Sequence record: MZ234025.1
DNA from: Escherichia phage vB_EcoM-172859UKE1
Reading direction: 5' to 3' (one strand)
Length of the DNA: 64,000 nucleotides
Numbering within the stretch: the first letter of the stretch is position 1; every line of letters starts with the position of its first letter. This document shows positions 1 through 64,000 of the stretch, piece after piece. The notes beneath the pieces are model-generated. The model made no database searches. It was not told the DNA's origin and saw nothing but the letters and a program-made list of their open reading frames with translations. Made by a program: the position numbers and the translations under genes.

Positions 1-981
1 ATGTTCAACGTTCAAATCAAAAAAGGTATCTATCGTAATAACGAAATCTCTGGTTCTTATGTCGCCACAAAGACCTGGTTCCCAGCAAAGCTTAATCCTG
101 AATGTTCCCACTTAGGTGATGGTAAAATTTTCGTTATGATTGATGGTTCTGAACGTGGAGTATGGGTCTTCAAATCAGACATCGTAATGGAAGGAGTTGA
201 GACATCGCCGGTTGCAGTTGTTGAAAGCACTGAAGATATGAAAACTCGTATCAACAAACGCTTTAAAGTAATGAACATGATGACGAATGGCATTATCGAT
301 GGCAAAATTCGTTCACTCATTATTTCAGGTGCAGCCGGTATTGGTAAGACGTATTCTCTGGATAAAGCACTTAATAATGCTAATGATAATGGTTTCATCA
401 AATACAAAAGCATTAATGGTAAAATCTCTGGTATTGGCCTTTACGAACAACTTTGGCTCAACCGTGATGCAGACAGCGTTCTCTTAATCGACGACGTTGA
501 CGTATTCTCAGATATGGACATCTTGAACCTTCTTAAAGCAGCATTAGATACCGGAGATAAACGCAAAGTTTGTTGGAGCACTGCGTCATCTTATCTCGAG
601 GATAAGGGTATCGATAAAGAATTTGAGTTTGAAGGTACTATCGTTTTCATTACAAACGTTGATATCGATAAAGAGTTAGAACGTGGTTCGAAACTTGCTC
701 CACACCTTCAAGCTTTAGTATCTCGTTCAGTGTATCTCGACCTTGGAGTACACTCTAATGAAGAGATTATGGTTCGAGTTGAAGATGTAATATTATCTAC
801 TGACATGATGCAGAAACGTGGTCTGACGGATGCAGAAACGTATAAAGCATTGTCCTGGATGAAGGCTAACGTATCTCGTCTTCGCAATGTATCATTACGT
901 ACGGCTCTTTATGTAGCAGATTTTATTTCAACTGATAAAGATGGTTGGGAGGAAATCTCTGAAGTAACTTTACTGAAATAA
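1..981 (+). CDS. P-loop ATPase-like protein; ATG sits at the window edge so the true N-terminus may lie upstream
   Basis: 326-aa ORF with Walker A-like GAAGIGKT and Walker B-like LLIDDVD; lies upstream of nrdC in the nrdC.x-type hyperplastic region. Confidence 0.55.
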   Translation: MFNVQIKKGIYRNNEISGSYVATKTWFPAKLNPECSHLGDGKIFVMIDGSERGVWVFKSDIVMEGVETSPVAVVESTEDMKTRINKRFKVMNMMTNGIIDGKIRSLIISGAAGIGKTYSLDKALNNANDNGFIKYKSINGKISGIGLYEQLWLNRDADSVLLIDDVDVFSDMDILNLLKAALDTGDKRKVCWSTASSYLEDKGIDKEFEFEGTIVFITNVDIDKELERGSKLAPHLQALVSRSVYLDLGVHSNEEIMVRVEDVILSTDMMQKRGLTDAETYKALSWMKANVSRLRNVSLRTALYVADFISTDKDGWEEISEVTLLK

Positions 982-1119
982 GCTTATAGGAAGTTCTGAG
1001 GTAACAAAAGCCATAAAGATGAATAATCATATGGCTTACCTCAAAGAAGGACACCAGGAACCTACTGAGGACATAGAAATATTTAAAAATAATGATGTAC
1101 AAATCAAAGAGGATATGTT

Positions 1120-1407
1120 ATGGATTTTATGCAAAAAATTAAAGCCGCAGTAGAACTCTATGCTCATCGTATGGTTAGTTCTACGATGCAATATAGTGAG
1201 GAGGTTCGCCAGGACTCTTCCTTGAAAGGAAAAACTAAAGCCTTAATTACCTTAGATCGTTTGCAAAAGAATGCCATAGAGATGCTCCAGTACGACAAGG
1301 GTGTATATAAGAAAGAACAGGAAGAGAAACTTAAATCTGAAAAATTACAGAAAATACCGAAGTCTGTTTGGTTCAGTGGAAAAAATACCGAAAAAAGTTT
1401 CTTTTAG
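1120..1407 (+). CDS. hypothetical protein
   Basis: 95-aa ORF, ATG preceded by GAGGA; no recognisable motif. Confidence 0.35.
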   Translation: MDFMQKIKAAVELYAHRMVSSTMQYSEEVRQDSSLKGKTKALITLDRLQKNAIEMLQYDKGVYKKEQEEKLKSEKLQKIPKSVWFSGKNTEKSFF

Positions 1408-1409
1408 TT

Positions 1410-1443
1410 GTTTACAAGGTCTATGGTTATGTTATTATAGACC
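1410..1443 (+). promoter_or_regulatory. T4-type early promoter (PeSL-like): -35 GTTTAC, -10 TATTAT enclosed by inverted repeat GGTCTAT/ATAGACC
   Basis: GTTTAC at 1410-1415, 17-bp spacer, TATTAT at 1433-1438; inverted repeat arms 1418-1424 and 1437-1443. Confidence 0.6.
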
Positions 1444-1465
1444 TATCAACTACTGGAGGTAAAAC

Positions 1466-1993
1466 ATGAACGCTAAAGATATTTTCAACCTGGTAAATTA
1501 TAACGACGGTAAATTTAAATCTGAAGCACAAAGCAAGTTCTTTAATGACGTTGCTTATGGTAACGAGATTACCGTGGACGGAGGTCAGATTTTCAAATCT
1601 CGCTGGAATTGGATTGTTATCATCGATTCAGTTGGAATTGTGGAAGTCTACAAAAACACTAACAAAAAACGTACATTATTCTGGTCTCGTGAAACTAACG
1701 AGCAGTACAAAAAGGATAAAGCATCTCGTTTATCCAAAGTAACCCAGGAAGATATCGAGTTTATCAAGAAAGATATCGAGATGTACGAAAATTTAATCGC
1801 TGAAGACCAGGCAGTACTCGATAAGTTTGATGAAATTAAAGCTTCTCGTGAAATCCCTGACTTCATGAAAGAATCAGTAAACGAACGATACGCTCTCACT
1901 TCAGAACGTATTGCAAACTATACAAAACAGAAAGCAGAACGTATTAGTACTCTTCGGAAATTTGAAGAACGTTTAAAGACGGTTCACGCATAA
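1466..1993 (+). CDS. hypothetical protein
   Basis: 175-aa ORF with GGAGG RBS directly downstream of an early promoter. Confidence 0.55.
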   Translation: MNAKDIFNLVNYNDGKFKSEAQSKFFNDVAYGNEITVDGGQIFKSRWNWIVIIDSVGIVEVYKNTNKKRTLFWSRETNEQYKKDKASRLSKVTQEDIEFIKKDIEMYENLIAEDQAVLDKFDEIKASREIPDFMKESVNERYALTSERIANYTKQKAERISTLRKFEERLKTVHA

Positions 1994-1995
1994 AC

Positions 1996-2020
1996 GCTTT
2001 ACCCAAGGACGGGTTATAAT
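1996..2020 (+). promoter_or_regulatory. possible degenerate early promoter with ACCC-aaggac-GGGT hairpin and TATAAT
   Basis: TATAAT at 2015-2020 preceded by small hairpin with AAGGAC loop; -35 spacing is poor. Confidence 0.3.
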
Positions 2021-2055
2021 GGTTTTGAGTTCCAATTCAATCTGAGGAAATAGTT

Positions 2056-3051
2056 ATGAGCATTACATCTGATGCGGTAAAACATGAAATTAACGGTTTA
2101 TGTGCTTCACAGATTAAAGTATGGTTTAAAGACCATAATGATCGCAGGGCACTTAATTATGAACAAATTGCTATCCAAGTTCATCAATTACTGACTAGTA
2201 AATTTGATTTTCATATGCCGTCTGAAATCTATACTAATCTACCGCGAGCGCTTATTAAAGCATGTAAAGGTTACGGAAAATCAATGGCCGATGGAATCTT
2301 CAGCGCGCTGAATAAACTTAACGTTCTGTCGATGATTAACTCTAACAACATCCTGCGTAATCTAGGACGTACTGATTTGTTCGGTCGTGAACAGTGTAAA
2401 ATGCCTTTGAAATGGATTATTGCTCATCTTAACGAGAACCAAACACGTTTTATGGCCGTAACAGCACGTTTACAAATGGGCCTAGATCGTCAGATGAACT
2501 TTAAAACTCATCCACGTTATTCAGGTTCAACTGACTTTTATAAATGTGAGCTTCAAAAGGTTGCAGGCAAAACTGTCTTAGTAGTTCGTGTAACGTTTGA
2601 AGGACGACGTCAAGGATATTTTGACCTAATTGGCTCTGGTCTTAAACATTGCGGATTTATCGACGAAGTTGATATCAAGCGAGACGGCATTGGATACCGT
2701 ATTGGGTATGTTTGTACTCTTAAAGAAGAGATTTCAGGACCAGCACCAGGACTAAAAGACGTTAGATATAAAGACGAGCTCATTGAAGAAATAAAAGAAG
2801 TTGAATATGATATCAACCAAGAAGATGCTCTTAAAGACCTTATTGACGAACTAAACCAAGACGTTATTCCGGTTCAGAAATTTGAATCAAAACATGCTGA
2901 GCAAATCAAATACTTTGAAGCTTTGATTAACGAACTTAATGTAACTATTCAACAGACTGATGATGAAATCTCACGATTAGCAGGCTTAAATGGTAAAAAT
3001 AAAACAGAACGAGCTAATCTTATTCAAGTAGTAAAACTTCTTAAGGAATGA
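2056..3051 (+). CDS. hypothetical protein with C-terminal coiled-coil-like region
   Basis: 331-aa ORF; heptad-like charged/hydrophobic C-terminus. Confidence 0.55.
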   Translation: MSITSDAVKHEINGLCASQIKVWFKDHNDRRALNYEQIAIQVHQLLTSKFDFHMPSEIYTNLPRALIKACKGYGKSMADGIFSALNKLNVLSMINSNNILRNLGRTDLFGREQCKMPLKWIIAHLNENQTRFMAVTARLQMGLDRQMNFKTHPRYSGSTDFYKCELQKVAGKTVLVVRVTFEGRRQGYFDLIGSGLKHCGFIDEVDIKRDGIGYRIGYVCTLKEEISGPAPGLKDVRYKDELIEEIKEVEYDINQEDALKDLIDELNQDVIPVQKFESKHAEQIKYFEALINELNVTIQQTDDEISRLAGLNGKNKTERANLIQVVKLLKE

Positions 3052-3080
3052 TGTACAACCAAGGATGGTTGGAGTATAAT
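3052..3080 (+). promoter_or_regulatory. early promoter (PeSL-like): -35 TGTACA, hairpin CAACC-aaggat-GGTTG, -10 TATAAT
   Basis: TGTACA 3052-3057, TATAAT 3075-3080, 17-bp spacer containing stem-loop. Confidence 0.6.
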
Positions 3081-3106
3081 AAATTTTTCAACATGAGGAA
3101 TATAAA

Positions 3107-4042
3107 ATGGCTTTTATTACACGTAGAGAACTTATCAAAGAATTTACCTCGAACGCATATACTCCAGGACCTAATCCTATCCGTATGCCTGTAAAGACTC
3201 CTGAAGAGATTGAGGAAATCTGTTCATATTATGGGATTACTTCTCGTAAGTTTACTCAATTTGAATGCGTTACTAACACACCCGTTAAAGAGTTCATTAA
3301 AAATGGTGAGTTCAGCCGTTTATTAGCCAAACAGAAACTTCGTAATTTTTGTATCGGCGGTGAAGGACAATATTTCGCTAAACAGTTCCGAAATAACCTT
3401 AACAATCTGATGGCCATTGCTTCTCGTATTCGTCCTCAAGCAATTAACATGAAACATTTGAAATATACTTACGATAAGTTAGAAATCATGGTTATCAGTG
3501 AGAACGAGTTCACTCTTACGTATAAACCTAAGAATGATAACGTTGCTCGTGTATTCCACCAAGCGTTGGAAGTGTTAGGTGATAATATCCACCAGATTAA
3601 AGCAATTTATTCTCGTGAGCTTAATATTATCAACCCTATCAAGAATAAGGGCCATATCGCTATCCAGGCTCGTGTATCTATTGGTAAAAAGGTTCCTGCG
3701 CCACGGTGGCACAAAGACTCTGAATACTATCAAAATCTTAAAAAGGAAAATGCAACGTTCGAAGCGTCAATTACTACAACCCCAATTGGCAATGCTGAAG
3801 TTCAAGGTGCATATTTTACTGCTCCATCTATATACACTTCACCGTCGACTAAACTGGAAATCTCTAACGGTCTTCTTCCTGCCGAAGATTACTATTATAA
3901 TCAAATCAAAGCCACTGTGGACCAACTGTCTGTTGAACTTGACAAAGCACAAGCTAAGCTTCGTGATGCTCAACAAGTAGTTACCAAGCTCCAGTTGCAG
4001 TACTCTAAACTTTTTAACGCAATGAATGCATTAAAATCATAA
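3107..4042 (+). CDS. hypothetical protein with C-terminal coiled-coil-like region
   Basis: 311-aa ORF following PeSL-like promoter. Confidence 0.55.
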   Translation: MAFITRRELIKEFTSNAYTPGPNPIRMPVKTPEEIEEICSYYGITSRKFTQFECVTNTPVKEFIKNGEFSRLLAKQKLRNFCIGGEGQYFAKQFRNNLNNLMAIASRIRPQAINMKHLKYTYDKLEIMVISENEFTLTYKPKNDNVARVFHQALEVLGDNIHQIKAIYSRELNIINPIKNKGHIAIQARVSIGKKVPAPRWHKDSEYYQNLKKENATFEASITTTPIGNAEVQGAYFTAPSIYTSPSTKLEISNGLLPAEDYYYNQIKATVDQLSVELDKAQAKLRDAQQVVTKLQLQYSKLFNAMNALKS

Positions 4043-4046
4043 ATCA

Positions 4047-4076
4047 GTTTACAACCAAGGATGGTTGGAGTATAAT
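4047..4076 (+). promoter_or_regulatory. early promoter (PeSL-like): GTTTAC, hairpin CAACC-aaggat-GGTTG, TATAAT
   Basis: GTTTAC 4047-4052, TATAAT 4071-4076. Confidence 0.6.
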
Positions 4077-4104
4077 GAACCTATCTTAACGAGAGGAAAA
4101 TATT

Positions 4105-5055
4105 ATGACACGTTCACATTACATTGATTATTTTGCCGGTCTTATCGCTAAAGTTCATGCTCAGCGCGCTTCTGGTGCACTAGGATTTGATGTTCCACAC
4201 CGAGATGTAGTAAGTGGTATTCTTCGCGATTTTGGTACATACACAGGCCAAGAAAATCATATCTGTAAAGATACTCAGAATGCGTATTCTCATTCATTAG
4301 GGACACTGCTTCAATGGTTCAAACGTTCTCGTTTATTATCTTCTACTGTAGCTCGTGATAACATCAAAAACTTTATGAAGCCGAGCTTTATTAAATCTGT
4401 GACATCTAAAACTGATTTAGTTGAATTTACTATTATTAACGATGTTAAAAAGACTCATTTGGCTGATTGGTTATCTACCATTCCTGAAACTAAATTTGCT
4501 GATAAATTTGCTTGTGAATTCAATAACCAAGTGAATATGCTTTTTAAACATTCACGTAAATTATTCACAGGCGGTGATGGTCGTACAAATAAAGTTCATG
4601 TTAAAGATTGGGTTACTGCAGTATTCAAACCAACTGGTAATGGTAACGCATCATTGTCAATTGATATCCAGGTTCCTTATTACTACTCGCGTAATCTAGG
4701 TACCATGAAAGCCGAAGAAATTAATAAGCGCAACAAAACCGTTCGTTCGCTGTCTTATAAACTTTGTATGATGTTACAGACTATGGATGTTGTTGAAATG
4801 TTCAGCGAAACCGAAGATAATGGTTCAATGTTATACAGTTCTCGCATTCAAATTAAGTTGAAGAACCCTAACGAGTATAAGCCTAAGCCTATTAAAGAGC
4901 CTAAAGCAGAAAAAGTTGATAACTTAAGAGAAGAACGCGAATATCTCAAATCTCGTCTGAAAGAAGTCGAAGCCCAGATTGCAGAACAAACTAAATCGTT
5001 AAAAGCTCTGAATGCGAAAGCGGATGGTTTACGAAATGCTATTGAGGTGTTATAA
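4105..5055 (+). CDS. hypothetical protein with C-terminal coiled-coil-like region
   Basis: 316-aa ORF; C-terminal LKSRLKEVEAQIAEQTKSLKAL heptad pattern. Confidence 0.55.
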   Translation: MTRSHYIDYFAGLIAKVHAQRASGALGFDVPHRDVVSGILRDFGTYTGQENHICKDTQNAYSHSLGTLLQWFKRSRLLSSTVARDNIKNFMKPSFIKSVTSKTDLVEFTIINDVKKTHLADWLSTIPETKFADKFACEFNNQVNMLFKHSRKLFTGGDGRTNKVHVKDWVTAVFKPTGNGNASLSIDIQVPYYYSRNLGTMKAEEINKRNKTVRSLSYKLCMMLQTMDVVEMFSETEDNGSMLYSSRIQIKLKNPNEYKPKPIKEPKAEKVDNLREEREYLKSRLKEVEAQIAEQTKSLKALNAKADGLRNAIEVL

Positions 5056-5360
5056 TGAAACTACGTCTTTTAGAGGATATTGATATGAGCACTAATCATG
5101 GCTTGGTTAAGTTTATTGACGATAGTTCAAAGATTGAATTTGTTCAGCGAGATAAAATCCACGGTGAAGAAGAGTTCGTTCCTCCGGCATGGAACGAAAT
5201 AATGAAAATGGTTGAACGCCGTGAAAATGCTGCCAAATCGGCAGCAAAACATCCATGTCCGGAATGTGGAACTATCCAAGTCCAACTGGTTAACTGGACC
5301 ACTGATAACTTGAAATTGAAATGCCGTAAATGCTTCCACAAATTTGAGAGAACATTATAA
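5055..5360 (+). CDS. zinc-ribbon protein
   Basis: 101-aa ORF with CPECG...CRKC four-Cys arrangement; ATGA overlap with upstream gene. Confidence 0.5.
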   Translation: MKLRLLEDIDMSTNHGLVKFIDDSSKIEFVQRDKIHGEEEFVPPAWNEIMKMVERRENAAKSAAKHPCPECGTIQVQLVNWTTDNLKLKCRKCFHKFERTL

Positions 5361-5773
5361 TGAGATATAGCCTTCGTTGTTTTATCGCAGCTTTAGTTTT
5401 TGCTATTATTCCATTCATTTGGAACAGCCAGAATACTTACATGGAAACTAAAGTAATTCCTGTGGAGGTAGTGGAATTAATCTCAGGCCAATCTACAGGA
5501 AAATATTCTAAATTAGAATTTATTGCAGTCTATAAAGATGAGCAAGGACGAGTTTTTGACAGGCGTGTATCGCCATCGTTTTATACGCTTCTGAATAAAG
5601 GTGATACGATAGCTATAGAAATTCGTGAGATGGATATCAAACAAACTACTAAAGATAACTTGATTTGGTTCTTTGGTACAGTGTTGTTGGTTTCTATCTG
5701 TATCACAGGTTTTATTACATGTATTGTATTTGGCATTGCATATTTAATCGATGAAAGGAAAAATAATGTTTAA
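5360..5773 (+). CDS. membrane protein
   Basis: 137-aa ORF with N- and C-terminal hydrophobic helices. Confidence 0.45.
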   Translation: MRYSLRCFIAALVFAIIPFIWNSQNTYMETKVIPVEVVELISGQSTGKYSKLEFIAVYKDEQGRVFDRRVSPSFYTLLNKGDTIAIEIREMDIKQTTKDNLIWFFGTVLLVSICITGFITCIVFGIAYLIDERKNNV

Positions 5774-6029
5774 AGTGTATGGGTATGACTCTACTATTCA
5801 TAAATGCATTTATTGCGATAATGCGAAACGATTGCTGACTGTTAAGAAACAACCATTCGAATTCATTAATGTTATGCCAGAAAAAGGTGTATTCGATAAA
5901 GAAAAAATTGCTGAGCTTCTGGCTAAGCTTGGACGTGAAACACATGTTGGATTGACGATGCCTCAGGTGTTTGCTCCTGATGGAACTTCGATCGGTGGCT
6001 TTGACCAACTACGAGAATATTTTAAATGA
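5766..6029 (+). CDS. nrdC: thioredoxin/glutaredoxin NrdC
   Basis: MFKVYGYDSTIHKCIYCDNAKRLL... closely matches T4 NrdC as remembered; CxxC active site; start moved to internal ATG after AGGAAA RBS. Confidence 0.85.
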   Translation: MFKVYGYDSTIHKCIYCDNAKRLLTVKKQPFEFINVMPEKGVFDKEKIAELLAKLGRETHVGLTMPQVFAPDGTSIGGFDQLREYFK

Positions 6030-6382
6030 CATATTCATTAAATCTTAAAGATTTCCAAGATGTATACGAAGTTTGTGCCAATGAACTTGGTCCTGATGCT
6101 CCAACTATTATTGAAGTTTTAAATGTGCTCCCTTCATCATTAGCTTACGAAGCCAAATCATGGGGTTGGAACGACACTGTCGTTCGTGATGACCTTTACG
6201 TCCTGATGAACGATATGATGGTTAAAAAGGCAGAACCGGTTGCACCAATGGTTACCATTACCGTTGAAGAATATAATCGCCTGCAAGCCATTGAAGAGCT
6301 TCTGTGGAACATTGAATGTGACCTGCCGTCAGGGCTAGAATCCTGGATTGATTATGAAGAGCTCAATAAACTCCGGGGTTAA
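6026..6382 (+). CDS. hypothetical protein
   Basis: 118-aa ORF, ATGA-coupled to nrdC. Confidence 0.45.
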   Translation: MTYSLNLKDFQDVYEVCANELGPDAPTIIEVLNVLPSSLAYEAKSWGWNDTVVRDDLYVLMNDMMVKKAEPVAPMVTITVEEYNRLQAIEELLWNIECDLPSGLESWIDYEELNKLRG

Positions 6383-6510
6383 ACCGTGGTATTCTGCTCG
6401 TTGGGAGACTGTCGAGCCAGACGTTGAAACAGTTTACAACGACGAAGAAACGTGTTATGATGAACCTTCAATAAATGAATTAATTGATATGGAAATGGGA
6501 AGAGATTATT

Positions 6511-6681
6511 ATGCAAGTTAAATTATTGTACCGTTTATTAAAAAATGGCAAACATGATTGGTATTTGCTTATTAAAACCGATCCGAATTTTTTCTCTGGA
6601 CAACCATTTACAGTTCGTCCTACTAAACGTCAGCTTCGCAAAGCTAAACGTTCTCATCGTAACTTTTATAGAGAATATTGA
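6511..6681 (+). CDS. small basic hypothetical protein
   Basis: 56-aa ORF from ATG after GGAAGAG; overlaps an alternative frame, so uncertain. Confidence 0.3.
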   Translation: MQVKLLYRLLKNGKHDWYLLIKTDPNFFSGQPFTVRPTKRQLRKAKRSHRNFYREY

Positions 6682-6682
6682 T

Positions 6683-7096
6683 ATGAATATTTCTGAAACT
6701 CGCGGTAAATGGTTCAAGATCGTTAAAGAAGATGAAGAACTACAAGTCAAGTTTCCTGAATTAAAGAAAGATACGATCATCAAGGTAATTGGTACTACTA
6801 CCGAAGATGGTTATGGCGACCATGGCATTATCGAAGTGATGTTGAACACAGGTGAGAAACTTTGCATCTATGACCGTGATACTTCTCTTTGGTGCTTCTG
6901 GGAATCCCATTCAATAGATGAACTCGAAGAAATTGACCAAGTAGTTTGTGATGGTGGACTTGGCGAATTCGAAGGTGAACGTATTTCTTATGCTTTAGCT
7001 AAATTAGCCGGACAAGAAAATAACGACGGCTATGAAGGTAACCTGATGCAAGCAGCCGCAGAATACATTGAATATTTAGAAAGACGTTTAAGTTAA
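6683..7096 (+). CDS. hypothetical protein
   Basis: 138-aa ORF from internal ATG (MNISETRGKWF...) of the 6545..7096 frame. Confidence 0.45.
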   Translation: MNISETRGKWFKIVKEDEELQVKFPELKKDTIIKVIGTTTEDGYGDHGIIEVMLNTGEKLCIYDRDTSLWCFWESHSIDELEEIDQVVCDGGLGEFEGERISYALAKLAGQENNDGYEGNLMQAAAEYIEYLERRLS

Positions 7097-7101
7097 TAAA
7101 T

Positions 7102-7130
7102 ACCCTTATCTATTTAAGGTAAGGGTTTAT
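7102..7130 (+). terminator. possible stem-loop/weak terminator
   Basis: ACCCTTA...TAAGGGT inverted repeat followed by TTAT. Confidence 0.3.
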
Positions 7131-7131
7131 C

Positions 7132-7605
7132 ATGTTATTATCAGGCGCAAAATATAAAGAAGAAAAACAAAAATTTTATGATGCACAGAATGGTAAGTGT
7201 CCTATTTGCCACCGTGAATTAGACCCTGATGTCCAAGGTAACCATCTTGACCACGACCACGAATTAAACGGGCCAAAAGCAGGTAGAGTTCGTGGGTTAC
7301 TCTGTAATCTGTGCAACGCAGCAGAAGGTCAAATGAAGCATAAGTTCAACCGTTCAGGTCTTAAAGGTCGTGATGTCGACTACCTAGAATGGCTTGAAGC
7401 TCTTCTTGCTTATTTGAAACAAGATTATTCTGATAATAATATCCATCCTAATTTTGTTCCGGACAAAACTAAAGAGTTCTCAAGACTAGGTAAAGAGGAA
7501 ATGATGGCCGAGATGCTTCAAAGAGGATTTGAATATAATGAATCTGATACTAAAACACAATTAATAGCTTCATTCAAAAAGCAGCTTAGAAAGAGTTTAA
7601 AATGA
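7132..7605 (+). CDS. 49: endonuclease VII (Holliday junction resolvase)
   Basis: 157 aa, same length as T4 gp49; zinc-binding CPICH...CNLCN motifs; adjacent to nrdD. Confidence 0.9.
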   Translation: MLLSGAKYKEEKQKFYDAQNGKCPICHRELDPDVQGNHLDHDHELNGPKAGRVRGLLCNLCNAAEGQMKHKFNRSGLKGRDVDYLEWLEALLAYLKQDYSDNNIHPNFVPDKTKEFSRLGKEEMMAEMLQRGFEYNESDTKTQLIASFKKQLRKSLK

Positions 7606-9419
7606 AAATTGAAAAAGAAATTGAAGGACTGATTCATAAAACTAATAAAGATCTTTTGAACGAGAATGCTAATAAAGATTCTCGTGTTTTTCCAACTCAA
7701 CGGGACCTTATGGCTGGTATTGTGTCTAAGCACATTGCCAAAAATATGGTCCCGTCTTTTATTATGAAAGCACATGAAAGCGGAATTATCCATTTCCATG
7801 ATATTGATTATTCTCCTGCTCTTCCATTTACTAATTGCTGTTTAGTAGATTTAAAAGGAATGCTTGAAAACGGATTTAAGCTTGGTAATGCACAGATTGA
7901 AACTCCTAAATCGATTGGTGTTGCTACTGCAATTATGGCACAAATTACTGCACAGGTTGCTTCACATCAGTACGGCGGAACGACTTTTGCTAATGTAGAT
8001 AAAGTACTTTCTCCTTATGTTAAACGCACCTATGCAAAACATATTGAGGATGCAGAAAAATGGCAAATCGCTGATGCGTTGAATTATGCCCAATCTAAAA
8101 CAGAAAAAGACGTATACGATGCATTCCAAGCGTATGAATACGAAGTAAATACTCTCTTTAGTTCAAACGGACAAACGCCTTTTGTAACAATTACATTTGG
8201 TACTGGAACCGACTGGACTGAACGAATTATTCAGAAGGCAATTCTTAAAAACCGCATTAAAGGCCTTGGTCGTGATGGAATAACTCCTATTTTCCCTAAA
8301 CTTGTTATGTTCGTTGAAGAGGGTGTCAATCTTTATAAAGACGACCCGAACTACGATATTAAGCAGCTTGCTCTAGAGTGTGCAAGCAAAAGAATGTATC
8401 CTGATATTATTTCAGTTAAGAACAATAAAGCTATCACTGGTTCATCTATTCCTGTTTCTCCAATGGGTTGTCGTAGTTTCTTGAGTGTATGGAAAGATTC
8501 GACTGGAAATGAAATTCTTGATGGACGTAATAATCTTGGTGTTGTAACACTGAATCTTCCTCGTATCGCATTAGATTCTTATATTGGAACACAATTTAAC
8601 GAACAGAAATTTGTTGAATTATTCAATGAACGAATGGACCTGTGTTTTGAAGCTTTGATGTGTAGAATTAGTTCTTTAAAGGGTGTTAAAGCAACTGTAG
8701 CTCCTATTCTTTACCAAGAAGGTGCATTCGGGGTTCGTCTTAAACCTGATGACGATATAATTGAGTTATTTAAAAACGGTAGAAGTTCAGTGTCCCTAGG
8801 ATACATTGGTATTCACGAATTGAATATTCTTGTCGGTCGTGATATTGGACAAGAAATTTTAACTAAAATGAATGCCCGTCTTAAACAGTGGACAGAAAGA
8901 ACCGGATTTGCTTTTAGTTTATATTCTACTCCTGCTGAAAACCTTTGTTATCGTTTCTGTAAACTCGATACTGAAAAATATGGAAGTGTAAAGGATGTTA
9001 CTGATAAAGGATGGTACACTAACAGTTTCCACGTTTCAGTAGAAGAAAATATCACTCCGTTTGAAAAGATTTCTCGTGAAGCACCGTATCATTTCATTGC
9101 GACGGGTGGTCACATTTCTTATGTTGAACTTCCAGATATGAAAAACAACCTAAAAGGACTTGAGGCTGTATGGGATTATGCTGCACAACATTTAGATTAT
9201 TTTGGTGTTAATATGCCAGTAGATAAATGTTTTACATGCGGAAGTACCCATGAAATGACTCCTACTGAAACCGGATTTGTTTGTTCTATTTGTGGAGAAA
9301 CTGACCCTAAAAAGATGAACACCATAAGAAGAACATGCGGTTATCTTGGAAATCCTAACGAACGCGGATTTAATCTCGGCAAAAATAAAGAAATCATGCA
9401 TAGGGTTAAACACCAATGA
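7602..9419 (+). CDS. nrdD: anaerobic ribonucleoside-triphosphate reductase
   Basis: 605 aa; C-terminal glycyl-radical region RRTCGYLG and Zn-ribbon CFTCG...CSICG; uninterrupted (no intron). Confidence 0.95.
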   Translation: MKIEKEIEGLIHKTNKDLLNENANKDSRVFPTQRDLMAGIVSKHIAKNMVPSFIMKAHESGIIHFHDIDYSPALPFTNCCLVDLKGMLENGFKLGNAQIETPKSIGVATAIMAQITAQVASHQYGGTTFANVDKVLSPYVKRTYAKHIEDAEKWQIADALNYAQSKTEKDVYDAFQAYEYEVNTLFSSNGQTPFVTITFGTGTDWTERIIQKAILKNRIKGLGRDGITPIFPKLVMFVEEGVNLYKDDPNYDIKQLALECASKRMYPDIISVKNNKAITGSSIPVSPMGCRSFLSVWKDSTGNEILDGRNNLGVVTLNLPRIALDSYIGTQFNEQKFVELFNERMDLCFEALMCRISSLKGVKATVAPILYQEGAFGVRLKPDDDIIELFKNGRSSVSLGYIGIHELNILVGRDIGQEILTKMNARLKQWTERTGFAFSLYSTPAENLCYRFCKLDTEKYGSVKDVTDKGWYTNSFHVSVEENITPFEKISREAPYHFIATGGHISYVELPDMKNNLKGLEAVWDYAAQHLDYFGVNMPVDKCFTCGSTHEMTPTETGFVCSICGETDPKKMNTIRRTCGYLGNPNERGFNLGKNKEIMHRVKHQ

Positions 9420-9886
9420 ATTATGATAGATTTTATCCTTGCGATTTTGTGAATGGCCCTGGTTGCAGGGTCGTTCTTTTCGTTACAGGTTGTTTGCATA
9501 AATGCGAAGGGTGTTATAATAAATCAACATGGAACGCTAGAAATGGTATTCCATTCACGGGTGAAACACTAGAGCAATTAATTGAATGTTTGAATAATGA
9601 TTATATAGAAGGATTAACTATAACTGGAGGAGACCCTCTCTATCCAGATAACAGAGATGTTGTTCATTGCATTGCTCAAACAGTAAAAAATCTTTATCCC
9701 AATAAAAGCATTTGGTTGTGGACAGGATATAAGTTTGAAGATATTAAACAACTAGAAATGCTTAAATATGTTGATGTTATTATTGATGGGAAGTATGAGA
9801 AAAATCTTCCGACTAAAAAGATGTGGCGAGGATCAGATAATCAGCGACTTTGGTCAAATACCGATGGGGTGTGGAAACATGATTAA
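9416..9886 (+). CDS. nrdG: anaerobic RNR activating protein (radical SAM)
   Basis: 156 aa; CxxxCxxC-type cluster (CLHKCEGCYN); ATGA-coupled to nrdD. Confidence 0.9.
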   Translation: MNYDRFYPCDFVNGPGCRVVLFVTGCLHKCEGCYNKSTWNARNGIPFTGETLEQLIECLNNDYIEGLTITGGDPLYPDNRDVVHCIAQTVKNLYPNKSIWLWTGYKFEDIKQLEMLKYVDVIIDGKYEKNLPTKKMWRGSDNQRLWSNTDGVWKHD

Positions 9887-9996
9887 ATTGAATTACATTA
9901 TGGATACTATAAATGATATGATTTTTCGTTTTGGTCCAGAATTTTATTCGCAGTATAGTTTGGTGTTTATCAATGCTTAGTTAATTAAGGGTAAAT

Positions 9997-10212
9997 ATGT
10001 ATAAATTTCGTAAAGGTTTAGCTGATTTTCTTACAACTGTAACGTTCTTTTTGTTTATGGCAGTTGGAGCTATTTTTCTTATTCCTTTTACTGTTGTATT
10101 TTTCTTGATTAGTTTAATTTCTCCGGAAAAGGGTTTATCCTCCAGCGAATTCAATGAACGTTTGGACAAAATTACTAATAAACTGAATTCTGTTCTTGAT
10201 AAAAAGGCTTAA
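9997..10212 (+). CDS. small membrane protein
   Basis: 71-aa ORF with long hydrophobic segment. Confidence 0.4.
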   Translation: MYKFRKGLADFLTTVTFFLFMAVGAIFLIPFTVVFFLISLISPEKGLSSSEFNERLDKITNKLNSVLDKKA

Positions 10213-10214
10213 TT

Positions 10215-10532
10215 ATGATTAGTTTTGAGCGGTATGTGGTAGAGAGTTGGAAAGGTTTTGATATGTTCGGTAATGACTATTATTTTTACGAATGTAATCT
10301 AAATCCTAGTTTTTGGGCTGGACGTGAACGAGATCTCGAAGAAATTAATGCTCGTGCCGAATTGTTAGGTGAACTGCCTACAGTTTATTTTACCTTTGAT
10401 GAATCTGGATTTGTTATCCAGGTTTATTTTCCTGAAGAAAACTCTGGCGAGGATTCTGTTAATCCTCCTTATTGGGCTTACCAAGGAATTATTTCTCGTG
10501 GAACAAAACTCGAACTTAAAGAACAAGATTGA
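10215..10532 (+). CDS. hypothetical protein
   Basis: 105-aa ORF. Confidence 0.45.
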   Translation: MISFERYVVESWKGFDMFGNDYYFYECNLNPSFWAGRERDLEEINARAELLGELPTVYFTFDESGFVIQVYFPEENSGEDSVNPPYWAYQGIISRGTKLELKEQD

Positions 10533-10821
10533 AATTTATGGCATCCCTGAAGAAGTAGGACGTTGTCCGGGATGTTATACTGTTACAAAACTTTTAAAGG
10601 AGCTCAATGCTCCTTATACATTTTATAAAGTCCTCACTAATAATGGTAAGATTGAATATGACCGTCCTTTAATCGTATCTCTTGCTAAACGTGCAGGATT
10701 CACTTCACTTAATATTCGTTATCCTGTCATATTTTTAAATGATAAGAAACAAAAGAATATTGCAGAGTTTAAAAAGTCCTTGATTTCATTAGGATATGAC
10801 TCCGATATCATAGAAGATTGA
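10498..10821 (+). CDS. glutaredoxin-like protein (NrdH-like); start uncertain, proposed GTG
   Basis: Glutaredoxin-like KIEIYGIPEEVGRCPGCY; no in-frame ATG near domain start; GTG at 10498 with AAGGA ~10 nt upstream. Confidence 0.45.
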   Translation: MEQNSNLKNKIEIYGIPEEVGRCPGCYTVTKLLKELNAPYTFYKVLTNNGKIEYDRPLIVSLAKRAGFTSLNIRYPVIFLNDKKQKNIAEFKKSLISLGYDSDIIED

Positions 10822-10930
10822 CCAGGTGCCGCCTGGTCTTCTTTATCTCATTTCTAATATAATCCATTGGAATCTTCACTTCACTATCTCCTTGTGCCAC
10901 TCTCAAATCAAAAAATATTTTCATAAAACA

Positions 10931-10959
10931 GTTTACATCCTCAATAGATGTGTTAAGAT
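10931..10959 (+). promoter_or_regulatory. early promoter GTTTAC / TAAGAT with flanking inverted repeat TAGATG/CATCTA
   Basis: GTTTAC 10931-10936, 17-bp spacer, -10 at 10954-10959. Confidence 0.5.
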
Positions 10960-10986
10960 TAAACCATCTACTATAGAGGAAAATAA

Positions 10987-11170
10987 AATGACAATTGAAG
11001 ATAAAGAAATTAAGGTCGACCAGTACTATTCTGTCAACGGTAATGCAGTACAGATAACCAGAGTTTCAAGCCTGGATGTTTGGTACCGTTCAATCAAATA
11101 TCCAGAAATTGGTGAAATGCTTTGTGACCGTGGTATCTTCTGTTCAATTGCTAAGGAAATTAAGCCATGA
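10987..11170 (+). CDS. hypothetical protein
   Basis: 61-aa ORF from ATG after GAGGAAAATAAA RBS downstream of promoter. Confidence 0.4.
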
Positions 11171-11415
11171 TTAGTTTAGATTCAAAGAAAGTTGTTCTAA
11201 CCCTTAAAGTTAATGATGAGCGTCTAGTATTCGTTACCATTTCAGATTTGCATGTTGAAATTGCTAATGGCGTCCGTACTTATCAAACGTCTAAAACACA
11301 ATGGGACTATATCCCAATGTTGACTCTTACTCAGCGTTTAGAATCAATCGGTCTTAAAGACCTTTCAGTAAGTGAAGTGAATTTTATCAAACGTATTGTA
11401 TCAATCAACCTCTGA
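11167..11415 (+). CDS. hypothetical protein
   Basis: 82-aa ORF, ATGA-coupled. Confidence 0.4.
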   Translation: MISLDSKKVVLTLKVNDERLVFVTISDLHVEIANGVRTYQTSKTQWDYIPMLTLTQRLESIGLKDLSVSEVNFIKRIVSINL

Positions 11416-11422
11416 GGTACTT

Positions 11423-11716
11423 ATGGGTAAAACGTATCGTCGTAAAGATTTGAAAGTTCGTGATTATGACTATTTTGGTAAACGTAAAGCTCCTGACGGT
11501 GTTAGCCACAAAGACATGGTTGAAAACATTTTCCGCTCAGATAAATGGAAACGTATGAAAGGCGTTGATTCCGAAGTCAAGAACGAAATGAATCGACAAC
11601 TCCGCAAAGAAGTTCGTAAGTTGAAAAAAGATGTTTACAGTAAAGAAGATTATGATTATAATACTTCTCATACTGAAGCCAAACGTAAAGCTAACGAATG
11701 TTATCGTTACAGTTGA
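11423..11716 (+). CDS. hypothetical basic protein
   Basis: 97-aa Lys/Arg-rich ORF from ATG after GAGGTACTT. Confidence 0.45.
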   Translation: MGKTYRRKDLKVRDYDYFGKRKAPDGVSHKDMVENIFRSDKWKRMKGVDSEVKNEMNRQLRKEVRKLKKDVYSKEDYDYNTSHTEAKRKANECYRYS

Positions 11717-11723
11717 GGAAATT

Positions 11724-11858
11724 ATGAACATCAAACGAATGCTTTTTAAGCAGGGATTATATACTTTAAATGCTAATCCAAAGGGTGATACAACTAAATG
11801 GTCTGTAAATGACTGGATTAAGTTCATCGATGAAAATGGGGCGTGGAACACAAAATGA
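11724..11858 (+). CDS. hypothetical small protein
   Basis: 44-aa ORF after GAGGAAATT RBS. Confidence 0.35.
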   Translation: MNIKRMLFKQGLYTLNANPKGDTTKWSVNDWIKFIDENGAWNTK

Positions 11859-12055
11859 ATCCTGAAAATATTGTGTCATGGCAACTTCGTGAAGAACGTG
11901 CCGAATTCTTTGCCAATATGAAACTCAACGGTGTTGAGGATGAAGACTTTTTACGTTGGTTCTGGATTTACAAATACAAAGAATGTCAACATGCTGTGCT
12001 ATTGACTTGCGCAACTATGTACGAAGGCTGGAAAGGCGCTAAAAAGTTCGGTTAA
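11855..12055 (+). CDS. hypothetical protein
   Basis: 66-aa ORF from ATG at 11855. Confidence 0.4.
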   Translation: MNPENIVSWQLREERAEFFANMKLNGVEDEDFLRWFWIYKYKECQHAVLLTCATMYEGWKGAKKFG

Positions 12056-12058
12056 TAA

Positions 12059-12099
12059 TATACAACGATAGGAAGACGAATGTTATTATCTTCCTATCG
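12059..12099 (+). promoter_or_regulatory. PeSL-like element: ATACAA, 11-bp inverted repeat CGATAGGAAGA/TCTTCCTATCG with TATTAT in loop
   Basis: Perfect 11-bp stem 12066-12076 / 12089-12099 with -10-like hexamer in loop. Confidence 0.45.
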
Positions 12100-12120
12100 T
12101 CTTAAAATGAGGAAAATATC

Positions 12121-12360
12121 ATGGCCCAAGAATTAGATTTTATCAAATTCAAAAAACACCTCGACGTTAAAATTGGGGATTCAATTGTTAGGATTGAGTA
12201 TGACATTTTAACAGATGCTATTACTGTTAGTTGTGATGGAAATAGTTTCAGCTTCGATACAACCGAAAACAAATACCCAATCTATAAAGGCATCTTTGAT
12301 ATGGGTGTTGATATTACTCCACGTGATACAAATTACTTACTTTTCATGCTTAAAAAATAG
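12121..12360 (+). CDS. hypothetical protein
   Basis: 79-aa ORF after GAGGAAAATATC. Confidence 0.45.
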   Translation: MAQELDFIKFKKHLDVKIGDSIVRIEYDILTDAITVSCDGNSFSFDTTENKYPIYKGIFDMGVDITPRDTNYLLFMLKK

Positions 12361-12395
12361 TATACAAACTCTTGAGAGATGAGTATAATTCTCTC
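12361..12395 (+). promoter_or_regulatory. early promoter TATACA / TATAAT flanked by inverted repeat GAGAGA/TCTCTC
   Basis: -10 TATAAT 12384-12389; near-identical to promoter at 57631. Confidence 0.55.
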
Positions 12396-12426
12396 GTTGG
12401 ATAATAAAATAACCGAGGAAAATAAT

Positions 12427-12759
12427 ATGTCTACTAAAATCAAAAACGTAGTTAATTCTTTCGCTTTCGATAAAGTTGTTGCTCTTCTGGAATCCGGCAA
12501 TATTGTTACTCCTCAAGTTCTTGACGCGTGGGAATTCCGTCTTTATGAAATCATGCAAAAACACGACCAGAAAATTGGACGTAATTCTATTCGCGAAATT
12601 CTAGTACAATATATTCTTTCTGAATTTGACGTTGCTGCATTTGGTGTTGAATCTAAAGCTTATCAGAAACATGAAATCTCTGAAAAAACTATCCGTCGTA
12701 TGAAAAATCAACGTAAGAAAAAATTCGCTGACTTGAAAATTGTTAAGGCGGTAAAATGA
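12427..12759 (+). CDS. hypothetical protein
   Basis: 110-aa ORF from ATG after GAGGAAAATAAT. Confidence 0.45.
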   Translation: MSTKIKNVVNSFAFDKVVALLESGNIVTPQVLDAWEFRLYEIMQKHDQKIGRNSIREILVQYILSEFDVAAFGVESKAYQKHEISEKTIRRMKNQRKKKFADLKIVKAVK

Positions 12760-12983
12760 GCGTATTAACAGAAACTTTGATTAATGACCTGCGTCTAGCT
12801 GGTTACGAAGTTGGTACAAATAGTTTAGGTCTTCCTCAGATTGAAGGTCCTGGATTTATTCTGGAATACGAATTCAAACAATGGTGGTTATATGCTACAG
12901 TTGACGATGCGTTGAATATTGATTTCGTTGACCAATTTGATTCATTGGATGCTGCTCTTGAAGCAGCAAAGGAACTAGAATGA
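12756..12983 (+). CDS. hypothetical acidic protein
   Basis: 75-aa ORF, ATGA-coupled. Confidence 0.45.
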   Translation: MSVLTETLINDLRLAGYEVGTNSLGLPQIEGPGFILEYEFKQWWLYATVDDALNIDFVDQFDSLDAALEAAKELE

Positions 12984-13249
12984 AACTATCTCGAATCGCT
13001 ATAACTGAAGAAAAGCTGGGCGAATTTTATGTTGACGAATACATGAAAGTCACGTATTTTCCATTCGTTAAAGGTGTCGGTTTTTGGGAAACTCATGTAT
13101 CTCAATTAAACGAAGGCGACTATAATGAAACACATGAGAACTTTTTAGATTTTCTTTATAATGCCGGTCTTACTGAGCTTTATATCGATATCCATGAGTT
13201 CAAACGTTTAATGGAAAAAGTGTTTCAGGCCTATTGTTTGCTCCGATAG
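12980..13249 (+). CDS. hypothetical protein
   Basis: 89-aa ORF, ATGA-coupled. Confidence 0.45.
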   Translation: MKLSRIAITEEKLGEFYVDEYMKVTYFPFVKGVGFWETHVSQLNEGDYNETHENFLDFLYNAGLTELYIDIHEFKRLMEKVFQAYCLLR

Positions 13250-13256
13250 TATCTCG

Positions 13257-13299
13257 TGCTTTAAGATAGGTCTCTAAATATTATGATATAATAGACCTA
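13257..13299 (+). promoter_or_regulatory. possible middle/early promoter region upstream of gene 55: MotA-box-like TGCTTTA plus inverted repeat TAGGTCT/AGACCTA around TATAAT
   Basis: TGCTTTA at 13257-13263; TATAAT 13287-13292 inside inverted repeat; spacing imperfect. Confidence 0.35.
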
Positions 13300-13321
13300 T
13301 GAATTGAGCCAAGAGGTACTT

Positions 13322-13879
13322 ATGACTGAACAAAAACCTAAAAATAACTATGTGAATAATAAAGAGCTTCTCGCCGCTATAATCGAGTGGAAAAAGGAGC
13401 TCTTAAATAATAAAGACCCAAACAAAATTATTCGTCAGAATGATACCATCGGTTTAGCAATTATGCTTATTGCCGAAGGCCTGTCCAAACGTTTCAACTT
13501 TTCAGGATATACCCAGTCTTGGAAGCAGGAGATGATTGCAGATGGGATTGAAGCCTCTATTAAGGGACTTCATAATTTCGACGAAACTAAGTACAATAAC
13601 CCACATGCATACATAACTCGAGCTTGTTTTAATGCTTTTGTCCAACGTATCAAAAAAGAACGTAAGGAAGTTGCAAAGAAATATAGTTACTTCGTTCATA
13701 ATGTCTACGACAGTCATGACGATGATATGGTAGCGTTAGTAGATGAAACGTTTATTCAAGACATCTACGATAAAATGACGCATTATGAAGAATCCGCTTA
13801 TAAAGCTCCTGGGGCTGAAAAGAAGGAAGTTGTTAGCGATTCGCCTAGTTTGGATTTTTTATATGAGGATGACAATTGA
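13322..13879 (+). CDS. 55: late-transcription sigma factor gp55
   Basis: 185 aa from ATG at 13322; ...[21 protein letters not shown]...[31 protein letters not shown]... near-identical to T4 gp55 as remembered. Confidence 0.9.
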
Positions 13880-14078
13880 CATCTCTAACTACTTAGAAGA
13901 ACCTTTTGACGAAGCAATCCCTTATTTGGTAAAACTGTTGGGTCGTGAATTTAAAATTAATTTTGACATCGACCCTTTGAACCCACACGACGTGTCATTT
14001 TCGATAAATGGGACTCCAGTTGAGTACGAGTTCTGTATTGAAGAGGATGGACGTTTTTATTTTAATTTAATGAGATAA
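13863..14078 (+). CDS. hypothetical protein
   Basis: 71-aa ORF overlapping the end of gene 55. Confidence 0.4.
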
Positions 14079-14079
14079 T

Positions 14080-14403
14080 ATGACTACCGAGATTATTGAA
14101 AATAAAGAAGCAGAAGATGCAGTAGCTAAAATGCTACAAGAAATCCAAAAGAAAAATGAAGCTGAAGCACGTAAAAAATCCGAAAAGATTCTTAAAAAGA
14201 ATCGTTTTGAACTAAACCGTCTTTATGCTCATGCTCAAGAAGCAGCAATTCAAAACAACTTCGAAGCTTACGAATATGCTATTAAGAAATCTCGGGATAT
14301 TCTACGACAACCATATAATGACAAGTTAATTAAAATCCAGTGGGTTACTACTCGTCAGGCTATTGAGGACATCATTAATGGCGCTAGTTCAAACAAAGTT
14401 TAA
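14080..14403 (+). CDS. hypothetical protein
   Basis: 107-aa ORF, Lys/Glu-rich. Confidence 0.45.
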   Translation: MTTEIIENKEAEDAVAKMLQEIQKKNEAEARKKSEKILKKNRFELNRLYAHAQEAAIQNNFEAYEYAIKKSRDILRQPYNDKLIKIQWVTTRQAIEDIINGASSNKV

Positions 14404-14584
14404 ACGTCTGAAGCTGAACGCAGGGTTCACCCTTAAATTAGGTGGTCCTCTTTGTGTTAAAATCTCTGAAAAGGAATATCACGACGGTTCTATTACAGAA
14501 ATTTGTCCACCTGTTGTAAAGGCAGACCCAAAACAACTCGTGTGGGTTGATTCATTTCAAGTTAAGAAATGGTGGAAACGATGA
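14378..14584 (+). CDS. hypothetical protein
   Basis: 68-aa ORF from first in-frame ATG (track ORF begins at a TTG). Confidence 0.35.
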   Translation: MALVQTKFKRLKLNAGFTLKLGGPLCVKISEKEYHDGSITEICPPVVKADPKQLVWVDSFQVKKWWKR

Positions 14585-14623
14585 GAGAAATCGATTTAGG
14601 TATTTTCTGAGAGGTGATTATGC

Positions 14624-14797
14624 ATGACGAACGACCCGACCTCTGAAAATTTCGATAAAATCCGTAAAGGCAAAGCAGAAAGAATGAGACGTTTTAAAGA
14701 GTCTTATGATAAAGCTAAAGCCGAAGGAACTATTACATACAAGCCCATTCGATTTAAAAGTTCAAATGAGCCTCTGTACGGTGTACTATGTGGATAG
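14624..14797 (+). CDS. hypothetical basic protein
   Basis: 57-aa ORF after GAGGTG RBS; ends at terminator hairpin. Confidence 0.4.
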   Translation: MTNDPTSENFDKIRKGKAERMRRFKESYDKAKAEGTITYKPIRFKSSNEPLYGVLCG

Positions 14798-14825
14798 GAA
14801 CTCTTCGGAGTTCCTTTTTTTTTTG
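14796..14825 (+). terminator. rho-independent terminator
   Basis: GGAACTC-ttcg-GAGTTCC hairpin followed by 10 T. Confidence 0.8.
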
Positions 14826-14847
14826 CTTTATAAACGGATGATAGAAT
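14821..14847 (+). promoter_or_regulatory. MotA-dependent middle promoter (MotA box TGCTTTA + -10 TAGAAT)
   Basis: TGCTTTA 14824-14830, 11-bp spacer, TAGAAT 14842-14847; upstream of gene 47. Confidence 0.6.
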
Positions 14848-14870
14848 GAATTAACTAATGAGGAAATAAT

Positions 14871-15890
14871 ATGAAAATTTTGCACTTAGGCGACTTCCAT
14901 ATCGGAGTCAAACAAGACGACCCATGGGTTCAAGATATTCAACGTGATGGTATTCGTCAAGCAATTGAATACTCTAAGAAACATGGGATTAAAACTTGGA
15001 TTCAGTACGGTGACTGGTTTGACGTCCGTAAAGCAATAACGCATCGTACAATGGAATTCAATCGTGAAATCGTTGATATGATTTCTAAAGCAGGCATTCA
15101 CGTTCATGTCACGATAGGAAACCATGACATGGCGTTTAAGAATACAATAACACCTAACACTGTTTCTGAATTGTTAACTCAATTTGAAAACTTTACTATT
15201 TACGAACATCCAACTACTGTAGATTTTGACGGATGTCTGATTGATATCGTTCCATGGATGTGTGAAGAAAATACGGGTGAAATCTTAGAGCACATCAAGA
15301 CTTCTTCTGCAGCGTATTGTGTTGGTCACTGGGAACTGAATGGCTTCTATTTCTATAAAGGAATGAAGTCTCATGGGCTTGAACCTGATTTCTTAAAGAC
15401 CTATAAACAAGTCTGGTCCGGCCACTTCCACACAATCTCTGAAGCTGCTAACGTCAAATATATTGGGACACCATGGACCCTTACTGCAGGCGATGAGAAC
15501 GACCCGCGCGGATTCTGGGTATTCGACACTGATGTTGAACGTATGGAATTTATTCCTAATGAAACAACATGGCATCGACGAATCACTTATCCGTTTAAAG
15601 GCAAAATCAATTATTCTGATTATACTAATCTAGCCGTACGTGTTATAGTATCAGAAATTGATTCAGAGTTGACTAAGTTTGAATCTGAACTTGAAAAAGT
15701 AGTTCACTCTCTTCGTATGGTTTCTAAAGTTGATAACAGTGTTGAATCTGATGACGACCAGGAAATCGAGATTAAATCACTTCAAGATATCATTAAAGAA
15801 TATATTGACGCGATTCCAGATATCTCAGACGAAGACAGAGAAGCGCTGGTCAAATATTCCAACGAACTTTATATTGAGGCAACACAATGA
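14871..15890 (+). CDS. 47: recombination endonuclease subunit gp47 (Mre11-like)
   Basis: 339 aa; calcineurin-like phosphoesterase motifs LHLGDFH and GNHD. Confidence 0.9.
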   Translation: MKILHLGDFHIGVKQDDPWVQDIQRDGIRQAIEYSKKHGIKTWIQYGDWFDVRKAITHRTMEFNREIVDMISKAGIHVHVTIGNHDMAFKNTITPNTVSELLTQFENFTIYEHPTTVDFDGCLIDIVPWMCEENTGEILEHIKTSSAAYCVGHWELNGFYFYKGMKSHGLEPDFLKTYKQVWSGHFHTISEAANVKYIGTPWTLTAGDENDPRGFWVFDTDVERMEFIPNETTWHRRITYPFKGKINYSDYTNLAVRVIVSEIDSELTKFESELEKVVHSLRMVSKVDNSVESDDDQEIEIKSLQDIIKEYIDAIPDISDEDREALVKYSNELYIEATQ

Positions 15891-16144
15891 CTTTAGATGA
15901 ATTTAACAATGCTGGACTCAGGCTTGAAGTTGAAATGGACGTTAAAGATGATGATGGATTCGAGAACACTATCAAGTATTGGATTGAGCCATTACGCGTT
16001 GAAGGCAATGAAGTTAAAGCAGTTCATGTCTGCACCGACTGGGCTATTGAATTTAGCTTTAATATAATGGACAACGATACTCCTGGCTCTATTCTTAAAA
16101 TGACTGAAGCATGTATCAAGGATGCGTATAATGACGAAGACTGA
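15887..16144 (+). CDS. hypothetical protein
   Basis: 85-aa acidic ORF, ATGA-coupled to gene 47. Confidence 0.45.
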   Translation: MTLDEFNNAGLRLEVEMDVKDDDGFENTIKYWIEPLRVEGNEVKAVHVCTDWAIEFSFNIMDNDTPGSILKMTEACIKDAYNDED

Positions 16145-16991
16145 TTATGAAACTCAAATTTATAAAATTCTTAAAACCTCCTTCCCTTCGTGGGAAGGAC
16201 TTGATGAGTATTTAAATTTTATAAAAACTAATTCCACTAATAAAGTAAAAGGACTGACTCAGGTTCACCATATACTACCAAAATCTATTTTTCCAGATTT
16301 TAAAACATGTAAATGGAACTTGTGTCATTTAAGTCATTATAACCATTTTATTGCACATAGCATTTTGGCAAAAACTGGCAACCACAAGATGATTAACGCG
16401 CTTCAAAGAATGTATACCGGGCGATTTAATTTAAATTGTACAACGCATGAACTAAATAATATAGCCGAGGCGTATTCTTTAGAATTCGAAAATGTTTGTA
16501 AAGTTAATTCTATAAAAATGACATTATACTATTCCAATCAGGATAATAGAATTAAGATTAGTCAAGCTTTAAAAGCATGGTTTAAAAATCCGGAAAATTT
16601 AAAGAAACACAGAATTATGACAAGTTCAAAGGAATTTAAAGAAACCGTCTCTATTATGACCCAAAAGTGGTTCAGTGACCCTATTAATAAACAAAAACAT
16701 TTGGATGCTTGTCGTAAAATATCTAAAACAGCCGAATATAGAGAATCATTATCGGCTGGAGTTTCACGCAGTTGGAAAAATCCTAAAGTTAGAGACACTC
16801 ATTTGAAATCTAGAAGAAAAGGATATCATTGGGAAAATTTTGATATGCTTTACGTTGAATGGGTTAAAATGAACAAACCTAAATATGTGACTTTTTCTAA
16901 AAATTTAGTCAATTTAGGATATCCTATACAAAGTTCTTTACAGGCTTTAGTTTCTGAATTCATGAGGAAAAATTTAAGTGAAAACATTTAA
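16131..16991 (+). mobile_element. free-standing HNH homing endonuclease gene between genes 47 and 46
   Basis: HNH-like motif VHHILPKS...CKWNLCHLSHYNHFIAH; T4 has no such gene between 47 and 46 as far as I recall; 3' end overlaps the gene 46 start. Confidence 0.65.
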
Positions 16992-18666
16992 ATTAAATCG
17001 TGTTCGTTATAAAAATATAATGTCTGTTGGGCAAAATTTTATCGATATCCAATTAGATAAAGTCCAAAAGACCTTAATCACAGGTAAAAATGGCGGTGGT
17101 AAATCTACGATGTTAGAAGCCATTACTTTCGGACTTTTCGGTAAACCATTTCGTGACGTTAAGAAAGGACAAATCATTAATAGCACGAACAAGAAAGAGC
17201 TCTTAGTCGAGCTTTGGATGGAATTCGATGATAAAAAATACTTCATTAGACGTGGCCAAAAGCCCAATATTTTCGAAATCTCCGTTGACGGTGTTCGTCT
17301 TGATGAATCTGCCAGCAGTCGTGACTTCCAAGAAGAATTTGAACGTAGCATCGGAATGTCATACGCGTCTTTTAAACAAATCGTTGTGCTTGGGACGGCA
17401 GGGTATACCCCTTTCATGGCTCTTAGCACCCCTGCTCGTAGAAAACTTGTCGAAGACCTTTTAGAAGTCGGCACACTCGCTGAAATGGATAAAATCAATA
17501 AGTCTCAAGTTCGAGAACTTAATTCCCAGGGACAAGTTCTCGATGCCAAGAAAGATGGTATTATCCAACAAATTAAGATTTATAACGAGAATATCGAACG
17601 TCAAAAGAAATTATCTGGTGATAATGTAGCGCGTCTACAGAATATGTATGACGACCTAGCCAAAGAAGCTCGTTCATTAAAAGCAGAAATCGAAGAAGCT
17701 AATGAGCGACTACTTAATATCGTTCTTGATGAAGACCCTACTGAGGCATTCAATAAGATAGGACAAGAAGCATTCTTGATTAAATCTAAAATTGACTCAT
17801 ATAACAAAGTTATTAAGATGTATCATGACGGTGGCACATGTCCTACTTGTGCATCACAGTTGCACCAGGGTGATCCTATTGTCTCTAAGATTACCGATAA
17901 GCTTCATGAATGTAATAACTCATTCGAGCAACTTACCTGTCACAGAGATAATCTGAGTGTCCTAGTGGACGAATATAGAGCTAATGTTAAGACTAAACAG
18001 GACCTTGCATCTGATATTCGTACCAAGAAACAAGCAATGATTGCCACTATTGATAAAGCTAAGAAAGTTAAAGCTGCAATAGAACAAGCCTCGGCGGAAT
18101 TTATCGACCATGCCGATGAGATAGCTTTGCTTCAAAAAGAACTTGATAAAATCATTAAAACAAAATCGGATATCGTTCTTGAAAAATACCATCGTGGTAT
18201 TATCACAGATATGTTAAAAGATTCTGGTATTAAAGGTGCTATCATTAAAAAATATGTGCCTCTGTTCAACAAGCAGATTAACCATTATCTTAAAATCATG
18301 GAAGCCGATTACGTGTTTTCTATTGATGAAGAATTCAATGAATCTATAAAATCACGTGGCCGTGAAGATTTTAGTTATGCTTCATTTAGTCAAGGTGAAA
18401 AGGCACGTATCGATATCGCATTGTTGTTTACATGGCGAGATATTGCTGAAAAGGTCTCTGGTGTTAAAATCAACACTCTGATTCTTGATGAGGTTTTTGA
18501 TGGGGCAGTTGATTCTGAAGCTGTTAAGGCTATAGATACCATTCTTGGAAGTTTACAAAATACTAACGTGTTCATTATTTCTCATAGGGACCATGACCCT
18601 CAACGTTATGGACAACATTTGCAAATGAGCAAAGTTGGACGATTTACTGTAATGACTGTTTCATAA
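16978..18666 (+). CDS. 46: recombination endonuclease subunit gp46 (Rad50/SbcC-like ATPase), GTG start
   Basis: Walker A GKNGGGKST, Zn-hook-like CPTC, C-terminal LILDEVFDG; first codon is GTG at 16978. Confidence 0.9.
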   Translation: MKTFKLNRVRYKNIMSVGQNFIDIQLDKVQKTLITGKNGGGKSTMLEAITFGLFGKPFRDVKKGQIINSTNKKELLVELWMEFDDKKYFIRRGQKPNIFEISVDGVRLDESASSRDFQEEFERSIGMSYASFKQIVVLGTAGYTPFMALSTPARRKLVEDLLEVGTLAEMDKINKSQVRELNSQGQVLDAKKDGIIQQIKIYNENIERQKKLSGDNVARLQNMYDDLAKEARSLKAEIEEANERLLNIVLDEDPTEAFNKIGQEAFLIKSKIDSYNKVIKMYHDGGTCPTCASQLHQGDPIVSKITDKLHECNNSFEQLTCHRDNLSVLVDEYRANVKTKQDLASDIRTKKQAMIATIDKAKKVKAAIEQASAEFIDHADEIALLQKELDKIIKTKSDIVLEKYHRGIITDMLKDSGIKGAIIKKYVPLFNKQINHYLKIMEADYVFSIDEEFNESIKSRGREDFSYASFSQGEKARIDIALLFTWRDIAEKVSGVKINTLILDEVFDGAVDSEAVKAIDTILGSLQNTNVFIISHRDHDPQRYGQHLQMSKVGRFTVMTVS

Positions 18667-18670
18667 ACGC

Positions 18671-18701
18671 TTTAACACGATGTGGTTATAATGACCACAT
18701 C
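18671..18701 (+). promoter_or_regulatory. possible promoter with TATAAT in loop of inverted repeat GATGTGGT/ACCACATC
   Basis: TTTAAC ... TATAAT 18687-18692; 8-bp inverted repeat arms; -35 spacing short. Confidence 0.3.
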
Positions 18702-18720
18702 AAATTAAATGGAGAACAAC

Positions 18721-18909
18721 ATGGAGTATTCAACCGGCCAACATCTTCTCGTTGTCCCTGAAATTAAAAAATATGTTTTGACCAATACGTTTTCAGGTGA
18801 AGAACATATTGTTACTGAACAAATGCTCAAATCTGCTTTTAAAGATGAGTATAATAAAATAATGTCTAATCGCAATTCCGCATGGACAGTTACCGACTTC
18901 TACGAATAA
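18721..18909 (+). CDS. hypothetical protein
   Basis: 62-aa ORF; GGAG 6 nt upstream of second ATG. Confidence 0.4.
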   Translation: MEYSTGQHLLVVPEIKKYVLTNTFSGEEHIVTEQMLKSAFKDEYNKIMSNRNSAWTVTDFYE

Positions 18910-18921
18910 GAGAGAAATAAT

Positions 18922-19338
18922 ATGTTTACTACTGCTAAAGGTTTCACTGCTGCTGATCTGAAAGTTACTTCTATCCGTACTGACGCTAACCCACATAACC
19001 ATAATCGTGTTCGTAAAGCATGGGTCCTGCATTGTGATGACGCAAGTGCTAAAAAACTCCAATCTTTGCCACAAGAAACTCGTTTTATGATTTATGGTTT
19101 TATTGATAACGATGTGTCTGATATGTGGATTCATTTGATGCGTAAGCACTATAAAGATTCTATCGAAGCAGGTGCTAAAATCGTTCTTGATAAAGACGGT
19201 TCTGAACGCCTTGAAGATTTTTACTGTGTTGATGCCGACGAACAACTAATTGCAGCTGGCGAAATTGTTGCTTCTAAAATTCCAGAATATATTGAATCAC
19301 TGCCTGAAGCTATTAAAAAGCAGATGGTTGCTGCATAA
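18922..19338 (+). CDS. hypothetical protein at the position of T4 rpbA
   Basis: 138-aa ORF between 46 and 45; identity not verified. Confidence 0.45.
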   Translation: MFTTAKGFTAADLKVTSIRTDANPHNHNRVRKAWVLHCDDASAKKLQSLPQETRFMIYGFIDNDVSDMWIHLMRKHYKDSIEAGAKIVLDKDGSERLEDFYCVDADEQLIAAGEIVASKIPEYIESLPEAIKKQMVAA

Positions 19339-19380
19339 TAAATTTGTTATAAACTTTGAATTGTCTTGAAAGGAAATAAA

Positions 19381-20067
19381 ATGAAACTGTCTAAAGATAC
19401 TATCGCTATTCTGAAAAACTTTGCCTCTATTAACTCTGGCATTCTGCTGAGTCAAGGTAAATTTATTATGACTCGTGCAGTTAATGGCACCACTTATGCG
19501 GAAGCAAATATCTCTGATGAAATTGATTTTGACGTAGCACTTTATGATTTGAATAGCTTCTTAAGCATTTTGAGTCTAGTGTCTGATGATGCCGAAATTT
19601 CAATGCATACTGATGGCAATATTAAAATTGCAGATACACGTTCCACAGTTTATTGGCCTGCTGCCGACAAGAGCACCATTGTTTTTCCTAATAAGCCAAT
19701 TCAATTCCCAGTGGCTTCTGTGATTACTGAAATTAAAGCTGAAGACCTTCAACAATTGCTTCGAGTTTCACGTGGACTTCAGATTGATACAATTGCTATT
19801 ACAAATAAAGATGGTAAAATTGTTATCAATGGCTATAATAAAGTTGAAGATTCCGGACTAACTCGTCCTAAGTATTCTTTGACTCTTACTGATTATGACG
19901 GTTCTAATAACTTTAACTTCGTAATCAATATGGCTAATATGAAAATCCAGCCAGGTAACTATAAAGTAATGTTGTGGGGAGCTGGTGATAAAGTTGCAGC
20001 TAAGTTTGAAAGCTCTCAAGTAAGTTATGTTATTGCGATGGAAGCCGATTCTACTCACGACTTCTAA
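19381..20067 (+). CDS. 45: sliding clamp gp45
   Basis: 228 aa from ATG at 19381; MKLSKDTIAILKNFASINSGI... very close to T4 gp45 as remembered. Confidence 0.95.
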   Translation: MKLSKDTIAILKNFASINSGILLSQGKFIMTRAVNGTTYAEANISDEIDFDVALYDLNSFLSILSLVSDDAEISMHTDGNIKIADTRSTVYWPAADKSTIVFPNKPIQFPVASVITEIKAEDLQQLLRVSRGLQIDTIAITNKDGKIVINGYNKVEDSGLTRPKYSLTLTDYDGSNNFNFVINMANMKIQPGNYKVMLWGAGDKVAAKFESSQVSYVIAMEADSTHDF

Positions 20068-20073
20068 GTCAAA

Positions 20074-20097
20074 GCTTTACGTTTATTGTGATACGAT
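20074..20097 (+). promoter_or_regulatory. possible MotA-dependent middle promoter upstream of gene 44
   Basis: GCTTTA 20074-20079 (one mismatch to MotA box), 12-bp spacer, TACGAT 20092-20097. Confidence 0.4.
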
Positions 20098-20100
20098 TAT

Positions 20101-20116
20101 GGAGGAGAAATCCTCC
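20101..20116 (+). promoter_or_regulatory. 5' leader stem-loop GGAGGA-gaaa-TCCTCC ahead of gene 44
   Basis: Perfect 6-bp stem with GNRA-type loop between promoter -10 and the gene 44 RBS. Confidence 0.4.
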
Positions 20117-20142
20117 AGTTTAATGATAATGAGGAAAATTAC

Positions 20143-21105
20143 ATGATTACTATCAATTCCAAAGAACACATTCTAGAACAGAAATATCGTCCTTCTTCCA
20201 TTGACGAATGTATTCTGCCTGCGTATGACCATGAAACATTCAAGTCTTTAGTATCTAAAGGAAAACTTCCTCATATTATTTTACACTCTCCATCTCCTGG
20301 TACCGGTAAAACAACCGTAGCAAAAGCATTATGTAATGATATCAATGCCGAAATGATGTTCGTCAACGGTTCTGATTGTAAGATTGATTTTGTGCGTGGT
20401 CCGTTAACTGCATTCGCTCGTTCAGTCTCAATGGAAGGCAAACCTAAAGTTATTGTTATTGATGAATTTGACCGTAGTGGCCTCGCCGAATCACAACGTC
20501 ACCTTCGTACATTCATGGAAGAATTCTCTAGTAACTGTTCTATTATTATTACTGCCAACAACATCGATGGAATTATTGAACCATTACGTAGTCGTTGTCG
20601 AGTTATCGAATTCGGACGTCCAACCGAAGAAGATAAAATCTCGATGATGAAGAAAATGATTCATCGTATGGTTGAAATCTGTAAGAATGAAAATATTGAA
20701 ATCGCTGATATGAAAGTTGTTGCAGCTCTGGTTAAAAAGAACTTCCCGGACTTTCGACGTACAATTGGTCAATTAGACCAGTACTCGTCTAAAGGTGTTC
20801 TTGATGCAGGTATTTTGTCAATTGTAACCAATGATCGTGGCACGGTAGATGATGTCATAGAAGCAATGAAGAACAAAGATATCAAACAACTTCGTGCATT
20901 AGCTCCAAAATATGCTGCAGATTATTCATGGTTCATCGATAAATTAGTTTCTGAGTGTTATGACAAAGTTGCACCAGGTAAAAGTATTATTTCGCTTTAT
21001 GAAATTGCAGGCGAAAATAATAAGTTTCATGGATTAGCAAGTAATATTGAATTACATGTTATGTATATGCTTCTTCAACTGACCTGCGAACTAACTTGGA
21101 AATAA
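20143..21105 (+). CDS. 44: clamp loader large subunit gp44 (AAA+)
   Basis: Walker [11 protein letters not shown], Walker [12 protein letters not shown]-like motif. Confidence 0.95.
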
Positions 21106-21106
21106 T

Positions 21107-21670
21107 ATGAACTTATTCGATGATGACGTCCAGCTTAACGAGCACCAAATTGCATGGAAGTCTAATGACGCTGATGCGATTCAAAAATGTGCTGATATGT
21201 TTAAAGAAAAACCTGAGAATGAATTCTTTAAAATCATTAATGCTATTAATGAAAAGAAATCTATGTCAATTGCTCAGGTCGACTACTCAAAATTTATGGT
21301 TGAGAACTCATTATCCCAGTTCCCGGAATGTATGCCAGCTGTTTACATGATGAACTTAGTCGGTTCTGAATTAAGTGATGAAGCGCACTTCAACTATATG
21401 ATGGCGGCAATTCCACGTGGCCGACGATTCTCTAAATGGGCTAAACTAGTCGAAGACACTTCAGAGTTACTAGTTATCAAACTGTTGATGAAACATTACA
21501 CAATCAACATGAATGATGCTACTGAGTACAAGCGGCTCCTTGAAAAAAATAACAAGTTGCCAATAGTCCTTAAAGAACTGAAGGCCATGGTCACTGATGA
21601 GTTTCTCAAAGAAGTTACAAAAAATGTGAAAGAACAAAAACAATTTAAAAAATTAGCATTGGAATGGTAA
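21107..21670 (+). CDS. 62: clamp loader small subunit gp62
   Basis: 187 aa immediately after 44, as in T4. Confidence 0.85.
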
Positions 21671-21672
21671 AA

Positions 21673-22041
21673 ATGATTGAAATTAAATTGAAGAACCCTG
21701 AAGATTTTCTGAAAGTCAAAGAGACTTTGACCCGTATGGGCATCGCTAATAACAAGGATAAAGTCCTTTATCAGTCCTGTCATATCCTCCAAAAGCAAGG
21801 TAAATACTACATCGTCCACTTTAAAGAAATGCTGCGTATGGATGGACGTCAGGTTGATATTGACGGTGAAGACTATCAGCGACGTGATTCGATTGCTCAG
21901 TTGCTTGAAGACTGGGGATTGATTGTTATTGAAGACTCTGCTCGTGAAGATCTGTTTGGCCTGACTAATAACTTCCGTGTTATCTCTTTTAAACAGAAAG
22001 ATGACTGGACTTTGAAAGCAAAATATACAATTGGTAATTAA
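21673..22041 (+). CDS. regA: translational repressor RegA
   Basis: 122 aa; MIEIKLKNPEDFLKVKETLTRMGIANNKDKVLYQSCHILQK... near-identical to T4 RegA as remembered. Confidence 0.9.
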   Translation: MIEIKLKNPEDFLKVKETLTRMGIANNKDKVLYQSCHILQKQGKYYIVHFKEMLRMDGRQVDIDGEDYQRRDSIAQLLEDWGLIVIEDSAREDLFGLTNNFRVISFKQKDDWTLKAKYTIGN

Positions 22042-22045
22042 AGCA

Positions 22046-22066
22046 ATGGGACTTCGGTCCCATTTG
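22046..22066 (+). terminator. stem-loop/weak terminator after regA
   Basis: GGGAC-ttcg-GTCCC hairpin followed by ATTT. Confidence 0.5.
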
Positions 22067-22122
22067 GAGTATAATAAGTTCATCAACAAACAAAAGACAA
22101 TAACTCGTCTAAAGGAAATTAA

Positions 22123-24834
22123 ATGAAAGAATTTTACTTAACGGTTGAACAGATTGGTGATTCAATTTTTGAACGTTACATCGATTCTAATGGCCGTGAA
22201 CGTACTCGTGAAGTAGAATATAAACCATCACTGTTTGCTCATTGTCCAGAAAGTCAGGCTACGAAATATTTCGATATCTACGGTAAGCCGTGTACTCGTA
22301 AGTTGTTCGCTAATATGCGTGATGCCTCCCAATGGATTAAACGCATGGAAGATATCGGACTTGAAGCACTTGGCATGGACGATTTCAAATTGGCGTATTT
22401 GTCTGACACTTATAACTATGAAATCAAATACGACCATACAAAAATTCGTGTGGCTAACTTCGACATCGAAGTAACATCTCCGGATGGGTTCCCTGAGCCG
22501 TCACAAGCAAAACATCCTATTGATGCTATCACCCATTATGACTCAATTGACGACAGGTTCTACGTATTTGATCTATTGAATTCTCCATATGGTAATGTAG
22601 AAGAATGGTCTATTGAAATCGCTGCTAAGCTTCAAGAACAAGGTGGTGATGAAGTTCCATCTGAAATTATCGATAAAATCATTTATATGCCGTTCGATAA
22701 CGAAAAAGAATTGTTGATGGAATATCTCAACTTCTGGCAACAGAAAACTCCTGTCATTTTGACTGGATGGAACGTTGAGTCATTTGATATTCCATATGTG
22801 TATAACCGAATCAAGAATATTTTTGGCGAATCTACTGCGAAACGTTTATCACCACATCGTAAAACTCGTGTTAAAGTTATCGAAAACATGTATGGTTCTC
22901 GTGAAATCATTACATTGTTCGGTATCTCTGTTCTTGATTACATTGACCTTTACAAAAAATTCTCTTTTACCAATCAACCGTCGTATTCTCTGGATTACAT
23001 TTCAGAATTTGAATTGAACGTTGGTAAACTGAAATATGACGGCCCTATTTCTAAGCTTCGTGAAAGCAATCACCAACGATATATTTCTTATAACATTATC
23101 GATGTGTATCGTGTATTGCAAATTGATGCTAAGCGTCAGTTCATCAACTTGAGCTTGGACATGGGTTATTATGCTAAGATACAGATTCAATCTGTGTTTA
23201 GCCCAATTAAAACATGGGATGCTATTATTTTTAATAGCCTTAAAGAACAAAACAAGGTGATTCCACAAGGTCGTTCGCATCCAGTTCAACCTTACCCGGG
23301 TGCTTTTGTTAAGGAACCTATTCCAAATCGATACAAATATGTGATGAGCTTCGACCTCACATCTCTGTATCCAAGCATCATTCGCCAAGTGAATATTAGC
23401 CCGGAAACAATAGCAGGAACGTTTAAAGTAGCTCCACTGCATGATTATATTAACGCAATCGCTGAACGTCCTTCAGATGTGTACAGTTGCTCTCCTAACG
23501 GCATGATGTATTATAAAGACCGTGATGGTGTAGTTCCAACTGAAATCACTAAAGTCTTTAATCAACGTAAAGAACATAAAGGTTATATGCTTGCGGCTCA
23601 ACGTAATGGTGAAATAATTAAAGAGGCATTGCATAATCCTAATCTTTCTGTTGACGAACCATTAGATGTTGATTATCGTTTCGACTTCAGTGATGAGATT
23701 AAAGAAAAGATTAAAAAGTTGTCCGCTAAGTCTCTTAATGAAATGTTGTTTAGAGCTCAACGTACTGAAGTTGCAGGTATGACTGCACAGATTAACCGTA
23801 AATTGCTCATCAACTCACTTTATGGTGCACTTGGCAACGTTTGGTTCCGTTATTATGATTTGCGTAATGCTACTGCAATCACAACATTCGGGCAAATGGC
23901 TTTACAGTGGATTGAACGTAAAGTTAATGAATACCTGAATGAAGTTTGTGGTACAGAAGGTGAAGCTTTCGTTCTTTATGGTGATACAGACTCCATTTAC
24001 GTATCTGCGGATAAAATTATTGATAAGGTTGGTGAATCTAAATTCCGTGATACTAACCATTGGGTAGACTTCTTAGATAAGTTTGCACGTGAACGTATGG
24101 AACCAGCTATTGATAGAGGTTTCCGTGAAATGTGTGAATACATGAACAATAAACAACACTTAATGTTCATGGACCGAGAAGCTATCGCTGGTCCTCCGCT
24201 TGGTTCTAAAGGTATTGGCGGATTTTGGACTGGTAAGAAACGTTATGCATTAAACGTGTGGGATATGGAAGGTACTCGTTACGCTGAGCCTAAACTCAAA
24301 ATCATGGGTCTAGAGACTCAGAAATCTTCGACTCCTAAAGCAGTACAGAAAGCTCTTAAAGAATGTATTCGTCGTATGCTTCAAGAAGGTGAAGAATCAT
24401 TACAAGAATATTTTAAAGAGTTTGAAAAAGAATTCCGTCAATTGAATTATATTAGCATCGCGTCGGTATCTTCTGCGAATAACATTGCTAAATATGACGT
24501 CGGTGGATTCCCTGGTCCCAAATGCCCGTTCCATATTCGTGGAATTCTGACGTATAACCGAGCTATCAAAGGTAATATTGATGCACCACAAGTTGTAGAA
24601 GGTGAAAAAGTATATGTTCTGCCTTTACGTGAAGGAAACCCATTCGGTGATAAATGTATCGCATGGCCTTCTGGTACTGAAATCACAGATTTAATTAAAG
24701 ACGATGTACTTCATTGGATGGACTACACTGTTCTCCTTGAGAAGACATTTATTAAACCACTTGAAGGATTCACATCAGCAGCTAAACTCGATTACGAGAA
24801 GAAAGCATCTCTGTTCGATATGTTTGATTTTTGA
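22123..24834 (+). CDS. 43: DNA polymerase gp43 (family B)
   Basis: 903 aa; exonuclease FDIE, polymerase motifs SLYPS and YGDTDS. Confidence 0.97.
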   Translation: MKEFYLTVEQIGDSIFERYIDSNGRERTREVEYKPSLFAHCPESQATKYFDIYGKPCTRKLFANMRDASQWIKRMEDIGLEALGMDDFKLAYLSDTYNYEIKYDHTKIRVANFDIEVTSPDGFPEPSQAKHPIDAITHYDSIDDRFYVFDLLNSPYGNVEEWSIEIAAKLQEQGGDEVPSEIIDKIIYMPFDNEKELLMEYLNFWQQKTPVILTGWNVESFDIPYVYNRIKNIFGESTAKRLSPHRKTRVKVIENMYGSREIITLFGISVLDYIDLYKKFSFTNQPSYSLDYISEFELNVGKLKYDGPISKLRESNHQRYISYNIIDVYRVLQIDAKRQFINLSLDMGYYAKIQIQSVFSPIKTWDAIIFNSLKEQNKVIPQGRSHPVQPYPGAFVKEPIPNRYKYVMSFDLTSLYPSIIRQVNISPETIAGTFKVAPLHDYINAIAERPSDVYSCSPNGMMYYKDRDGVVPTEITKVFNQRKEHKGYMLAAQRNGEIIKEALHNPNLSVDEPLDVDYRFDFSDEIKEKIKKLSAKSLNEMLFRAQRTEVAGMTAQINRKLLINSLYGALGNVWFRYYDLRNATAITTFGQMALQWIERKVNEYLNEVCGTEGEAFVLYGDTDSIYVSADKIIDKVGESKFRDTNHWVDFLDKFARERMEPAIDRGFREMCEYMNNKQHLMFMDREAIAGPPLGSKGIGGFWTGKKRYALNVWDMEGTRYAEPKLKIMGLETQKSSTPKAVQKALKECIRRMLQEGEESLQEYFKEFEKEFRQLNYISIASVSSANNIAKYDVGGFPGPKCPFHIRGILTYNRAIKGNIDAPQVVEGEKVYVLPLREGNPFGDKCIAWPSGTEITDLIKDDVLHWMDYTVLLEKTFIKPLEGFTSAAKLDYEKKASLFDMFDF

Positions 24835-24874
24835 TATAATGCCAAGGACGGCCAACTAATTAAATGAGAGAAAT

Positions 24875-25510
24875 ATGAAAACTACTCCTATTACTATCGC
24901 TATTGACGCAATCGTAAAACAAGCTTCATCTCTTGCCACTATGGCTAAAGTAATTAGTCAAAACCCTGCTCGTTATAATGCTATTCTAGAAACTCTTCGA
25001 CGCCCTGGACTTAGTAATTATGAAAGCCGGGTAATTATTACAGGTGTTGGTAAGAATGCTAATATCGCAACTAAAGCTTCCGAGACTTTTGCTTCACTAG
25101 GTATTCCTAGCATGTATTTGAATACCGGGCATTATTCTCATGGTGACGCAGGATTTATTGCACCTAATGATGTATTAGTTCACATCAGTCGTTCTGGTAA
25201 GACTGAAGAAATGATAGGTGTTGCTAAACATCTTCGTATGATTCGTCCTCAGGTTAAACAGATTCTGTTACATTGTAACCCTGACATTCCACAAGAATAC
25301 GAAGCTCTTTTTGATTATACGTTCTGTACCGGTATCGCGGTAGAAGTTGACGAGAACTCTTTAGCTCCGACAATGTCCACTACATTGTTGTTAGCGCTTA
25401 TCGATACGTTCGCTATCAACCTTTCGTCTGAACGTGGATTTACCTCTAATGATTTCCTTAAGTTCCATCCAGGCGGTGCACTAGGTGCCATGTTACGAGG
25501 CGAACAATGA
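24875..25510 (+). CDS. SIS-domain sugar-phosphate isomerase (KdsD/GutQ-like arabinose-5-phosphate isomerase-like)
   Basis: 211 aa; ...TGVGKNANIATKASETFASLGIPS..., YSHGDAGF, ISRSGKTEE and C-terminal HPGGALG resemble SIS domain of A5P isomerases. Confidence 0.75.
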   Translation: MKTTPITIAIDAIVKQASSLATMAKVISQNPARYNAILETLRRPGLSNYESRVIITGVGKNANIATKASETFASLGIPSMYLNTGHYSHGDAGFIAPNDVLVHISRSGKTEEMIGVAKHLRMIRPQVKQILLHCNPDIPQEYEALFDYTFCTGIAVEVDENSLAPTMSTTLLLALIDTFAINLSSERGFTSNDFLKFHPGGALGAMLRGEQ

Positions 25511-25650
25511 AAGCAATAACAATAGGACTTTTACTATTGATGCTTGTCATGACTATCTACTGGAGCTTAACGGCTCCGGTAATGATTCCAACACTTGTAA
25601 TTGGATGGATTATGATTGGACTACAAGCAAAGTATGAATGCTTTAACTAG
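25507..25650 (+). CDS. possible small hydrophobic peptide
   Basis: 47-aa ORF with two hydrophobic stretches, ATGA-coupled. Confidence 0.3.
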   Translation: MKAITIGLLLLMLVMTIYWSLTAPVMIPTLVIGWIMIGLQAKYECFN

Positions 25651-25691
25651 AATAGTGTACAATACTCCTACTTACCAATGAGGACTTCAAC

Positions 25692-27377
25692 ATGAAAAAA
25701 GCTGTTATTCTTGGTGCTGGATTGGCAACTCGTTTATATCCAATAACGCATCATATTCCTAAGGTGCTTGTTAACTATAAACAAGACACTATTCTGAGCA
25801 ATTTGTATACAATTTATTCTGACCTTGGCGCAGATGAAATTATTGTAGTAGTTCATTCAAAATTTGCTGAAACTGTTCGAGCTTATTGTGAGCAAGAAGG
25901 GTTCAATGTGACTATTCGTACAGTTGATGAAGCGTATGGTTCTGCTTATGCTCTTGCTAAATTACACAAAGATTTAGACGGCCATAATGTAATTGTTAAC
26001 TGGTGTGATATTATTCCTGATTTTGGTTCATGGTCTTGGAATGTTAACGCAATCTATGTTAAGGGTGACGAATGTCGATATAATTTCGACGGTGAAAATA
26101 TCACTAACGTAGGTTCAACAGGTGGTAATGTTGTAGGAATTTATCAGTTCAAAGACTGGGAATTCTATATGGGTTCTACCGATGAGGAAATTCATGAATA
26201 CTGCAAAGGACGTGATTTCGTAGAATTCCTTTACAGCGGCGCATTCAATAAATCAGAGCTTATGAATATCATCGACCTTGGTGATATGCCTAAACTTGAA
26301 AAGGCCCATGAAGTTCGTGAACTGAACCGTAGTTTTAATGCAGTTGAAATTGGCGAAGAAACTGTAACTAAATTCGCATTAACCGAACAGGGTCGAGCTC
26401 TTCAGAAAGATGAGATTTCGTGGTATTTGAAAGTGAAATCAGATTCAGTTCCTCAGTTAGTTTCTGTTAATGAAAATAACTTTGAAATGGAACGCATTAA
26501 AGGTAAGCCGGCATTTGAATATATTAAATCAAAATCAAGTCTTGCTCGTCCACAAATTGTTGATGCAATTTTAGATGCACTGAAATTCAGCACAGACACT
26601 TATTTTGTAAGTCCTGAAACTGTTCGTCGTGATTTCACTAAAGAATTCTATACGAAAGTTATTGATCGTTGTGAAAGCATTCAACCATTGATTGATTCAT
26701 TTGGTAAAATCACACACGTGAACTACACTAAGATTGGACGTCTGAAGCCAATGCTGAAACAAGCTTTAGAACACCTTATTCGTTATCATAACCGTTCTCA
26801 GGGACAGTACTCTGTTATTCATGGTGACCCGAACTTCAGTAATACTATGATTACTGATAACGGCGAAGTCAAGTTTATCGACCCTCGTGGATATTTTGGT
26901 GAAACCAAGATTTACGGGCCAAAATTGTATGATGAAGCTAAAGTGCTTTATGCTGTTTCAGGTTATGATGAATTCAATGCTAATCCGACCTGGGGGCAGT
27001 TTACTATTGATGAAACAACTTGTAATGTGACTATTAACATCAATCCATTAGTTTACAAATATGGAAAGATGAGTTCGTTTAACGAGTATCATCATTTGGC
27101 AGTGGCAATTATCTGGATTGCATTAGGTGGTTATTTCAAGAATAATCCACTTAAAGCGGTAGCCGCATATTATAAAGGTATGGAACTTCTGACTAAGCAA
27201 TTACGTAACATGGGCCGTGTACTTCAAGACGGCTCTATTAGTTATGACGTAGCAGAACCTGTAACGGCTACTCTGATTACAAAAAATCCTGGTAAATGGG
27301 TACTAACTGATAAAGAAACTGGTGTTTCCTATCGTCCAATCGGTGGCGATATCACTCATCAATGGGAACGAATCTAA
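25692..27377 (+). CDS. bifunctional sugar-1-phosphate nucleotidyltransferase / kinase-like protein
   Basis: N-terminal AVILGAGLATRLYPIT (NTP-transferase G-x-G-x-R); C-terminal HGDPNFSN and IDPRG resemble APH/anomeric sugar kinase catalytic motifs. Confidence 0.7.
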   Translation: MKKAVILGAGLATRLYPITHHIPKVLVNYKQDTILSNLYTIYSDLGADEIIVVVHSKFAETVRAYCEQEGFNVTIRTVDEAYGSAYALAKLHKDLDGHNVIVNWCDIIPDFGSWSWNVNAIYVKGDECRYNFDGENITNVGSTGGNVVGIYQFKDWEFYMGSTDEEIHEYCKGRDFVEFLYSGAFNKSELMNIIDLGDMPKLEKAHEVRELNRSFNAVEIGEETVTKFALTEQGRALQKDEISWYLKVKSDSVPQLVSVNENNFEMERIKGKPAFEYIKSKSSLARPQIVDAILDALKFSTDTYFVSPETVRRDFTKEFYTKVIDRCESIQPLIDSFGKITHVNYTKIGRLKPMLKQALEHLIRYHNRSQGQYSVIHGDPNFSNTMITDNGEVKFIDPRGYFGETKIYGPKLYDEAKVLYAVSGYDEFNANPTWGQFTIDETTCNVTININPLVYKYGKMSSFNEYHHLAVAIIWIALGGYFKNNPLKAVAAYYKGMELLTKQLRNMGRVLQDGSISYDVAEPVTATLITKNPGKWVLTDKETGVSYRPIGGDITHQWERI

Positions 27378-27763
27378 TGCACCGTGTAGAAAACATGCTT
27401 AATCTTTGTTTTGATGTCGATGATTGTATAACAGAGTGGAATAACAATCGTGATTACGTGAACTTCAAACCAGACGTCGAAATGGTGTCTGCCATTAATG
27501 CTCTGTATGATGCAGGGCATACCATAACGCTTTACACTGCTCGCGGTATGAAGTCAGTAGGTCCTGGACGTATAGCAATTGACATTCTCCCAAGTCTGAT
27601 TCAGAACTTGGCAAACATTGGCTTGAAGTACCATAATTTGCTAACACATAAACCAGTATATGATTGGATTATCGACGACAAAGCTATGCGTCCTGACGAA
27701 TTCAAAGCTCTTATGAATAAAGGCGAATTCGAAACATTTAAACCATATAAACCGAATCTATAA
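27377..27763 (+). CDS. HAD-superfamily phosphatase
   Basis: FDVDDCIT (DxDxT motif I) near N-terminus; ~128 aa, size of KdsC/GmhB-type phosphatases; TAATG coupling. Confidence 0.7.
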   Translation: MHRVENMLNLCFDVDDCITEWNNNRDYVNFKPDVEMVSAINALYDAGHTITLYTARGMKSVGPGRIAIDILPSLIQNLANIGLKYHNLLTHKPVYDWIIDDKAMRPDEFKALMNKGEFETFKPYKPNL

Positions 27764-27820
27764 TAATTTAAGTAAGACATGCAAAAACCATCGCATCAAT
27801 TAACGCGAGACGCAAAATAA

Positions 27821-28981
27821 ATGAATACTTTTAAAATCGGAACGAATTTTGATTTAGCTCTTCTTGATAAAATCGTAGAGCTCAATAAAACTTATCCTAA
27901 TAGCTTGATAAATGAAGTATACGGCTCTACAAGAGAAATGGCTTTTGTAGCAGCCAGACCTGATTTTAGGCTTCCTGACGTTGACAAAAAGATGTTAGAA
28001 GATTACGTTAAACGTTGTAACGAATTAGGTATTTGCTTTAACTATACACTCAACACGATAAATCCTGGTTCAAAAAGAGAACTAGTTGAGTGGAAGAAGA
28101 AAGCTATTCAGGATTATGTTCAGTATCTTTGGTCAATAGGCGTATGGCGTATTACTATCGCTAACCCTGTTGTTATGGAAATTGTTCGTGAAGTCAATAA
28201 AGACATTGAGATTGAAGTTTCAACAATTCTACATGTCGATGCTGTAACTCAAATCAAATACTTGCATGACCAATATAATATCAAAAAGGTCTGCTGTGGA
28301 ATTCATAAGAACCGTTCAGTTTCTTTCCTGAAGCGTGCAGCAGAGTTTTGCAATAAGAACAATATAATATTTGAAGTTCTTGTAAATGAGTTCTGTTCTA
28401 ATGCTGGTAAAGGGTATACAACACATTGTAGCTATCGTGACTCTTGCTATATTTTCCATAGTACTGATGTTACAGCTGATGATGCTAAATCCTTAAACGG
28501 ATATCCTATGCAGCACTGTATTAAAGCTCGTGATACAGACCCATTTAACTGGTTGAGAACTCGTTTTGTTCGTCCTCAAGATTTGAAACTTTATAATGAT
28601 ATTGGTATCACTCAATTCAAAGTTTCAGGACGTACAGGTAGCACAGACTACATTTTGAAAGTTCTTGAAGCATACGCTTCTGAAAAGTTTGAAGGTAATT
28701 TGTTAGAACTGTGGAAGCCTTTAGAGACTATTTTCACTCTTGAAAACGAAACTGAGTTTTCACATACAGTAAATATTGAAACCTCTTTGTTAGATGGCTT
28801 TTTAGAAAAAAGGTGGTTCAGACATCCAGATTTCGATTGTGCTAATGAAATCTGCGGGACGACGTGTACATATTGTGAAAGATATTATAAACGTCAATTA
28901 TCTAAAAACGGGTTAGCAGAAAACTCTATATCTATTATTGATATAACTAACTCTGATGACGCTTTGAGGTACCCGGAATGA
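27821..28981 (+). CDS. U32-family-like Cys-rich protein (possible Fe-S enzyme)
   Basis: 386 aa; FNYTLNT, EVLVNEFCS...HCSYRDSC, FKVSGRTGS resemble U32 motifs; C-terminal CxxxCxxxCxYC. Confidence 0.55.
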   Translation: MNTFKIGTNFDLALLDKIVELNKTYPNSLINEVYGSTREMAFVAARPDFRLPDVDKKMLEDYVKRCNELGICFNYTLNTINPGSKRELVEWKKKAIQDYVQYLWSIGVWRITIANPVVMEIVREVNKDIEIEVSTILHVDAVTQIKYLHDQYNIKKVCCGIHKNRSVSFLKRAAEFCNKNNIIFEVLVNEFCSNAGKGYTTHCSYRDSCYIFHSTDVTADDAKSLNGYPMQHCIKARDTDPFNWLRTRFVRPQDLKLYNDIGITQFKVSGRTGSTDYILKVLEAYASEKFEGNLLELWKPLETIFTLENETEFSHTVNIETSLLDGFLEKRWFRHPDFDCANEICGTTCTYCERYYKRQLSKNGLAENSISIIDITNSDDALRYPE

Positions 28982-29061
28982 TTTCTAGAAAAACTTTTAA
29001 CCACCAACTTAATGAAGAGATTTTGACTATGAAACTGAACACTAATGACCAAATTCTTAAA

Positions 29062-29083
29062 CAGGCCCATCAGGGCCTGTTTG
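29062..29083 (+). terminator. GC-rich stem-loop (possible terminator) at the 3' edge of the sugar module
   Basis: CAGGCCC-atca-GGGCCTG perfect 7-bp stem followed by TTT. Confidence 0.35.
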
Positions 29084-29218
29084 AAACTAAAGCGGCTAAA
29101 GTGATTAAAGAAACCTGTTCAATTGGAATACTACGCTGATGCATTTCTTCATAGTGTTCTTGGAAGTATCGATGCTGAAGCTTTACGTTATATCAACATT
29201 GTCAAGAAATTCAAATAA

Positions 29219-29241
29219 GCTTTACGAATTGAGTATATAAT
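29219..29241 (+). promoter_or_regulatory. possible MotA-type middle promoter for gene 42
   Basis: GCTTTA 29219-29224, 11-bp spacer, TATAAT 29236-29241. Confidence 0.35.
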
Positions 29242-29260
29242 AAATTGTATTGAGGTAAAC

Positions 29261-29977
29261 ATGGGAAAACATAACACAATGAAATATATCAAAGCCGCAG
29301 ATTTTCAAACCGCATTTAAAGCAGTCAATCGTGAAATTTTAGAAAACCCGGAATTCGTAACTGATTCTCGTATTGGACGTTGTAATGAAATTGGGTCTAT
29401 GACAGTAGTTGTTGACACTCCATCATCATTCAAAATGACCGACCCACGTATTAACCGCATCTCTTATGAATATGCCGAAGACTTCTGGAAGTTTATGATT
29501 TCTGGTGGTACCAACGCAGAAGAAGCGTTTAAGGCATATCCTAATGTCGCTAAATTTATTTCTAAACCAAAATCAGATGTTTTGCCGGCGAACTTCAACA
29601 CTTTCTATGGTCCTCGCATTGCGGCCCAATTACCAGCTCTTCTAAAAGAACTTAAAGAGAAGCCTAACTCCCGAAGAGTTGTGTTCCAAATTCTAGAAAG
29701 TTCTGATCAGGCTTTGCTTGATTCAGACGAAACGCTTGAATATCCATGTACTGACTCAGTGACTTATTATATTCGTGATGGTAAGCTTTATACCCACTGT
29801 CATATGCGTTCTCAGAACTGTGCTGTTGTTATGCAGTTGGATTTTTATCTCCAAGGAAAATTACTTCATTATATCGCTAACGAATGTGGTGTAGAAGTTG
29901 GTGATTATACTCATACCATGGTAAGTGCCCATGTGTTTGAACGTGATTTTGATTATGTTAAAGGATTCCTTGACTAA
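29261..29977 (+). CDS. 42: dCMP hydroxymethylase gp42
   Basis: 238 aa thymidylate-synthase-fold protein; catalytic region EYPCTDSVTYYIRDGKL...HMRSQN parallels T4 gp42; lacks TS PCH motif. Confidence 0.85.
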   Translation: MGKHNTMKYIKAADFQTAFKAVNREILENPEFVTDSRIGRCNEIGSMTVVVDTPSSFKMTDPRINRISYEYAEDFWKFMISGGTNAEEAFKAYPNVAKFISKPKSDVLPANFNTFYGPRIAAQLPALLKELKEKPNSRRVVFQILESSDQALLDSDETLEYPCTDSVTYYIRDGKLYTHCHMRSQNCAVVMQLDFYLQGKLLHYIANECGVEVGDYTHTMVSAHVFERDFDYVKGFLD

Positions 29978-30876
29978 TGGCTATTTTCCGCGTACCTATT
30001 TTGAGTATGCGGTCTTATGAAACTGGACAGTATGCTATCCTTAAGGATGGCAACTTCCAACTTCATTTGCACCGTGCTAATCCGGGTGATGTGATTACAT
30101 ATCCACGTAATGCATCTGATATTAAAGAATGCGAACGTCTTTTTCCAGAATTTAAGTTTGTTCCATTATGGTATAAAGATAACGCGTATAACACTCGTAA
30201 ATATTTCTGGTCTGAAAATGAATTTGTGGTTGATTCATTAATTGCTTATTATGATTGTGATTTTCTAATCACAGATATCACTGGATATGACGGCGCTTTT
30301 GATGTAGAATTCAATTTCAATATCACTGCAGACCCTAATAAACCACGTTTTTATATTGACGAATTCTTAAAAACCGATATGTTGTCGGTTAATCGTTCAC
30401 TTCAAACTACTGTGTTGAATGAACGTCAAAAAGAAGTGCTGGTTAACGCAGGTGCAGATGGTAATAAGATTATCGTAACACAGAAAGTTATACGTCCTTC
30501 CATCATGCAGCGTCTTGTAGGTGATTTGGCTCCTATTCATCTAGATGGTATTTTTCATCCATTTCGAATTAGTGACCCATGCTATCGTTTTGAACAAGTG
30601 GTTGAATGTGCAATTCAATTAGGTCAACCGCTTTATATAACCGATCCAAATAATAGCTTCGACAGAAATAAGTATCCTGAAGAAGCGCTGATTCGAATTT
30701 TTAAACCAACTAAAACTGAGTACTATCAAATTCTTAAAGGACGTCCGAAGATTCAATATTTCGAAAATCCTGAAGAAGTATTCCATCCAGGTCTTGGCGA
30801 GTTCATCTACTTTAATGCTTTAATTTCTTCGCCGTATAATATACCTAAATACGAAGATGTTGTAATCGAGGAATAA
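29977..30876 (+). CDS. hypothetical protein occupying the beta-glucosyltransferase locus (candidate DNA sugar transferase)
   Basis: 299-aa ORF ATGA-coupled to gene 42; no similarity recognised to T4 beta-gt. Confidence 0.6.
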   Translation: MAIFRVPILSMRSYETGQYAILKDGNFQLHLHRANPGDVITYPRNASDIKECERLFPEFKFVPLWYKDNAYNTRKYFWSENEFVVDSLIAYYDCDFLITDITGYDGAFDVEFNFNITADPNKPRFYIDEFLKTDMLSVNRSLQTTVLNERQKEVLVNAGADGNKIIVTQKVIRPSIMQRLVGDLAPIHLDGIFHPFRISDPCYRFEQVVECAIQLGQPLYITDPNNSFDRNKYPEEALIRIFKPTKTEYYQILKGRPKIQYFENPEEVFHPGLGEFIYFNALISSPYNIPKYEDVVIEE

Positions 30877-30877
30877 A

Positions 30878-31426
30878 ATGGCTAAAATTATTTTAGTAGA
30901 TGGCCCGGATAATGCTGGTAAAACAACTTTCATTAATGACATAATGGAAATTAGTGAAAGATATGTAAAGATTGATTTCCCTAAAAGAACGGTTGATGGA
31001 CGTTTCGATGTTAAGTCTCGAAATGAAGTTGGCTGTTTCGAAACGATGTTGAATTATTTAGACCCTACTAAGATTTATCTATTAGACCGTGGATATATTA
31101 GTAACTGGGTTTATGGACGTATTCGTCAAGATGCGGACTCGGTTCTTGACGTTTATGAACAGGATTATGTTCGTCTTTGCCAAAACCATGATGTGTTCAC
31201 AATTATTTTAACACGTAACGAAATGACTGAAAGTTTTGAAGACGACCTTATTACTTTGTCTTCATTCGGTTTTAATACAGTCATTTCACATTTTGAAGAG
31301 TTTGCAATTCATAACAAAATCCAAACGTATCAATTACTTAATCATGATGGTGCTAACAAAGTTATAGGATTTAATGCAAGCGAACGTAATGATTTGATTA
31401 CAGAAATCATCAAATGGGCTCGTTAA
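30878..31426 (+). CDS. P-loop kinase (NMP/sugar kinase-like)
   Basis: N-terminal Walker A GPDNAGKTT and LDRGY region typical of small P-loop kinases. Confidence 0.6.
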   Translation: MAKIILVDGPDNAGKTTFINDIMEISERYVKIDFPKRTVDGRFDVKSRNEVGCFETMLNYLDPTKIYLLDRGYISNWVYGRIRQDADSVLDVYEQDYVRLCQNHDVFTIILTRNEMTESFEDDLITLSSFGFNTVISHFEEFAIHNKIQTYQLLNHDGANKVIGFNASERNDLITEIIKWAR

Positions 31427-31444
31427 GAGCCATTTAAAGTTTTA

Positions 31445-31471
31445 AATGCTGTATAACCCTTAGTATATAAT
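31445..31471 (+). promoter_or_regulatory. possible MotA-dependent middle promoter for uvsX
   Basis: AAATGCTGTA (one mismatch to MotA box), 12-bp spacer, TATAAT 31466-31471. Confidence 0.35.
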
Positions 31472-31524
31472 CATCTTATCTTTTAAACATGAGTAAAATA
31501 TAATGATGCCTATGGAAAAATACA

Positions 31525-32697
31525 ATGTCTGATTTAAAATCTCGTCTGATTAAAGCTTCTACTTCTAAAATGACTGCAGACTTGACTAAGTCTAAGCTGT
31601 TTAATAATCGTGATGAAGTCCCTACTCGTATTCCGATGTTGAATATTGCATTAGGTGGTGCACTGAATGCAGGGTTGCAATCAGGCTTGACTATTTTTGC
31701 TGCACCTTCTAAACATTTTAAAACATTGTTTGGACTGACCATGGTTGCAGCATATATGAAGAAATATAAAGATGCAATTTGTTTGTTCTATGATTCAGAA
31801 TTTGGTGCTTCAGAATCTTATTTTCGTTCAATGGGTGTTGATTTAGACCGTGTAGTTCATACTCCGATTCAATCTGTCGAACAACTTAAAGTTGATATGA
31901 CTAATCAGCTTGACGCGATTGAACGCGGTGATAAAGTTATTATCTTTATCGATTCAATCGGTAATACTGCATCTAAGAAAGAAACTGAAGATGCATTGAA
32001 CGAGAAAGTTGTAGGTGATATGTCTCGTGCTAAGGCACTTAAATCTCTTTTCCGTATTGTGACCCCGTATCTGACTATTAAAGATATTCCGTGTGTTGCA
32101 ATTAACCATACCGCAATGGAAATTGGCGGATTGTATCCTAAAGAGATTATGGGCGGTGGTACAGGTATTCTTTATTCTGCCAACACAGTGTTTTTTATCT
32201 CTAAACGTCAGGTTAAAGAAGGTACAGAATTGACCGGTTATGACTTCACGTTGAAAGCAGAAAAATCTCGCACTGTTAAAGAAAAATCTACTTTCCCAAT
32301 CACGGTTAATTTTGATGGTGGTATCGACCCATTCAGCGGCTTGCTAGAAATGGCAACTGAAATTGGTTTTGTAGTTAAGCCTAAAGCTGGTTGGTATGCT
32401 CGCGAATTCCTTGACGAAGAAACAGGTGAAATGATTCGTGAAGAAAAATCATGGCGTGCTAAAGCTACTGATTGTGTAGAATTCTGGGGACCTTTGTTTA
32501 AACACAAACCTTTCCGAGATGCAATTGAAACTAAATATAAACTAGGTGCTATCTCTTCTATTAAAGAAGTTGATGACGCTGTTAACGACCTTATTAATTG
32601 CAAAGCAACAACTAAAGTTCCGGTTAAAACTTCTGATGCTCCGTCTGCAGCAGATATAGAAAACGACCTTGACGAAATGGAAGATTTCGATGAATAA
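31525..32697 (+). CDS. uvsX: recombinase UvsX (RecA-like)
   Basis: 390 aa; MSDLKSRLIKASTSK... and Walker A GPSKHFKT closely match T4 UvsX. Confidence 0.95.
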   Translation: MSDLKSRLIKASTSKMTADLTKSKLFNNRDEVPTRIPMLNIALGGALNAGLQSGLTIFAAPSKHFKTLFGLTMVAAYMKKYKDAICLFYDSEFGASESYFRSMGVDLDRVVHTPIQSVEQLKVDMTNQLDAIERGDKVIIFIDSIGNTASKKETEDALNEKVVGDMSRAKALKSLFRIVTPYLTIKDIPCVAINHTAMEIGGLYPKEIMGGGTGILYSANTVFFISKRQVKEGTELTGYDFTLKAEKSRTVKEKSTFPITVNFDGGIDPFSGLLEMATEIGFVVKPKAGWYAREFLDEETGEMIREEKSWRAKATDCVEFWGPLFKHKPFRDAIETKYKLGAISSIKEVDDAVNDLINCKATTKVPVKTSDAPSAADIENDLDEMEDFDE

Positions 32698-33031
32698 TCT
32701 CGATGATTTAAATCTAGAAATCGTTGATGAATCCCCTTCTTCGGAAGGGGAAGACATTCGCAAAGAACGAGTGTTTAATGAATCTCTTAAAATTGTCCGT
32801 TCAGCAATGGAAAATGTCATTCAAGAGATTCTGATTACACTTGAAGACGGTTCTCATCATATAGTCTATATTACAAAACTAGACTGGGTTGATGGTAAAA
32901 TCGTAATGGACTTTGCAGTTCTTGACCAGGACAGAAAATCAGAACTTGCACCACATGTTGAAAAATGTGTTACAATGCAAGTACAACAAGCTTTTAATGA
33001 ACGAACCAAGAAAAAATTTAAATTCTTTTAA
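32690..33031 (+). CDS. hypothetical protein at the position of gene 40
   Basis: 113-aa ORF between uvsX and 41; start taken at first ATG (track start is TTG). Confidence 0.5.
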   Translation: MNNLDDLNLEIVDESPSSEGEDIRKERVFNESLKIVRSAMENVIQEILITLEDGSHHIVYITKLDWVDGKIVMDFAVLDQDRKSELAPHVEKCVTMQVQQAFNERTKKKFKFF

Positions 33032-33040
33032 GGAGTTATC

Positions 33041-34483
33041 GTGGTAGAAATTATTTTGTCTCATCTAGTATATGACCAGGCTTATTTTTCTAAGGTCTGG
33101 CCTTATATGGATTCTGAGTATTTTGAGCGTGGACCGGCAAAAAACGTCTTTAAAATTATAAAGAGCCACGTTAACGAATATAATGCAATGCCATCTATCA
33201 ATGCATTAAAGGTGGCTTTAGATAACAGTTCTTTAACTGAAGCCGAATATAAAGGAACTTCAGACCTAATTGAAAAATTGGCTGATACTCCTGAAGACCA
33301 CGAATGGTTGGTTAAAGAAACTGAGAAATATGTCCAGCAAAAAGCGATGTATAATGCTACATCCAAAATCATTGAGATTCAGTCTAATGCTGAACTACCT
33401 CCAGAACAACGTAACAAGAAAATGCCTGACGTAGGAGCTATTCCTGATATTATGCGTCAAGCACTTTCAATTTCGTTCGATAGTTATGTTGGACATGACT
33501 GGATGGAAGACTACGAAGCACGCTGGCTTTCTTATCTAAATAAAGCACGTAAGGTCCCGTTCAAATTAAACATTTTGAATAAAATCACTAAAGGTGGTGC
33601 TGAAACAGGTACACTGAATGTTTTAATGGCTGGTGTTAACGTTGGTAAATCTTTAGGCCTTTGTTCACTCGCTGCAGATTATCTTCAAACAGGTCATAAT
33701 GTTCTTTATATTTCCATGGAAATGGCTGAAGAAGTTTGTGCTAAGCGTATAGATGCAAACATGCTTGACGTATCACTCGATGATATCGATGATGGTAACG
33801 TATCTTATGCTGAATATAAAGCCAAGATGGAAAAATGGCGTTCAAAATCCACATTAGGACGTTTAGTAGTTAAACAGTATCCTACTGGTGGAGCTAATGC
33901 TAATACATTTCGTGCATTGCTTAATGAGTTAAAACTTAAGAAGAACTTTGTGCCATCTGTAATCATGGTTGATTACTTAGGTATTTGTGGGTCTTGTCGT
34001 ATCAGAGTTTACACTGAAAATAGCTACACCTTAGTTAAAGCTATCGCAGAAGAACTTCGTGCATTAGCAGTAGAATCTGAAACAGTTCTATGGACTGCAG
34101 CTCAAGTAGGACGTGCAGCATGGGATGCTTCGGATATGAACATGAGCGATATTGCAGAATCAGCAGGTTTACCAGCAACAGCAGATTTCATGTTGGCCGT
34201 AATTGAAACCGAAGAACTTGCACAAGCTGAACAACAACTTATCAAACAAATCAAATCACGATACGGTGATAAGAATAAGTGGAATAAATTCCTGATGGGT
34301 GTACGTAAAGGCAACCAGAAATGGATTGAGATTGAGCAAGAAGGCATGAACACACCTAACACAGTAAATGAAAACGCAGGTGCTCAGATGCGTCAGGCAG
34401 AGGTGAATCGTACGGAACGCGTAGGTAAAGCCAAAGCAACACGTGCTGACCTAGATAGCTTAGCCAATGAGTTAAAATTTTAA
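33041..34483 (+). CDS. 41: replicative DNA helicase gp41 (DnaB-like), GTG start
   Basis: 480 aa; MVEIILSHL..., Walker A GVNVGKSLG; first codon GTG 4 nt after AAGGAG. Confidence 0.95.
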   Translation: MVEIILSHLVYDQAYFSKVWPYMDSEYFERGPAKNVFKIIKSHVNEYNAMPSINALKVALDNSSLTEAEYKGTSDLIEKLADTPEDHEWLVKETEKYVQQKAMYNATSKIIEIQSNAELPPEQRNKKMPDVGAIPDIMRQALSISFDSYVGHDWMEDYEARWLSYLNKARKVPFKLNILNKITKGGAETGTLNVLMAGVNVGKSLGLCSLAADYLQTGHNVLYISMEMAEEVCAKRIDANMLDVSLDDIDDGNVSYAEYKAKMEKWRSKSTLGRLVVKQYPTGGANANTFRALLNELKLKKNFVPSVIMVDYLGICGSCRIRVYTENSYTLVKAIAEELRALAVESETVLWTAAQVGRAAWDASDMNMSDIAESAGLPATADFMLAVIETEELAQAEQQLIKQIKSRYGDKNKWNKFLMGVRKGNQKWIEIEQEGMNTPNTVNENAGAQMRQAEVNRTERVGKAKATRADLDSLANELKF

Positions 34484-34488
34484 TAAAA

Positions 34489-34512
34489 AGGAGACTTCGG
34501 TCTCCTTTCGGG
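34489..34512 (+). terminator. stem-loop/terminator after gene 41
   Basis: GGAGAC-ttcg-GTCTCC hairpin followed by TTT. Confidence 0.55.
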
Positions 34513-34542
34513 GTTTACATCTTCCTCTAGGCATGATATGAT
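34513..34542 (+). promoter_or_regulatory. early promoter GTTTAC / TATGAT
   Basis: GTTTAC 34513-34518, 18-bp spacer, TATGAT 34537-34542. Confidence 0.5.
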
Positions 34543-34571
34543 GAACTTACCCCAACCAAGAGGAAAACATT

Positions 34572-34946
34572 ATGAATATGTCTCAAGCAATTTTTACTGC
34601 AATCACCGAAAACACAACTGTTGAAGTAGTTTCTCCACTGGCAACCTACGTTATTCTTGCTCCTAAAACTATTGTATCTCGTATGGAAAACACAGGCAAA
34701 CGTATCGTACAAATAGTTGGAGCCGGAAATCAAAAACTTGATTATCTACGAACCATCAAAGCTTATGAACATTTCCAACTCGAAAAAGGTTCTCCTATTC
34801 AGGTAGAACTCGTAAATGGTGATATCGTTCGAGCAATGTTCCATCATTTCTATGCATTGAATGACCCATCTAAAGCGGTTCGTTTAATTGCATACGATGC
34901 AAACCAAAACGAAATCAACGCAGATATATCTAAATTACGTTTTTAA
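34572..34946 (+). CDS. hypothetical protein
   Basis: 124-aa ORF after AGAGGAAAACATT RBS. Confidence 0.5.
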   Translation: MNMSQAIFTAITENTTVEVVSPLATYVILAPKTIVSRMENTGKRIVQIVGAGNQKLDYLRTIKAYEHFQLEKGSPIQVELVNGDIVRAMFHHFYALNDPSKAVRLIAYDANQNEINADISKLRF

Positions 34947-34995
34947 GTTTACTTCTCCAGTAGTTGTGTTATTATAGACCTATCAACTACTGGAG
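34947..34995 (+). promoter_or_regulatory. early promoter (PeSL-like) with 12-bp inverted repeat CTCCAGTAGTTG/CAACTACTGGAG enclosing -10
   Basis: GTTTAC 34947-34952, TATTAT 34970-34975; 28 bp (34968-34995) identical to 1431-1458. Confidence 0.6.
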
Positions 34996-35001
34996 AACAA
35001 A

Positions 35002-35319
35002 ATGAAAACCATCGATTGTAAAGCAGAATTTAAGATTTTTTATCACGGTTCAAGTAGTTCAGCTAACATCGAAAACATGCTTTGTCCTCCTGAGGAAACA
35101 GGAGTTCTGTCTGAAACTGGACGTAAGAAAAACTTGGATCGTGTATTCTTTACTGAAGATATAGGTTTAGCAAAGATTTATGCAGGACGAGCAGCACGCT
35201 CTTATGGAGGTGAACCACGTCTCTATCGAGTAATTTCTCCGGTAGATGTAGTTCAAATGAATGATACTAAAGGTGCTACAGTTTATCACGCTGAATGGGC
35301 ATTTTGCGAGGAAATATGA
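35002..35319 (+). CDS. hypothetical protein
   Basis: 105-aa ORF. Confidence 0.5.
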   Translation: MKTIDCKAEFKIFYHGSSSSANIENMLCPPEETGVLSETGRKKNLDRVFFTEDIGLAKIYAGRAARSYGGEPRLYRVISPVDVVQMNDTKGATVYHAEWAFCEEI

Positions 35320-35504
35320 GCAAATTAACTAAAGTTACTTTTATTGGCTGGTTTAAAAATGATAATATGTTCACTAAAGATATCATGTTATCAGGCGACC
35401 GTGAAGAAATCGAGTGGGTTGCGGTACAACTCGCTGAAGTGAACAGTGCACTTGTTAAAGCATTTCTTAATGATGAGAAAGTTTTCGAAGCAGATTTTCG
35501 ATAA
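35316..35504 (+). CDS. possible Dmd-like antitoxin
   Basis: 62-aa ORF (MSKLTKVTFIGWFKNDNMFTK...) next to gene 41 region where T4 has dmd; resemblance from memory only. Confidence 0.45.
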   Translation: MSKLTKVTFIGWFKNDNMFTKDIMLSGDREEIEWVAVQLAEVNSALVKAFLNDEKVFEADFR

Positions 35505-35517
35505 TTTTAAAATAACT

Positions 35518-35547
35518 GTTTACAAGCACCACATACTGTGTTACTAT
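35518..35547 (+). promoter_or_regulatory. early promoter GTTTAC / TACTAT
   Basis: GTTTAC 35518-35523, 18-bp spacer, TACTAT 35542-35547. Confidence 0.55.
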
Positions 35548-35575
35548 CTTTCTATCAACTACAGAGGAAATTGAA

Positions 35576-35944
35576 ATGAAAAAATTAATCGCTTTAGCAA
35601 TGGTATTTGGATTAACCGGATGTGGTGCCCATGGCTTTATCCCTAATAACGTTGGCCAACTGATTTACAATCCGAATGTTAAACAATATGAACAACCTAA
35701 AGTTGAAGTGGAAGACCCGGTTACTGTAGGTAATCGAATGATTCAAGCTGATGCTCATGCTCAACGTTATCGTGATTCTGATACTGTAGCATTGTCAAAA
35801 GAACAACGCGTTAAAGAACATTGCTTACAGGCTACTGAAATCGCATTCATTCGCTATGTTGAAACAACCGGTAAAGAGCCTACCCAGAAACAAATCGCGA
35901 ATAACTACGTCCAGTGTATTGAACGTTTAAACAAATTTAATTAA
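35576..35944 (+). CDS. lipoprotein
   Basis: Signal peptide with lipobox LTGC (MKKLIALAMVFGLTGCG). Confidence 0.6.
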   Translation: MKKLIALAMVFGLTGCGAHGFIPNNVGQLIYNPNVKQYEQPKVEVEDPVTVGNRMIQADAHAQRYRDSDTVALSKEQRVKEHCLQATEIAFIRYVETTGKEPTQKQIANNYVQCIERLNKFN

Positions 35945-35947
35945 TTG

Positions 35948-35977
35948 GTTTACACCAAAGTTAAAACAAGATACTAT
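35948..35977 (+). promoter_or_regulatory. early promoter GTTTAC / TACTAT
   Basis: GTTTAC 35948-35953, 18-bp spacer, TACTAT 35972-35977. Confidence 0.5.
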
Positions 35978-36005
35978 AAACATAACAAATCAAGAGGAAA
36001 TTAAC

Positions 36006-36254
36006 ATGGAATTATTCGTAGCTAGTTCAGTAGCAGTTTTAATCGCAGGTATTGGTTCAATCATCATTTACATGTTGCCTTGGGTAATCGCACTTATTCG
36101 TGGCACAAAAAGCACAACAGCAATCTTCTTCGTATCTTTACTCTTTAACTGGACGATGGTTGGTTGGATTGGAACTTTAATTTGGTCTATCGTTGCCGAA
36201 AAGAAATCTGCTCTACAGCCTCAACAAGTAATTATTATTCGCGAAAAAGAATAA
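36006..36254 (+). CDS. superinfection immunity protein (Imm-like membrane protein)
   Basis: 82 aa, two TM helices; YMLPWVIALIRG...NWTMVGWIGTLIW fits Imm superinfection-immunity family pattern. Confidence 0.6.
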   Translation: MELFVASSVAVLIAGIGSIIIYMLPWVIALIRGTKSTTAIFFVSLLFNWTMVGWIGTLIWSIVAEKKSALQPQQVIIIREKE

Positions 36255-36259
36255 ACTTG

Positions 36260-36294
36260 TTTACATTATAGATGGACTATAGTATAGTAGTCCT
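36260..36294 (+). promoter_or_regulatory. early promoter GTTTAC / TATAGT with inverted repeat GGACTA/TAGTCC
   Basis: GTTTAC 36260-36265, TATAGT 36284-36289. Confidence 0.55.
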
Positions 36295-36317
36295 ATCAAA
36301 TCAACTAAGGAGTTAAA

Positions 36318-36611
36318 ATGAAAAAGTTATCATTGGCAGCAATCTTACTTGCAGTATCATGTGCACCGGCTCCAGTTACGGCAGGTTATGATAAAGACCT
36401 CTGTGAGTGGTCAATGACTGCAAATCAAGAAGATGTTGAACAACAAATCTTCTCTGATATCATGAACATCACTAAACGAGACCGTCCTAATATGGTTAAT
36501 AAAGTTGTTGAACAACTTAAGTCTGGCGGTAACATGCAGTACAACTATGTTTTGTATTGTGACCCTAATTTCGATAACAAAGATATCGTAACCGAAATCA
36601 CAGGTGAATAA
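36318..36611 (+). CDS. secreted protein, possible Spackle-like
   Basis: 97 aa with cleavable signal peptide; size and locus match T4 sp, sequence identity not verified. Confidence 0.45.
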   Translation: MKKLSLAAILLAVSCAPAPVTAGYDKDLCEWSMTANQEDVEQQIFSDIMNITKRDRPNMVNKVVEQLKSGGNMQYNYVLYCDPNFDNKDIVTEITGE

Positions 36612-36612
36612 C

Positions 36613-37263
36613 ATGATTTATTACATGCACAAAAATGCGCCATTTAAATATGGTAAATTTCCTAATGCGCAATGTTATAATATAACGCCGAATGAAAATA
36701 ATAACGGATATCATATTGGTGTAATTTTTGTAATTGTTAAAGATAACGAAATCGTTGCCTGGGCAGATTTTAAAGGTACAACATATGATGTTAATCCTGT
36801 GCCTTTCACATATTACAATATAATGGATTTGGCATATGATTATAATTGGTTTAATCATGACGCGTTGGTTCATATTGAAGGTGTAGGATTTGACATCTCC
36901 TATTCTAGCTATTCATTATGTCCTATGAGCCGAGCTCACGGTAAAGATGTATCATATCTTTCAATTCGGAAACGTGTAAACTTCAAACGTAGTACAGAGT
37001 ATGTTGGTGGACTCTTTGTTAAAGATAATAAAATAACCCGTATTAGTTATCCTCTAAGTGTAGGTCAAAAAGATGTTGATGTTGATTTAGACTTAACTGA
37101 AAATAACATTAATCATATTGCTTCTGTATATTTTGATATCGATGAAAAAATTGTAGTGTGTGGATACGAATTACCACCTGAAGAAAAGGCTGAAGCAATT
37201 GAAGTCGAATTAGAAATTTCTGTTGATGACCAAATATTTAATGCATTTATGAATCGAGGTTAA
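36613..37263 (+). CDS. hypothetical protein
   Basis: 216-aa ORF from ATG after AGGTGA (track start is GTG). Confidence 0.5.
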   Translation: MIYYMHKNAPFKYGKFPNAQCYNITPNENNNGYHIGVIFVIVKDNEIVAWADFKGTTYDVNPVPFTYYNIMDLAYDYNWFNHDALVHIEGVGFDISYSSYSLCPMSRAHGKDVSYLSIRKRVNFKRSTEYVGGLFVKDNKITRISYPLSVGQKDVDVDLDLTENNINHIASVYFDIDEKIVVCGYELPPEEKAEAIEVELEISVDDQIFNAFMNRG

Positions 37264-37264
37264 A

Positions 37265-37462
37265 ATGACTACTGCAATTTGCACGGGTTCTAAAATTAGT
37301 GTTTTTACAAGTTTTGAAGATTATGAAGTTGTTTCAAAACACCAATACCATATTAGCGTAAAAGCTAATGATGGTGTAATTTGGAATATTCCACAGTATG
37401 AAGGCACTACATATGAAGTCACAGATATAAATGGTGACAAAGCAATCTTTGTAATTGATTAA
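37265..37462 (+). CDS. hypothetical protein
   Basis: 65-aa ORF, TAAAATG-coupled. Confidence 0.45.
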   Translation: MTTAICTGSKISVFTSFEDYEVVSKHQYHISVKANDGVIWNIPQYEGTTYEVTDINGDKAIFVID

Positions 37463-37481
37463 ATATACTCAGGAGGTACCT

Positions 37482-37949
37482 ATGGGTATTATTAACACTG
37501 CAATAGATTCTGTTTACGCATATAAGTTTATTCGACTAATGCAAAAACCTTTTACCGAATGGAAAGCATACGAAGCCAAAATCATCGATGAACGTGGAAG
37601 TGTTCTTAAACGTCCTTCCACTCCTGAAGAGAAAGCGGCTTATACACCTTTTCATGCTTCAGTTCGTTCAATGAAGCGAATGATGAGCACTGTTCCAGGT
37701 CTTAATGGAATGGCCTCAATGATGTCTGCCTGGAGTGCTGTAGCTTCACGCTATAACATTACGGAAGAACAGCAGAAAGAAATATTTAAAGAACTCCCTT
37801 TATTTGAGGATATGGTTGCTGGTGATTCAGGTGGCAGCCCTCAAGCTATTGCATCAGGAACAACTACAGGTGCAGTAGTAAATAAAGGTCCAGAACAAAT
37901 TCCTTCCAAGAAAAGAAAGCGAATTAAAGTAAATATTAATAAGTTGTGA
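37482..37949 (+). CDS. hypothetical protein
   Basis: 155-aa ORF from ATG after AGGAGGT. Confidence 0.5.
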   Translation: MGIINTAIDSVYAYKFIRLMQKPFTEWKAYEAKIIDERGSVLKRPSTPEEKAAYTPFHASVRSMKRMMSTVPGLNGMASMMSAWSAVASRYNITEEQQKEIFKELPLFEDMVAGDSGGSPQAIASGTTTGAVVNKGPEQIPSKKRKRIKVNINKL

Positions 37950-37956
37950 TAAGATG

Positions 37957-37976
37957 GCCTTATTAATTTAAGGCCT
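37957..37976 (+). promoter_or_regulatory. stem-loop GGCCTTA/TAAGGCC immediately upstream of the gene 61 RBS
   Basis: Perfect 7-bp inverted repeat with 6-nt loop, no T-tract; followed by GGAG and ATG of gene 61. Confidence 0.35.
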
Positions 37977-37988
37977 CTGGAGAATACT

Positions 37989-39011
37989 ATGGCTGAATGG
38001 ATAGATAATGAATTTGCTTATCGCGCGTTTTCTCACCTACCTCGTTTTAGACAAATCAATAATTCAAGCACATTTAAATTAACATTTCGATGTCCAGTTT
38101 GTGGCGACTCCCAGACAGATGCAATGAAAGCTCGCGGATGGTATTATGGCGGTACTCCTGGTAATGTACATTGTTATAATTGCCAATACCACAATACAAT
38201 TTCCGGATACTTAAAAGAGTATGATGAAGAGCTTTATCGCGAATATCTAATGGAAGTTCGTAAAGAAAAAGCTAGAATGGAACCAAAGATTGAAAAGGTT
38301 CCTGAACATAAACCAGAACCGGAGAAAAAGACTATAAATTCTTTGCCGTCTTGTTCTCGTCTGGACAAGCTGCCCGAAGAGCATCCTATTGTGAAATATG
38401 TTAAGTCTCGGTGTATTCCTAAAGAATCGTGGAACAGATTATGGTTCACATTAGAATGGCCTAAATTGGTCAACAAGATTCAACCTGGTACGTATAAGAA
38501 AGAGATTCCCGAACCACGTTTAGTGATTCCTATTTTTAATAAAGACGGGAAGGCCGAGTCATTCCAAGGACGTGCACTTCGTAAAGATGCTCCTCAGAAA
38601 TATATCACTATTAAAGCGTTTGAGTCTGCAACAAAAATTTATGGTGTTGAACGTGTTAAGGAAGGAGACGTCTGGGTAATGGAAGGTCCTATTGATAGTT
38701 TATTCATACCCAATGCAATCGCTATTACAGGCGGCTCAATAGATTTAGATGTGGTACCATTTAAAGAACGTCGGGTATGGGTAATGGATAATGAACCTAG
38801 GCATCCAGATACTATAGCTCGTATGAAGCGATTAGTTGATGCAGGCGAACGTGTCATGTTCTGGGACCGAGCTCCATGGAGATCAAAGGATGTGAATGAT
38901 ATGGTAATGAAAGAAAATGCAACACCACAAGAAATTTTAGAATACATGAAACAGAATATTTCAAGTGGGTTGCATGCTAAAATGAGATTATCTCATTATT
39001 CTAAGATTTAA
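37989..39011 (+). CDS. 61: DNA primase gp61
   Basis: 340 aa; zinc ribbon FRCPVCGDS...HCYNC and ...WIDNEFAYRA... closely match T4 gp61. Confidence 0.95.
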   Translation: MAEWIDNEFAYRAFSHLPRFRQINNSSTFKLTFRCPVCGDSQTDAMKARGWYYGGTPGNVHCYNCQYHNTISGYLKEYDEELYREYLMEVRKEKARMEPKIEKVPEHKPEPEKKTINSLPSCSRLDKLPEEHPIVKYVKSRCIPKESWNRLWFTLEWPKLVNKIQPGTYKKEIPEPRLVIPIFNKDGKAESFQGRALRKDAPQKYITIKAFESATKIYGVERVKEGDVWVMEGPIDSLFIPNAIAITGGSIDLDVVPFKERRVWVMDNEPRHPDTIARMKRLVDAGERVMFWDRAPWRSKDVNDMVMKENATPQEILEYMKQNISSGLHAKMRLSHYSKI

Positions 39012-39205
39012 ACAAGCCCTATAATAGCAAAGGCCAAATCGACTACAGTATCCAATGGAACAGAAGGAACTATAATACCATTAGCAACTAACAATGGTGC
39101 GATACCGAAGTTCCATGAAATAATGCCACCTACAACTATTGCGGCGATAGCAGTTTTCTTTTTATTGCCTTTAATAGCATTGATTAACGATGGAAGTTTA
39201 AACAT
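39008..39205 (-). CDS. small membrane protein (convergent with gene 61)
   Basis: 65-aa hydrophobic ORF on - strand with strong AAGGAG RBS; 3' end overlaps gene 61 stop. Confidence 0.5.
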   Translation of the reverse strand: MFKLPSLINAIKGNKKKTAIAAIVVGGIISWNFGIAPLLVANGIIVPSVPLDTVVDLAFAIIGLV

Positions 39206-39293
39206 AATATCTCCTTAGTTACCTATTATTTATTACGCTTTATAAAATTAATGTTAGAATTAACTCTCTTATACTGAATTGAAAGGAAAAATA

Positions 39294-39815
39294 ATGGCAC
39301 ACTTTAACGAATGTTCACAACTTATTTCTGGTGTTGATAAAGCAGAAGAAGCTTATTTTAATGCTCTGATTCACGAAGATAAAGACCCACTGCAGGTAAT
39401 GCTTGATATGCAGAAATCTTTACAGGTTCGTCTGGCAAATGACAAGCCTGAACATAACAAACATCCTGATGAATTGGCTACTGCTGGTGATGTTGTTGAT
39501 TGGCTGCGTAATCAGAAAGATTATATTGATGATGAATTCCGTGAACTGCTGACTTCACTTGGTGGTATGAGCAATGGTGAAAAAGCCGCCAGCAGTGTAT
39601 GGAAGCCGTGGAAGGCACAACATGCTGAATATCGTAATCGTCGTATCGATGAACTGTCTCCTGAAGACCAGCTTGAAATTAAATTTGAGATGATTGATAT
39701 TCTGCACTTTGTTCTGAACATGTTCCAAGGTCTTGGGCTTTCTGCTGAAGAAATCTTTAAACTTTACTACTTGAAAAACCAACACAACTTTGAACGCCAG
39801 GATAACGGTTACTAA
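39294..39815 (+). CDS. 56: dCTP pyrophosphatase gp56 (MazG-like)
   Basis: MAHFNECSQLISGVDKAEEAYF...DPLQVMLDMQKSLQVRLAN closely matches T4 gp56; start at first ATG. Confidence 0.9.
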   Translation: MAHFNECSQLISGVDKAEEAYFNALIHEDKDPLQVMLDMQKSLQVRLANDKPEHNKHPDELATAGDVVDWLRNQKDYIDDEFRELLTSLGGMSNGEKAASSVWKPWKAQHAEYRNRRIDELSPEDQLEIKFEMIDILHFVLNMFQGLGLSAEEIFKLYYLKNQHNFERQDNGY

Positions 39816-39821
39816 TTAAGT

Positions 39822-39829
39822 TATAAATA
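39822..39829 (+). promoter_or_regulatory. late promoter TATAAATA upstream of soc
   Basis: Exact TATAAATA ~30 nt upstream of the soc start. Confidence 0.5.
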
Positions 39830-39860
39830 CACCTGTAATTAAACAACAAAGGAGTTAATT

Positions 39861-40097
39861 ATGGGTGGTTACGTTAATATCAAAACCTTTACACATCCGG
39901 CTGGCGAAGGCAAAGAAGTTAAAGGTATGGAAGTTTCTGTACCGTTTGAGATTTATTCAAACGAACATCGAATTGCAGATTCCCATTACCAAATCTTTCC
40001 GTCAGAAAAGGCAGCTTATTCTGATGTCGTTTCTGATGCAGCAACTTGGAAAACTAAGAACGCTGCAATGTTTACCCCTACGCCAGTAAGCGGTTAA
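39861..40097 (+). CDS. soc: small outer capsid protein Soc
   Basis: 78 aa; GYVNIKTF...HYQIFPSEKAAYS resembles T4 Soc. Confidence 0.8.
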   Translation: MGGYVNIKTFTHPAGEGKEVKGMEVSVPFEIYSNEHRIADSHYQIFPSEKAAYSDVVSDAATWKTKNAAMFTPTPVSG

Positions 40098-40104
40098 ATA
40101 ATTT

Positions 40105-40136
40105 AAGGAATCCTTCGGGATTCCTTTTTTTTTTTG
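40105..40136 (+). terminator. rho-independent terminator
   Basis: AGGAATCC-ttcg-GGATTCCT hairpin followed by 11 T. Confidence 0.85.
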
Positions 40137-40144
40137 TTTCTACA

Positions 40145-40174
40145 GTTTACAACCACTAAAAACTGTGTTAAGAT
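40145..40174 (+). promoter_or_regulatory. early promoter GTTTAC / TAAGAT
   Basis: GTTTAC 40145-40150, 18-bp spacer, TAAGAT 40169-40174. Confidence 0.5.
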
Positions 40175-40202
40175 ATTCTTACTTACTCAAGAGGAGAACA
40201 AT

Positions 40203-40430
40203 ATGTTAAATCGTTGGATTAAACCTAATAACACATTAGGTGCTTTGATTGCTCAAGAAGTTTCGTTGAAATACGGTCTTGGATATTACGATGATGTAGT
40301 CGTACACTCATTCATGATGGATGGTGAAGACGTCAAATTTAATGCCGAAATCCGTTGGGATGATGGTGGTGTTCGTTTTGTTCGAGGAACAATTAATGCT
40401 TACGATACTGAAGAAGTTGTTTGCTGTTAA
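40203..40430 (+). CDS. hypothetical protein
   Basis: 75-aa ORF from ATG after AAGAGGAGAACAAT. Confidence 0.45.
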   Translation: MLNRWIKPNNTLGALIAQEVSLKYGLGYYDDVVVHSFMMDGEDVKFNAEIRWDDGGVRFVRGTINAYDTEEVVCC

Positions 40431-40445
40431 ACCAGGCGAAGGTAT

Positions 40446-40632
40446 GATGCCTATTCCTGATACACATGAAAAGGCTTGGGAATACATTGGTGACGGCATG
40501 ATGGAAGAAGTTATTCGTCCTAAGTCTGCTTCAAACTCTTCAAGTTATAATCATTCATACGTATCGTCTTGGTCTGGTGATTCTGGGTCAAGTTATTCTG
40601 ATTGTGATTCAAGCTCAGGGAGCTGCGAATGA
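40446..40632 (+). CDS. hypothetical protein with Ser-rich low-complexity C-terminus
   Basis: 62-aa ORF; tail SSSYNHSYVSSWSGDSGSSYSDCDSSSGSCE. Confidence 0.35.
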
Positions 40633-40808
40633 ACAAGATAGTTAAATGGTTTAAAAGCTGGGACGATGGTGTCGGTCCAGAAGATTGGCTGGATGTTCTT
40701 GAAGAGAATATGGCTAAAGAATTCCAGAAACATGAAGAAAAGCTCGTCGAAGATGAAGGCGAACGTATTGTAAAACTTTATATGGGTGAACCATCGAGGA
40801 AATTATAA
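40629..40808 (+). CDS. hypothetical protein
   Basis: 59-aa ORF, ATGA-coupled. Confidence 0.35.
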   Translation: MNKIVKWFKSWDDGVGPEDWLDVLEENMAKEFQKHEEKLVEDEGERIVKLYMGEPSRKL

Positions 40809-41272
40809 TGGATGCTATGCTATTTAAAATGTATTTGCTTGAAGCCAAGTCATTTAAACATATACCAGTGGAAGATAAGACTCCACTAGAAATAGCTATT
40901 CTCATTAACAAAAGTCTAAATAATCCGCAATATATCGTAGAAGAATTCTGCAAATTGCAGATTCCTAAAGGTTACAAAATTCGTGTAGAGCGAGTTGGAG
41001 CTATTACTCGTTCTAAAAATTCTCCGTTTAGTCTTGAAGAAGGCATAAAGGACTTAGGTTATGAATCTACGGAAAATGCAGTTTATGTGAATCCTGAAAA
41101 GCGTTTAGACTTGTTTGAAAAGCGAGACCATAAGTATTTTGCCAAAAAATACTTTATTACATCATTAGCAGATTTAGTCCATTTGCAACGAGCTATTTGG
41201 AAATTTTTTAAGACAAAAGGTGTAGCACTAGAAACATTCTCTGAACCGGCTAGTTTTTATCTAGGTGAATAA
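40808..41272 (+). CDS. hypothetical protein
   Basis: 154-aa ORF. Confidence 0.5.
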   Translation: MDAMLFKMYLLEAKSFKHIPVEDKTPLEIAILINKSLNNPQYIVEEFCKLQIPKGYKIRVERVGAITRSKNSPFSLEEGIKDLGYESTENAVYVNPEKRLDLFEKRDHKYFAKKYFITSLADLVHLQRAIWKFFKTKGVALETFSEPASFYLGE

Positions 41273-41273
41273 T

Positions 41274-41453
41274 ATGGACCTTATGAGTATGTTTGACGAG
41301 CCTGAAGTTGAGGCTCCTAAAGTGCATCGTAGTGAACTTGTTGATGAACTAGATAGTATTATACAACGACACGGCTTTAGTTTACCTGTTGAAGCCCTGA
41401 AAGACCTTGCATCTTATTATGACGACCCTCCACCATGGAGTCCTTGGAAATGA
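41274..41453 (+). CDS. hypothetical acidic protein
   Basis: 59-aa ORF from first ATG (track start GTG). Confidence 0.4.
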   Translation: MDLMSMFDEPEVEAPKVHRSELVDELDSIIQRHGFSLPVEALKDLASYYDDPPPWSPWK

Positions 41454-41614
41454 AAGAGAAATTGAAAGAGAAATTCTTACTAGAAATCAAGGAAAAAGAC
41501 TTTGAGACATGGTATCGAATGGTGAAAGGGCTGACATTGCTTTTTAAAGCATCGTTATTCATGTTAGAACAACCTGGTCCTGATGGGCCTTTAGTAGGAA
41601 AGCTTAAAAAGTAG
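41450..41614 (+). CDS. hypothetical protein
   Basis: 54-aa ORF, ATGA-coupled. Confidence 0.3.
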   Translation: MKEKLKEKFLLEIKEKDFETWYRMVKGLTLLFKASLFMLEQPGPDGPLVGKLKK

Positions 41615-41642
41615 TTTACATTCCCTCCTCTCGTGTTATGAT
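41614..41642 (+). promoter_or_regulatory. early promoter GTTTAC / TATGAT
   Basis: GTTTAC 41614-41619, 17-bp spacer, TATGAT 41637-41642. Confidence 0.5.
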
Positions 41643-41669
41643 AGGCTTATCTTTAAATGGAGGTCTATC

Positions 41670-42251
41670 ATGACATGTCAATCTGAACTTCAAGAACGCG
41701 AATACCTAACAAATCTGATTGATAGCAAATTCACCCGCCAAGAACAAAACATTCTCTGGGCCTGCACCGATTCTAAGGAAGACCCGGATTTCCACTATGA
41801 ATTAGACCATCTTGTTCGTAAGCATATGACTTCTACAGTGCCAGTAGAACTCTACCGTGGTGTAACTCCAGAAGAAGTAGAACGTCTTTCCCTTCTTTCT
41901 GTGGGATGCCATTGGTCTCCTGGACGAGTAACATCGTTCACAACTGATTTCAGTACAGCTCGTCAATTCTCCGGGAGATGGGAATATCAGACGTACACTA
42001 TTCTTAGTCTCAGGAATGCTCCATTCATTTTTGATTACTACCAAAACATGGTTAACATTGTACTTGCCGGAAAGAACCCTAAGCATGTTATGGAAGAAAC
42101 GCGTGTTGACGTCCTAGATATGATTGAATCTGAACAAGAATACATGGTCTCAGGTATCTCTAGATTTGAGATTGTGGAAATTGAAGAGTTAGAGTATGAC
42201 CCTTTGTCTCGAGTATACAAAATCATTCACTTAAAGATGTTGAATTTTTAG
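41670..42251 (+). CDS. mono-ADP-ribosyltransferase (ModA/ModB-like)
   Basis: 193 aa; R-S-E-type motif set: LYRGV, SFTTDFSTARQF, EQEYMV; locus matches T4 modA/modB. Confidence 0.65.
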   Translation: MTCQSELQEREYLTNLIDSKFTRQEQNILWACTDSKEDPDFHYELDHLVRKHMTSTVPVELYRGVTPEEVERLSLLSVGCHWSPGRVTSFTTDFSTARQFSGRWEYQTYTILSLRNAPFIFDYYQNMVNIVLAGKNPKHVMEETRVDVLDMIESEQEYMVSGISRFEIVEIEELEYDPLSRVYKIIHLKMLNF

Positions 42252-42252
42252 T

Positions 42253-42280
42253 GTACAAACTCTACCTACGATGATACTAT
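42253..42280 (+). promoter_or_regulatory. early promoter TGTACA / TACTAT
   Basis: TGTACA 42253-42258, 16-bp spacer, TACTAT 42275-42280. Confidence 0.5.
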
Positions 42281-42308
42281 ACTTTTATCAACCACAGGAG
42301 AAACCTAA

Positions 42309-42917
42309 ATGTTTATGCCGTATAACGAGTGTGAAATTGAAGAAATGGTTCGTCGTGCTCAAAACCCCGAATATCAAGATGTATTGCAGTACGAAATTGA
42401 TAGTCAATTCAGCGACATTGAACAAAGTGTACTGTGGCAGTGTATGGAAAACAAGCCAGACTGTATTCAACAGGAGTTAAGTTCAATCGTTCGTAGAAAT
42501 TGGACGTCTTCTGTTCCTGAGACAATGTATCGTGGAATCTCTAAGAAAACTATGGCCACACTCGATGATAAAGGTATTGGTAGTATTATTAAATTTGACA
42601 GAGTAATGAGCTTCAGCCCAGTGTTCGGTGTAGCACGTAACTTTGCTTCGTATAATTTTTACGGAACATTTAATATGTTCTGCATCAAAGATGCACCATT
42701 TGCTTTCAACTTCCGTGAACATATGCTTAATATGATTCTGGCTGCACCATCTTGTGAGTTCAATGGAGCTTTCCCTGAAGCGACAAGACGGTCTAATGCT
42801 AGACTTATATCTGACGAATGTGAATTTATGCTCCCTATAGGGACTACACTGCGTGTAGATTCTATTATTCAAGATGGACGTTATACAATCTGGAATCTGT
42901 CTATTGTCAGTTACTGA
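42309..42917 (+). CDS. mono-ADP-ribosyltransferase (ModA/ModB-like paralog)
   Basis: 202 aa; MYRGI, SFSPVFGVARNF, ECEFML in the same order as the upstream paralog. Confidence 0.65.
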   Translation: MFMPYNECEIEEMVRRAQNPEYQDVLQYEIDSQFSDIEQSVLWQCMENKPDCIQQELSSIVRRNWTSSVPETMYRGISKKTMATLDDKGIGSIIKFDRVMSFSPVFGVARNFASYNFYGTFNMFCIKDAPFAFNFREHMLNMILAAPSCEFNGAFPEATRRSNARLISDECEFMLPIGTTLRVDSIIQDGRYTIWNLSIVSY

Positions 42918-42992
42918 CTGAATTGGAATAACCGGATGGAACTCAGAACCATTATAACACATAAAAAATTAAAGCATTTTATGAAAAAAGAG

Positions 42993-43020
42993 TGTACACT
43001 ACCTGAGGGCATGATATTAT
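42993..43020 (+). promoter_or_regulatory. early promoter TGTACA / TATTAT
   Basis: TGTACA 42993-42998, 16-bp spacer, TATTAT 43015-43020. Confidence 0.45.
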
Positions 43021-43069
43021 AAGCTTATCAGCTAAATGACCTAACGTCCGTAAGACAGAGGAAAATATT

Positions 43070-43816
43070 ATGTTGTCAAATAATAAAATTAACAAAATCA
43101 ATCGTCGTCTTGACCACACCAGAGCTTCTGCGAAGAGACGCTCTAAGGATTTTAACTTAGACTTTAATTACCTTAAAAACATTCTTGATCAAAAGGTCTG
43201 CGCTTACTCAGGTGAATCTTTTAATAACTCTGTTGAAGGTGAGAAATTATCCTTAGAACGTTTTAATAATGATATCGGCTACATTAAAGGTAATGTTATC
43301 CCAGTTAAGAAAAAATATAACACGGCTCGTTCTGATTTAACATTAGAAGAACTTATTGAGAAACGTGATGCCATTGCAAGACGTATCGCTAATCCTTCCG
43401 CCCGTAAAGTAGAGAAACTTAATCTCGACGAGAAGAAATGGGCCCAAATTAAAAAGGTTTATGGTACTATTTTAAAAATCCGAGCAAAACGTGAAAATCG
43501 TGTTAAGCATATGGCAAACATGATGAAAAATCAACCTTTATCTAACGAATCTAAACTTAGAATTGTTGCTTTGAAAGCACGCATTAATGGCTCACATCAA
43601 GCAGAAGGCCATGAACTTACTAAACTCAACGTTCTTCTTAAAGGCTCTGACTGGAAAACTAAAACTAAATTAACTGACGCTGAATCGCTTTTCGATACAT
43701 ATGATAAAGTTATCCAAGGTCTGCAACGTTTTGAAAAGATTGGTTTCATTGGTAAATTAAAATTGAAACGTGGCTTACCACTTAGCGCATCATTATTCCA
43801 ACTGATTAAAGGTTAA
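43070..43816 (+). CDS. Srd-like protein (position of T4 srd)
   Basis: 248-aa basic protein between modB-like and dda, as in T4; sequence identity not verified. Confidence 0.5.
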   Translation: MLSNNKINKINRRLDHTRASAKRRSKDFNLDFNYLKNILDQKVCAYSGESFNNSVEGEKLSLERFNNDIGYIKGNVIPVKKKYNTARSDLTLEELIEKRDAIARRIANPSARKVEKLNLDEKKWAQIKKVYGTILKIRAKRENRVKHMANMMKNQPLSNESKLRIVALKARINGSHQAEGHELTKLNVLLKGSDWKTKTKLTDAESLFDTYDKVIQGLQRFEKIGFIGKLKLKRGLPLSASLFQLIKG

Positions 43817-43818
43817 TT

Positions 43819-44130
43819 ATGGTTTATGTATATGCAATAGTTTATCGAGATATGGAAGGATTTACTGTCCCGGTTCCACTTGATGAGCATCGTCCTGCAG
43901 TATTTTTTAGAAAAGATATTGCAGATAAAGTTTTCGATACTTTGAAAACACAGTATAAAACGGATTTAAAAATGGGAGTTCTAAGAATGGTCGAAACTCC
44001 GCGTAAGTTCTGGTTTAATAAGCTTGAAATGAAACACGTTAAACTAGATGCGGAGACGCAAAAATTGTATCAACGAATCCTGGACACAGGACGTATTGTT
44101 AGTATTCCAATTGCAGGGACTTTACGATGA
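43819..44130 (+). CDS. hypothetical protein
   Basis: 103-aa ORF immediately upstream of dda. Confidence 0.5.
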   Translation: MVYVYAIVYRDMEGFTVPVPLDEHRPAVFFRKDIADKVFDTLKTQYKTDLKMGVLRMVETPRKFWFNKLEMKHVKLDAETQKLYQRILDTGRIVSIPIAGTLR

Positions 44131-45440
44131 CATTTGATGATTTGACTGAAGGCCAGAAAAACGCCTTCAACGTTGTTATGAACGCTATTAAAGAAAAGAA
44201 ACATCACGTAACTATTAATGGGCCTGCTGGTACAGGTAAAACAACCCTTACTAGATTCATCGTTGAAGCCCTTATTTCTTCTGGAGAATCAGGTATTATT
44301 TTAGCAGCCCCTACACATGCTGCTAAAAAGGTTCTAAGCAAACTTGCGGGTCAAGAAGCATCGACTATTCATAGCATTCTTAAAATCAACCCAACTACAT
44401 ACGAAGAAAACGTATTATTTGAACAGAAAAAGGTTCCAGACTTAGCCTTGTGTCGTGTACTGTTATTTGATGAAGCGTCAATGTGCGACCGTTCTCTGTT
44501 TAAAATAATGTTAGCTAGTATCCCTAAATGGTGTACAGTAATTGGAATCGGCGACCGATGCCAGATTCGTCCGGTAGACCCAGGCGAATCAACTGCGTAT
44601 CTAAGTCCTTTCTTCACTCACAAAGACTTCGTGCAATGCAACCTTACAGAAGTTAAACGTAGCAATGCACCAATTATTGATGTTGCGACTGATATTCGTA
44701 ACGGCAAATGGATTTACGATAAAGTAGTTGATGGGCACGGTGTTCACGGATATACAGACCTTAAATCGTATATGATGAACTATTTTAACGTCGTTAAAAC
44801 TCCTGAAGACCTTTTCGAAAATCGAATGATGGCATTCACAAATAAGTCGGTGGACAAGTTAAATTCAATTATTCGCCGAAAACTTCTTGAAACAGAAAAA
44901 CCATTTATTAAAGACGAAGTCATTGTTCTACAAGAGCCGTTTACTAAGACATATAAGCTAGATGGTAAAAATATGACCGAAATGCTTTTCAATAACGGTC
45001 AATTCGTTCGTATTCGAGATGCTGTAGAAACTTCTACATTCGTTAAAGCACGTGGTGTTTCAGGCGAATATATGATACGATACTGGAATCTTACAGTAGA
45101 AACGTATGGGGATGATGAAGAATACATCCGCGAAGATATAAAGGTTATTTCTTCTGAAGAAGAGCTTTATAAATTCAATTTGTTTTTGGCTAAGACCGCA
45201 GAAACATACAAATTTTGGAATAAAGGTGGTAAAGCTCCATGGAGCGAATTCTGGGATGCTAAACGTATGTTCACTAAGGTGAAGGCACTACCAGTATCAA
45301 CCTTCCATAAGGCCCAGGGTATGTCTGTTGACACGGCCTTTGTTTATACACCGTGTATCCATTACGCCGATTCAGAATTAGCTAAACAGTTATTGTATGT
45401 CGGCACAACTCGTGGTCGGTTTGACGTCCATTTTATTTGA
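44127..45440 (+). CDS. dda: DNA helicase Dda (SF1)
   Basis: 437 aa; MTFDDLTEGQKNAFN...HHVTINGPAGTGKTTL near-identical to T4 Dda. Confidence 0.95.
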   Translation: MTFDDLTEGQKNAFNVVMNAIKEKKHHVTINGPAGTGKTTLTRFIVEALISSGESGIILAAPTHAAKKVLSKLAGQEASTIHSILKINPTTYEENVLFEQKKVPDLALCRVLLFDEASMCDRSLFKIMLASIPKWCTVIGIGDRCQIRPVDPGESTAYLSPFFTHKDFVQCNLTEVKRSNAPIIDVATDIRNGKWIYDKVVDGHGVHGYTDLKSYMMNYFNVVKTPEDLFENRMMAFTNKSVDKLNSIIRRKLLETEKPFIKDEVIVLQEPFTKTYKLDGKNMTEMLFNNGQFVRIRDAVETSTFVKARGVSGEYMIRYWNLTVETYGDDEEYIREDIKVISSEEELYKFNLFLAKTAETYKFWNKGGKAPWSEFWDAKRMFTKVKALPVSTFHKAQGMSVDTAFVYTPCIHYADSELAKQLLYVGTTRGRFDVHFI

Positions 45441-45449
45441 GAGAAAATT

Positions 45450-46127
45450 ATGAGCACTGATGTTATTATAGATTTTGAAACATTCGGCAATACATCAAAA
45501 GCGGCTGTTATTGACCTTGCGGTTATTGCATATAATTCCGACCCTGAAGTTGTTGAATCATTTGAAGAACTTGTTCAACGAGGTAAGCGAATTAAATTTA
45601 ATTTAGCTTCTCAGAAAGGGAAGCGAGTTTTCGCTAAATCCACTATGAAATGGTGGAAAGAACAATCGGCTGAAGCACGTAAAAACTTGGCTCCGTCTGA
45701 AGACGATGTCACTACGCTTGAAGGCATTAAAATCTTTTTAGACTATTGCCGAGCTAATAAAGTTGACCAATGGAAATCACAGATGTGGTGTCGTGGTATG
45801 AGCTTTGACTTCCCGATATTGGTCGATTTGATTCGTGACCTCTATCGTGATGAAGGTGTTCCTGAACCAGAGATTGATACTGATAAATTAGAACCGGTTA
45901 AATTCTGGGCTCAACGTGATATTCGTACGGCAATCGAAGCTTACTCGTTGACACGAGGATTAAGTATGTGTCCATTACCGATGGGTACGCTAAAAGGATT
46001 CGTTGCCCATGATAGTATTCATGATTGTGCTAAAGATATTTTGATGTTAAAATATGCTCAGCGTTATGCGCTTGGTCTTGAAGATGTCCCTGAGAATCCT
46101 GACCCGTTAAGTGTAAAACAGCGATAA
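45450..46127 (+). CDS. dexA: exonuclease A (DexA-like, DEDD-type)
   Basis: 225 aa; N-terminal VIIDFETFG exonuclease motif; follows dda as in T4. Confidence 0.7.
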   Translation: MSTDVIIDFETFGNTSKAAVIDLAVIAYNSDPEVVESFEELVQRGKRIKFNLASQKGKRVFAKSTMKWWKEQSAEARKNLAPSEDDVTTLEGIKIFLDYCRANKVDQWKSQMWCRGMSFDFPILVDLIRDLYRDEGVPEPEIDTDKLEPVKFWAQRDIRTAIEAYSLTRGLSMCPLPMGTLKGFVAHDSIHDCAKDILMLKYAQRYALGLEDVPENPDPLSVKQR

Positions 46128-46132
46128 AATCA

Positions 46133-46162
46133 GTTTACAACCAAGGACGGTTGGAGTATAAT
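46133..46162 (+). promoter_or_regulatory. early promoter (PeSL-like) GTTTAC, hairpin CAACC-aaggac-GGTTG, TATAAT
   Basis: GTTTAC 46133-46138, TATAAT 46157-46162. Confidence 0.6.
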
Positions 46163-46192
46163 CTTTCTATCTTAACCAAACGGGAAACAATT

Positions 46193-46687
46193 ATGAATAT
46201 CAATACTACGTCTACTTACATCCTGAAAGACGAAAAACAAATCAACTGGTACGGTGCTTCAGTGCGAGCTTATGAAAAGTTTTGTGAAATTTTAGGTGCC
46301 ACTCAAGGTAATAGTTTCACTATTGTTAACTTCATTAAACAAGTTGAAGGCCCTTGGTTATTCTTAGAAATTAAAAATTCATACGGTACAATTTCTACTA
46401 CTGCCATCCCAAGCACCGACTTTGAACTGTTGATTGAAGAAGCACCTGTTAAAGATGGTCTCCACTTTGATATGGATATCGTTTGTATGTACGGTACTCT
46501 GATTAAGCCTATTGAGCCTACTGATTTATTGTGTAAATATGTTTCAATTCGACGCCCATTCGATGGTCCAGTAAATGGATGGGTAACTGATCAGTGGATT
46601 GAAGATGGGGTTGAACTTCTGAACGTTGTTCATGCCGGTGATTTTAGTGTGGTTCCACGTAGTGCAGTAGTTAATATTCTAAATTAA
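46193..46687 (+). CDS. hypothetical protein, member of tandem paralog family (C-terminal DQWIEDG...GDF motif)
   Basis: 164-aa ORF from ATG at 46193 (track start is TTG inside promoter). Confidence 0.5.
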   Translation: MNINTTSTYILKDEKQINWYGASVRAYEKFCEILGATQGNSFTIVNFIKQVEGPWLFLEIKNSYGTISTTAIPSTDFELLIEEAPVKDGLHFDMDIVCMYGTLIKPIEPTDLLCKYVSIRRPFDGPVNGWVTDQWIEDGVELLNVVHAGDFSVVPRSAVVNILN

Positions 46688-46690
46688 TGT

Positions 46691-46719
46691 TGTACATCCA
46701 AGGATGGATGGAGTATAAT
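46691..46719 (+). promoter_or_regulatory. early promoter (PeSL-like) TGTACA, hairpin CATCC-aaggat-GGATG, TATAAT
   Basis: TGTACA 46691-46696, TATAAT 46714-46719. Confidence 0.6.
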
Positions 46720-46748
46720 GAATTCAATTTAACAAAGAGAGAAAAATT

Positions 46749-47204
46749 ATGATTACTATTGGTGAAATTAAGCGTGTATCAACTGCATCCCGGTCTAAAG
46801 CCGCAGGTCGTCTGGTTGAAGTGGTAGGACTTCGCACAAATGGCATGGGACGCATTAAAGAAGTTAAAGTTCGAATCATTCCTAGTTTTGGACGTCAGGA
46901 TACTCAGCACGCTTACGTAAGTCCTAAATTCTTGGAAACTCCTGTGAGCGCTCATTTTGCTTCTACTGAACCTAATGCACAGTTCAAATGGGCCTTGTGT
47001 AAAGGTGTTGAATTCCAGACTGATAAAGAATTTGACTTCATCGATGAATACGGTTATCCAAGCAAAACTGATACTATGTGCGGCTTCATTAGTGACCAAT
47101 GGGTTGAAGATGGTGAAAAGTTATACAATATCGTATTCTTAGGTGACTTCCGAGTTGTTAAAGAATCTGAAATCACTCGTTATGTGTCTCCTCGTAAAGC
47201 TTAA
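46749..47204 (+). CDS. hypothetical protein, tandem paralog family member
   Basis: 151 aa; shares STASRSKAAGRLVEV and C-terminal ISDQWVEDGEKLYNIVFLGDF with the next ORF. Confidence 0.5.
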   Translation: MITIGEIKRVSTASRSKAAGRLVEVVGLRTNGMGRIKEVKVRIIPSFGRQDTQHAYVSPKFLETPVSAHFASTEPNAQFKWALCKGVEFQTDKEFDFIDEYGYPSKTDTMCGFISDQWVEDGEKLYNIVFLGDFRVVKESEITRYVSPRKA

Positions 47205-47213
47205 GGAATTATT

Positions 47214-47633
47214 ATGAATATTGTAAATCTCTCTACAGGTGATTACGTATATGTATCTGTTGCTTCTCGCTCTAAAGTTGCCGGGAAGTTGGTTGAAGTT
47301 CTTTCTGTGAGTGATCCGGTTTTTGGTCGTAACCAAGTTAAAGTTCGTGACGCCGATGGTAACATTGGTTACGTTAAAAGCCAATTTATTGAACCAGAAG
47401 AAAAAGCGTTCAAATGGAAACTGGGCAGATCAGTTTTAGTTGTAAAAGACTACGAGTTCACCATTGCCGCTGCGACAGATGGAACACCGTGGACAACGAA
47501 TCAAGTTGCTGGTTTTATTTCGGACCAATGGGTGGAAGATGGTGTTAAGCTTTATAACATTGTTTTCGCTGGGCAGTTCATGGTAGTTCCTGAGTTCCAA
47601 ATCAAAAAATATTGTCCAGCATCTTTTGCATAA
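47214..47633 (+). CDS. hypothetical protein, tandem paralog family member
   Basis: 139 aa; SVASRSKVAGKLVEV and ISDQWVEDGVKLYNIVFAGQF. Confidence 0.5.
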   Translation: MNIVNLSTGDYVYVSVASRSKVAGKLVEVLSVSDPVFGRNQVKVRDADGNIGYVKSQFIEPEEKAFKWKLGRSVLVVKDYEFTIAAATDGTPWTTNQVAGFISDQWVEDGVKLYNIVFAGQFMVVPEFQIKKYCPASFA

Positions 47634-47637
47634 AGTT

Positions 47638-47666
47638 GTTTACTTCTCCTCCGGTTTTGATATTAT
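47638..47666 (+). promoter_or_regulatory. early promoter GTTTAC / TATTAT
   Basis: GTTTAC 47638-47643, 17-bp spacer, TATTAT 47661-47666. Confidence 0.55.
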
Positions 47667-47692
47667 AACCATATCAACCAGAGGAGAATAAT

Positions 47693-48217
47693 ATGTTAGT
47701 TTACCGCGTAGAACGTAGTTTTTGTACTCAACGTGAATCATTACCAGGAATTGCTATCGAAGATGGTAAAGCCGTCAGAATTTGGGAAACCTCTTGGAAT
47801 AAAGAACCTCGTTCGCCGTATGGTTGGTCGGGCACCGACAACTCTGAAGAAACATGGGAGTTCCTTGATAAGCATGGAATACTCTCAGGTAACTTCTACC
47901 ATCACGGCGACAACTATAATGTCCCTAATCGTCCTACAGTAAATGAAGACAAACTCCTTGAACAAAATATCTTAAGATACTATAGAATTGAGCACACATT
48001 TGAATTGAGTGAAGATTGGGCTCAAGGGTTCTATTTTGGATTTGAAAGTGTTGACGCGGTTTATGCATGGTTTGATGACCAGGTGGATGTTGAACTCTTG
48101 AAAGCTAAAGGATACTACATCGCGGTCTATGAAGCACCTGATTTCATCCTCGGAAGTTGTCAATTAATGTTTAGACGTTCATTGGCAGAACAAGTTGATT
48201 TTATTTTGCTAAAATGA
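47693..48217 (+). CDS. hypothetical protein
   Basis: 174-aa ORF after AGAGGAGAATAAT RBS. Confidence 0.5.
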   Translation: MLVYRVERSFCTQRESLPGIAIEDGKAVRIWETSWNKEPRSPYGWSGTDNSEETWEFLDKHGILSGNFYHHGDNYNVPNRPTVNEDKLLEQNILRYYRIEHTFELSEDWAQGFYFGFESVDAVYAWFDDQVDVELLKAKGYYIAVYEAPDFILGSCQLMFRRSLAEQVDFILLK

Positions 48218-48251
48218 TGTACAACAACTATGGTCTATGATACTATAGACC
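48218..48251 (+). promoter_or_regulatory. early promoter TGTACA / TACTAT within inverted repeat GGTCTAT/ATAGACC
   Basis: TGTACA 48218-48223, 17-bp spacer, TACTAT 48241-48246. Confidence 0.55.
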
Positions 48252-48274
48252 TATCAAAACAAGAGGAGAATATT

Positions 48275-48502
48275 ATGAAACGTCAAATCATTAAAAACGT
48301 AACTACTGATTCAAACATCGATGAGTTTGAAGATGTTCTGTTTAATCCTGATTTAGTTGTTGTACAGAAAAACTGGACCGAATTTTTATGCTACACTGAA
48401 GTGGTTTACGTTTATGAAAAACTCGGCGATGAAATGCCTATCTATGGTATCTTCCGTGAAATCACTGAAAACGGTACAACTTATTGGAAGGAAACTTACT
48501 AA
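48275..48502 (+). CDS. hypothetical protein
   Basis: 75-aa ORF from ATG after AAGAGGAGAATATT. Confidence 0.45.
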
Positions 48503-48915
48503 TGGCTAATAAATTCCGCGTTAACTCATGGTACCAATTTATAGATAAACGTGCCCAAGAAGAGTTTATTAAAGACCACACTGATAATGGGATTTATGCA
48601 CGACGTCTTGGCATGGAACCATTTAAAGTATTAGATGTTGACCATCTTGGTCGTCCTACTAAAATTGTGACATCTACTGGCACGGTTGGATACGCAACAG
48701 GCGGTGATATCCTTGATGAAAACTTTATCTGGCTCTCCACGAATGAAGCAGAGTTCTTTGACGAAGTTGAAAATCCATATCTAGCGTCCGAAGAGCAAGA
48801 TTCTGGTGAACTTGACGAATTGTCTGAATTTCCGGTGATGACGATTACTATCGAAAATAACGACCAGGCATGGTCTTTGTATCAAATGTTGAAAGCTCAC
48901 TTTAAGGAACAATAA
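48502..48915 (+). CDS. hypothetical acidic protein
   Basis: 137-aa ORF from TAATG-coupled ATG. Confidence 0.45.
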
Positions 48916-49094
48916 TGCCGTTATACGACTATAAATGTCAATCTGAAGATTGTGGTCATGAATATGAAAAAATTAAAAGGATTTCTGAACGAGAAAACGA
49001 TGTTTGCCCTGAATGTCATCGTCTGTCTACTCGTCGGGTTTCTGCTCCTAAACATGTGAACGGTGGTTTTTACGACTTACTTAAGAAGGGTTAA
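48915..49094 (+). CDS. zinc-ribbon protein (FmdB-like CxxC...CPxC)
   Basis: 59-aa ORF (below the ORF-track cutoff): [19 protein letters not shown]...DVCPECH. Confidence 0.4.
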   Translation: MPLYDYKCQSEDCGHEYEKIKRISERENDVCPECHRLSTRRVSAPKHVNGGFYDLLKKG

Positions 49095-49096
49095 TT

Positions 49097-49522
49097 ATGG
49101 CTTTTAAAGGTTTTGAAGTTGGTAAGAAATATCGTATTATCAAAGGACAGGAAGATAATTTCTTGAGAATTCTTAATACGACTGGTAAACGTCTTAATAC
49201 TAATCTGCATACTACTTTATTGTCCAAAGATTTTATTGTGGAAGAGATGATTGGTTACGGCGTTTCTGTGATTGCTGTAGAAGCCGTAGGCGATTATGGC
49301 CGAACTATTCATAGTATGCAAGGTGATATTCTGCTTTATGGTGCAGAATTTAAATTCTTTGAAGAAGTTCCGGAACCAGATACAGCTGTCGATTTCAAAA
49401 AAGGCTCTATAGAATTTGTTGATGGTTCGGTGATCGTATCAGGCGATGTGGTCATTACAGTTAAAAGTGAACAAGGGCGTTTGGCTGCAATTGATGCACT
49501 TCAGAAAATTAAATTTAAATAA
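49097..49522 (+). CDS. hypothetical protein
   Basis: 141-aa ORF ending at a terminator. Confidence 0.5.
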   Translation: MAFKGFEVGKKYRIIKGQEDNFLRILNTTGKRLNTNLHTTLLSKDFIVEEMIGYGVSVIAVEAVGDYGRTIHSMQGDILLYGAEFKFFEEVPEPDTAVDFKKGSIEFVDGSVIVSGDVVITVKSEQGRLAAIDALQKIKFK

Positions 49523-49540
49523 GGGCTTCGGCCCTTTTTG
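49521..49540 (+). terminator. rho-independent terminator
   Basis: GGGC-ttcg-GCCC hairpin followed by TTTTT. Confidence 0.7.
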
Positions 49541-49563
49541 CTTTAGATTTCGGATGATAGAAT
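49537..49563 (+). promoter_or_regulatory. MotA-dependent middle promoter (TGCTTTA + TAGAAT) for gene 39
   Basis: TGCTTTA 49539-49545, 12-bp spacer, TAGAAT 49558-49563; shares CGGATGATAGAAT with promoter at 14821. Confidence 0.6.
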
Positions 49564-49585
49564 ACCTTCATAACGAGGAGACAAC

Positions 49586-51403
49586 ATGATTAAAAATGAA
49601 ATTAAGGTATTGTCAGATGTAGAACATATTAAGAAACGCAGTGGCATGTATATTGGTTCTTCGGCCAAAGAAGCCCACGAGCGTTTTTTGTTTGGTAAAT
49701 ATCAACAAGTTGAATATGTTCCTGGTCTGGTTAAATTAATCGATGAGATTATTGACAACTCGGTTGATGAAGCTATTCGTACATCATTTAAGTTTGCAAA
49801 TAAAATTGATGTGCAAATTAAAAATAATCAAGTTTCGGTGGAAGATAACGGACGTGGTATTCCTCAAGGTTTAGTTACCGACCAAAATGGTGAACAGATT
49901 CCTGGGCCTGTAGCAGCCTGGACTATTCCAAAGGCTGGTGGTAACTTTGGCGATGACTCTGAACGCAAGACTGGTGGTATGAACGGCGTCGGGAGTAGTT
50001 TAACTAATATCTTCTCTACGTTGTTTACAGGCATCACGTCAGATGGCGAAAATGAAATCACTGTTAACTGTTCAAACGGAATGGAAAACAAATCATGGTC
50101 TTCTAAGAAATCTAAAGGTAAAGGCACTAAAGTAATCTTCACTCCTGATTTCACTTCATTTGAAGAGCATAATTTATCTCAAATTTATTTAGATATTACT
50201 TTAGACCGACTTCAAACATTGGCAGTCGTTTATCCTGACATCAAGTTCACATTTAATGGTAAAAAGGTTGATGGTAATTTTAAACGATTTGCTAAACAAT
50301 TTGGTGAAGATAACATCATTCAAGAAAATGATAAAGTCTCTATAGCATTCACAACATCACCAGATGGCTTCCGTCATTTAACTTATGTGAATAACATCCA
50401 TACTAAAAATGGTGGTCATCATGTTGAATGCGTAATGGATGATATCTGCGAACATCTTTTGCCAGGTATTAAAAAGAAATATAAGGGTATTGAAGTCACT
50501 AAAGCTCGTGTTAAAGAATGTCTCACAATGTTGATGTTTATTAGAGACATGAGCAATATGCGTTTTGATTCTCAGACTAAAGAACGTTTAACGTCAACGT
50601 ATGGTGATATTCGTAATCATATCCAATTAGATGCTAAGAAAATTGCTCAGGCACTTCTTAAAAACGAAGCCTTGATTATGCCTATTGTTGAAGCAGCATT
50701 AGCTCGTAAATTGGCGGCAGAAAAGGCTGCGGAAACTAAAGCAGCTAAAAAGGCAACTAAAGCTAAGGTTCATAAGCATATTAAAGCTAACCAATGTGGT
50801 AAAGACGCAGATACGACATTGTTCTTAACAGAAGGTGATTCGGCAATTGGTTATCTCATTGATGTTCGTGACCGTGAACTACACGGCGGATTCCCATTAC
50901 GTGGTAAGGTGATGAATAGCTGGGGTATGTCGTATGCTGATATGATGAAGAACAAAGAGCTCTTTGATATCTGTGCTATCACAGGTCTTATTCTTGGTGA
51001 AAAGGCAGAGAATACGAACTATCGTAATATTGCAATTATGACCGATGCCGATCATGATGGTCTTGGAAGTATTTATCCGGCTTTGCTTGCTTTCTTTAGT
51101 AATTGGCCCGAATTGTTCGAACAAGGACGTATTCGCTTTGTTAAAACGCCTGTAATTATTGCACAAATTGGCAAAACTCAAAAATGGTTTTATACTGTAG
51201 CTGAGTATGAAGAAGTTAAAGATACACTGCCTAAGCATAGTATTCGATACATCAAGGGATTGGGCTCCCTTGAAAAGTCAGAATATCGTGAAATGATTCA
51301 GAATCCTGTGTACGACGTAGTTAAACTTCCTGAAAATTGGAAAGAACTCTTTGAAATGTTGTTGGGTGATGATTCAGAACTTCGTAAAGAATGGATGTCC
51401 TAA
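49586..51403 (+). CDS. 39: DNA topoisomerase II large subunit (gp39 fused with gp60-equivalent C-terminus)
   Basis: 605 aa; GHKL ATPase motifs plus TOPRIM-like region in one uninterrupted ORF. Confidence 0.9.
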   Translation: MIKNEIKVLSDVEHIKKRSGMYIGSSAKEAHERFLFGKYQQVEYVPGLVKLIDEIIDNSVDEAIRTSFKFANKIDVQIKNNQVSVEDNGRGIPQGLVTDQNGEQIPGPVAAWTIPKAGGNFGDDSERKTGGMNGVGSSLTNIFSTLFTGITSDGENEITVNCSNGMENKSWSSKKSKGKGTKVIFTPDFTSFEEHNLSQIYLDITLDRLQTLAVVYPDIKFTFNGKKVDGNFKRFAKQFGEDNIIQENDKVSIAFTTSPDGFRHLTYVNNIHTKNGGHHVECVMDDICEHLLPGIKKKYKGIEVTKARVKECLTMLMFIRDMSNMRFDSQTKERLTSTYGDIRNHIQLDAKKIAQALLKNEALIMPIVEAALARKLAAEKAAETKAAKKATKAKVHKHIKANQCGKDADTTLFLTEGDSAIGYLIDVRDRELHGGFPLRGKVMNSWGMSYADMMKNKELFDICAITGLILGEKAENTNYRNIAIMTDADHDGLGSIYPALLAFFSNWPELFEQGRIRFVKTPVIIAQIGKTQKWFYTVAEYEEVKDTLPKHSIRYIKGLGSLEKSEYREMIQNPVYDVVKLPENWKELFEMLLGDDSELRKEWMS

Positions 51404-51426
51404 GCTCCTTCGGGAGCTTCATTTTA
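51403..51426 (+). terminator. rho-independent terminator
   Basis: AGCTCC-ttcg-GGAGCT hairpin followed by T-rich run. Confidence 0.6.
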
Positions 51427-51445
51427 ATTTTAATAAGGCTTAATT

Positions 51446-52546
51446 ATGAAAGTTATGTTTATCCCATCTCGTGCAGCCCCATTTAATCCTGACCGTGTAC
51501 AAGGTGGCCTTGAAGCAGTACATTTAAATGTGTTGAAATATCTTGTGTCCATCGGTGCTGATATTGATTATATCGGCTTTGATAATGACACGTTTGGTGA
51601 CTGGAAAGTTACACACCATCCTGTTGGTCATCTGGCTAAATTCAGTCTAGGTATGAGTTATACTATGGCTCGTAAGATTGTTGAACTAGCCAGCATTAAT
51701 GAATACGATTTCGTTGTTACAATGGAACCGACCAAACTAACGGTCCAAGCAATTAAAGATGCTGGACTCTCTAAAGTTCATAAGAATTTTATGGCTACAC
51801 CGTTTGAACCAGTGTCTCGTGGTATTGTTCAAATTTGGGATCAGACTATCCAGATTCACAAGAACGGTGGGAAGAGCTATGCTCCTACTAAAGCATTCCG
51901 TGAATTTGAACGTAAATATTGTCATATGACTTCAGCTCTTACTGACAAAATTGATTATGACTACTGGCGTGAAAATCCATTATTTGAACCTGATGACTAC
52001 CCGGTTATTTGTTTGAATGAAAAACCTGAAGTTCTTCCGGCAACTGAGTTGATTATTAGTGCTCAACGTTATGACACTAAGATGCGTCGCACTGATGTTG
52101 CTCTTGAAGCAATTAAAGCACTAGGCGAAAATGGTATTGGTTATTGTCCAAGCAAATGGGCACCACCAGCTAAATATCCTGTTATTATTGATGCTCCACA
52201 CAGTGAAATCATGGAACGTCTTAAAACAGCTAAAGCACTTATTAATACATGCCCTGACACAGGTACGGTAGAGAATAGTTCTATTGAAGCTATCTCTAAA
52301 GGTGTCCCTGTAATCCAGTTAGTTTTTAAGGATTATCCTCATGCGACATTCGAATACGATCCAGATACTGTGCGTGTAGAAATTGATTCCTCTACTCCTA
52401 AGAAAGAAGTAGTTGCGCTTTACACAAAAGCTGTATTAGAATTCACTGACACATACGAAGCTCGAGTTAAACGTGCTGAAGCAGTATGGAAGAAGTATAA
52501 CCGAGATGCAGTTGTTGCGATGTGGGATAAAATCTTCACAGCGTAA
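51446..52546 (+). CDS. putative GT-B-fold glycosyltransferase
   Basis: 366 aa; MKVMFIPS start and C-terminal TGTVENSSIEAISKGVPVIQ resembling GT4-type motif; weak inference. Confidence 0.5.
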   Translation: MKVMFIPSRAAPFNPDRVQGGLEAVHLNVLKYLVSIGADIDYIGFDNDTFGDWKVTHHPVGHLAKFSLGMSYTMARKIVELASINEYDFVVTMEPTKLTVQAIKDAGLSKVHKNFMATPFEPVSRGIVQIWDQTIQIHKNGGKSYAPTKAFREFERKYCHMTSALTDKIDYDYWRENPLFEPDDYPVICLNEKPEVLPATELIISAQRYDTKMRRTDVALEAIKALGENGIGYCPSKWAPPAKYPVIIDAPHSEIMERLKTAKALINTCPDTGTVENSSIEAISKGVPVIQLVFKDYPHATFEYDPDTVRVEIDSSTPKKEVVALYTKAVLEFTDTYEARVKRAEAVWKKYNRDAVVAMWDKIFTA

Positions 52547-52638
52547 ATCCTGAATAGCCTGAGGCACTATTACACATAAGATGATAAATTATATGGTCTT
52601 TAGTAATAGTGCCCTAGGAATCTACTGAAGAGAATATT

Positions 52639-52839
52639 ATGAGAACATATAACGTGGACTTGGAACTTTTTGATAAAGCAGTGCTCCGGGAATTCCGGCT
52701 TATCCAAAGATTTTTTGATATCGAGTCAGCAGAGTCCTTTAAAGAACGCTTTAAAGAAATTAGATATAAAATACAAACCGATACAGCTACTAAAGAAGAA
52801 CTTCTTGAAGTAGCAGAAATTTTTAAACGTAACTTGTGA
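52639..52839 (+). CDS. hypothetical protein (rIIA.1 position)
   Basis: 66-aa ORF immediately upstream of rIIA. Confidence 0.45.
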   Translation: MRTYNVDLELFDKAVLREFRLIQRFFDIESAESFKERFKEIRYKIQTDTATKEELLEVAEIFKRNL

Positions 52840-52851
52840 TGAGAGAAAAAT

Positions 52852-55065
52852 ATGATTATTGAAACGGCTAAAGAAACGATTATTGGTTCAGGCGGTAAGA
52901 GCACAGCATTTACTATTCAAGGCAATAGCAAAGTTTATAAGATTTTGTCTAATGACCTTTATACAAACAAAGAATTGGCTTGTGTACGTGAATTAATCAC
53001 AAACTGTATCGATGGACAAATTCTTAACGGTTGCACTGATAAGTTTATTGTTCAGGCTCCAGGTCGTTTAGACCCACGTTTTGTAGTTCGAGACTTTGGT
53101 CCTGGTATGAGTGATTTCACCATTCGAGGTAATGACGAAGAGCCAGGAATCTATAACTCATATTTTGCTTCAACTAAAACATCGAGTAACGATTTCATTG
53201 GTGGATTCGGACTCGGCTCTAAAGCTCCACTAGCATATACCGATACGTTTAACCTTACGTCTTATCACAACGGTGAAGTTCGTGGTTACGTAATCTACCA
53301 AGATGACACGGGTCCACAAATTAAGCCAACCTTTGTAGATAAGATGGGCCCTGATGACCGTACGGGTGTAGAAGTAGTTGTACCGGTTAACCCAGAAGAT
53401 TTTGAAAAGTTCGCATCCGAAATTGCTTATGTTATGCGTCCTCTCGGCGATATTGCAGAAGTTCGTGGTGTTAAAGATATTAAATACTTCCCGGAATTCG
53501 ATGATGTTTATTTAGCCAAGGAAGCTCCATGGGGTGAACGTGGTAATATCATGGCTGTTTATGGCGGTATTGTATATCCAATCGGAAGTGTTATTAAAGA
53601 ACAAACATGGATGATGACACGATGCACTACAGCTTATATTAAATTCCCAATGGGTGAACTAGATGTTGCTCCGTCTCGCGAAGCATTGTCATTTGATAAA
53701 CGTACAGTAGCAAATATCCATAAACGCGTTGCAGAAATCGATGCTAAATTGTTCGCTGAAGATTCTAAGAAATGGATTGATTGTAAATACCCACGACATG
53801 TGTTCCGCGAAATTGATTCTCTTGGCTATACCGCTCGTAAATACATGGAAAAGGCCGGGTCTAATATTGAATCACTGAAATACTCTAAAGAACAACTAAC
53901 TTATTCTGAGTTGTACAAACGTTTTAAAATGGGACCTGAGTGGTGTAATCTTGGTGTCGTATACGATATCGTTGAATCCCCTCGTCTTCGTCGTATTCGT
54001 GAAAGTGGTAGCTCATCATCAACCATTTCAATTAACAGCCTGATTGGCATTAACATTAAAAACGTTGAAATTGTTATTGACGATGTTAAGGGACGCGTTC
54101 CATTAATGCGAGCTCTTAATTCAATTGAAATGTCTAAAGACGAGGTTAAATTATCCGGTAAAGTTCCACGCGGTTTTGGTAAAAGCGTACTATTCGTTGA
54201 CCCTACAGACGAAGACGCAATGAAACTTCTGGAACGCCTTAAAGTTATCTTTGATGGCGACAACATTAACATGTACAAGACTTCAGAGCTTTTACAAATC
54301 GTTAAGCCATGGATTGAAGTCAGGAAACGGACTAATGAGCCTCGTCCTAAATCCCCGAGTGCTCATCGATTCTTTAAGAATGAAAACGATGTTTGGGTAT
54401 CAGAAGACCTCTTTATTCCGGCAAGTGAAGCAGATGAAATCCAAGGTTATGCTATAGTTCGTAATCGTTCTAATGCTGAATGTCTTGACGCAGATAAAGG
54501 TTGGTTGAACTATGACTCCAATTTCTTGACCCGTATTGCTGATTTGTCAGGTATTAAAGAGTTCACTGTAGTTCGTCCACAGATTGCTAAGAAAGTTCGT
54601 AAACTTGGTGAAGTAGAATGCTTGTTCGAAAAATCAATTAATGACTATATTACGCTAATTGATAAAGTGGATTATGATGAGTATGTATCACCAAGTCGTA
54701 GAGCACAGCCTTATTTGAATCATATTACTCGTAACGAAGAGCTTAACTTCCTTAGTAAGTATTTTAGCTCTAAGAACAAAGAAATCAGTAAAGACTTTGC
54801 AAAACTCTCAACAGTAAATAATCGTTGGGGATGGAATCGATTCGCAGGTGCTACTAATACAGACCTGAATAAGAAGTTAGAATTGTGTGCTAAAATTTTC
54901 GATAAGCTTAAAGATAATGCTTACGATAATGATGATAAAATGGTTATTGAATTCGAAACCAATTATCATATTGTGTCAGAATACATGGGACGACGTGGTA
55001 CTCTTTCCAAAGAACAGGTCGCTCAAATCGTTAAATTCATGAAGGCCGTGGAAGCGGCCAAATAA
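52852..55065 (+). CDS. rIIA: rIIA membrane-associated protein
   Basis: 737 aa; N-terminal ATPase-like region ...ELITNCID...GPGMSD...FIGGFGLGSKA closely matches T4 rIIA. Confidence 0.9.
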   Translation: MIIETAKETIIGSGGKSTAFTIQGNSKVYKILSNDLYTNKELACVRELITNCIDGQILNGCTDKFIVQAPGRLDPRFVVRDFGPGMSDFTIRGNDEEPGIYNSYFASTKTSSNDFIGGFGLGSKAPLAYTDTFNLTSYHNGEVRGYVIYQDDTGPQIKPTFVDKMGPDDRTGVEVVVPVNPEDFEKFASEIAYVMRPLGDIAEVRGVKDIKYFPEFDDVYLAKEAPWGERGNIMAVYGGIVYPIGSVIKEQTWMMTRCTTAYIKFPMGELDVAPSREALSFDKRTVANIHKRVAEIDAKLFAEDSKKWIDCKYPRHVFREIDSLGYTARKYMEKAGSNIESLKYSKEQLTYSELYKRFKMGPEWCNLGVVYDIVESPRLRRIRESGSSSSTISINSLIGINIKNVEIVIDDVKGRVPLMRALNSIEMSKDEVKLSGKVPRGFGKSVLFVDPTDEDAMKLLERLKVIFDGDNINMYKTSELLQIVKPWIEVRKRTNEPRPKSPSAHRFFKNENDVWVSEDLFIPASEADEIQGYAIVRNRSNAECLDADKGWLNYDSNFLTRIADLSGIKEFTVVRPQIAKKVRKLGEVECLFEKSINDYITLIDKVDYDEYVSPSRRAQPYLNHITRNEELNFLSKYFSSKNKEISKDFAKLSTVNNRWGWNRFAGATNTDLNKKLELCAKIFDKLKDNAYDNDDKMVIEFETNYHIVSEYMGRRGTLSKEQVAQIVKFMKAVEAAK

Positions 55066-55074
55066 GGAAACATT

Positions 55075-56022
55075 ATGTACAATATTAAATGCTTGTCCCA
55101 AGAAGAACAGTTAGAAGCTTACGGCCTGGTTGAATCAGGCAAATGGACTCGTAAAGAAATTGCCGATTACTTCGACATTTCAACAGATACTCTTCGTAAG
55201 ATTGTTAAGAATTTTAAAGCAGAAGGCGTTGTCCCTGAAGCAAACGATGCCTCTTATGTAATCGAAGAAGTTCCAGAAAATGATGAACCTATTATCGGCG
55301 GACATCGTCCTGAAATCGTATGGAACGCGTCATCTAAATTTATTTCAATTATTGAAGGACGCGTAGCATACAATGCGACTCCATCAAGTCATGCAAATTT
55401 TGAAGAAATTAAAGCTAATCTGGTCGCAGGAAACCTTAGTAAAGCTGTCGAACTTATTAACATCAAGAAAGCTATTAGTAAGTTTGTTGACGGTAATGTC
55501 GTTATTGAAGGTGGTAGTTTATTTTATCAAGGTATAGAGATTCGTTCTGGCCTGGTTAATCGTATTATTGATTCTATGGAAAAAGGCGAAGACTTTAAAT
55601 TCTATCTACCGTTCCTTGAAAACCTGTTAGAAAACCCAAGCGAAAAAGCTGTACAACGTTTATTCGACTTCTTGGTTGCAAATGATATTGAAATCACTGA
55701 AGATGGGCATTTCTACGCGTGGAAAGTAGTTCGTAAAGATTATTTAGATTGCTATAGCGGTACATTTGATAACTCACCAGGTAAAGTTGTTTCAATGCCT
55801 CGTACTCGTGTTAACGATGATGATACACAAACCTGCTCCCGTGGTCTACATGTTTGCGCTAAATCGTATATTCGTTACTTTGGTTCTAGCTCAGATAAAG
55901 TTGTTAAGGTTAAAGTTCATCCACGTGATGTTGTATCTATCCCAGTTGACTATGGCGATGCTAAGATGCGTACTTGTCGTTATGAAGTAATTTCAGACGT
56001 TACTGAATTATTTGCAGAATAA
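55075..56022 (+). CDS. rIIB: rIIB protein
   Basis: 315 aa; MYNIKCL... and C-terminal ...PGKVVSMPRTRVNDDDTQTCSRGLHVC... match T4 rIIB. Confidence 0.9.
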   Translation: MYNIKCLSQEEQLEAYGLVESGKWTRKEIADYFDISTDTLRKIVKNFKAEGVVPEANDASYVIEEVPENDEPIIGGHRPEIVWNASSKFISIIEGRVAYNATPSSHANFEEIKANLVAGNLSKAVELINIKKAISKFVDGNVVIEGGSLFYQGIEIRSGLVNRIIDSMEKGEDFKFYLPFLENLLENPSEKAVQRLFDFLVANDIEITEDGHFYAWKVVRKDYLDCYSGTFDNSPGKVVSMPRTRVNDDDTQTCSRGLHVCAKSYIRYFGSSSDKVVKVKVHPRDVVSIPVDYGDAKMRTCRYEVISDVTELFAE

Positions 56023-56027
56023 TAATT

Positions 56028-56050
56028 GGGGACTTCGGTCCCCTTTTTTC
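56028..56050 (+). terminator. rho-independent terminator
   Basis: GGGGAC-ttcg-GTCCCC hairpin followed by TTTTTT. Confidence 0.8.
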
Positions 56051-56063
56051 TTTAGGGGTAATT

Positions 56064-56351
56064 ATGATTCATCCATTTGACGTATCAGAATCCAAAATTG
56101 CTAATCTTCGTGGTCATCATAAGTGTAAATCAGTTTATTGTGCTAAATTGGTAAAACATCCTGGCGATGCACACTATGGTTGGTTAGAATGCGACGAAGT
56201 TGTTATTGAAATCCCACTGGTAGATGCAGAATATCTTGAAGAAGGTGACCGCATTTATTTTGGCGAACTACACATCAGAGGTATCTATGGTAAAGACGAA
56301 CTTGGGACTGTTGAGACTGAAGAATCTTCCGACATTTATCCTGTCGAATGA
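56064..56351 (+). CDS. hypothetical protein
   Basis: 95-aa ORF. Confidence 0.45.
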   Translation: MIHPFDVSESKIANLRGHHKCKSVYCAKLVKHPGDAHYGWLECDEVVIEIPLVDAEYLEEGDRIYFGELHIRGIYGKDELGTVETEESSDIYPVE

Positions 56352-56367
56352 GTTTTTGACTAGTGAA

Positions 56368-56844
56368 ATGAAGGTGAAGATTGCTGACACTGCTCGGTAT
56401 TCCCTGAGCCAAAATCCTGACCAAAACAAAGAAGACGTTGTTCGACGTTGTAAGGTTGCAGTCTTTGCAGAGTATGTAGTAGCAAATTGGCTAGACGGAT
56501 ATGTTAATAAAGGTAATGAAGACGTAGAAGACCCGTACACGTATGCATGGGACGTTTTAGCTCATCCTAAATACTGCGGGTTACGTGTCGAAGTCAAGAC
56601 GCACCAGATCGATTCTAAATGGATTTCGGTTACCACAGGATACAGTGGTGATTATCCAGGTGGCAACGGAATCAACATAGGGCCCTTCTTGAATCATCGA
56701 GTCGCAGATTGCATTATTATATTAGATGTCAAAGAAACCTCACCTGACGTCTTCTCTTATTCTATAAAGTTCGTGGGAGACCATGAGGACCTAAAGAAAA
56801 TCGTCCGCAAGAGCAACTACAACGGGTGGTATCTTCATCTTTAA
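56368..56844 (+). CDS. hypothetical protein with PD-(D/E)xK-like motif (possible nuclease)
   Basis: 158-aa ORF from internal ATG; D...EVK arrangement (DPYTYAWD...RVEVKT); start uncertain. Confidence 0.4.
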   Translation: MKVKIADTARYSLSQNPDQNKEDVVRRCKVAVFAEYVVANWLDGYVNKGNEDVEDPYTYAWDVLAHPKYCGLRVEVKTHQIDSKWISVTTGYSGDYPGGNGINIGPFLNHRVADCIIILDVKETSPDVFSYSIKFVGDHEDLKKIVRKSNYNGWYLHL

Positions 56845-56856
56845 TTTCATAAAAGT

Positions 56857-56892
56857 GTTTACAACTAAGTAGGACTATGATATAGTAGTCCT
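56857..56892 (+). promoter_or_regulatory. early promoter GTTTAC / TATAGT within inverted repeat AGGACTA/TAGTCCT
   Basis: GTTTAC 56857-56862, 18-bp spacer, TATAGT 56881-56886. Confidence 0.55.
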
Positions 56893-56912
56893 ATCTAAAA
56901 GAGGATAACATT

Positions 56913-57176
56913 ATGAAATTTAAATTTTTCTACGCAAAACATAAAGTAACAGGCGAATTTGTTTCAATGTACAACACCGCCGATGACGAAGGGATGATTT
57001 ATACCCATTTGGGTCTATCTCATTGGGACTCAGACGTGCCTTATATGTCATCTGAAGCCGAAATAACTCGTTTAGTTAACGGACATATGAACGACCATTT
57101 TAGTGTTATTCTTTCTAAAGACCTTAAAGAGGTTATCAACAAAGGATATATGGAACTCGCGGAAGTTGAGATATGA
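56913..57176 (+). CDS. hypothetical protein
   Basis: 87-aa ORF. Confidence 0.5.
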   Translation: MKFKFFYAKHKVTGEFVSMYNTADDEGMIYTHLGLSHWDSDVPYMSSEAEITRLVNGHMNDHFSVILSKDLKEVINKGYMELAEVEI

Positions 57177-57368
57177 GTTCTAAAATGTGGATCGGAATAT
57201 GGTTGCTTAGTATCCCTATGATTTGTATAATATCTTCAATTGCATTGAGGTACTTATGAAAAATGCACTTCTTATTGTACTAAGAACAATTTGTGATACG
57301 GGTTTTTACATTGCATGTTCGTTCACTGGAACATGGTTGGCTTTAACATATTTTAATGTAATTTAATT

Positions 57369-57406
57369 GTTTACATCAAGGTAGGATTATGGTATAGTAG
57401 TCCTAC
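57369..57406 (+). promoter_or_regulatory. early promoter GTTTAC / TATAGT within inverted repeat GTAGGA/TCCTAC
   Basis: GTTTAC 57369-57374, 18-bp spacer, TATAGT 57393-57398. Confidence 0.55.
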
Positions 57407-57426
57407 TGAAACATGAGGAACACAAA

Positions 57427-57627
57427 ATGGCTAAGCTTTTTAAAGATGTTGAAATTGGTGAAAAATTTGTCCTGAATAATGGTCAGCAGCTTATTCGTGT
57501 AGCTTCTATCGCCGGACAAACTCATAACTGTATCGCCCCAACGTGTTGGACTCGATTCTTTATTGAAGATGACACTGAATGTTTAACTGTTGAAGAGCTT
57601 TTTGAACGTTCTGATATAGCCGAATAA
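57427..57627 (+). CDS. hypothetical protein
   Basis: 66-aa ORF after GAGGAACACAAA RBS. Confidence 0.45.
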   Translation: MAKLFKDVEIGEKFVLNNGQQLIRVASIAGQTHNCIAPTCWTRFFIEDDTECLTVEELFERSDIAE

Positions 57628-57630
57628 AAT

Positions 57631-57665
57631 TGTACAAACTCTTGAGAGCAGAGTATAATGCTCTC
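57631..57665 (+). promoter_or_regulatory. early promoter TGTACA / TATAAT flanked by inverted repeat GAGAGC/GCTCTC
   Basis: TGTACA 57631-57636, 17-bp spacer, TATAAT 57654-57659. Confidence 0.55.
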
Positions 57666-57703
57666 ATGGATTACAAAAACATTAATCAATTGAGGAAATT
57701 AGC

Positions 57704-58150
57704 ATGTCCAAATATTTAACTCGTAAAGACCTTCTGGCAGTTGGCGGTGAAGTTGTTGCAGTAGTTCGTAACGGCGAATACGGTTCTGAAGTTTCTAAAG
57801 AGTTTCGTTCTCGTGAAGGTTTTTACTTCTTTGTTAAAGGTTCATCTGATTGGCGACAAGTAGCAGCACGATTCTTTGTAGGACGTCAACGTTCTAAACA
57901 AGGGTTGGATGCAATTCTTTCTCACATTCGTCAAGGCCGTTCGCAACTAGCCCGTACTATGGGCACTAACAATATTGAATATGATGTAATCTTTGTTGCA
58001 GCTAAGAACATGAAACCACTGACCACTGGTTATGGTAAAGGTCAATTGACTCTGGCATTCACTCGCAACCATACATCAGAATATCAAACACTCACTGAAA
58101 TGAACCGTCTTCTGGCAGATAATTTCAAATTCATTCTGCAGAGTTACTAA
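57704..58150 (+). CDS. ndd: nucleoid disruption protein Ndd
   Basis: 148 aa; ...[26 protein letters not shown]...[16 protein letters not shown] closely matches T4 Ndd. Confidence 0.85.
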
Positions 58151-58202
58151 TTTATACAGGCCTATTAAGTTGGGCCTTTAATTTATTTTTGAGGTAATTA
58201 AA

Positions 58203-58349
58203 ATGATAGCATGGATTATTGCATTGCTGTGTTGGTCGTTTTTATTCGTTAACACTTTAGTTACAGGCGAAACAACAGTATTTCAACAGGCCGTATCACA
58301 AGGTACCTTAGCGGTCTTAGCTCTTCTTAACGTGTTAAAAGGCGAGTAA
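58203..58349 (+). CDS. small membrane peptide
   Basis: 48-aa hydrophobic ORF after GAGGTAATTAAA. Confidence 0.35.
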   Translation: MIAWIIALLCWSFLFVNTLVTGETTVFQQAVSQGTLAVLALLNVLKGE

Positions 58350-58489
58350 TGATTAAGAAAATCGTAGCAGGAGCCTTCGGGCTCTTGTTGTTGATTACGG
58401 TTCTGTACTACGGTGTGATGTTTGGGCTAATCCAAGTAGTGCTTTTCATTTCAGATGTTATAATGGTTATTCGTTCATTAATATGGTGA
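58349..58489 (+). CDS. small membrane peptide
   Basis: 46-aa hydrophobic ORF, TAATG-coupled. Confidence 0.35.
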   Translation: MIKKIVAGAFGLLLLITVLYYGVMFGLIQVVLFISDVIMVIRSLIW

Positions 58490-58493
58490 AAAT

Positions 58494-59819
58494 ATGCAAT
58501 TGAATTCTCGTAATCTAAAAAGTATTATTGATAACGAAGCCTTAGCATATGCGATGTACACCGTTGAAAACCGTGCAATCCCAAACATGATTGATGGATT
58601 TAAGCCGGTTCAACGTTTTGTGGTTCATCGTGCGTTAGATTTGGCTCGTGGTAATAAAGAAAAATTTCATAAACTTGCGTCAATTGCAGGCGGTGTTGCA
58701 GATTTAGGTTATCACCATGGTGAATCTTCTGCACAAGATGCAGGTGCATTGATGGCTAACACATGGAACAACAACTATCCACTGTTAGATGGCCAAGGCA
58801 ACTTTGGTTCTCGAACAGTCCAAAAAGCTGCAGCATCTCGTTATATTTTTGCTCGTGTAAGTAAAAATTTCTATAACGTATATAAAGATACTGAATATGC
58901 TCCAGCTCATGAAGATAAAGAACACATTCCACCAAAATTCTATCTTCCTATTATTCCGACAGTTCTTTTGAATGGTGTCTCTGGTATTGCAACCGGTTAC
59001 GCAACAAATATTCTGCCTCATAGTTTTAAATCAGTCAAAAAGGCCGTATTACAAGCTCTTCAAGGTAAAAATGTCACTAAGCCAAAAGTTGAATTCCCGG
59101 AATTCCGTGGTGAAGTACATGAAGTTGATGGGCGTTATGAGATTCACGGAACATATAAGTTCACATCTCGCACTCAAATGCAGATAACTGAAATCCCATA
59201 TAAATTCGACCGTGAAACGTATGTGAGTAAGGTTCTCGACCCGTTGGAAGACAAAGGTCTAATCTCATGGGAAGACGATTGTGGTGAACACGGCTTTGGG
59301 TTTAAGGTGAAGTTCCGTAAAGAGTACTCGCTTCCTGATGATGAAGAGCTACGTCATGAAAAAATCATGAAAGATTTTAGTCTCATCGAACGTCGTTCAC
59401 AAAACATCACAGTGATTAATGAAAAGGGTAAATTAGCAGTCTACGATAACGTAGTGGACTTAATCAAAGATTTTGTTGAAGTCCGTAAGACTTACGTTCA
59501 GAAACGTATTGACAACAAAATCCTTGAATCTGAAAAAGCATTTAAACTTGCTTTTGCTAAGGCACACTTCATCAAAAAAGTTATTACAGGTGAAATTGTG
59601 ATTCAGGGCAAGACTCGTAAAGCTTTGACTGAAGAGCTAGCACAAATCGAAATGTATAAAGAACATGTCGATAAACTGGTAGGTCTTAACATCTTCCATA
59701 TCACTTCCGACGAAGCACGTAAACTGGCAGAAGAAGCTAAAGCTAAGAAAGAAGAAAATGAGTATTGGAAGTCTACTGATGTTGTGACAGAGTACACTAA
59801 AGACTTGGAGGCACTTTGA
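58494..59819 (+). CDS. 52: DNA topoisomerase II medium subunit gp52 (GyrA-like)
   Basis: 441 aa; MQLNSRNLKSIIDNEALAYAMYTVENRAIPNMIDGFKPVQRF near-identical to T4 gp52. Confidence 0.95.
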   Translation: MQLNSRNLKSIIDNEALAYAMYTVENRAIPNMIDGFKPVQRFVVHRALDLARGNKEKFHKLASIAGGVADLGYHHGESSAQDAGALMANTWNNNYPLLDGQGNFGSRTVQKAAASRYIFARVSKNFYNVYKDTEYAPAHEDKEHIPPKFYLPIIPTVLLNGVSGIATGYATNILPHSFKSVKKAVLQALQGKNVTKPKVEFPEFRGEVHEVDGRYEIHGTYKFTSRTQMQITEIPYKFDRETYVSKVLDPLEDKGLISWEDDCGEHGFGFKVKFRKEYSLPDDEELRHEKIMKDFSLIERRSQNITVINEKGKLAVYDNVVDLIKDFVEVRKTYVQKRIDNKILESEKAFKLAFAKAHFIKKVITGEIVIQGKTRKALTEELAQIEMYKEHVDKLVGLNIFHITSDEARKLAEEAKAKKEENEYWKSTDVVTEYTKDLEAL

Positions 59820-59895
59820 GTGCCCTAGTCTTAGGATTTCTCGGTGCAATAGCTGCACTAGTGATTTGGCTGTATTGGTTGGACAAACATGATTA

Positions 59896-59916
59896 GGGAG
59901 CTTCGGCTCCCTTTTG
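59896..59916 (+). terminator. rho-independent terminator
   Basis: GGGAGC-ttcg-GCTCCC hairpin followed by TTTT. Confidence 0.7.
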
Positions 59917-59936
59917 TGCATTTTTCTCACAAAACA

Positions 59937-59965
59937 GTTTACATGTGCTTCAAACATGATATTAT
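59937..59965 (+). promoter_or_regulatory. early promoter GTTTAC / TATTAT for motA
   Basis: GTTTAC 59937-59942, 17-bp spacer, TATTAT 59960-59965. Confidence 0.55.
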
Positions 59966-60004
59966 AGACCTATCAAAACAAAACAACCGAATTGGAGAAA
60001 TAAA

Positions 60005-60637
60005 ATGTCTAAAGTTGCTTACATCATCAAAGCTTCCGAAAACGCTCTTAATGAAAAAACTGCTGCAATAATGGTTTACATCATTAAGAACAACTTCACC
60101 ACTGCTGCCAATGTCCGTGAAGCTCTGGAAGCGGAATACAATGCATCGGTTGTTAACTCTAACATTGGTGTATTGATTAAGAAAGGTTTAGTCGAAAAAT
60201 CTGGTGATGGACTTATAGCAACAGGCGAAGCAATGGATATTATCCAAAAAGCTGCAGACCTATTTGCTCAAGAAAATGCTCCAGAACTTCTTCAGAAACG
60301 TAACACCAGAAAAGCACGTGGAGTTACTCCTGAAATGCATGAATTAGCAAACTTTGTTTTTGAAAATATTAAAGATAAAGTTGAAGTTAAAGAAATTGGT
60401 GAAAACCGTAGTAACTTGGAAGTTCGATTTGCAAAACGAGTTCTAGGTATTCGTCAGATCGAAATTCGTCGAGATGGTTCTCTTAGAATCTTTGCATACA
60501 ACATGTCAGAAACTGAATCAAAGCTGTTTACTTCTCTTGAAAATGATGTTAAGATTAAGATCGGTGGTAAATATACTTACATTGACTTCCCTAATGTGTC
60601 CAAAGAAATCATTACCCTTGTAACTAACGTACTGTGA
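60005..60637 (+). CDS. motA: middle transcription activator MotA
   Basis: 210 aa; MSKVAYIIKASENALNEKTA...NSNIGVLIKKGLVEKSGDGLI closely matches T4 MotA. Confidence 0.9.
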   Translation: MSKVAYIIKASENALNEKTAAIMVYIIKNNFTTAANVREALEAEYNASVVNSNIGVLIKKGLVEKSGDGLIATGEAMDIIQKAADLFAQENAPELLQKRNTRKARGVTPEMHELANFVFENIKDKVEVKEIGENRSNLEVRFAKRVLGIRQIEIRRDGSLRIFAYNMSETESKLFTSLENDVKIKIGGKYTYIDFPNVSKEIITLVTNVL

Positions 60638-60647
60638 GGAATACATA

Positions 60648-60977
60648 ATGAATAAGCTGAATATTATTAACGAACTTCGTAAATGTGCAGAACCTACTCA
60701 GGAAGGATGGGATATTTGGTACCACGGGGCTTATTTAGGGACAATTGTAAAGATTAAAGCAGGCCAATATATGGTTATTCGTGAAAATAATGACGCACCA
60801 TTTGGCCTTCGTAAAAACTACATGGCAGCGATCAGTTCATTTGTTGATGCCGCTTACGAAATCTATAAAGAAGATTATAAAGAATATCAGCAGTCACAAC
60901 CGGTTATTCGTTCGATCGGTGTAAATAAACAAGCACAAAAATCTATTTGGCAACGTATTAAAGGATGGTTTAAATGA
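60648..60977 (+). CDS. hypothetical protein
   Basis: 109-aa ORF. Confidence 0.5.
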
Positions 60978-61435
60978 AAACTTTTAAAGAACGTTTAGCT
61001 CTGTTAGATAAAGCTTTGTCGCGTGAGACTCCGGAAAGTCTGGCTGCTAAATTAGCTTCTTACGGCGGTGAATATACAGAACAAAATGTTTTAGATGAAG
61101 TTCCTGAAATCTGTTGGCAGACTCTGTATTGGGATGAAAACCAAAAGTATCAACGACGAATTGTCTGCGCAGCCAACCGTTTTAAATTAAAAGATGGACG
61201 AACTCTTATTATTCCAGGTGCTCGTCATTATTCTAAAGATATGGCAGAAGTTTTAGATGTAGTTAAACCTCAATTAGTTACTCAACAAGTTTGTGATGAT
61301 GACCAAGGGTTTATTGACCAATATAGTAATTATTGGACACGTGAAGAAGCAATGATTATTGCAACTTACGCTGGACAAGTACGTATTGAACGTGGTGGTA
61401 ATGAAAAAGAACTTTACTCTGAGGACCTTTACTAA
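60974..61435 (+). CDS. hypothetical protein
   Basis: 153-aa ORF, ATGA-coupled. Confidence 0.5.
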
Positions 61436-61716
61436 TGAATCTTAAACAACTCCAGATTGATGCTATTGAAGCCCACATTAATCATATCAAACGCCTGAAT
61501 GCTATGATGGAAGAAAATTATGGTATGTATGCTAATCAGCCTGGTTGGGATGCTTTAGACCATCCTTATTTGGTTAATTTATGTAAAGGTGATACGTTAG
61601 CAATTATTCGTGATGGGTTAAAACCTTTCTTGCGCGACATGTATATTAAAATGAACGAAGAAATTATTGGCTCGTTGCAATATCAATTAAGGAAATTAGA
61701 TGATGAGAATAATTGA
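61435..61716 (+). CDS. hypothetical protein
   Basis: 93-aa ORF, TAATG-coupled. Confidence 0.45.
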   Translation: MNLKQLQIDAIEAHINHIKRLNAMMEENYGMYANQPGWDALDHPYLVNLCKGDTLAIIRDGLKPFLRDMYIKMNEEIIGSLQYQLRKLDDENN

Positions 61717-61918
61717 TTCTAAAGCAGATTATTTTAATTCTGTTAATGATAAGAATAAAGCTTTAATTCGCCACTTTATTACTGAGATGGGATATACTAA
61801 CTCTAAAGATTTGAAAGAGCACATTATAGAATGTTCTGTGGCTAAAAAGTTTTCTTTTACCGATAAATGTTTAAACGAGGTTATAAAGCATTATGAACAA
61901 TCTTGTAGCAAAACATGA
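61700..61918 (+). CDS. hypothetical protein
   Basis: 72-aa ORF. Confidence 0.4.
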   Translation: MMRIIDSKADYFNSVNDKNKALIRHFITEMGYTNSKDLKEHIIECSVAKKFSFTDKCLNEVIKHYEQSCSKT

Positions 61919-62001
61919 TTTCAATAAGGCTTCTGTCCATAAGGACAAGAAGAAATCAGAACTTCAATCTAAACGCAAACAAAAACATAAGGGTAAAGAC
62001 T

Positions 62002-62301
62002 ATGCTTACTAAAATCAAAGAAAATCCTGCCACTGAACTTGTTATTCGTTGTGAAGAACTTGCAGAGCTTTATCAGGTTAACCGAGAAGTGTGTCGTAGT
62101 GTTATCGTAGATATGGCAGATGAAGTATGTTCTCGTATTCCTTTTAGTGTCGATTTCAATCACATGAAGCCTGGTGAAATCACTATCGTCTTTGGTTCTG
62201 ACTATACTGAAGAACGGGCTCTTAACGCCCTAGAATATGAAATGTCGTTTTTCGACATACAGGACTATATTGATAGTTATAAGGAACGATATGAGTCATA
62301 A
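62002..62301 (+). CDS. hypothetical protein
   Basis: 99-aa ORF from internal ATG (MLTKIKENP...); the N-terminal extension from 61915 looks low-complexity. Confidence 0.4.
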   Translation: MLTKIKENPATELVIRCEELAELYQVNREVCRSVIVDMADEVCSRIPFSVDFNHMKPGEITIVFGSDYTEERALNALEYEMSFFDIQDYIDSYKERYES

Positions 62302-62452
62302 TCTTCAGAACGTAGTAGAGGCCGAACGCGAGCGTGAGGCTTTAGTCTATAATGAACTATTAGCTCTGTTCTTAGCCTTAAACTCGTACGAACAGGAAGA
62401 CTACATTGATTACGTTAAAAGCGTAGAAAAAGCCGTTTACAATCAACACTGA
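62291..62452 (+). CDS. hypothetical small protein
   Basis: 53-aa ORF from ATG after AAGGAACGAT. Confidence 0.3.
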   Translation: MSHNLQNVVEAEREREALVYNELLALFLALNSYEQEDYIDYVKSVEKAVYNQH

Positions 62453-62464
62453 TAATGGTACTAT
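62435..62464 (+). promoter_or_regulatory. early promoter GTTTAC / TACTAT for asiA
   Basis: GTTTAC 62435-62440, 18-bp spacer, TACTAT 62459-62464. Confidence 0.5.
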
Positions 62465-62498
62465 ATCCATATCAACTAAGTGGAATGAATAAAACGTT

Positions 62499-62771
62499 AT
62501 GAATAAAGACATTGAAATCGTACGTGAAATTATTACTATTGCTTCTATTTTGATTAAATTCTCTAGGGAAGATATTGTTGAAGACCGAGCAAGTTTCATC
62601 GGATTCTTGAATGAGATTGGAATTAAAAAAGATGGTCGGCAGCTAAATCAGAATTCGTTCAGAAAACTAATTACAAATTTAACTGCCGAAGAAAAGAAAA
62701 CACTGATTAGTGAATTCAATGAAGGTTTTGAAAATATTTATCGTCATTTAGCGATGTATTCTAACAACTAA
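62499..62771 (+). CDS. asiA: anti-sigma-70 factor AsiA
   Basis: 90 aa; ...VREIITIASILIKFSREDIVEDRASFIGFLNEIG... near-identical to T4 AsiA. Confidence 0.9.
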   Translation: MNKDIEIVREIITIASILIKFSREDIVEDRASFIGFLNEIGIKKDGRQLNQNSFRKLITNLTAEEKKTLISEFNEGFENIYRHLAMYSNN

Positions 62772-63431
62772 TTATTTAGCCCTTCCTAGTATTCGGATCG
62801 CTTGGTTGCATATAGCCGCTAAGCGATCTTCCTCAAGTATATTACTCCCCTTATACCAATACATCGTCACAGTTCCGGCATAGATGTTATCCAAATTAAA
62901 GTATGGACAACTATACATATAAGAAAGTTCGGCAGTCTTAGATTTTGTAGGCAAAAATGCAAATTCTGATTTAGATGAGAAATGACGGCCACTTAAATGA
63001 ATTATATATTCATTGGCCGTTTTATCCACCGGGAATCCGCCAAGGGACTTTTCAGAAATTGTGCTAGGTAGTTTGCCTTCATAAGCTATAAGGTCGACAA
63101 AATAATTTAAGTTTTTAGGTCTGAAAGAATACACAGCACTAAAATCTGCACCAGATGAGATATGAACTATTTGCAGTTGTTCTAGAGCCGCAGATTCAAA
63201 ACGTAAAGCTCGTTCTTTTTGGATTATTTCAGTATAAGTATCATACTTAGCTCTTACATAATAATCCAGCAAAATACTTCCTTTGTACCATATTAGTGCC
63301 ATTAGGAACAAAAGAATAATTACCGCTACTCGAGACATTAAAACCTTTCCAGTAGCGTTATCTTTGAAAATACGATCTAGCAACCCAAATAGAATATCAC
63401 TAGGCGAAAATGATACTTTTGGTGTTGCCAT
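62772..63431 (-). CDS. t: holin T
   Basis: 219 aa on - strand; ...SFSPSDILFG.LDR.FKDNATGKVL.SRVAV... closely matches T4 holin. Confidence 0.9.
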   Translation of the reverse strand: MATPKVSFSPSDILFGLLDRIFKDNATGKVLMSRVAVIILLFLMALIWYKGSILLDYYVRAKYDTYTEIIQKERALRFESAALEQLQIVHISSGADFSAVYSFRPKNLNYFVDLIAYEGKLPSTISEKSLGGFPVDKTANEYIIHLSGRHFSSKSEFAFLPTKSKTAELSYMYSCPYFNLDNIYAGTVTMYWYKGSNILEEDRLAAICNQAIRILGRAK

Positions 63432-63440
63432 AATACCTCC

Positions 63441-63992
63441 TTACTTAAAGATATTTATAATCGCTTTGACAATAGATTTGTTTTCAAGGTCAGGGAATTT
63501 AGGGAATTCGCCGCCAAGATGTTCATGTTTTTCTAAAAGGGCAAAGAATTTTTTGAGCTCTTTAAATTTTCGTTTTTCTTCTCTATTAGCAACCTCTGCG
63601 TCAATAAGAGAACTTAAAACACTGAATAATTTATAGAGTTCATGAATTTTCTTATCACGTTGAACTACGCGTTTATATGCTTCATCTTCCTTCCACCCGT
63701 CGTCGGTCCAAATGTCAAATTCACCAGGTTCTTCTGTAGTAACATTTTGAAGAGCACCTGGAGTGTCAATAACAATTTTTTGCTTATCATAAGTCCATAC
63801 TGTTTTTCCACGATGGTCTTCAACATATACCCATTCTTGTTCACGTTCATCAAATACAACAGCATAGCCTTCTTTAGGGTCTAAAGGTTTTTTTGGTGTC
63901 GAATGAGCCGGAAATCCTACGCCTTTTAATGGTTTATAATTTTCTTCTTTGTAAAATTCTTTAGTGTCAAAATAATAATGATAGAGTTTCAT
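63441..63992 (-). CDS. 38: distal tail fibre assembly/adhesin protein gp38
   Basis: 183 aa on - strand; ...YHYYFDTKEFYKEENYKP... and ...FALLEKHEHLGGEFP... match T4 gp38. Confidence 0.8.
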   Translation of the reverse strand: MKLYHYYFDTKEFYKEENYKPLKGVGFPAHSTPKKPLDPKEGYAVVFDEREQEWVYVEDHRGKTVWTYDKQKIVIDTPGALQNVTTEEPGEFDIWTDDGWKEDEAYKRVVQRDKKIHELYKLFSVLSSLIDAEVANREEKRKFKELKKFFALLEKHEHLGGEFPKFPDLENKSIVKAIINIFK

Positions 63993-64000
63993 ATTATAAA

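Follow-up and report, generated by a model that had tools for sequence, protein, structure and literature searches.

The window, a 64,000-nucleotide stretch of Escherichia phage vB_EcoM-172859UKE1 (sequence record MZ234025.1) belonging to Mosigvirus (RB69-like T-even phages), contains a 299-aa ORF that is probably the core transferase of an arabinosylation module and most likely attaches the first arabinofuranosyl residue to 5-hydroxycytosine. As the same gene has already been published as a first-arabinosyltransferase candidate, this assignment is a rediscovery. Three observations are new here. First, a thymidylate synthase (ThyA) homolog, the glycosyltransferase (GT) and a P-loop kinase form a tightly coupled triad that is conserved even in distant metagenomic phages. 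Second, the GT and the kinase co-occur almost perfectly (348 versus 343 phage records), with moderate evidence for their fusion in some phages. Third, a second GT type follows the di- and tri-arabinosylating phage groups.

Results and Discussion

The 299-aa ORF is a genuine and conserved phage gene

The features considered in this study are collected in Table 1. The ORF starts with ATG and comprises 299 codons on the + strand according to both the ORF list and the raw sequence, as the initial annotation had given it. It is preceded by the ThyA homolog and followed by the kinase gene and then by uvsX (31525..32697). Coupling to the upstream gene was confirmed as a 1-nt overlap of stop and start (TAA at 29975-29977, ATG at 29977-29979), although the junction reads TAATG and not ATGA as first described. 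Similarly, the ORF does lie between the upstream gene and uvsX, but the kinase gene, which begins 1 nt past the stop of the ORF, separates it from uvsX. The annotated T4 order is 43-imm-42-b-gt-segA-uvsX-40-41, and thus the statement that this is the slot used by T4 for b-gt holds. Promoter and terminator scans of 24700..31700 returned hits at chance level.

Table 1. Positions of the features discussed in the text, numbered from the first letter of the window
Feature	Position	Strand	Basis
Arabinose-5-phosphate isomerase (SIS domain), first UDP-arabinose step	24875..25510	+	Pfam SIS; PHROG 5670 E 2e-116; RB69 gp55 (PMC13326640)
Bifunctional sugar kinase / UDP-sugar pyrophosphorylase, AfhE-like, RB69 gp52:53	25692..27377	+	Pfam NTP_transferase N-terminal, APH-like kinase C-terminal
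HAD-type sugar-phosphate phosphatase, AfhF-like, RB69 gp51	27362..27763	+	NCBIfam EcbF-BcbF capsule biosynthesis phosphatase E 5e-13; PHROG 1238
U32-peptidase-family protein, RB69 gp50	27821..28981	+	Pfam Peptidase_U32 E 7e-11; 82% identity to Thanatos homolog
Thymidylate-synthase-family enzyme, 238 aa, 5-hydroxy-dCMP synthase by signature	29261..29977	+	Pfam Thymidylat_synt; PDB 9iqc match
TAATG stop/start overlap, ThyA homolog to GT	29975..29979	+	Direct sequence reading
299-aa GT-B-fold protein, putative first (nucleobase-proximal) arabinofuranosyltransferase	29977..30876	+	Ortholog of RB69 gp46:47 / DLP3 gp79 / Thanatos TH1_063
182-aa P-loop thymidylate-kinase-like nucleotide kinase, RB69 gp45 ortholog	30878..31426	+	PHROG 761 thymidylate kinase E 2e-45
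Second GT-B glycosyltransferase, RB69 gp3 / ORF003c type, proposed second-arabinose enzyme	51446..52546	+	About 97% identity to PDB 9iqz/9ir0

Homologs of the ORF were recovered by tblastn from 348 phage records, 340 of them at full length, and the records are listed under Escherichia, Shigella, Acinetobacter, Klebsiella, Serratia, Enterobacter, Proteus, Yersinia and others. The protein matched PHROG 3891 ('unknown function') with an E-value of 3e-156. When the extra base of the RB69 record (see below) was removed, 14 of 900 nt differed between the window and RB69, 12 of these 14 being synonymous, and only 2 amino acids were changed. Given this conservation and purifying selection, a chance ORF was ruled out, and the ORF is a genuine, conserved phage gene. 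A structural protein was also considered and rejected.

Identity with RB69 gp46:47

The ORF aligned over its full length with ORF047c plus ORF046c of RB69. One extra T in the RB69 GenBank record breaks the gene into these two ORFs, and the copy in the window is intact. Lee et al. (NAR 2026, PMC13326640) handled gp46:47 as a single protein, stated that the RB69 gene is split by an extra base, and named the product 'arabinosyltransferase 1'. TH1_063 of Shewanella phage Thanatos showed 48% identity to the 299-aa protein (E 9e-86), with the same length and position. The protein is thus an ortholog of the group formed by RB69 gp46:47, DLP3 gp79 and TH1_063 (PHROG 3891), from which it differs in nothing substantive. 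This group has been in print as a GT-fold candidate (bioRxiv 2024; AEM December 2025) and as the putative first arabinosyltransferase (bioRxiv June 2025; NAR July 2026). Thomas et al. (2018, PMC6024577) had earlier put forward ORF003c alone as the RB69 arabinosyltransferase, leaving ORF046c/047c out of account. The novelty initially attributed to the candidate was therefore not sustained.

The predicted fold is GT-B although the sequence matches no glycosyltransferase family

No Pfam family was obtained for the 299-aa protein at E<=0.1, Glycos_transf_1 and Glyco_trans_4 included, and by profile it is not a member of CAZy GT4 / Pfam Glycos_transf_1. NCBIfam gave no match, and searches of the PDB sequences yielded only noise, both for the protein and for the 93-sequence family profile. 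Against T4 beta-GT, the best blastp E-value was 12 and the hhalign probability 0.6%; for T4 beta-GT and alpha-GT together, no similarity was seen (blastp E>0.7; hhalign probability <1%). A T4 beta-GT homolog was thus ruled out, in line with the initial reading. The gp3-type GT likewise showed no sequence similarity to the 299-aa family by blastp or by family-profile hhalign. When 1.84 billion representative proteins were searched exhaustively by HMMER, the family profile retrieved only 229 clusters; hence the family is small and isolated, and does not merge with GT4 by sequence.

The AlphaFold model built on a 93-sequence alignment reached a pLDDT of 95.9 and a pTM of 0.90, compared with a pLDDT of only 37 for the single-sequence model. 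Its beta and alpha elements alternate in two halves, giving two Rossmann-like beta/alpha/beta domains around a central cleft, and the fold is accordingly predicted to be GT-B, nearest to the GT4-type enzymes. Structure prediction and fold search, both proposed at the outset as checks, thus pointed to GT-B, and the remark that GT-A/GT-B signatures are missing is correct for the sequence (Pfam, NCBIfam) but not for the predicted fold. When the model was compared with viral models by Foldseek, the KARL-1 ortholog (TM 0.95) and the two RB69 half-ORFs (99% identity) were found, and the remaining matches below these orthologs were all viral glycosyltransferases. Among the GT4-type enzymes, the best structural matches spanned about 245-270 aligned residues.

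GT4-type retaining GT-B enzymes (6kih sucrose-phosphate synthase, BshA, MshA, PimA and HepE) have the same two-Rossmann-domain architecture; however, the 299-aa protein is only 7-12% identical to them and 60-100 residues shorter. Among 246 family members, the conserved positions are S10-M-R12, Y19, D24-G-N26, P43, Y66, N69-A70, R74 and Q151 in the N-terminal half, and P195-F-R197, D200, Y203, T222-D-P-N225, H270 and E275 in the C-terminal half. The last two fall in the segment F-H270-P-G-L-G-E275-F-I-Y-F, with H270 conserved in 96% and E275 in 86% of the members. GT4 enzymes bind the donor diphosphate at the first loop of the C-terminal domain. A conserved Arg (R197) stands in that loop of the 299-aa protein, and it may be positionally equivalent to the GT4 donor-diphosphate Arg; judging from general GT-B architecture, R197 and H270/E275 would be placed at the predicted donor site. 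The EX7E motif of GT4, in contrast, is not evident: inspection of the conserved segment revealed no E...E pair at 7-residue spacing, and the protein has H270...E275 instead. Its acceptor would also differ, being a nucleobase hydroxyl.

The top Foldseek E-values were those of UDP-GlcNAc 2-epimerases (1.7e-6), marginally ahead of MshA (4.5e-6). This ranking would suit a GT-B-fold protein that is not a transferase, namely a UDP-sugar 2-epimerase-like enzyme or a non-catalytic partner of another enzyme. Cooperative GT pairs do exist, since DLP3 gp76 and gp77 are active only as a pair (PMC13326640), and no positive enzymatic assay of the 299-aa family was found in the accessible literature. By the Epimerase_2 profile and the closest structural neighbours, however, the protein does not belong to the UDP-GlcNAc 2-epimerases, and we consider a non-transferase role very improbable.

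The acceptor base is 5-hydroxycytosine rather than hydroxymethylcytosine

The upstream gene had been read as gene 42, with hmC as the modified base. This proved to be a mislabel, as the product carries a 5-hydroxy-dCMP synthase signature and is only 25% identical to T4 gp42, while it matches the HY126 crystal structures 9iqc/9ir2 over all 238 residues (E 8e-161). Relative to E. coli ThyA it contains L143E, D169N and N177D, whereas T4 gp42 keeps D169; the reference for these three positions is a sequence which we take to be that of E. coli ThyA, and its conserved Cys146 and Arg166 align correctly. D169N is a signature of 5-hydroxy-dCMP synthases, RB69 gp48 yields 5-hydroxy-dCMP using flavin and O2, and RB69 DNA carries beta-D-Araf-(1-3)-alpha-D-Araf in an ether link to cytosine C5-O (PMC13326640). 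The synthase signature, the 9iqc match and the RB69 data together indicate that the acceptor base is 5-hydroxycytosine and not hmC made by a gp42-type dCMP hydroxymethylase.

The proposed system therefore differs from that of T4 in several respects. The T4 beta-GT and alpha-GT use UDP-glucose as the donor, while the proposed donor of the 299-aa protein is UDP-arabinofuranose. The T4 acceptor is hydroxymethylcytosine, whereas in the present system the acceptor is 5-hydroxycytosine, whose ether link goes directly to the ring (PMC13326640). In addition, a dedicated kinase always follows the 299-aa GT, and T4 has none at the corresponding locus. The initial inference of a transferase is thus partly supported: the GT-B fold, the synteny and the phyletic pattern speak for it, but the proposed base is 5-hydroxycytosine in place of hmC.

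The neighbouring AfhE-like protein is the likely pyrophosphorylase

Purified TH1_063 was reported to convert UTP and xylose-1-phosphate to UDP-xylose, as detected by LC-MS/MS (PMC12838424). Because TH1_063 is a true ortholog, this result would make the 299-aa protein a UDP-pentose pyrophosphorylase (sugar-1-phosphate uridylyltransferase) and not a transferase. The predicted fold, however, is GT-B and not that of a nucleotidyltransferase, and the 299-aa protein has neither an NTP_transferase match nor a GxGTRL-type motif, which places it outside the sugar-1-phosphate nucleotidyltransferases. Both features are present in the AfhE-like neighbour, a 561-aa protein with a Pfam NTP_transferase match (E 8e-10), NCBIfam nucleotidyltransferase matches and the GxGTRL-type motif MKKAVILGAGLATRL. 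An overview of what HY126 AfhE and AfhF do is given in PMC13326640, where the HY126 ortholog of the AfhE-like protein is reported as a UDP-arabinose pyrophosphorylase. Moreover, the published TH1_063 assay was one end-point with His-tag-purified protein from E. coli (PMC12838424), and we speculate that carry-over of a host uridylyltransferase might be a source of the UDP-xylose. Considering the GT-B fold, the missing NTP_transferase profile and motif, and the AfhE-like domain nearby, pyrophosphorylase activity is hardly credible as the physiological role of the 299-aa protein.

The distribution of a second GT type parallels di- and tri-arabinosylation

The gp3-type GT shares the GT-B fold, the phage and the pathway with the 299-aa protein, but the two are unrelated in sequence. 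A UDP-bound structure exists for this type, as PDB 9iqz/9ir0 are described as 'phage HY126 glycosyltransferase (with UDP)'; the PDB holds no structure for the 299-aa protein, the 182-aa kinase, the AfhE-like protein or the U32-like protein. The gp3-type GT was found in 211 records and is essentially confined to two groups, the Mosigvirus-like coliphages with 1 copy each and the Acinetobacter phages with 2 copies each. Di-arabinosylation has been described for RB69, Bas46 and NP, and tri-arabinosylation for DLP3 (PMC13326640, PMC13390438, bioRxiv 10.64898/2025.12.19.695335). When the distributions of the two GT types are matched to these phenotypes, one universal GT with zero, one or two accessory GTs emerges.

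Phage Thanatos is informative in this regard, as its DNA carries a single pentose on C (PMC12838424). The gp3-type GT is absent from the whole Thanatos genome (best tblastn E 0.12), and no GT domain was detected in ten large Thanatos hypothetical proteins. Thus, no GT-fold protein other than that of the 299-aa family was found in Thanatos, and Lee et al. (PMC13326640) state that this phage encodes one ara-GT.

The GT is tightly associated with a nucleotide kinase

The genus counts of the 343 phage records with kinase homologs are essentially equal to those of the GT. Directly 3' of the GT, kinase homologs were present in Thanatos and on the distant metagenomic contigs L004 and L005, and the ThyA homolog with L143E/D169N/N177D together with a downstream kinase homolog was found in the window, Thanatos, L004 and L005. 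The junctions are equally compact elsewhere: in Thanatos the ThyA homolog and TH1_063 meet in TAATG and TH1_063 and the kinase in ATGA, and in L005 the ThyA homolog and the GT overlap in ATGA. The two distant metagenomic GT homologs (37-38% identity), on contigs of 355 kb and 122 kb, are flanked in this same order by a ThyA homolog with D169N and by a kinase homolog. One of these two contigs carries a flavodoxin-like gene just 5' of the ThyA homolog, and the other carries an AfhE-like gene.

Fusion proteins were encountered in the exhaustive search as well. In 8 clusters an N-terminal HAD-like domain (DxDG motif) precedes the GT, and 7 clusters have a C-terminal extension of about 170-230 residues beyond it. 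The extension of P0228 matched Pfam Thymidylate_kin with an E-value of 1e-4, which is under the gathering score. When five aligned C-terminal extensions were compared with the kinase family, hhalign gave a probability of 87% (E 4e-6) over 134 columns, which cover the P-loop and the DR...S(D/N)xVY segment. Neither phmmer nor small HMMs built from the kinase and the HAD protein of the window picked up the fused domains, and the N-terminal HAD-like extension had no relation to the HAD phosphatase of the module that was detectable by hhalign. From these profile comparisons, the GT and the kinase appear to be fused in some phages, with evidence that is moderate rather than overwhelming.

Proposed pathway and the level at which arabinose is transferred

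The production of 5-hydroxy-dCMP by the ThyA homolog, the base chemistry and the synthesis of UDP-Araf have been shown by others. In the pathway that we propose for the window, the ThyA homolog would supply 5-hydroxy-dCMP, which would end as 5-hydroxycytosine in the phage DNA, while the isomerase, the AfhE-like kinase/pyrophosphorylase and the HAD phosphatase would provide UDP-D-arabinofuranose. This donor would most likely be bound by the C-terminal Rossmann domain of the 299-aa protein, where P195-F-R197-x-x-D200, T222-D-P-N225, H270 and E275 are located. The enzyme would then transfer the first arabinose to the cytosine 5-hydroxyl to give the alpha-linked, base-proximal sugar, and the second arabinose would be added afterwards by the gp3-type GT. 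For the 299-aa protein, we infer the first transfer, the donor and the stereochemistry. We have a slight preference for 5hoC in DNA over the 5-hydroxy-dC nucleotide as the acceptor.

Alternatively, the GT might arabinosylate free 5-hydroxy-dCMP before replication, after which the kinase would phosphorylate the product and the polymerase would incorporate the glycosylated dCTP analogue. The triad would then form a linear nucleotide pathway from dCMP through 5-hydroxy-dCMP and 5-O-arabinosyl-dCMP to the diphosphate. We judge this scheme unlikely but with an appreciable probability. The overlapping or abutting junctions of the three genes from Mosigvirus to Thanatos and the two distant contigs, and the near one-to-one co-occurrence of GT and kinase, are consistent with it. 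So are the fusion proteins, although their evidence consists of moderate profile scores. Furthermore, the gp1-type dNMP kinase of the phage (RB69 gp159) already phosphorylates 5hodCMP (PMC13326640), so that a second kinase would need a different substrate, and the general gp1-type kinase may not accept glycosylated dCMP. According to PMC13326640, which mentions this result without showing the data, neither UDP-Araf nor UDP-Arap led to arabinosylation of 5hoC-DNA by individual DLP3 GTs, the gp79 ortholog among them, and the data of these authors do not separate nucleotide-level from post-replicative arabinosylation. A further point against the proposed first transfer as such is that TH1_063 showed no pentose transfer, although the acceptors used were unmodified (PMC12838424).

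On the other hand, 5hodC enters DNA when gp48 and gp159 alone are expressed, and 5hoC-DNA is therefore a plausible natural intermediate; DLP3 gp76 and gp77 put the third arabinose onto DNA (PMC13326640). The acidity of the 299-aa protein (pI 5.1; family median 5.35) might seem to favour a nucleotide acceptor, but T4 alpha-GT, with a pI of 6.1, is acidic too and works on DNA, and net charge is thus uninformative on this point. To our knowledge, phage DNA glycosylation takes place after replication in all cases characterised so far. If true, glycosylation of the nucleotide before replication would be the first such case in any pathway of DNA modification that we are aware of, and it would explain both the inactivity of the GTs on 5hoC-DNA and the presence of a kinase in the module.

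Transfer of the first arabinose to 5-hydroxycytosine remains our preferred reading, with DNA slightly favoured as the acceptor. Arabinosylation of 5-hydroxycytosine has only recently been recognised as a hypermodification of phage DNA. It blocks type II restriction enzymes and makes targeting less effective for some CRISPR-Cas systems. Many therapeutic-candidate coliphages carry it, as do phages of Acinetobacter, Klebsiella and Serratia. The strict co-occurrence of the GT and kinase genes and the fusions of the two give a concrete reason for testing both proteins jointly and for including nucleotide acceptors. Attachment of the base-proximal sugar is the key step of the pathway, and the 299-aa ORF is the leading candidate for it.

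Fusion partners of the GT

The GT, a 299-aa GT-B-fold protein and putative first arabinosyltransferase, is accompanied by a thymidylate-kinase-like gene that always lies downstream of it (343 phage records with the kinase versus 348 with the GT). Judged from their sequences, seven metagenomic proteins (P0226, P0228, P0236, P0237, P0250, P0258 and P0260) appear, with moderate confidence, to have this kinase joined to the C-terminus of the GT. A dNMP kinase of the gp1 type is already present in the phage and acts on 5-hydroxy-dCMP (RB69 gp159, PMC13326640). In a separate set of metagenomic homologs (P0139, P0148, P0151, P0152, P0168, P0198, P0222 and P0233), the GT is preceded by a fused N-terminal domain of the HAD phosphatase type, which spans some 155-190 residues and carries DFDG and GDD motifs. 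No relationship between this fused domain and the HAD phosphatase encoded by the module itself, the gene set surrounding the GT, was detected by hhalign.

Possible routes to 5-hydroxycytosine and the pentose

As compared with Shewanella phage Thanatos, the U32-peptidase-family protein is the most conserved of the module proteins at 82% identity, while the ThyA homolog, AfhE-like protein, GT and kinase are 72%, 54%, 48% and 44% identical, respectively. It also gave a weak match to UbiU (NCBIfam, E 9e-4). Among the members of the U32 family are hydroxylases that work without O2, namely RlhA (5-hydroxycytidine in rRNA), TrhP (5-hydroxyuridine in tRNA) and UbiU/UbiV. The module protein could provide an oxygen-independent way to 5-hydroxycytosine, complementing the O2-dependent flavin ThyA homolog. 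Its RB69 ortholog has been labelled just 'sugar or heterocycle reductase' (PMC13326640). A Flavodoxin_2-family gene in a distant phage contig (JGI) fits the role of a candidate flavin-reductase partner of the flavin-dependent 5-hydroxy-dCMP synthase.

Thanatos-1 (MT457552; L003/L006-L008) possesses AfhE-like, HAD, ThyA-like, GT, kinase and U32 homologs, while tblastn found no homolog of the arabinose-5-phosphate isomerase of the window in this phage (best E 4.7). Either the isomerase of the host serves Thanatos, or the pentose that it makes is not the same.

Features of the module in the window, and of a distant phage contig
Feature	Location	Strand	Remark
47-aa ORF, very hydrophobic peptide	25507..25650	+	within module
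U32-peptidase-family protein	27821..28981	+	RB69 gp50 ortholog
53-aa ORF	28978..29139	+	within module; overlaps U32 gene end
Thymidylate-kinase-like gene	30878..31426	+	directly after GT
Flavodoxin_2-family gene	L005 (Ga0643544_0000138) 4739..5293		immediately 5' of D169N-type ThyA homolog

Comparison with the RB69 record

In the RB69 record (NC_004928, 3598..4498, complement), an extra T causes a frameshift in the GT gene. Besides, Asn113, which is found in the window and in more than 90% of homologs, is replaced there by Ile; either the old record contains a further sequencing error at this near-invariant site, or the substitution is genuine. The 47-aa ORF lies near the position of RB69 ORF054c (36 aa), for which that record notes a similarity to the T4 42-imm intercistronic region, and the 53-aa ORF lies at the place of the annotated ORF049c (79 aa).

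Distant relatives in Serratia phages

Distant relatives of the GT were found in Serratia phages PS2 (NC_024121, 24150..24683; 24% identity over 174 aa) and Muldoon (BFVD A0A5P8PH66; TM 0.74 at 18% identity). Both phages were listed by Thomas et al. 2018 (PMC6024577) with homologs of T4 b-gt and T2 ba-gt. Because they carry a distant GT relative together with these homologs, the fold family may also serve other cytosine modifications.

Follow-up and report, generated by a model that had tools for sequence, protein, structure and literature searches.

The analysed stretch of DNA (64,000 nucleotides of Escherichia phage vB_EcoM-172859UKE1, record MZ234025.1; the window) shares 98.6% identity with genomes of Mosigvirus, among them vB_Eco_F27, JK42, JS09 and APCEc01. 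Between the DNA polymerase gene (22123..24834) and uvsX (31525..32697; Pfam T4_UVSX_C match, E 1e-38) it contains the complete module that comprises gp55 to gp45 in phage RB69. The genes of this module, the ribosome-binding site of the kinase gene and a further ORF outside the module are:

24875..25510, + strand: arabinose-5-phosphate isomerase, orthologue of RB69 gp55 (Pfam SIS, E 8e-10; annotation of the matching record)
25692..27377, + strand: AfhE-like protein of 561 aa, orthologue of RB69 gp52:53, sugar-1-phosphate nucleotidyltransferase and kinase (Pfam NTP_transferase; weak APH/Fructosamin_kin)
27362..27763, + strand: HAD-type phosphatase, orthologue of AfhF/RB69 gp51 (NCBIfam EcbF-BcbF, E 5e-13; PHROG 1238)
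27821..28981, + strand: U32-family protein, orthologue of RB69 gp50 and member of the cluster (Pfam Peptidase_U32, E 7e-11)
29261..29977, + strand: thymidylate-synthase homologue, 5-hydroxy-dCMP (5hodCMP) synthase, orthologue of RB69 gp48 (Pfam Thymidylat_synt, E 2e-15)
29977..30876, + strand: GT1, putative first arabinosyltransferase of 299 aa, orthologue of RB69 gp46:47 (PHROG 3891, E 3e-156)
30868..30873, + strand: ribosome-binding site GAGGAA, read from the sequence, inside the 3' end of the GT1 gene
30878..31426, + strand: kinase ORF of 182 aa with an ATG start, orthologue of RB69 ORF045c/RB69p045 (ORF listing)
51446..52546, + strand: ORF of 366 aa between topoisomerase gp39 and rIIA, putative second arabinosyltransferase (RB69 ORF003c)

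GT1 is 99.3% identical to its RB69 counterpart, and its role is assigned from Table 1 of PMC13326640. The thymidylate-synthase homologue carries the published diagnostic residues 143E, 169N and 177D, and for its RB69 orthologue gp48, a flavin-dependent thymidylate-synthase homologue, 5hodCMP synthase function has been shown (PMC13326640). The ORF at 51446..52546 is likened to RB69 ORF003c (366 residues) by position and length alone, its neighbours having been identified with Pfam.

An earlier note on this DNA had described a 182-aa Walker A protein with the motifs GPDNAGKTT and LDRGY between a candidate transferase and uvsX, and the ORF listing bears this out; the motifs are found at residues 9-17 and 69-73. 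The ORF is a genuine gene. Its product is identical to RB69 ORF045c (gp45, NP_861735.1) at 180 of 181 residues and has the same neighbours there, tblastn finds homologues in 343 phage records, an alignment of its homologues contains invariant columns, and two diverged orthologues show purifying selection with a dN/dS of about 0.18; together these rule out a chance ORF. The stop codon of GT1 (TAA, 30874-30876) is separated from the ATG of the kinase by a single base. A scan for promoters and terminators between the two genes found nothing above the shuffled expectation. Given the one-base gap and the lack of a stand-out promoter or terminator, GT1 and the kinase are probably co-transcribed and translationally coupled.

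An alignment of 20 homologues with 45-98% identity has 37 invariant columns, which group as GxDNxGKT, FPK, GR, RNEV, FET, DR, SN.VY, R113, F.DDLI, FN, H156 and N160. The main motifs lie at:

30902..30928, + strand: Walker A motif or P-loop, G9-P-D11-N12-A-G14-K15-T16-T17 (GPDNAGKTT), with G9, D11, N12, G14, K15 and T16 invariant
30977..30988, + strand: F34-P35-K36-R37 after strand 2, with F34, P35 and K36 invariant
31019..31051, + strand: R48-N49-E50-V51..F54-E55-T56..L58, family-specific, with invariant columns, part of a helix (45-58) in the model
31085..31114, + strand: D70-R71-G-Y-I-S75-N76-W-V78-Y79, the catalytic and deoxyribose-sensing motif 'DR(Y)..S..(A)Y' of thymidylate kinases (TMPKs)
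31211..31252, + strand: T112-R113-N114 ... F120-x-D122-D123-L124-I125 after strand 4, with invariant columns

Three of these motifs align with vaccinia TMPK (PDB 2v54). The P-loop, with the TMPK-type aspartate at loop position 3, aligns with EGLDKSGKTT, and Asn12 takes the position of the P-loop arginine of class-I TMPKs. F34-P35-K36-R37 aligns with FPQR and is the counterpart of the phosphate-binding motif 'FPxR' that eukaryotic and poxviral TMPKs have. The segment D70-Y79, which includes LDRGY (69-73), aligns with DRYAFSGVAY; R71 never varies among 75 distant homologues, and D70 and Y79 are kept in at least 90% of them. D11 and Y79 fall on the TMPK positions for contact with the 3'-OH and for sensing of the 2' site. 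R48-L58 is the presumed base-binding helix, and R113, the sole invariant arginine of the segment after strand 4, is a candidate lid arginine from its position relative to TMPK lids. The DDLI motif of the same segment is family-specific.

The kinase itself has no above-threshold match in Pfam or NCBIfam, and no match to PF02223 (Thymidylate_kin) at E<=1. Its score against TIGR00041 is 16.6 bits, below the family cut-off of 83.25. The 'thymidylate kinase' family PHROG 761 matches it with E 1.6e-45. A search of the PDB with the single sequence returned P-loop noise alone, such as RecA and thioredoxin, so that a family profile was needed. Exhaustive profile searching showed a small family, with 312 representatives at E<=1e-3 and 13 at E<=1e-30. 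Thymidylate_kin is matched by 40 of 75 more distant members (E<=1e-3) and the deoxynucleoside kinase (dNK) family by two. A profile of 75 members matches YorR (E 1e-18) and, over their full length, genuine TMPKs (about 1e-12). Both fold searches rank TMPKs above dNKs, and the overall fold is that of a TMPK.

These results support the assignment of the protein to the P-loop kinases of the thymidylate-kinase/dNK fold, with intact Walker A and DR motifs. The earlier note had named membership of an unrelated ATPase family as what would speak against a kinase; the profile search that it had proposed was run and led to a TMPK-type family instead. The kinase could in principle work at another phosphorylation level, either as a deoxynucleoside kinase, for example in the salvage of 5-hydroxy-deoxycytidine, or in the step from NDP to NTP. 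We regard this as very unlikely, given the ranking of TMPKs over dNKs in both fold searches, the 40 to two ratio of family matches and the TMPK-type character of the P-loop aspartate, the FPxR counterpart and the DR..S..Y motif.

The base-binding region differs from that of TMPKs. In the profile alignments TMPKs have 16-21 extra residues over the thymine-binding helix segment, and in the model of the kinase one helix (45-58) takes the place of the three that TMPKs have there. Since the kinase fails the curated TMPK models and its base-binding helices appear shortened, the specificity of the enzyme is unreadable from homology. Our reading, from the alignments and the model, is that of a trimmed TMPK-fold enzyme, probably active, which would phosphorylate a 2'-deoxynucleoside monophosphate and has a remodelled base pocket. 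An ordinary dTMP kinase, or a general dNMP kinase that raises the dNTP supply and has no link to a modified base, would also have a TMPK fold, and both PHROG 761 and RefSeq records use the label 'thymidylate kinase'. The lack of a Thymidylate_kin match, the TIGR00041 score and the apparent lack, in the profile alignments, of 16-21 or so residues of the helices that in TMPKs hold the thymine-stacking phenylalanine and the O4-reading arginine argue against such an enzyme.

RB69 DNA was described in 2018 as arabinosyl-hmC (PMC6024577), which has since been revised; the DNA of RB69 and of Acinetobacter phage DLP3 contains arabinosylated 5-hydroxycytosine (PMC13326640). According to Thomas et al. 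2018 (PMC6024577), T4 lacks homologues of the pol-uvsX module. By tblastn, 343 phage records contain the kinase, 348 contain GT1 and 373 contain the AfhE-like enzyme, and the counts per genus are identical for all three genes (Escherichia 176, Acinetobacter 57, Shigella 15, Enterobacter 9, Proteus 7 and Yersinia 6). The matching Escherichia counts suggest that the kinase is absent from the T-even phages with hm-cytosine.

A profile scan of loci with usable flanks showed the kinase clustered with a thymidylate-synthase homologue in 26 of 27 cases, usually with GT1 present. The 143E/169N/177D signature of 5hodCMP synthases was found in all seven ThyA homologues that were checked beside the kinase; at one marine locus a second ThyA gene is canonical. 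Metagenomic contigs, marine ones among them, carry relatives of about 30-33% identity in clusters of a like kind, and a search for related loci from a narrower alignment returned mainly known T4-like phages. This near-perfect association with the 5hodCMP-synthase cluster argues further against an ordinary dTMP kinase. The place of the gene within the cluster varies. It follows GT1 in Mosigvirus, Karamvirus, Acinetobacter phages, Thanatos, Rgz1 and WSPA, whereas in Dhakavirus, Marfavirus and Proteus phages the phosphatase is on one side of it and the ThyA homologue or U32 gene on the other.

In Rhizobium phage RL38J1, which belongs to a different phage family and decorates 5-hydroxycytosine with hexoses, the order ThyA homologue, GT1, kinase-like gene recurs. 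ThyA and GT1 of RL38J1 are clearly homologous to those of the window. The kinase-like product, gp214, could not be placed in the family: it matches the broad profile alone, and weakly, its P-loop reads GKDT, which is atypical, and DR is replaced by PR, so that the parallel is positional and at the level of the fold.

The presence of the kinase among an arabinose-5-phosphate isomerase, an AfhE-like enzyme and a HAD phosphatase might suggest a role in UDP-arabinose synthesis, as a kinase for a sugar or sugar nucleotide, and an extra sugar kinase of the pathway was among the roles proposed in the earlier note. We consider this most improbable. The C-terminal domain of AfhE-type enzymes is the sugar kinase of the pathway according to the work on phage HY126 that is cited in PMC13326640, so that this step is already filled, and UDP-Araf synthesis without the kinase has reportedly been reconstituted. 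In fold and motifs the protein is a nucleotide kinase, and the residues for deoxyribose and 5'-phosphate are kept. A kinase-like gene occupies a like position in the hexose-using cluster of RL38J1, and Morganella phage MP1 keeps the kinase without any sugar genes.

MP1 is the lone exception among the 27 flanked loci. Its intact kinase orthologue (gp031) lies between polymerase and uvsX and retains all invariant motifs, and the MP1 genome (163 kb) lacks the synthase and GT1 as well as any sugar gene and the U32 protein; the full cluster is present in its congener Rgz1. Between MP1 and Rgz1 the dN/dS is about 0.18 for the kinase (with saturated dS), 0.04 for uvsX and 0.10 for gp41. The retention of an intact kinase under such selection by a phage without genes for 5-hydroxycytosine or arabinose speaks in favour of a general dTMP or dNMP kinase.

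The sole ThyA-family gene of MP1, at the td locus (gp154), bears on this point. It reads GLNFDLIQ where Rgz1, Proteus SJ_PmiM, T5-like S124 and Vibrio SSP002 have FNM, which places an aspartate at position 177 of E. coli ThyA (N177D), a substitution missing from these four relatives; Leu143 and Asp169 are retained. According to references cited in PMC13326640, N177D is the classical switch of specificity from dUMP to dCMP. MP1 also has a gp1-type kinase, a dCTPase-like gene and a DenB-like gene. From this one residue, MP1 td is predicted to be a dCMP methylase, and the phage may have shifted to 5-methyl-dCMP. With N177D, a 5-substituted dCMP would remain available to the MP1 kinase, which argues against the dTMP kinase. 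No modified-base chemistry has been published for MP1. We tried MP1 as a refutation of the link between kinase and pathway; the td substitution makes the case ambiguous rather than refuting. Considering also that a gp1-type kinase is already present in T-even phages and likewise in MP1, we hold an ordinary dTMP or general dNMP kinase to be unlikely.

We lean, by a little, towards a dNMP kinase for 5-substituted dCMP that converts 5hodCMP to 5hodCDP alongside the gp1-type enzyme. Three elements of this explanation are seen directly, namely the fold, the conserved catalytic motifs and the linkage in the genomes; the substrate and the reason for the redundancy we infer. The thymidylate-synthase homologue two genes upstream would make 5hodCMP. 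The kinase, a compact YorR-like enzyme that appears catalytically competent from its retained catalytic and dNMP-binding residues (G9, D11, G14, K15, T16, F34-P35-K36(-R37), D70-R71, S75, Y79 and R113), would then convert 5hodCMP to 5hodCDP in an ATP-dependent reaction. The NDP kinase of the host would supply 5hodCTP, the phage polymerase would incorporate it, and glycosylation would follow on the DNA, so that the cluster as a whole would replace cytosine by arabinosylated 5-hydroxycytosine in RB69-like phages. Table 1 of PMC13326640 independently labels RB69p045 as 'Nucleotide kinase'. The earlier proposal of a P-loop kinase next to modification genes thus holds, with a TMPK/dNK fold, intact motifs and a genomic tie to the pathway. 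A kinase for modified dNMPs is also the best reading of fold, motifs and linkage here. The substrate that was named with it, hm-dCMP, is outdated because RB69-like phages make 5-hydroxycytosine, and the nucleotide in question is 5-hydroxy-dCMP (PMC13326640).

The main weakness of the 5hodCMP kinase explanation is the redundancy with the gp1-type kinase. T4 gp1 handles dTMP and phosphorylates hm-dCMP. RB69 gp159, which is of the T4 gp1 type, converts 5hodCMP to 5hodCDP in vitro, and the 5hodCMP synthase alone leads to traces of 5hodC in E. coli DNA (PMC13326640). The kinase described here is hence not strictly required for the phosphorylation of 5hodCMP. In the legend of Figure 3 of the June 2025 preprint, DLP3 gp78 and RB69 gp45 are named as co-expressed 'cognate dNMP kinases'; the in vivo assays of the NAR paper (PMC13326640) used RB69 gp159 and DLP3 gp169, and we read the published methods, which name gp159, as a correction of the preprint legend. 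In the accessible literature we found no demonstrated biochemical step for RB69 gp45 or the cluster kinase.

With the 5hodCMP step already covered by gp1, the kinase might instead be coupled to GT1 and act on DNA, phosphorylating, binding or presenting a flipped-out 5-hydroxycytosine, or act on a glycosylated nucleotide. This would explain its retention beside gp1, the gene order ThyA homologue, GT1, kinase-like gene in RL38J1 and the glycosylase fusions of some relatives. Here and in many lineages the kinase gene is the next one 3' of GT1, and translational coupling of the two is probable. In distant members of the family the kinase is joined to a DNA glycosylase domain of the MBD4 type (E 1e-9) that keeps the catalytic aspartate, and these fused relatives adjoin a ThyA of the 5hodCMP-synthase type or a GT1-like gene; the 64-kb window contains no MBD4-like domain. 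The literature also offers a precedent for a P-loop kinase that works with an HhH glycosylase-like enzyme in thymidine hypermodification. Against this, the kinase family has only the P-loop in common with the kinase of that system, 5-HMUDK of phage M6 (gp54), and the fused glycosylase domain is unlike the M6 aGPT-Pplase. With a pI of 4.65-5.8 the family is acidic, which fits a small-molecule kinase, and it keeps the TMPK residues for the sugar and phosphate of a free dNMP. The kinase gene is apart from GT1 in Dhakavirus, Marfavirus and Proteus phages, and MP1 retains it without GT1. On chemical grounds, transfer of the sugar from UDP-arabinose to the 5-OH needs no phosphate activation. We therefore judge an action on DNA or with GT1 to be decidedly unlikely. 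In a milder version, the kinase could be a specificity gate for any 5-substituted dCMP, which could have enabled MP1 to switch from 5-hydroxycytosine to the predicted 5-methylcytosine.

The gene is already known as a candidate. Identical or nearly identical kinase genes occur in more than 150 deposited phages, a 2021 comparative study lists the gene as presumably within the modification pathway, and with the 2026 paper it is already catalogued as a putative nucleotide kinase. Its function matters since arabinosyl-5-hydroxycytosine DNA is a shield against restriction enzymes, CRISPR and glycosylase defences for many T-even phages that are therapeutic candidates, among them Mosigvirus, Dhakavirus and Acinetobacter and Klebsiella phages. 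The elucidation of the pathway dates from 2025-2026, and the kinase is a gene of the cluster in nearly every lineage. If it is a dedicated kinase for 5-substituted dCMP, the enzyme would be of use as a reagent in the preparation of 5hodCTP and would reveal how phages exclude dCMP; if it works with GT1 or on DNA, it would represent a new step of the pathway.

Several known kinases can be compared with the protein. TMPKs (vaccinia A48R, PDB 2v54; human; yeast; Aquifex, PDB 2pbr) have about 205 aa, in contrast to the 182 aa of the kinase, which differs from them in its family-specific invariant residues R42, R48-N49-E50, F54-E55-T56, DDLI and H156. YorR of the B. subtilis prophage SPbeta (PDB 2axp/3kb2) shows significant profile similarity over the full length, but lacks FPK and DDLI in the alignment and has no assigned function and no known link to a modified base.

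The 5-HMUDK of Pseudomonas phage M6 (gp54) is likewise a small phage P-loop kinase, encoded in a pyrimidine-hypermodification cluster beside a thymidylate-synthase homologue. Its partner is an HhH 'glycosylase-like' protein, and fusions to an HhH-GPD domain occur in some relatives of the kinase described here. The M6 enzyme acts on DNA and creates a leaving group, whereas O-glycosylation of 5-hydroxycytosine needs no such step. Family profiles match M6 gp54 over residues 1-24 only, with 4-11 bits, and we rejected an identity of the kinase as a 5-HMUDK; similarity of the fused C-terminal domain of its relatives to the M6 aGPT-Pplase was tested and also rejected.

T4 gp1 (PDB 1dek) and RB69 gp159 are functional analogues, as phage kinases for modified dCMP; the kinase could not be classed as gp1-type by similarity of fold or sequence to 1dek. 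The closest known protein is RB69 gp45 (RB69ORF045c/RB69p045, NP_861735.1), from which nothing of substance separates the kinase of the window.

Four distant relatives of the cluster kinase (P0059, P0060, P0065 and P0067; 314-357 aa) are fused to a C-terminal HhH-GPD DNA glycosylase domain of the MBD4 type, which matches MBD4 structures with an E of 1e-9 and retains the catalytic Asp. One kinase-glycosylase fusion adjoins a 5hodCMP-synthase-type ThyA homologue, an FMN reductase and a SIS isomerase, and a gene resembling GT1, the putative first arabinosyltransferase, comes after another. MBD4 excises deaminated 5-substituted cytosines opposite G, and 5-hydroxyuracil is the deamination product of 5-hydroxycytosine (5hoC).

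L023, 8001..9074: kinase-glycosylase fusion gene
L029, 127..1092: kinase-glycosylase fusion gene

In metagenomic versions of the cluster (loci L023 and L027) a flavin reductase or flavodoxin-like gene adjoins the 5hodCMP-synthase homologue, in agreement with the reported flavin dependence of this enzyme. Such a gene is absent from the cluster of the Mosigvirus window.

L023, 9068..9613: FMN_red gene
L027, 4507..5016: Flavodoxin_2 / FMN_red gene

The U32 proteins RlhA, TrhP and UbiU/V carry out prephenate-dependent, O2-independent hydroxylations, with 5-hydroxycytidine in rRNA among the products of this type of reaction. A U32-family protein is also encoded in the cluster, and two genes downstream of the U32 gene of Morganella phage Rgz1, still within the cluster, the record annotates a 'putative chorismate mutase'. 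Given these hydroxylations and the nearby mutase, the two proteins could therefore form an anaerobic route to 5hoC, beside the O2- and flavin-dependent synthase. The match of the cluster protein to UbiU is weak, and RB69 gp50-type proteins have been named 'sugar or heterocycle reductase' (PMC13326640).

Window 27821..28981, plus strand: U32-family protein, RB69 gp50 orthologue (Pfam Peptidase_U32, E 7e-11)
Rgz1, L036 6667..7827 and 8023..8400: region of the U32 gene and 'putative chorismate mutase'

The nucleotidyltransferase-kinase and HAD phosphatase genes overlap directly in the window (27362..27377); in phage NRG-P0074 they are separated by a homing-endonuclease gene (L001 5663..6424). The NRG-P0074 record labels the 561-aa nucleotidyltransferase-kinase 'dCMP deaminase', an apparent misannotation.

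In the interval that separates the kinase stop codon from uvsX, AAATGCTGTA is followed after a 12-nt gap by TATAAT (window 31444..31471, plus strand), an arrangement similar to the consensus of T4 MotA-dependent middle promoters. This element was not among the sites listed by the sigma-70 scan. If the promoter is real, uvsX is separately promoted and the kinase is the last gene of the modification operon.

The Figure 3 legend of a preprint (bioRxiv 10.1101/2025.06.16.659550) gives 'DLP3 gp78 and RB69 gp45', both cluster TMPK-like kinases, as co-expression partners of the 5hodCMP synthases. Legend, methods and text of the NAR paper (PMC13326640) give DLP3_169 and RB69p159, both gp1-type dNMP kinases.

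Morganella phage MP1 has kept the kinase though the entire 5hoC/arabinose cluster is gone.

NC_031020.1 20500..21030 (also L015 7995..8525), minus strand: kinase
NC_031020.1 142020..142859 (inside L034), minus strand: sole ThyA-family gene

At E. coli ThyA position 177 this only ThyA-family gene encodes Asp and four close relatives encode Asn. From the Asp we predict a dCMP methyltransferase, and MP1 DNA possibly contains 5-methylcytosine; the phage would then lack a thymidylate synthase of its own.

The hexose-5hoC cluster of Rhizobium phage RL38J1 contains a 'nucleotide kinase', gp214.

L040 24792..25427, minus strand: gp214

It shares the position after GT1 with the Straboviridae kinase, but its Walker A is atypical, with GKDT in place of GK[ST]T, and DR is replaced by PR. 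RL38J1 gp214 and the Straboviridae kinase may differ in their catalytic properties.

Follow-up and report, generated by a model that had tools for sequence, protein, structure and literature searches.

Early-promoter stem-loop cassettes of the PeSL type in an RB69-like phage and their possible action in read-through RNA

In the RB69-like T-even phage vB_EcoM-172859UKE1 (MZ234025.1), early promoters often lie within stem-loops whose two arms have co-evolved. In the 64,000-nt stretch of this genome that was analysed (hereafter, the window), these promoters belong to PeSL-type cassettes with an ordered anatomy; hairpins are enriched at them over chance, the two arms covary, and mosaic promoters occur. 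From these observations we infer where transcription starts, at which level the stem acts, and what it does to translation. According to the proposed explanation, the stem would be an intercistronic boundary structure in read-through RNA, where, at the promoter of the ORF040c-dmd operon (P34947), it would mask the Shine-Dalgarno (SD) sequence. We give this explanation about an even chance of being correct. PeSL cassettes have already been described; the RB69/Mosigvirus example is new.

Anatomy of the cassettes and exchange between them

The window is a Mosigvirus early region with 98% identity to PhAPEC2, JS09, and RB69. PWM scans called 25 promoters in it, every one on the + strand; over all sources, 218 PWM promoters were found on the + strand versus 1 on the - strand. 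For comparisons across genomes, a set of 107 non-redundant promoters from 70 sources was used. The consensus in the window is GTTTAC, a spacer of 17-18 nt, TAnnnT, and a ctATC start, and in both consensus and PWM scans almost every promoter of the set had the ATC of the predicted start at a fixed position. The T4 RefSeq record is without promoter or start-site annotation. A cassette occupies the entire 55-65 nt gap separating two early genes and runs, in order, through the upstream stop codon, an A/T-rich stretch, GTTTAC, the spacer, TAnnnT, ctATC, a short leader, the SD, and ATG. At 16 of the 25 promoters the upstream stop codon lies 0-6 nt before the -35 hexamer or overlaps it. The 25 nt upstream of the -35 are 75% A+T (63% window-wide), and A makes up 41% of positions -48 to -37. 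When the whole window was scanned against Rfam 15, no family matched at the gathering score. Protein searches with the products at 47693 and 57704 returned near-identical loci only.

As listed in Table 1, P34947 was dissected together with its neighbours. GTTTAC-N17-TATTAT (34947-34975) forms a sigma-70-type early promoter whose -35 is abutted by the TAA (34944-34946) of the upstream ORF. The repeat at this site (34953-34966/34984-34997) is 14 bp long and encloses TATTAT in a 17-nt loop; among perfect inverted repeats with loops of <=30 nt, no other in the 64 kb is as long. The start predicted from the conserved ATC and standard sigma-70 geometry, 34982, would fall between the two arms. Folding of the read-through RNA gave -21.7 kcal/mol (z -5.5) with the SD paired, and folding of P34947's own predicted transcript (34982-35030) gave -3.8 kcal/mol (z -0.25). 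The stem is followed by CAAAAUGA (tail CAAAATGA), in which there is no U-tract, and the terminator scan did not list it. In RB69 the stem has one mismatch near its loop end; compared with the JS98-like orthologue, several clustered changes and an AC insertion were found. Downstream, the stop of the ORF040c homologue overlaps the start of dmd. Upstream lies ORF041c, a variable module that has a promoter cassette on either side and is missing in T4, L004-L013, and L016-L019. In its own cassette, the P34513 spacer arm TTCCTCTAGG (34522-34531) pairs, with one mismatch, with CCAAGAGGAA (34556-34565), and this 3' arm includes the SD of ORF041c.

Table 1. Features of the promoter cassettes discussed in the text (positions in the window)
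Feature	Position	Strand	Basis or measure
Early promoter of nrdC.8 homologue: GTTTAC 1410-1415, TATTAT 1433-1438; first 28-mer copy 1431-1458	1410-1458	+	
Spacer mini-hairpin AACCAaggaTGGTT between -35 and -10, one of four copies	4047-4076	+	
Early promoter: outer stem TCCTCAATAG 10938-10947 / CTATAGAGGA 10971-10980 with SD; inner stem TAGATG/CATCTA	10931-10980	+	
12-bp hairpin ACGATAGGAAGA/TCTTCCTATCGT around TATTAT; weak -35, no PWM call	12065-12100	+	
Hairpin GAGAGA/TCTCTC around TATAAT	12374-12395	+	
Terminator-type hairpin, UUCG tetraloop, after gene 41, just 5' of P34513	34487-34508	+	Annotated in PhAPEC2
Early promoter P34513: GTTTAC 34513-34518, TATGAT 34537-34542	34513-34565	+	
ORF041c homologue, 124 aa, PHROG 10668, function unknown	34572-34946	+	
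-35 hexamer GTTTAC of P34947 (early promoter of ORF040c-dmd operon)	34947-34952	+	Consensus and PWM scans
5' arm TTCTCCAGTAGTTG within 17-nt spacer; contains anti-SD TTCTCC	34953-34966	+	Perfect 14-bp inverted repeat; fold
Second 28-mer copy: -10, discriminator, start, ATCAACTAC leader, SD	34968-34995	+	
-10 hexamer TATTAT, in hairpin loop	34970-34975	+	Consensus/PWM scans, fold
Predicted start, A of conserved ctATC, 7 nt past -10	34982	+	Conserved ATC and standard sigma-70 geometry
3' arm CAACTACTGGAGAA in 5' UTR; holds Shine-Dalgarno GGAG 34992-34995	34984-34997	+	Fold, inverted-repeat scan
ORF040c homologue, 105 aa, PHROG 2110, function unknown; ATG 35002	35002-35319	+	
Hairpin GGACTA/TAGTCC around TATAGT; promoter of sp homologue	36274-36293	+	
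P41614: -10 region TGTTATGATAG pairs with CTATCATGACA, which covers start codon	41634-41675	+	
Early promoter, SD-burying hairpin TTCTCCTCCGGTT 47644-47656 / AACCAGAGGAGAA 47676-47688	47638-47688	+	z -5.5
Hairpin GGTCTAT/ATAGACC overlapping TACTAT	48232-48251	+	
Hairpin TAGGACTA/TAGTCCTA around TATAGT	56870-56893	+	
Hairpin, GGTAGGATTAT/ATAGTAGTCCTACT-type stem, one G-U pair	57380-57407	+	
Hairpin TGAGAGCA/TGCTCTCA around TATAAT; paralogue of 12374 site, compensatory change	57643-57666	+	

The first-pass annotation of this DNA had listed ten early promoters with the -10 enclosed by an inverted repeat. All ten repeats were found to be real, with perfectly complementary arms and energies of -5.6 to -20.5 kcal/mol; seven of the coordinates were exact, and three repeats lie 1 nt from the stated position, at 36274, 57644, and 12374. 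The three further copies of the AACCAaggaTGGTT mini-hairpin have their -35 hexamers at 3051, 46133, and 46690. About half of the early promoters are without a hairpin, among them 35972, 59960, 35542, and 40169. Two middle-promoter-like sites (18679-18701 and 13266-13300) combine a MotA-box-like element and a -10 with an 8-bp inverted repeat around the -10; they resemble the PmSLs of Vibrio phage nt-1 (PMC4122927) and are candidate middle promoters only.

The identity of segment 1431-1458 with 34968-34995, noted earlier, was confirmed. The 28-mer GTTATTATAGACCTATCAACTACTGGAG occurs at these two places only, with no third copy even at <=3 mismatches, and 0 matches are expected from shuffles. Within it lie two alternative 3' arms: the cassette at 1410 uses ATAGACC, and the one at 34947 uses CAACTACTGGAG. 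Judged from the two sequences, the 28-mer is the core common to two cassettes, and two alternative upstream arms are predicted to pair with it. The nrdC.8 hairpin (AGGTCTAT 1417-1424 / ATAGACCT 1437-1444) stops short of +1. The arms of this promoter differ by lineage, being GGTCTAT/ATAGACC in the window and RB69, CTCCAGTAG/CTACTGGAG in JS98-like phages, and TTCCTC/GAGGAA in L074-78; the hairpin masks the SD in JS98-like phages, but not in this phage. Moreover, alignment revealed P34947 to be a mosaic, with a core (CTCCAGTAG...TATTATAGACCTATCAACTACTGGAG) like that of the nrdC.8-type cassette and flanks like those of the ORF040c orthologues. These comparisons point to exchange between cassettes, and exchange of this kind may have maintained the identity of the two 28-mer cores.

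Exchange is also central to another explanation, in which the inverted repeats act in DNA, with hairpins or cruciforms stimulating breakage, template switching, or inter-cassette recombination, so that modules are shuffled and the hairpin is kept for that role. The mosaic promoters are consistent with it, as is the identical 28-bp core that two cassettes have in common over a distance of 33.5 kb. A cassette lies on either side of the ORF041c module, and other phages have a hybrid promoter at that junction; crossovers of RB49/phi1 mini-circles were mapped within PeSLs, once in the loop; and endonuclease VII, an enzyme that cuts branched DNA, is among the products of this phage. However, homologous exchange requires the shared promoter sequence alone and no hairpin, and the arm positions are accounted for by where the promoter sequence can vary. 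The stems also tolerate G:T and hardly ever A:C, a pattern that would make the other hairpin of a cruciform less stable. When the cassette boundaries were compared across genomes, the ORF041c module was the one cassette-bounded indel of four examined. The other three lay away from cassettes (a loss of gene 61.4 between GATTTC microhomologies, an in-frame indel of 438 bp, and extra sequence inserted between gene 56 and soc), and the idea that indels are generally bounded by cassettes was rejected. A role of the repeats in DNA is, in our judgement, rather improbable.

Enrichment over chance and covariation of the arms

Hairpin formation at the promoters was compared with chance in several ways. 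In the window, 26 promoters were picked irrespective of hairpins and their folding was scored against dinucleotide shuffles; z was below -2 in 9 of the 26. When spacers were swapped among promoters, folding weakened from -8.50 kcal/mol (own spacer) to -6.65 kcal/mol (swapped; p=3e-4). Early-promoter folding gave a mean z of -1.67, with 41% below -2 (p=9e-10). An inverted-repeat score >=7 was reached by 41% of the 107 promoters and by 10.5% of random windows, and a score >=10 by 10% and 0.4%, respectively; in the same set, the complementarity of spacers to their own downstream region exceeded that of chimeras with z=11.3. The correlation of inverted repeats with promoter positions, on which the earlier proposal of PeSL-like cassettes depended, was upheld, in that promoter intervals make up 2.6% of the window and hold 10% of the perfect stems of >=8 bp (p=0.008). 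Most of the perfect 7-8 bp repeats in the window are due to chance (49 found vs 34 +/- 6 in shuffles). Intergenic gaps lacking an early promoter are structured too (mean z -1.37 vs -1.75), with real terminators among them.

With respect to the -10, the stems occupy three or more registers; a fixed-register covariation test was therefore dropped in favour of a register-free chimera test. Among paralogues and orthologues, compensatory changes were observed (GAGAGA/TCTCTC vs GAGAGC/GCTCTC; AACCA/TGGTT vs ATCCA/TGGAT), including three consecutive double changes that separate L035 from L038. At the junction after gene 41, which in T4 is the 41-dmd junction, T4 carries a 15-bp stem around TATAGT. 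Four phage groups (Mosigvirus, JS98-like, T4, and Aeromonas 44RR-like) showed hairpin enrichment, with arms of unrelated sequence. The suggestion that selection acts on the hairpin itself is therefore supported by arms matched within each promoter, by these compensatory changes, and by hairpins kept at the same promoter position across lineages despite different arms.

Hairpins without a function of their own could be produced by templated (quasi-palindrome) mutation and by copying between related cassettes, and persist through the weak constraint on spacer and leader. In line with this, T4 is known to undergo mutation by quasi-palindrome correction, roughly half of the promoters function with no hairpin at all, stem geometry differs widely from site to site, and the clustered changes with the AC insertion in the stem of P34947 resemble a single copying event rather than stepwise selection. 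However, relative to random windows and chimeras, hairpins are enriched 4- to 25-fold; they recur independently, with unrelated arms, in all four phage groups named above, orthologues show compensatory substitutions, and stem interruptions are skewed to G:T. Taken together, these data make an absence of function quite improbable.

The inverted repeat might instead tune the promoter, through the conformation or melting of the spacer or by showing the -10 to sigma-70 in a single-stranded loop. The commonest geometry does centre the loop on the -10 or extended -10, and the same arrangement is present at the middle-promoter-like sites 18679-18701 and 13266-13300. Yet that geometry also puts the last -10 bases, including -7T, in the stem; the stem varies in position and may lie within the spacer, extend to the SD, or begin at the -10; and many strong-consensus promoters are without any repeat. 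We regard promoter tuning as very improbable.

Read-through RNA, termination, and translation

In 43 of 48 stems the 5' arm lies wholly upstream of the predicted +1, so that the stem cannot form in RNA from that promoter but only in read-through RNA. About 20 of the 48 stems include the SD or AUG; about 20 others end in the leader or earlier, short of the SD/AUG, and four more lie wholly upstream. Interior stem mismatches were G:T in 21 cases and A:C in 2, i.e., 91% G:T. In composition-matched chimeras the share was 74% (p=0.037), and random windows gave 57%. G:T bias was rejected as very strong evidence, an appearance that it has only against a null of 50% or 57%; given that the excess over the composition-matched null is only modest, a hairpin in + strand single-stranded DNA stays compatible with the data. 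The first-pass annotation had not considered read-through RNA as the level of action, and it now appears to be the likely one.

A stem confined to read-through RNA could serve as a transcription terminator or attenuator of the upstream unit and insulate each cassette, which is the function assigned by the PeSL authors. A PeSL stem of RB49, inserted between a promoter and lacZ, lowered expression as much as rrnB T1 did (PMC2839356), although a reporter drop could also reflect RNA stability. The stems described here also stand directly after upstream stop codons and are present in read-through RNA only, and strong stems were rarer where a terminator precedes the promoter (11% vs 30%; not significant, p=0.18). 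However, a T-rich tail follows only 3 of the 48 stems, which argues against intrinsic termination. The genuine terminators are distinct structures, GC-rich with UUCG loops and T runs (34487-34508, 40105-40126, 49521-49536, and 56028-56043). The promoter stems here are AT-rich, and RB49 differs from them in having polyG/polyC stems. Termination or attenuation seems to us unlikely as the function of these stems.

We propose instead that, in about 40-45% of cassettes, the otherwise unconstrained spacer may have co-evolved to pair with a downstream segment, namely the -10 tail plus the discriminator, the leader plus the SD, or the SD plus the AUG. The stem would arise in the sense-strand RNA of polymerases coming from the upstream unit and form a structure at the intercistronic boundary. 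At P34947, the 14-bp stem (about -21 kcal/mol) would bury the GGAG of ORF040c-dmd in RNA from P34513/ORF041c, and ORF040c-dmd would be poorly translated from that RNA. Alternatively, translation from it might occur only if the outer TTCTCC/GGAGAA pairs are unzipped by a ribosome that stops at TAA 34944-34946, which lies 6 nt ahead of the stem. In RNA begun at about 34982, the SD would be free.

The SD and/or AUG are paired in the read-through helix at this site and at 47638, 10931, 34513, and 41614. As a general selected function, masking of the SD/AUG was rejected after two negative controls, and the idea was retained for the P34947 site and this subset only. First, the accessibility of initiation regions in read-through RNA was not below that obtained with shuffled upstream sequence (0.46 vs 0.49, p=0.2). 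Second, real promoters and chimeras had the same count of SD/AUG bases with a pairing partner upstream (2.44 and 2.47, respectively). Anti-SD motifs were found in 22 of 107 spacers (8.1 +/- 2.4 expected); SD-like motifs were about as common (20 of 107), so the anti-SD enrichment is not decisive. Tentatively, and with more doubt than certainty, we suggest that a subset of the hairpins, including 34953-34997, are translational gates between adjacent early units that are set by transcript start. Such a gate would be open in RNA from its own promoter, and in read-through RNA it would open only when coupled to a ribosome that terminates just ahead of the stem, within a few nucleotides of it. If so, each cassette would insulate translation as well as transcription, and a swap of spacer arms would turn a gated gene into an ungated one (compare nrdC.8 in JS98-like phages and here).

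Comparison with known elements and significance

A PeSL has been defined as an early promoter that is preceded by AT-rich DNA and lies between an upstream stop codon and a downstream SD/ATG; its stem-loop falls into five positional subclasses, mostly between -35 and -10 or overlapping the -10 (PMC2839356). This published anatomy fits the sites in the window, as the first reading of the sequence had anticipated, with the qualification that the stem-loops are neither universal at nor exclusive to early promoters. P34947 is bounded accordingly, by TAA 34944-34946 on one side and by the SD at 34992-34995 and the ATG at 35002 on the other. The homology for recombination that is associated with PeSLs was also found, as the 28-bp exact repeat, as families with near-identical 30-bp cores, and as the mosaic P34947. 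The PeSLs of RB49/phi1 (Arbiol et al. 2010, PMC2839356) share with the cassettes here the stop codon, AT-rich stretch, early promoter, stem-loop, SD, and ATG, as well as many copies, a location beside small ORFs of unknown function, inter-copy exchange, and G-T pairs in stems. They differ in that RB49 has TTGACA-type promoters and polyG/polyC stems, compared with a GTTTAC -35 and AT-rich stems with no U-tract here. Translation is undiscussed in that paper (the word occurs 0 times), whereas about 20 of 48 stems here include the SD or AUG.

T-even PeSLs were described for PST/T4 (Comeau et al. 2014, PMC4122927) with the same consensus as here, TTTACW N17 TAYWAT; their stems are AT-rich and of the AGNA-loop-TCNT type (PMC4122927; PMC2839356), which AGGAC...GTCCT and AGACC-type arms in the window fit. 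Promoter/stem-loop elements of the IP locus were reported by Repoila et al. 1994, as cited in PMC2839356. Mosigvirus is another genus than those analysed in the T-even PeSL papers, as these are represented by PMC4122927 and by the citation of Repoila et al. 1994. According to the figure legend of 2014, stems are located immediately 5' of the promoter (PMC4122927), whereas the stems here enclose the -10. Long SD-burying stems and two alternative 5' arms on one 28-bp core, both present here, do not appear in the T-even PeSL descriptions.

In T4 e, soc, 49, and I-TevI, hairpins sequester the translation initiation region, and a promoter lies within the DNA encoding the 5' strand (PMC3014915). As predicted for P34947, the SD and/or AUG are in a helix of the long transcript and the short transcript escapes. 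However, the internal promoter of those genes is late (gp55) and provides an early/late temporal switch, whereas here the upstream and the internal promoter are both predicted early sigma-70 promoters. Rho-independent terminators resemble the cassettes in having a stem-loop right after a stop codon, but they combine a GC-rich stem with a U-tract, in contrast to the AT-rich stems here, which have no U-tract and loops of 6-17 nt holding the -10.

By themselves, cassettes of this type are an expected feature in this phage group. The present data extend them to the RB69/Mosigvirus group and supply the quantitative support that the original descriptions lacked, namely the enrichment, the covariation relative to composition-matched chimeras, and the geometry of arms and start site; they argue against classical termination as the mechanism. 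If the masking of ribosome-binding sites specifically in read-through RNA is true, the logic of T4 lysozyme, soc, and 49 would be carried into the early period. Such masking would be useful to know for annotating and engineering T4-like therapeutic phages, and it would help to explain how densely packed, overlapping early transcription units are expressed independently.

Hairpins at early promoters

Early promoters were picked blind to hairpins, as a safeguard against circularity, and the tests were repeated on 80 related loci. A PWM scan of the window returned 25 promoters on the + strand and no early promoter on the - strand. Within the window, 9 of 26 consensus-defined promoter sites folded at z<-2 relative to dinucleotide shuffles, folding was weaker when spacers (the DNA between -35 and -10) were swapped among promoters (p=3e-4), and 10% of the perfect stems of at least 8 bp fell in promoter intervals covering 2.6% of the window (p=0.008). 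Across 73 promoters after removal of redundancy, folding z averaged -1.67, and 41% were below -2 (p=9e-10). An inverted-repeat scan around promoters, as proposed in the first-pass annotation, revealed an excess over random windows: an ungapped Watson-Crick repeat score of at least 7 was reached by 41% of 107 promoter clusters versus 10.5% of random windows, and a score of at least 10 by 10% versus 0.4%. Moreover, in a register-free test matching every spacer against the downstream part of either its own promoter or another one, the score was 5.85 for own pairs versus 4.68 for chimeras (z=11.3), and scores of at least 9 occurred in 14% of real promoters versus 0.65% of chimeras. The enrichment, spacer-swap and register-free tests combined show that the covariation of the arms (the two halves of the inverted repeat), originally noticed by inspection, is real.

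All ten inverted repeats listed by that inspection were present (hairpin energies of -5.6 to -20.5 kcal/mol), with the coordinates of three off by one base. The 28-bp repeat occurred as two exact copies (1431-1458 and 34968-34995), with no other copy in the window at up to 3 mismatches and none expected by chance. Hairpins are neither universal among early promoters nor exclusive to them. About half of early promoters were without any hairpin, and gaps between genes lacking an early promoter were also structured (mean z -1.37 versus -1.75 with a promoter). Among these structured gaps are true terminators and two sites resembling middle promoters, at which the -10 is likewise enclosed; the latter sites are analogous to the promoter-middle stem-loops (PmSLs) of phage nt-1.

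Cassette anatomy and the ORF040c-dmd promoter

The cassette takes up the whole intergenic gap, promoter and 5' UTR being the entire intergenic region. In 16 of the 25 window promoters, a gap of 0-6 nt separates the end of the upstream stop codon from the -35, or the two overlap; the DNA upstream of the -35 is A/T-rich, and a conserved ctATC follows the -10. Its A, 7 nt downstream, was taken as the predicted +1 from sigma-70 geometry; next come the leader, which is short and often ATCAACTAC, and then the SD and ATG. A nearly identical GTTTAC-AACCAAGGATGGTTGGAG-TATAAT core, whose spacer includes a 5-bp mini-hairpin, recurs at four promoters. No Rfam family matched anywhere in the window.

Stem geometry was assessed in 48 stems (score at least 7) at early promoters of the window and related loci. 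The 5' arm lay entirely upstream of the predicted +1 in 43. About 20 stems (classes B and D) had a 3' arm extending as far as the SD or AUG; the 3' arm ended by +6 in 14 and within the leader short of the SD in 6. In 4 stems both arms preceded the end of the -10. Because the stem cannot form in the promoter's own RNA, it would act in read-through RNA or in DNA. A T-rich tail followed only 3 of the 48, which argues against the promoter-embedded stems being intrinsic terminators. The genuine terminators of the window are distinct structures, GC-rich hairpins with UUCG loops and T runs, several of them directly upstream of an early promoter's -35. That the stems serve as termination or attenuation devices is unlikely.

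P34947, the early promoter of the ORF040c-dmd operon, carries an inverted repeat that proved to be 14 bp long, more than any other perfect inverted repeat in the window whose loop is 30 nt or less. The promoter lies 3' of gene 41, between the ORF041c and ORF040c homologues, in a 2.5-kb stretch with 98% identity to many Mosigvirus phages, PhAPEC2 and JS09 among them; mapped on PhAPEC2 and RB69, the window is the nrdC.11 to gene 39 early region, with early genes on the + strand. Both homologues belong to PHROGs of unknown function, neither had a Pfam match, and the ORF040c stop codon overlaps the dmd start. Promoter-containing RNA at this site had a folding energy of -21.7 kcal/mol (z -5.5) and a paired SD; for RNA from the predicted +1 on, the energy was -3.8 kcal/mol (z -0.25) and the SD was free. 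Given that no terminator was found between P34513 (the early promoter of ORF041c) and P34947, and that the -35 directly follows the ORF041c stop codon, polymerases starting at P34513 have to read through. Translation would end at a distance of 6 nt from the TTCTCC/GGAGAA pairs on the outside of the stem, and translational coupling is thus, on this arrangement, as plausible as plain silencing.

Interior mismatches within stems were G:T in 21 cases versus A:C in 2, which favours the + strand, with only a modest excess over composition-matched chimeras, already 74% G:T (p=0.037). SD-to-AUG accessibility in read-through RNA was the same as with upstream sequence shuffled, and real promoters masked no more SD/AUG bases than chimeras; on these comparisons, initiation-region masking is not a general property. 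A stable stem anywhere from the -35 to the start codon appears to be the target of selection, and SD occlusion is one outcome, of which P34947 is an instance. We give about an even chance to a boundary structure that forms only in read-through RNA and would mask or couple the RBS at P34947. Tuning of the promoter by the stems is highly improbable.

Coordinates of cassette features and other structures
Feature	Coordinates	Strand	Remarks
Stop codon/-35 junctions	34944-34952, 41612-41619, 42249-42256, 48215-48222	+	e.g. shared base, TAG+TTTAC
P34947 -35	34947-34952		GTTTAC
P34947 5' arm	34953-34966		TTCTCCAGTAGTTG
P34947 -10	34970-34975		TATTAT
P34947 predicted +1	34982
P34947 3' arm	34984-34997		CAACTACTGGAGAA; SD GGAG inside, 34992-34995
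ORF040c start codon	35002		ATG
ORF041c termination site	34944-34946
RB69ORF041c homologue	34572-34946	+	upstream of P34947
RB69ORF040c homologue	35002-35319	+	downstream of P34947
Shared-core promoters	3051-3080, 4047-4076, 46133-46162, 46690-46719
Terminator-type hairpins	34487-34508, 40105-40126, 49521-49536, 22045-22064, 56028-56043		UUCG tetraloop, T runs
Middle-promoter-like sites	18679-18701, 13266-13300		MotA-box-like gCTTTAa, ~12 nt, TATAAT; -10 in 8-bp perfect repeats GATGTGGT/ACCACATC and ATAGGTCT/AGACCTAT
11-bp perfect inverted repeat	52563-52613		GGCACTATTAC/GTAATAGTGCC, 29-nt loop; gap folds at ~-28 kcal/mol (z -4.8); no early promoter by PWM; upstream of 66-aa ORF (start 52639)
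T4 41-dmd intergenic region	NC_000866 (L084), 20554-20611	complement	single early promoter; arms CTGACAAGACTAT/ATAGTAGTCTTGTCGG (15 bp) around TATAGT
Orthologous early promoters, Aeromonas 44RR-like	L035 11346-11445; L038 2573-2672		SD-masking stems
438-bp segment	41689-42126		within 193-aa ORF 41670-42248
413-bp insert	L002 4996-5410		versus window 39778-39821

Arm divergence and probable cassette exchange

ORF040c orthologues keep the promoter in front of them, with an altered hairpin: JS98-like phages have short pairings TCTCC/GGAGA and TAGG/CCTA, loci L012-13 have ATCTCC/GGAGAT, and Aeromonas 44RR-like phages have GGGACTAT/ATAGTCCC around the -10. In RB69 the P34947 stem is present, but one pair near the loop is mismatched and the spacer is shorter by 1 nt. 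T4 lacks both ORF041c and ORF040c and has a 15-bp stem at the 41-dmd junction, where the stop codon of gene 41 and the -35 overlap (TAGTTTAC). The nrdC.8 promoter (P1410) has three different arm solutions, namely GGTCTAT/ATAGACC in the window and RB69, CTCCAGTAG/CTACTGGAG in JS98-like phages (SD masked) and TTCCTC/GAGGAA in L074-78. Compensatory changes were found at three places. One distinguishes the paralogues 12374 and 57644, another occurs within the spacer mini-hairpin family (AACCA/TGGTT, replaced by ATCCA/TGGAT in the copy at 46690), and the third affects three consecutive pairs of a 14-16 bp stem reaching the SD, between L035 (GCAGG/CCTGC) and L038 (GTGAG/CTCAC). That the stems are a neutral by-product is very unlikely.

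The 28-bp repeat is the conserved core common to two cassettes and comprises -10, discriminator, start, leader and SD. Both candidates for the 3' arm (ATAGACC and CAACTACTGGAG) are contained in it, and P1410 and P34947 use different spacer arms with it. In alignment A1, the flanks of P34947 are those of ORF040c orthologues, but its core matches an nrdC.8-type cassette in CTCCAGTAG, in TATTAT and in an AC, the last of which is missing from JS98-like ORF040c promoters; the P1410 spacer resembles that of another cassette (L004:10920). The shared core is best read, on these alignments, as the probable result of exchange or gene conversion between dispersed cassettes.

Comparison of cassette boundaries gave a divided result for the promoter-early stem-loop (PeSL) model. 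The nested series 3' of gene 41, from T4 (41-P-dmd) through L016-19 (41-terminator-hybrid P-ORF040c) to the window and RB69 (41-terminator-P-ORF041c-P-ORF040c-dmd), fits it, whereas three other indels do not. Gene 61.4, present in JS09, RB69 and T4, is absent from the window at ~35495 (between dmd and P35518); its apparent loss between GATTTC short direct repeats suggests microhomology-mediated deletion, not cassette recombination. Contig L003, which is 97% identical, lacks a 438-bp in-frame segment, with a 9-nt overlap at the junction. The close relative L002 carries, between gene 56 and soc, an insert of 413 bp with two small ORFs (55 and 74 aa), and no early-promoter cassette was found at its edges. 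Action of the stems in DNA, through recombination, is unlikely, slightly more so than termination.

Relation to known stem-loop cassettes

The anatomy of the window cassettes agrees with the PeSL definition from RB49 and phi1, whose stems mostly lie between -35 and -10 or over the -10 (PMC2839356). The cassettes also match T-even PeSLs, described as TTTACW-N17-TAYWAT promoters with AGNA-loop-TCNT stems (PMC4122927). According to Arbiol et al., the T-even elements, which Repoila et al. had first observed in 1994, are AT-rich stems that vary in size and build on T4 early promoters (PMC2839356). In its proposed working, the SD-burying subset is like the hairpins of T4 e, soc, 49 and I-TevI, in which the internal promoter is late (PMC3014915), whereas here it is early. 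Translation is absent as a topic from the PeSL papers. Taken together, the observation of hairpin-embedded early promoters is confirmed and its reading as PeSLs is supported; the element type itself was already known, and what is new is the addition of the Mosigvirus lineage to the PeSL-bearing phages.
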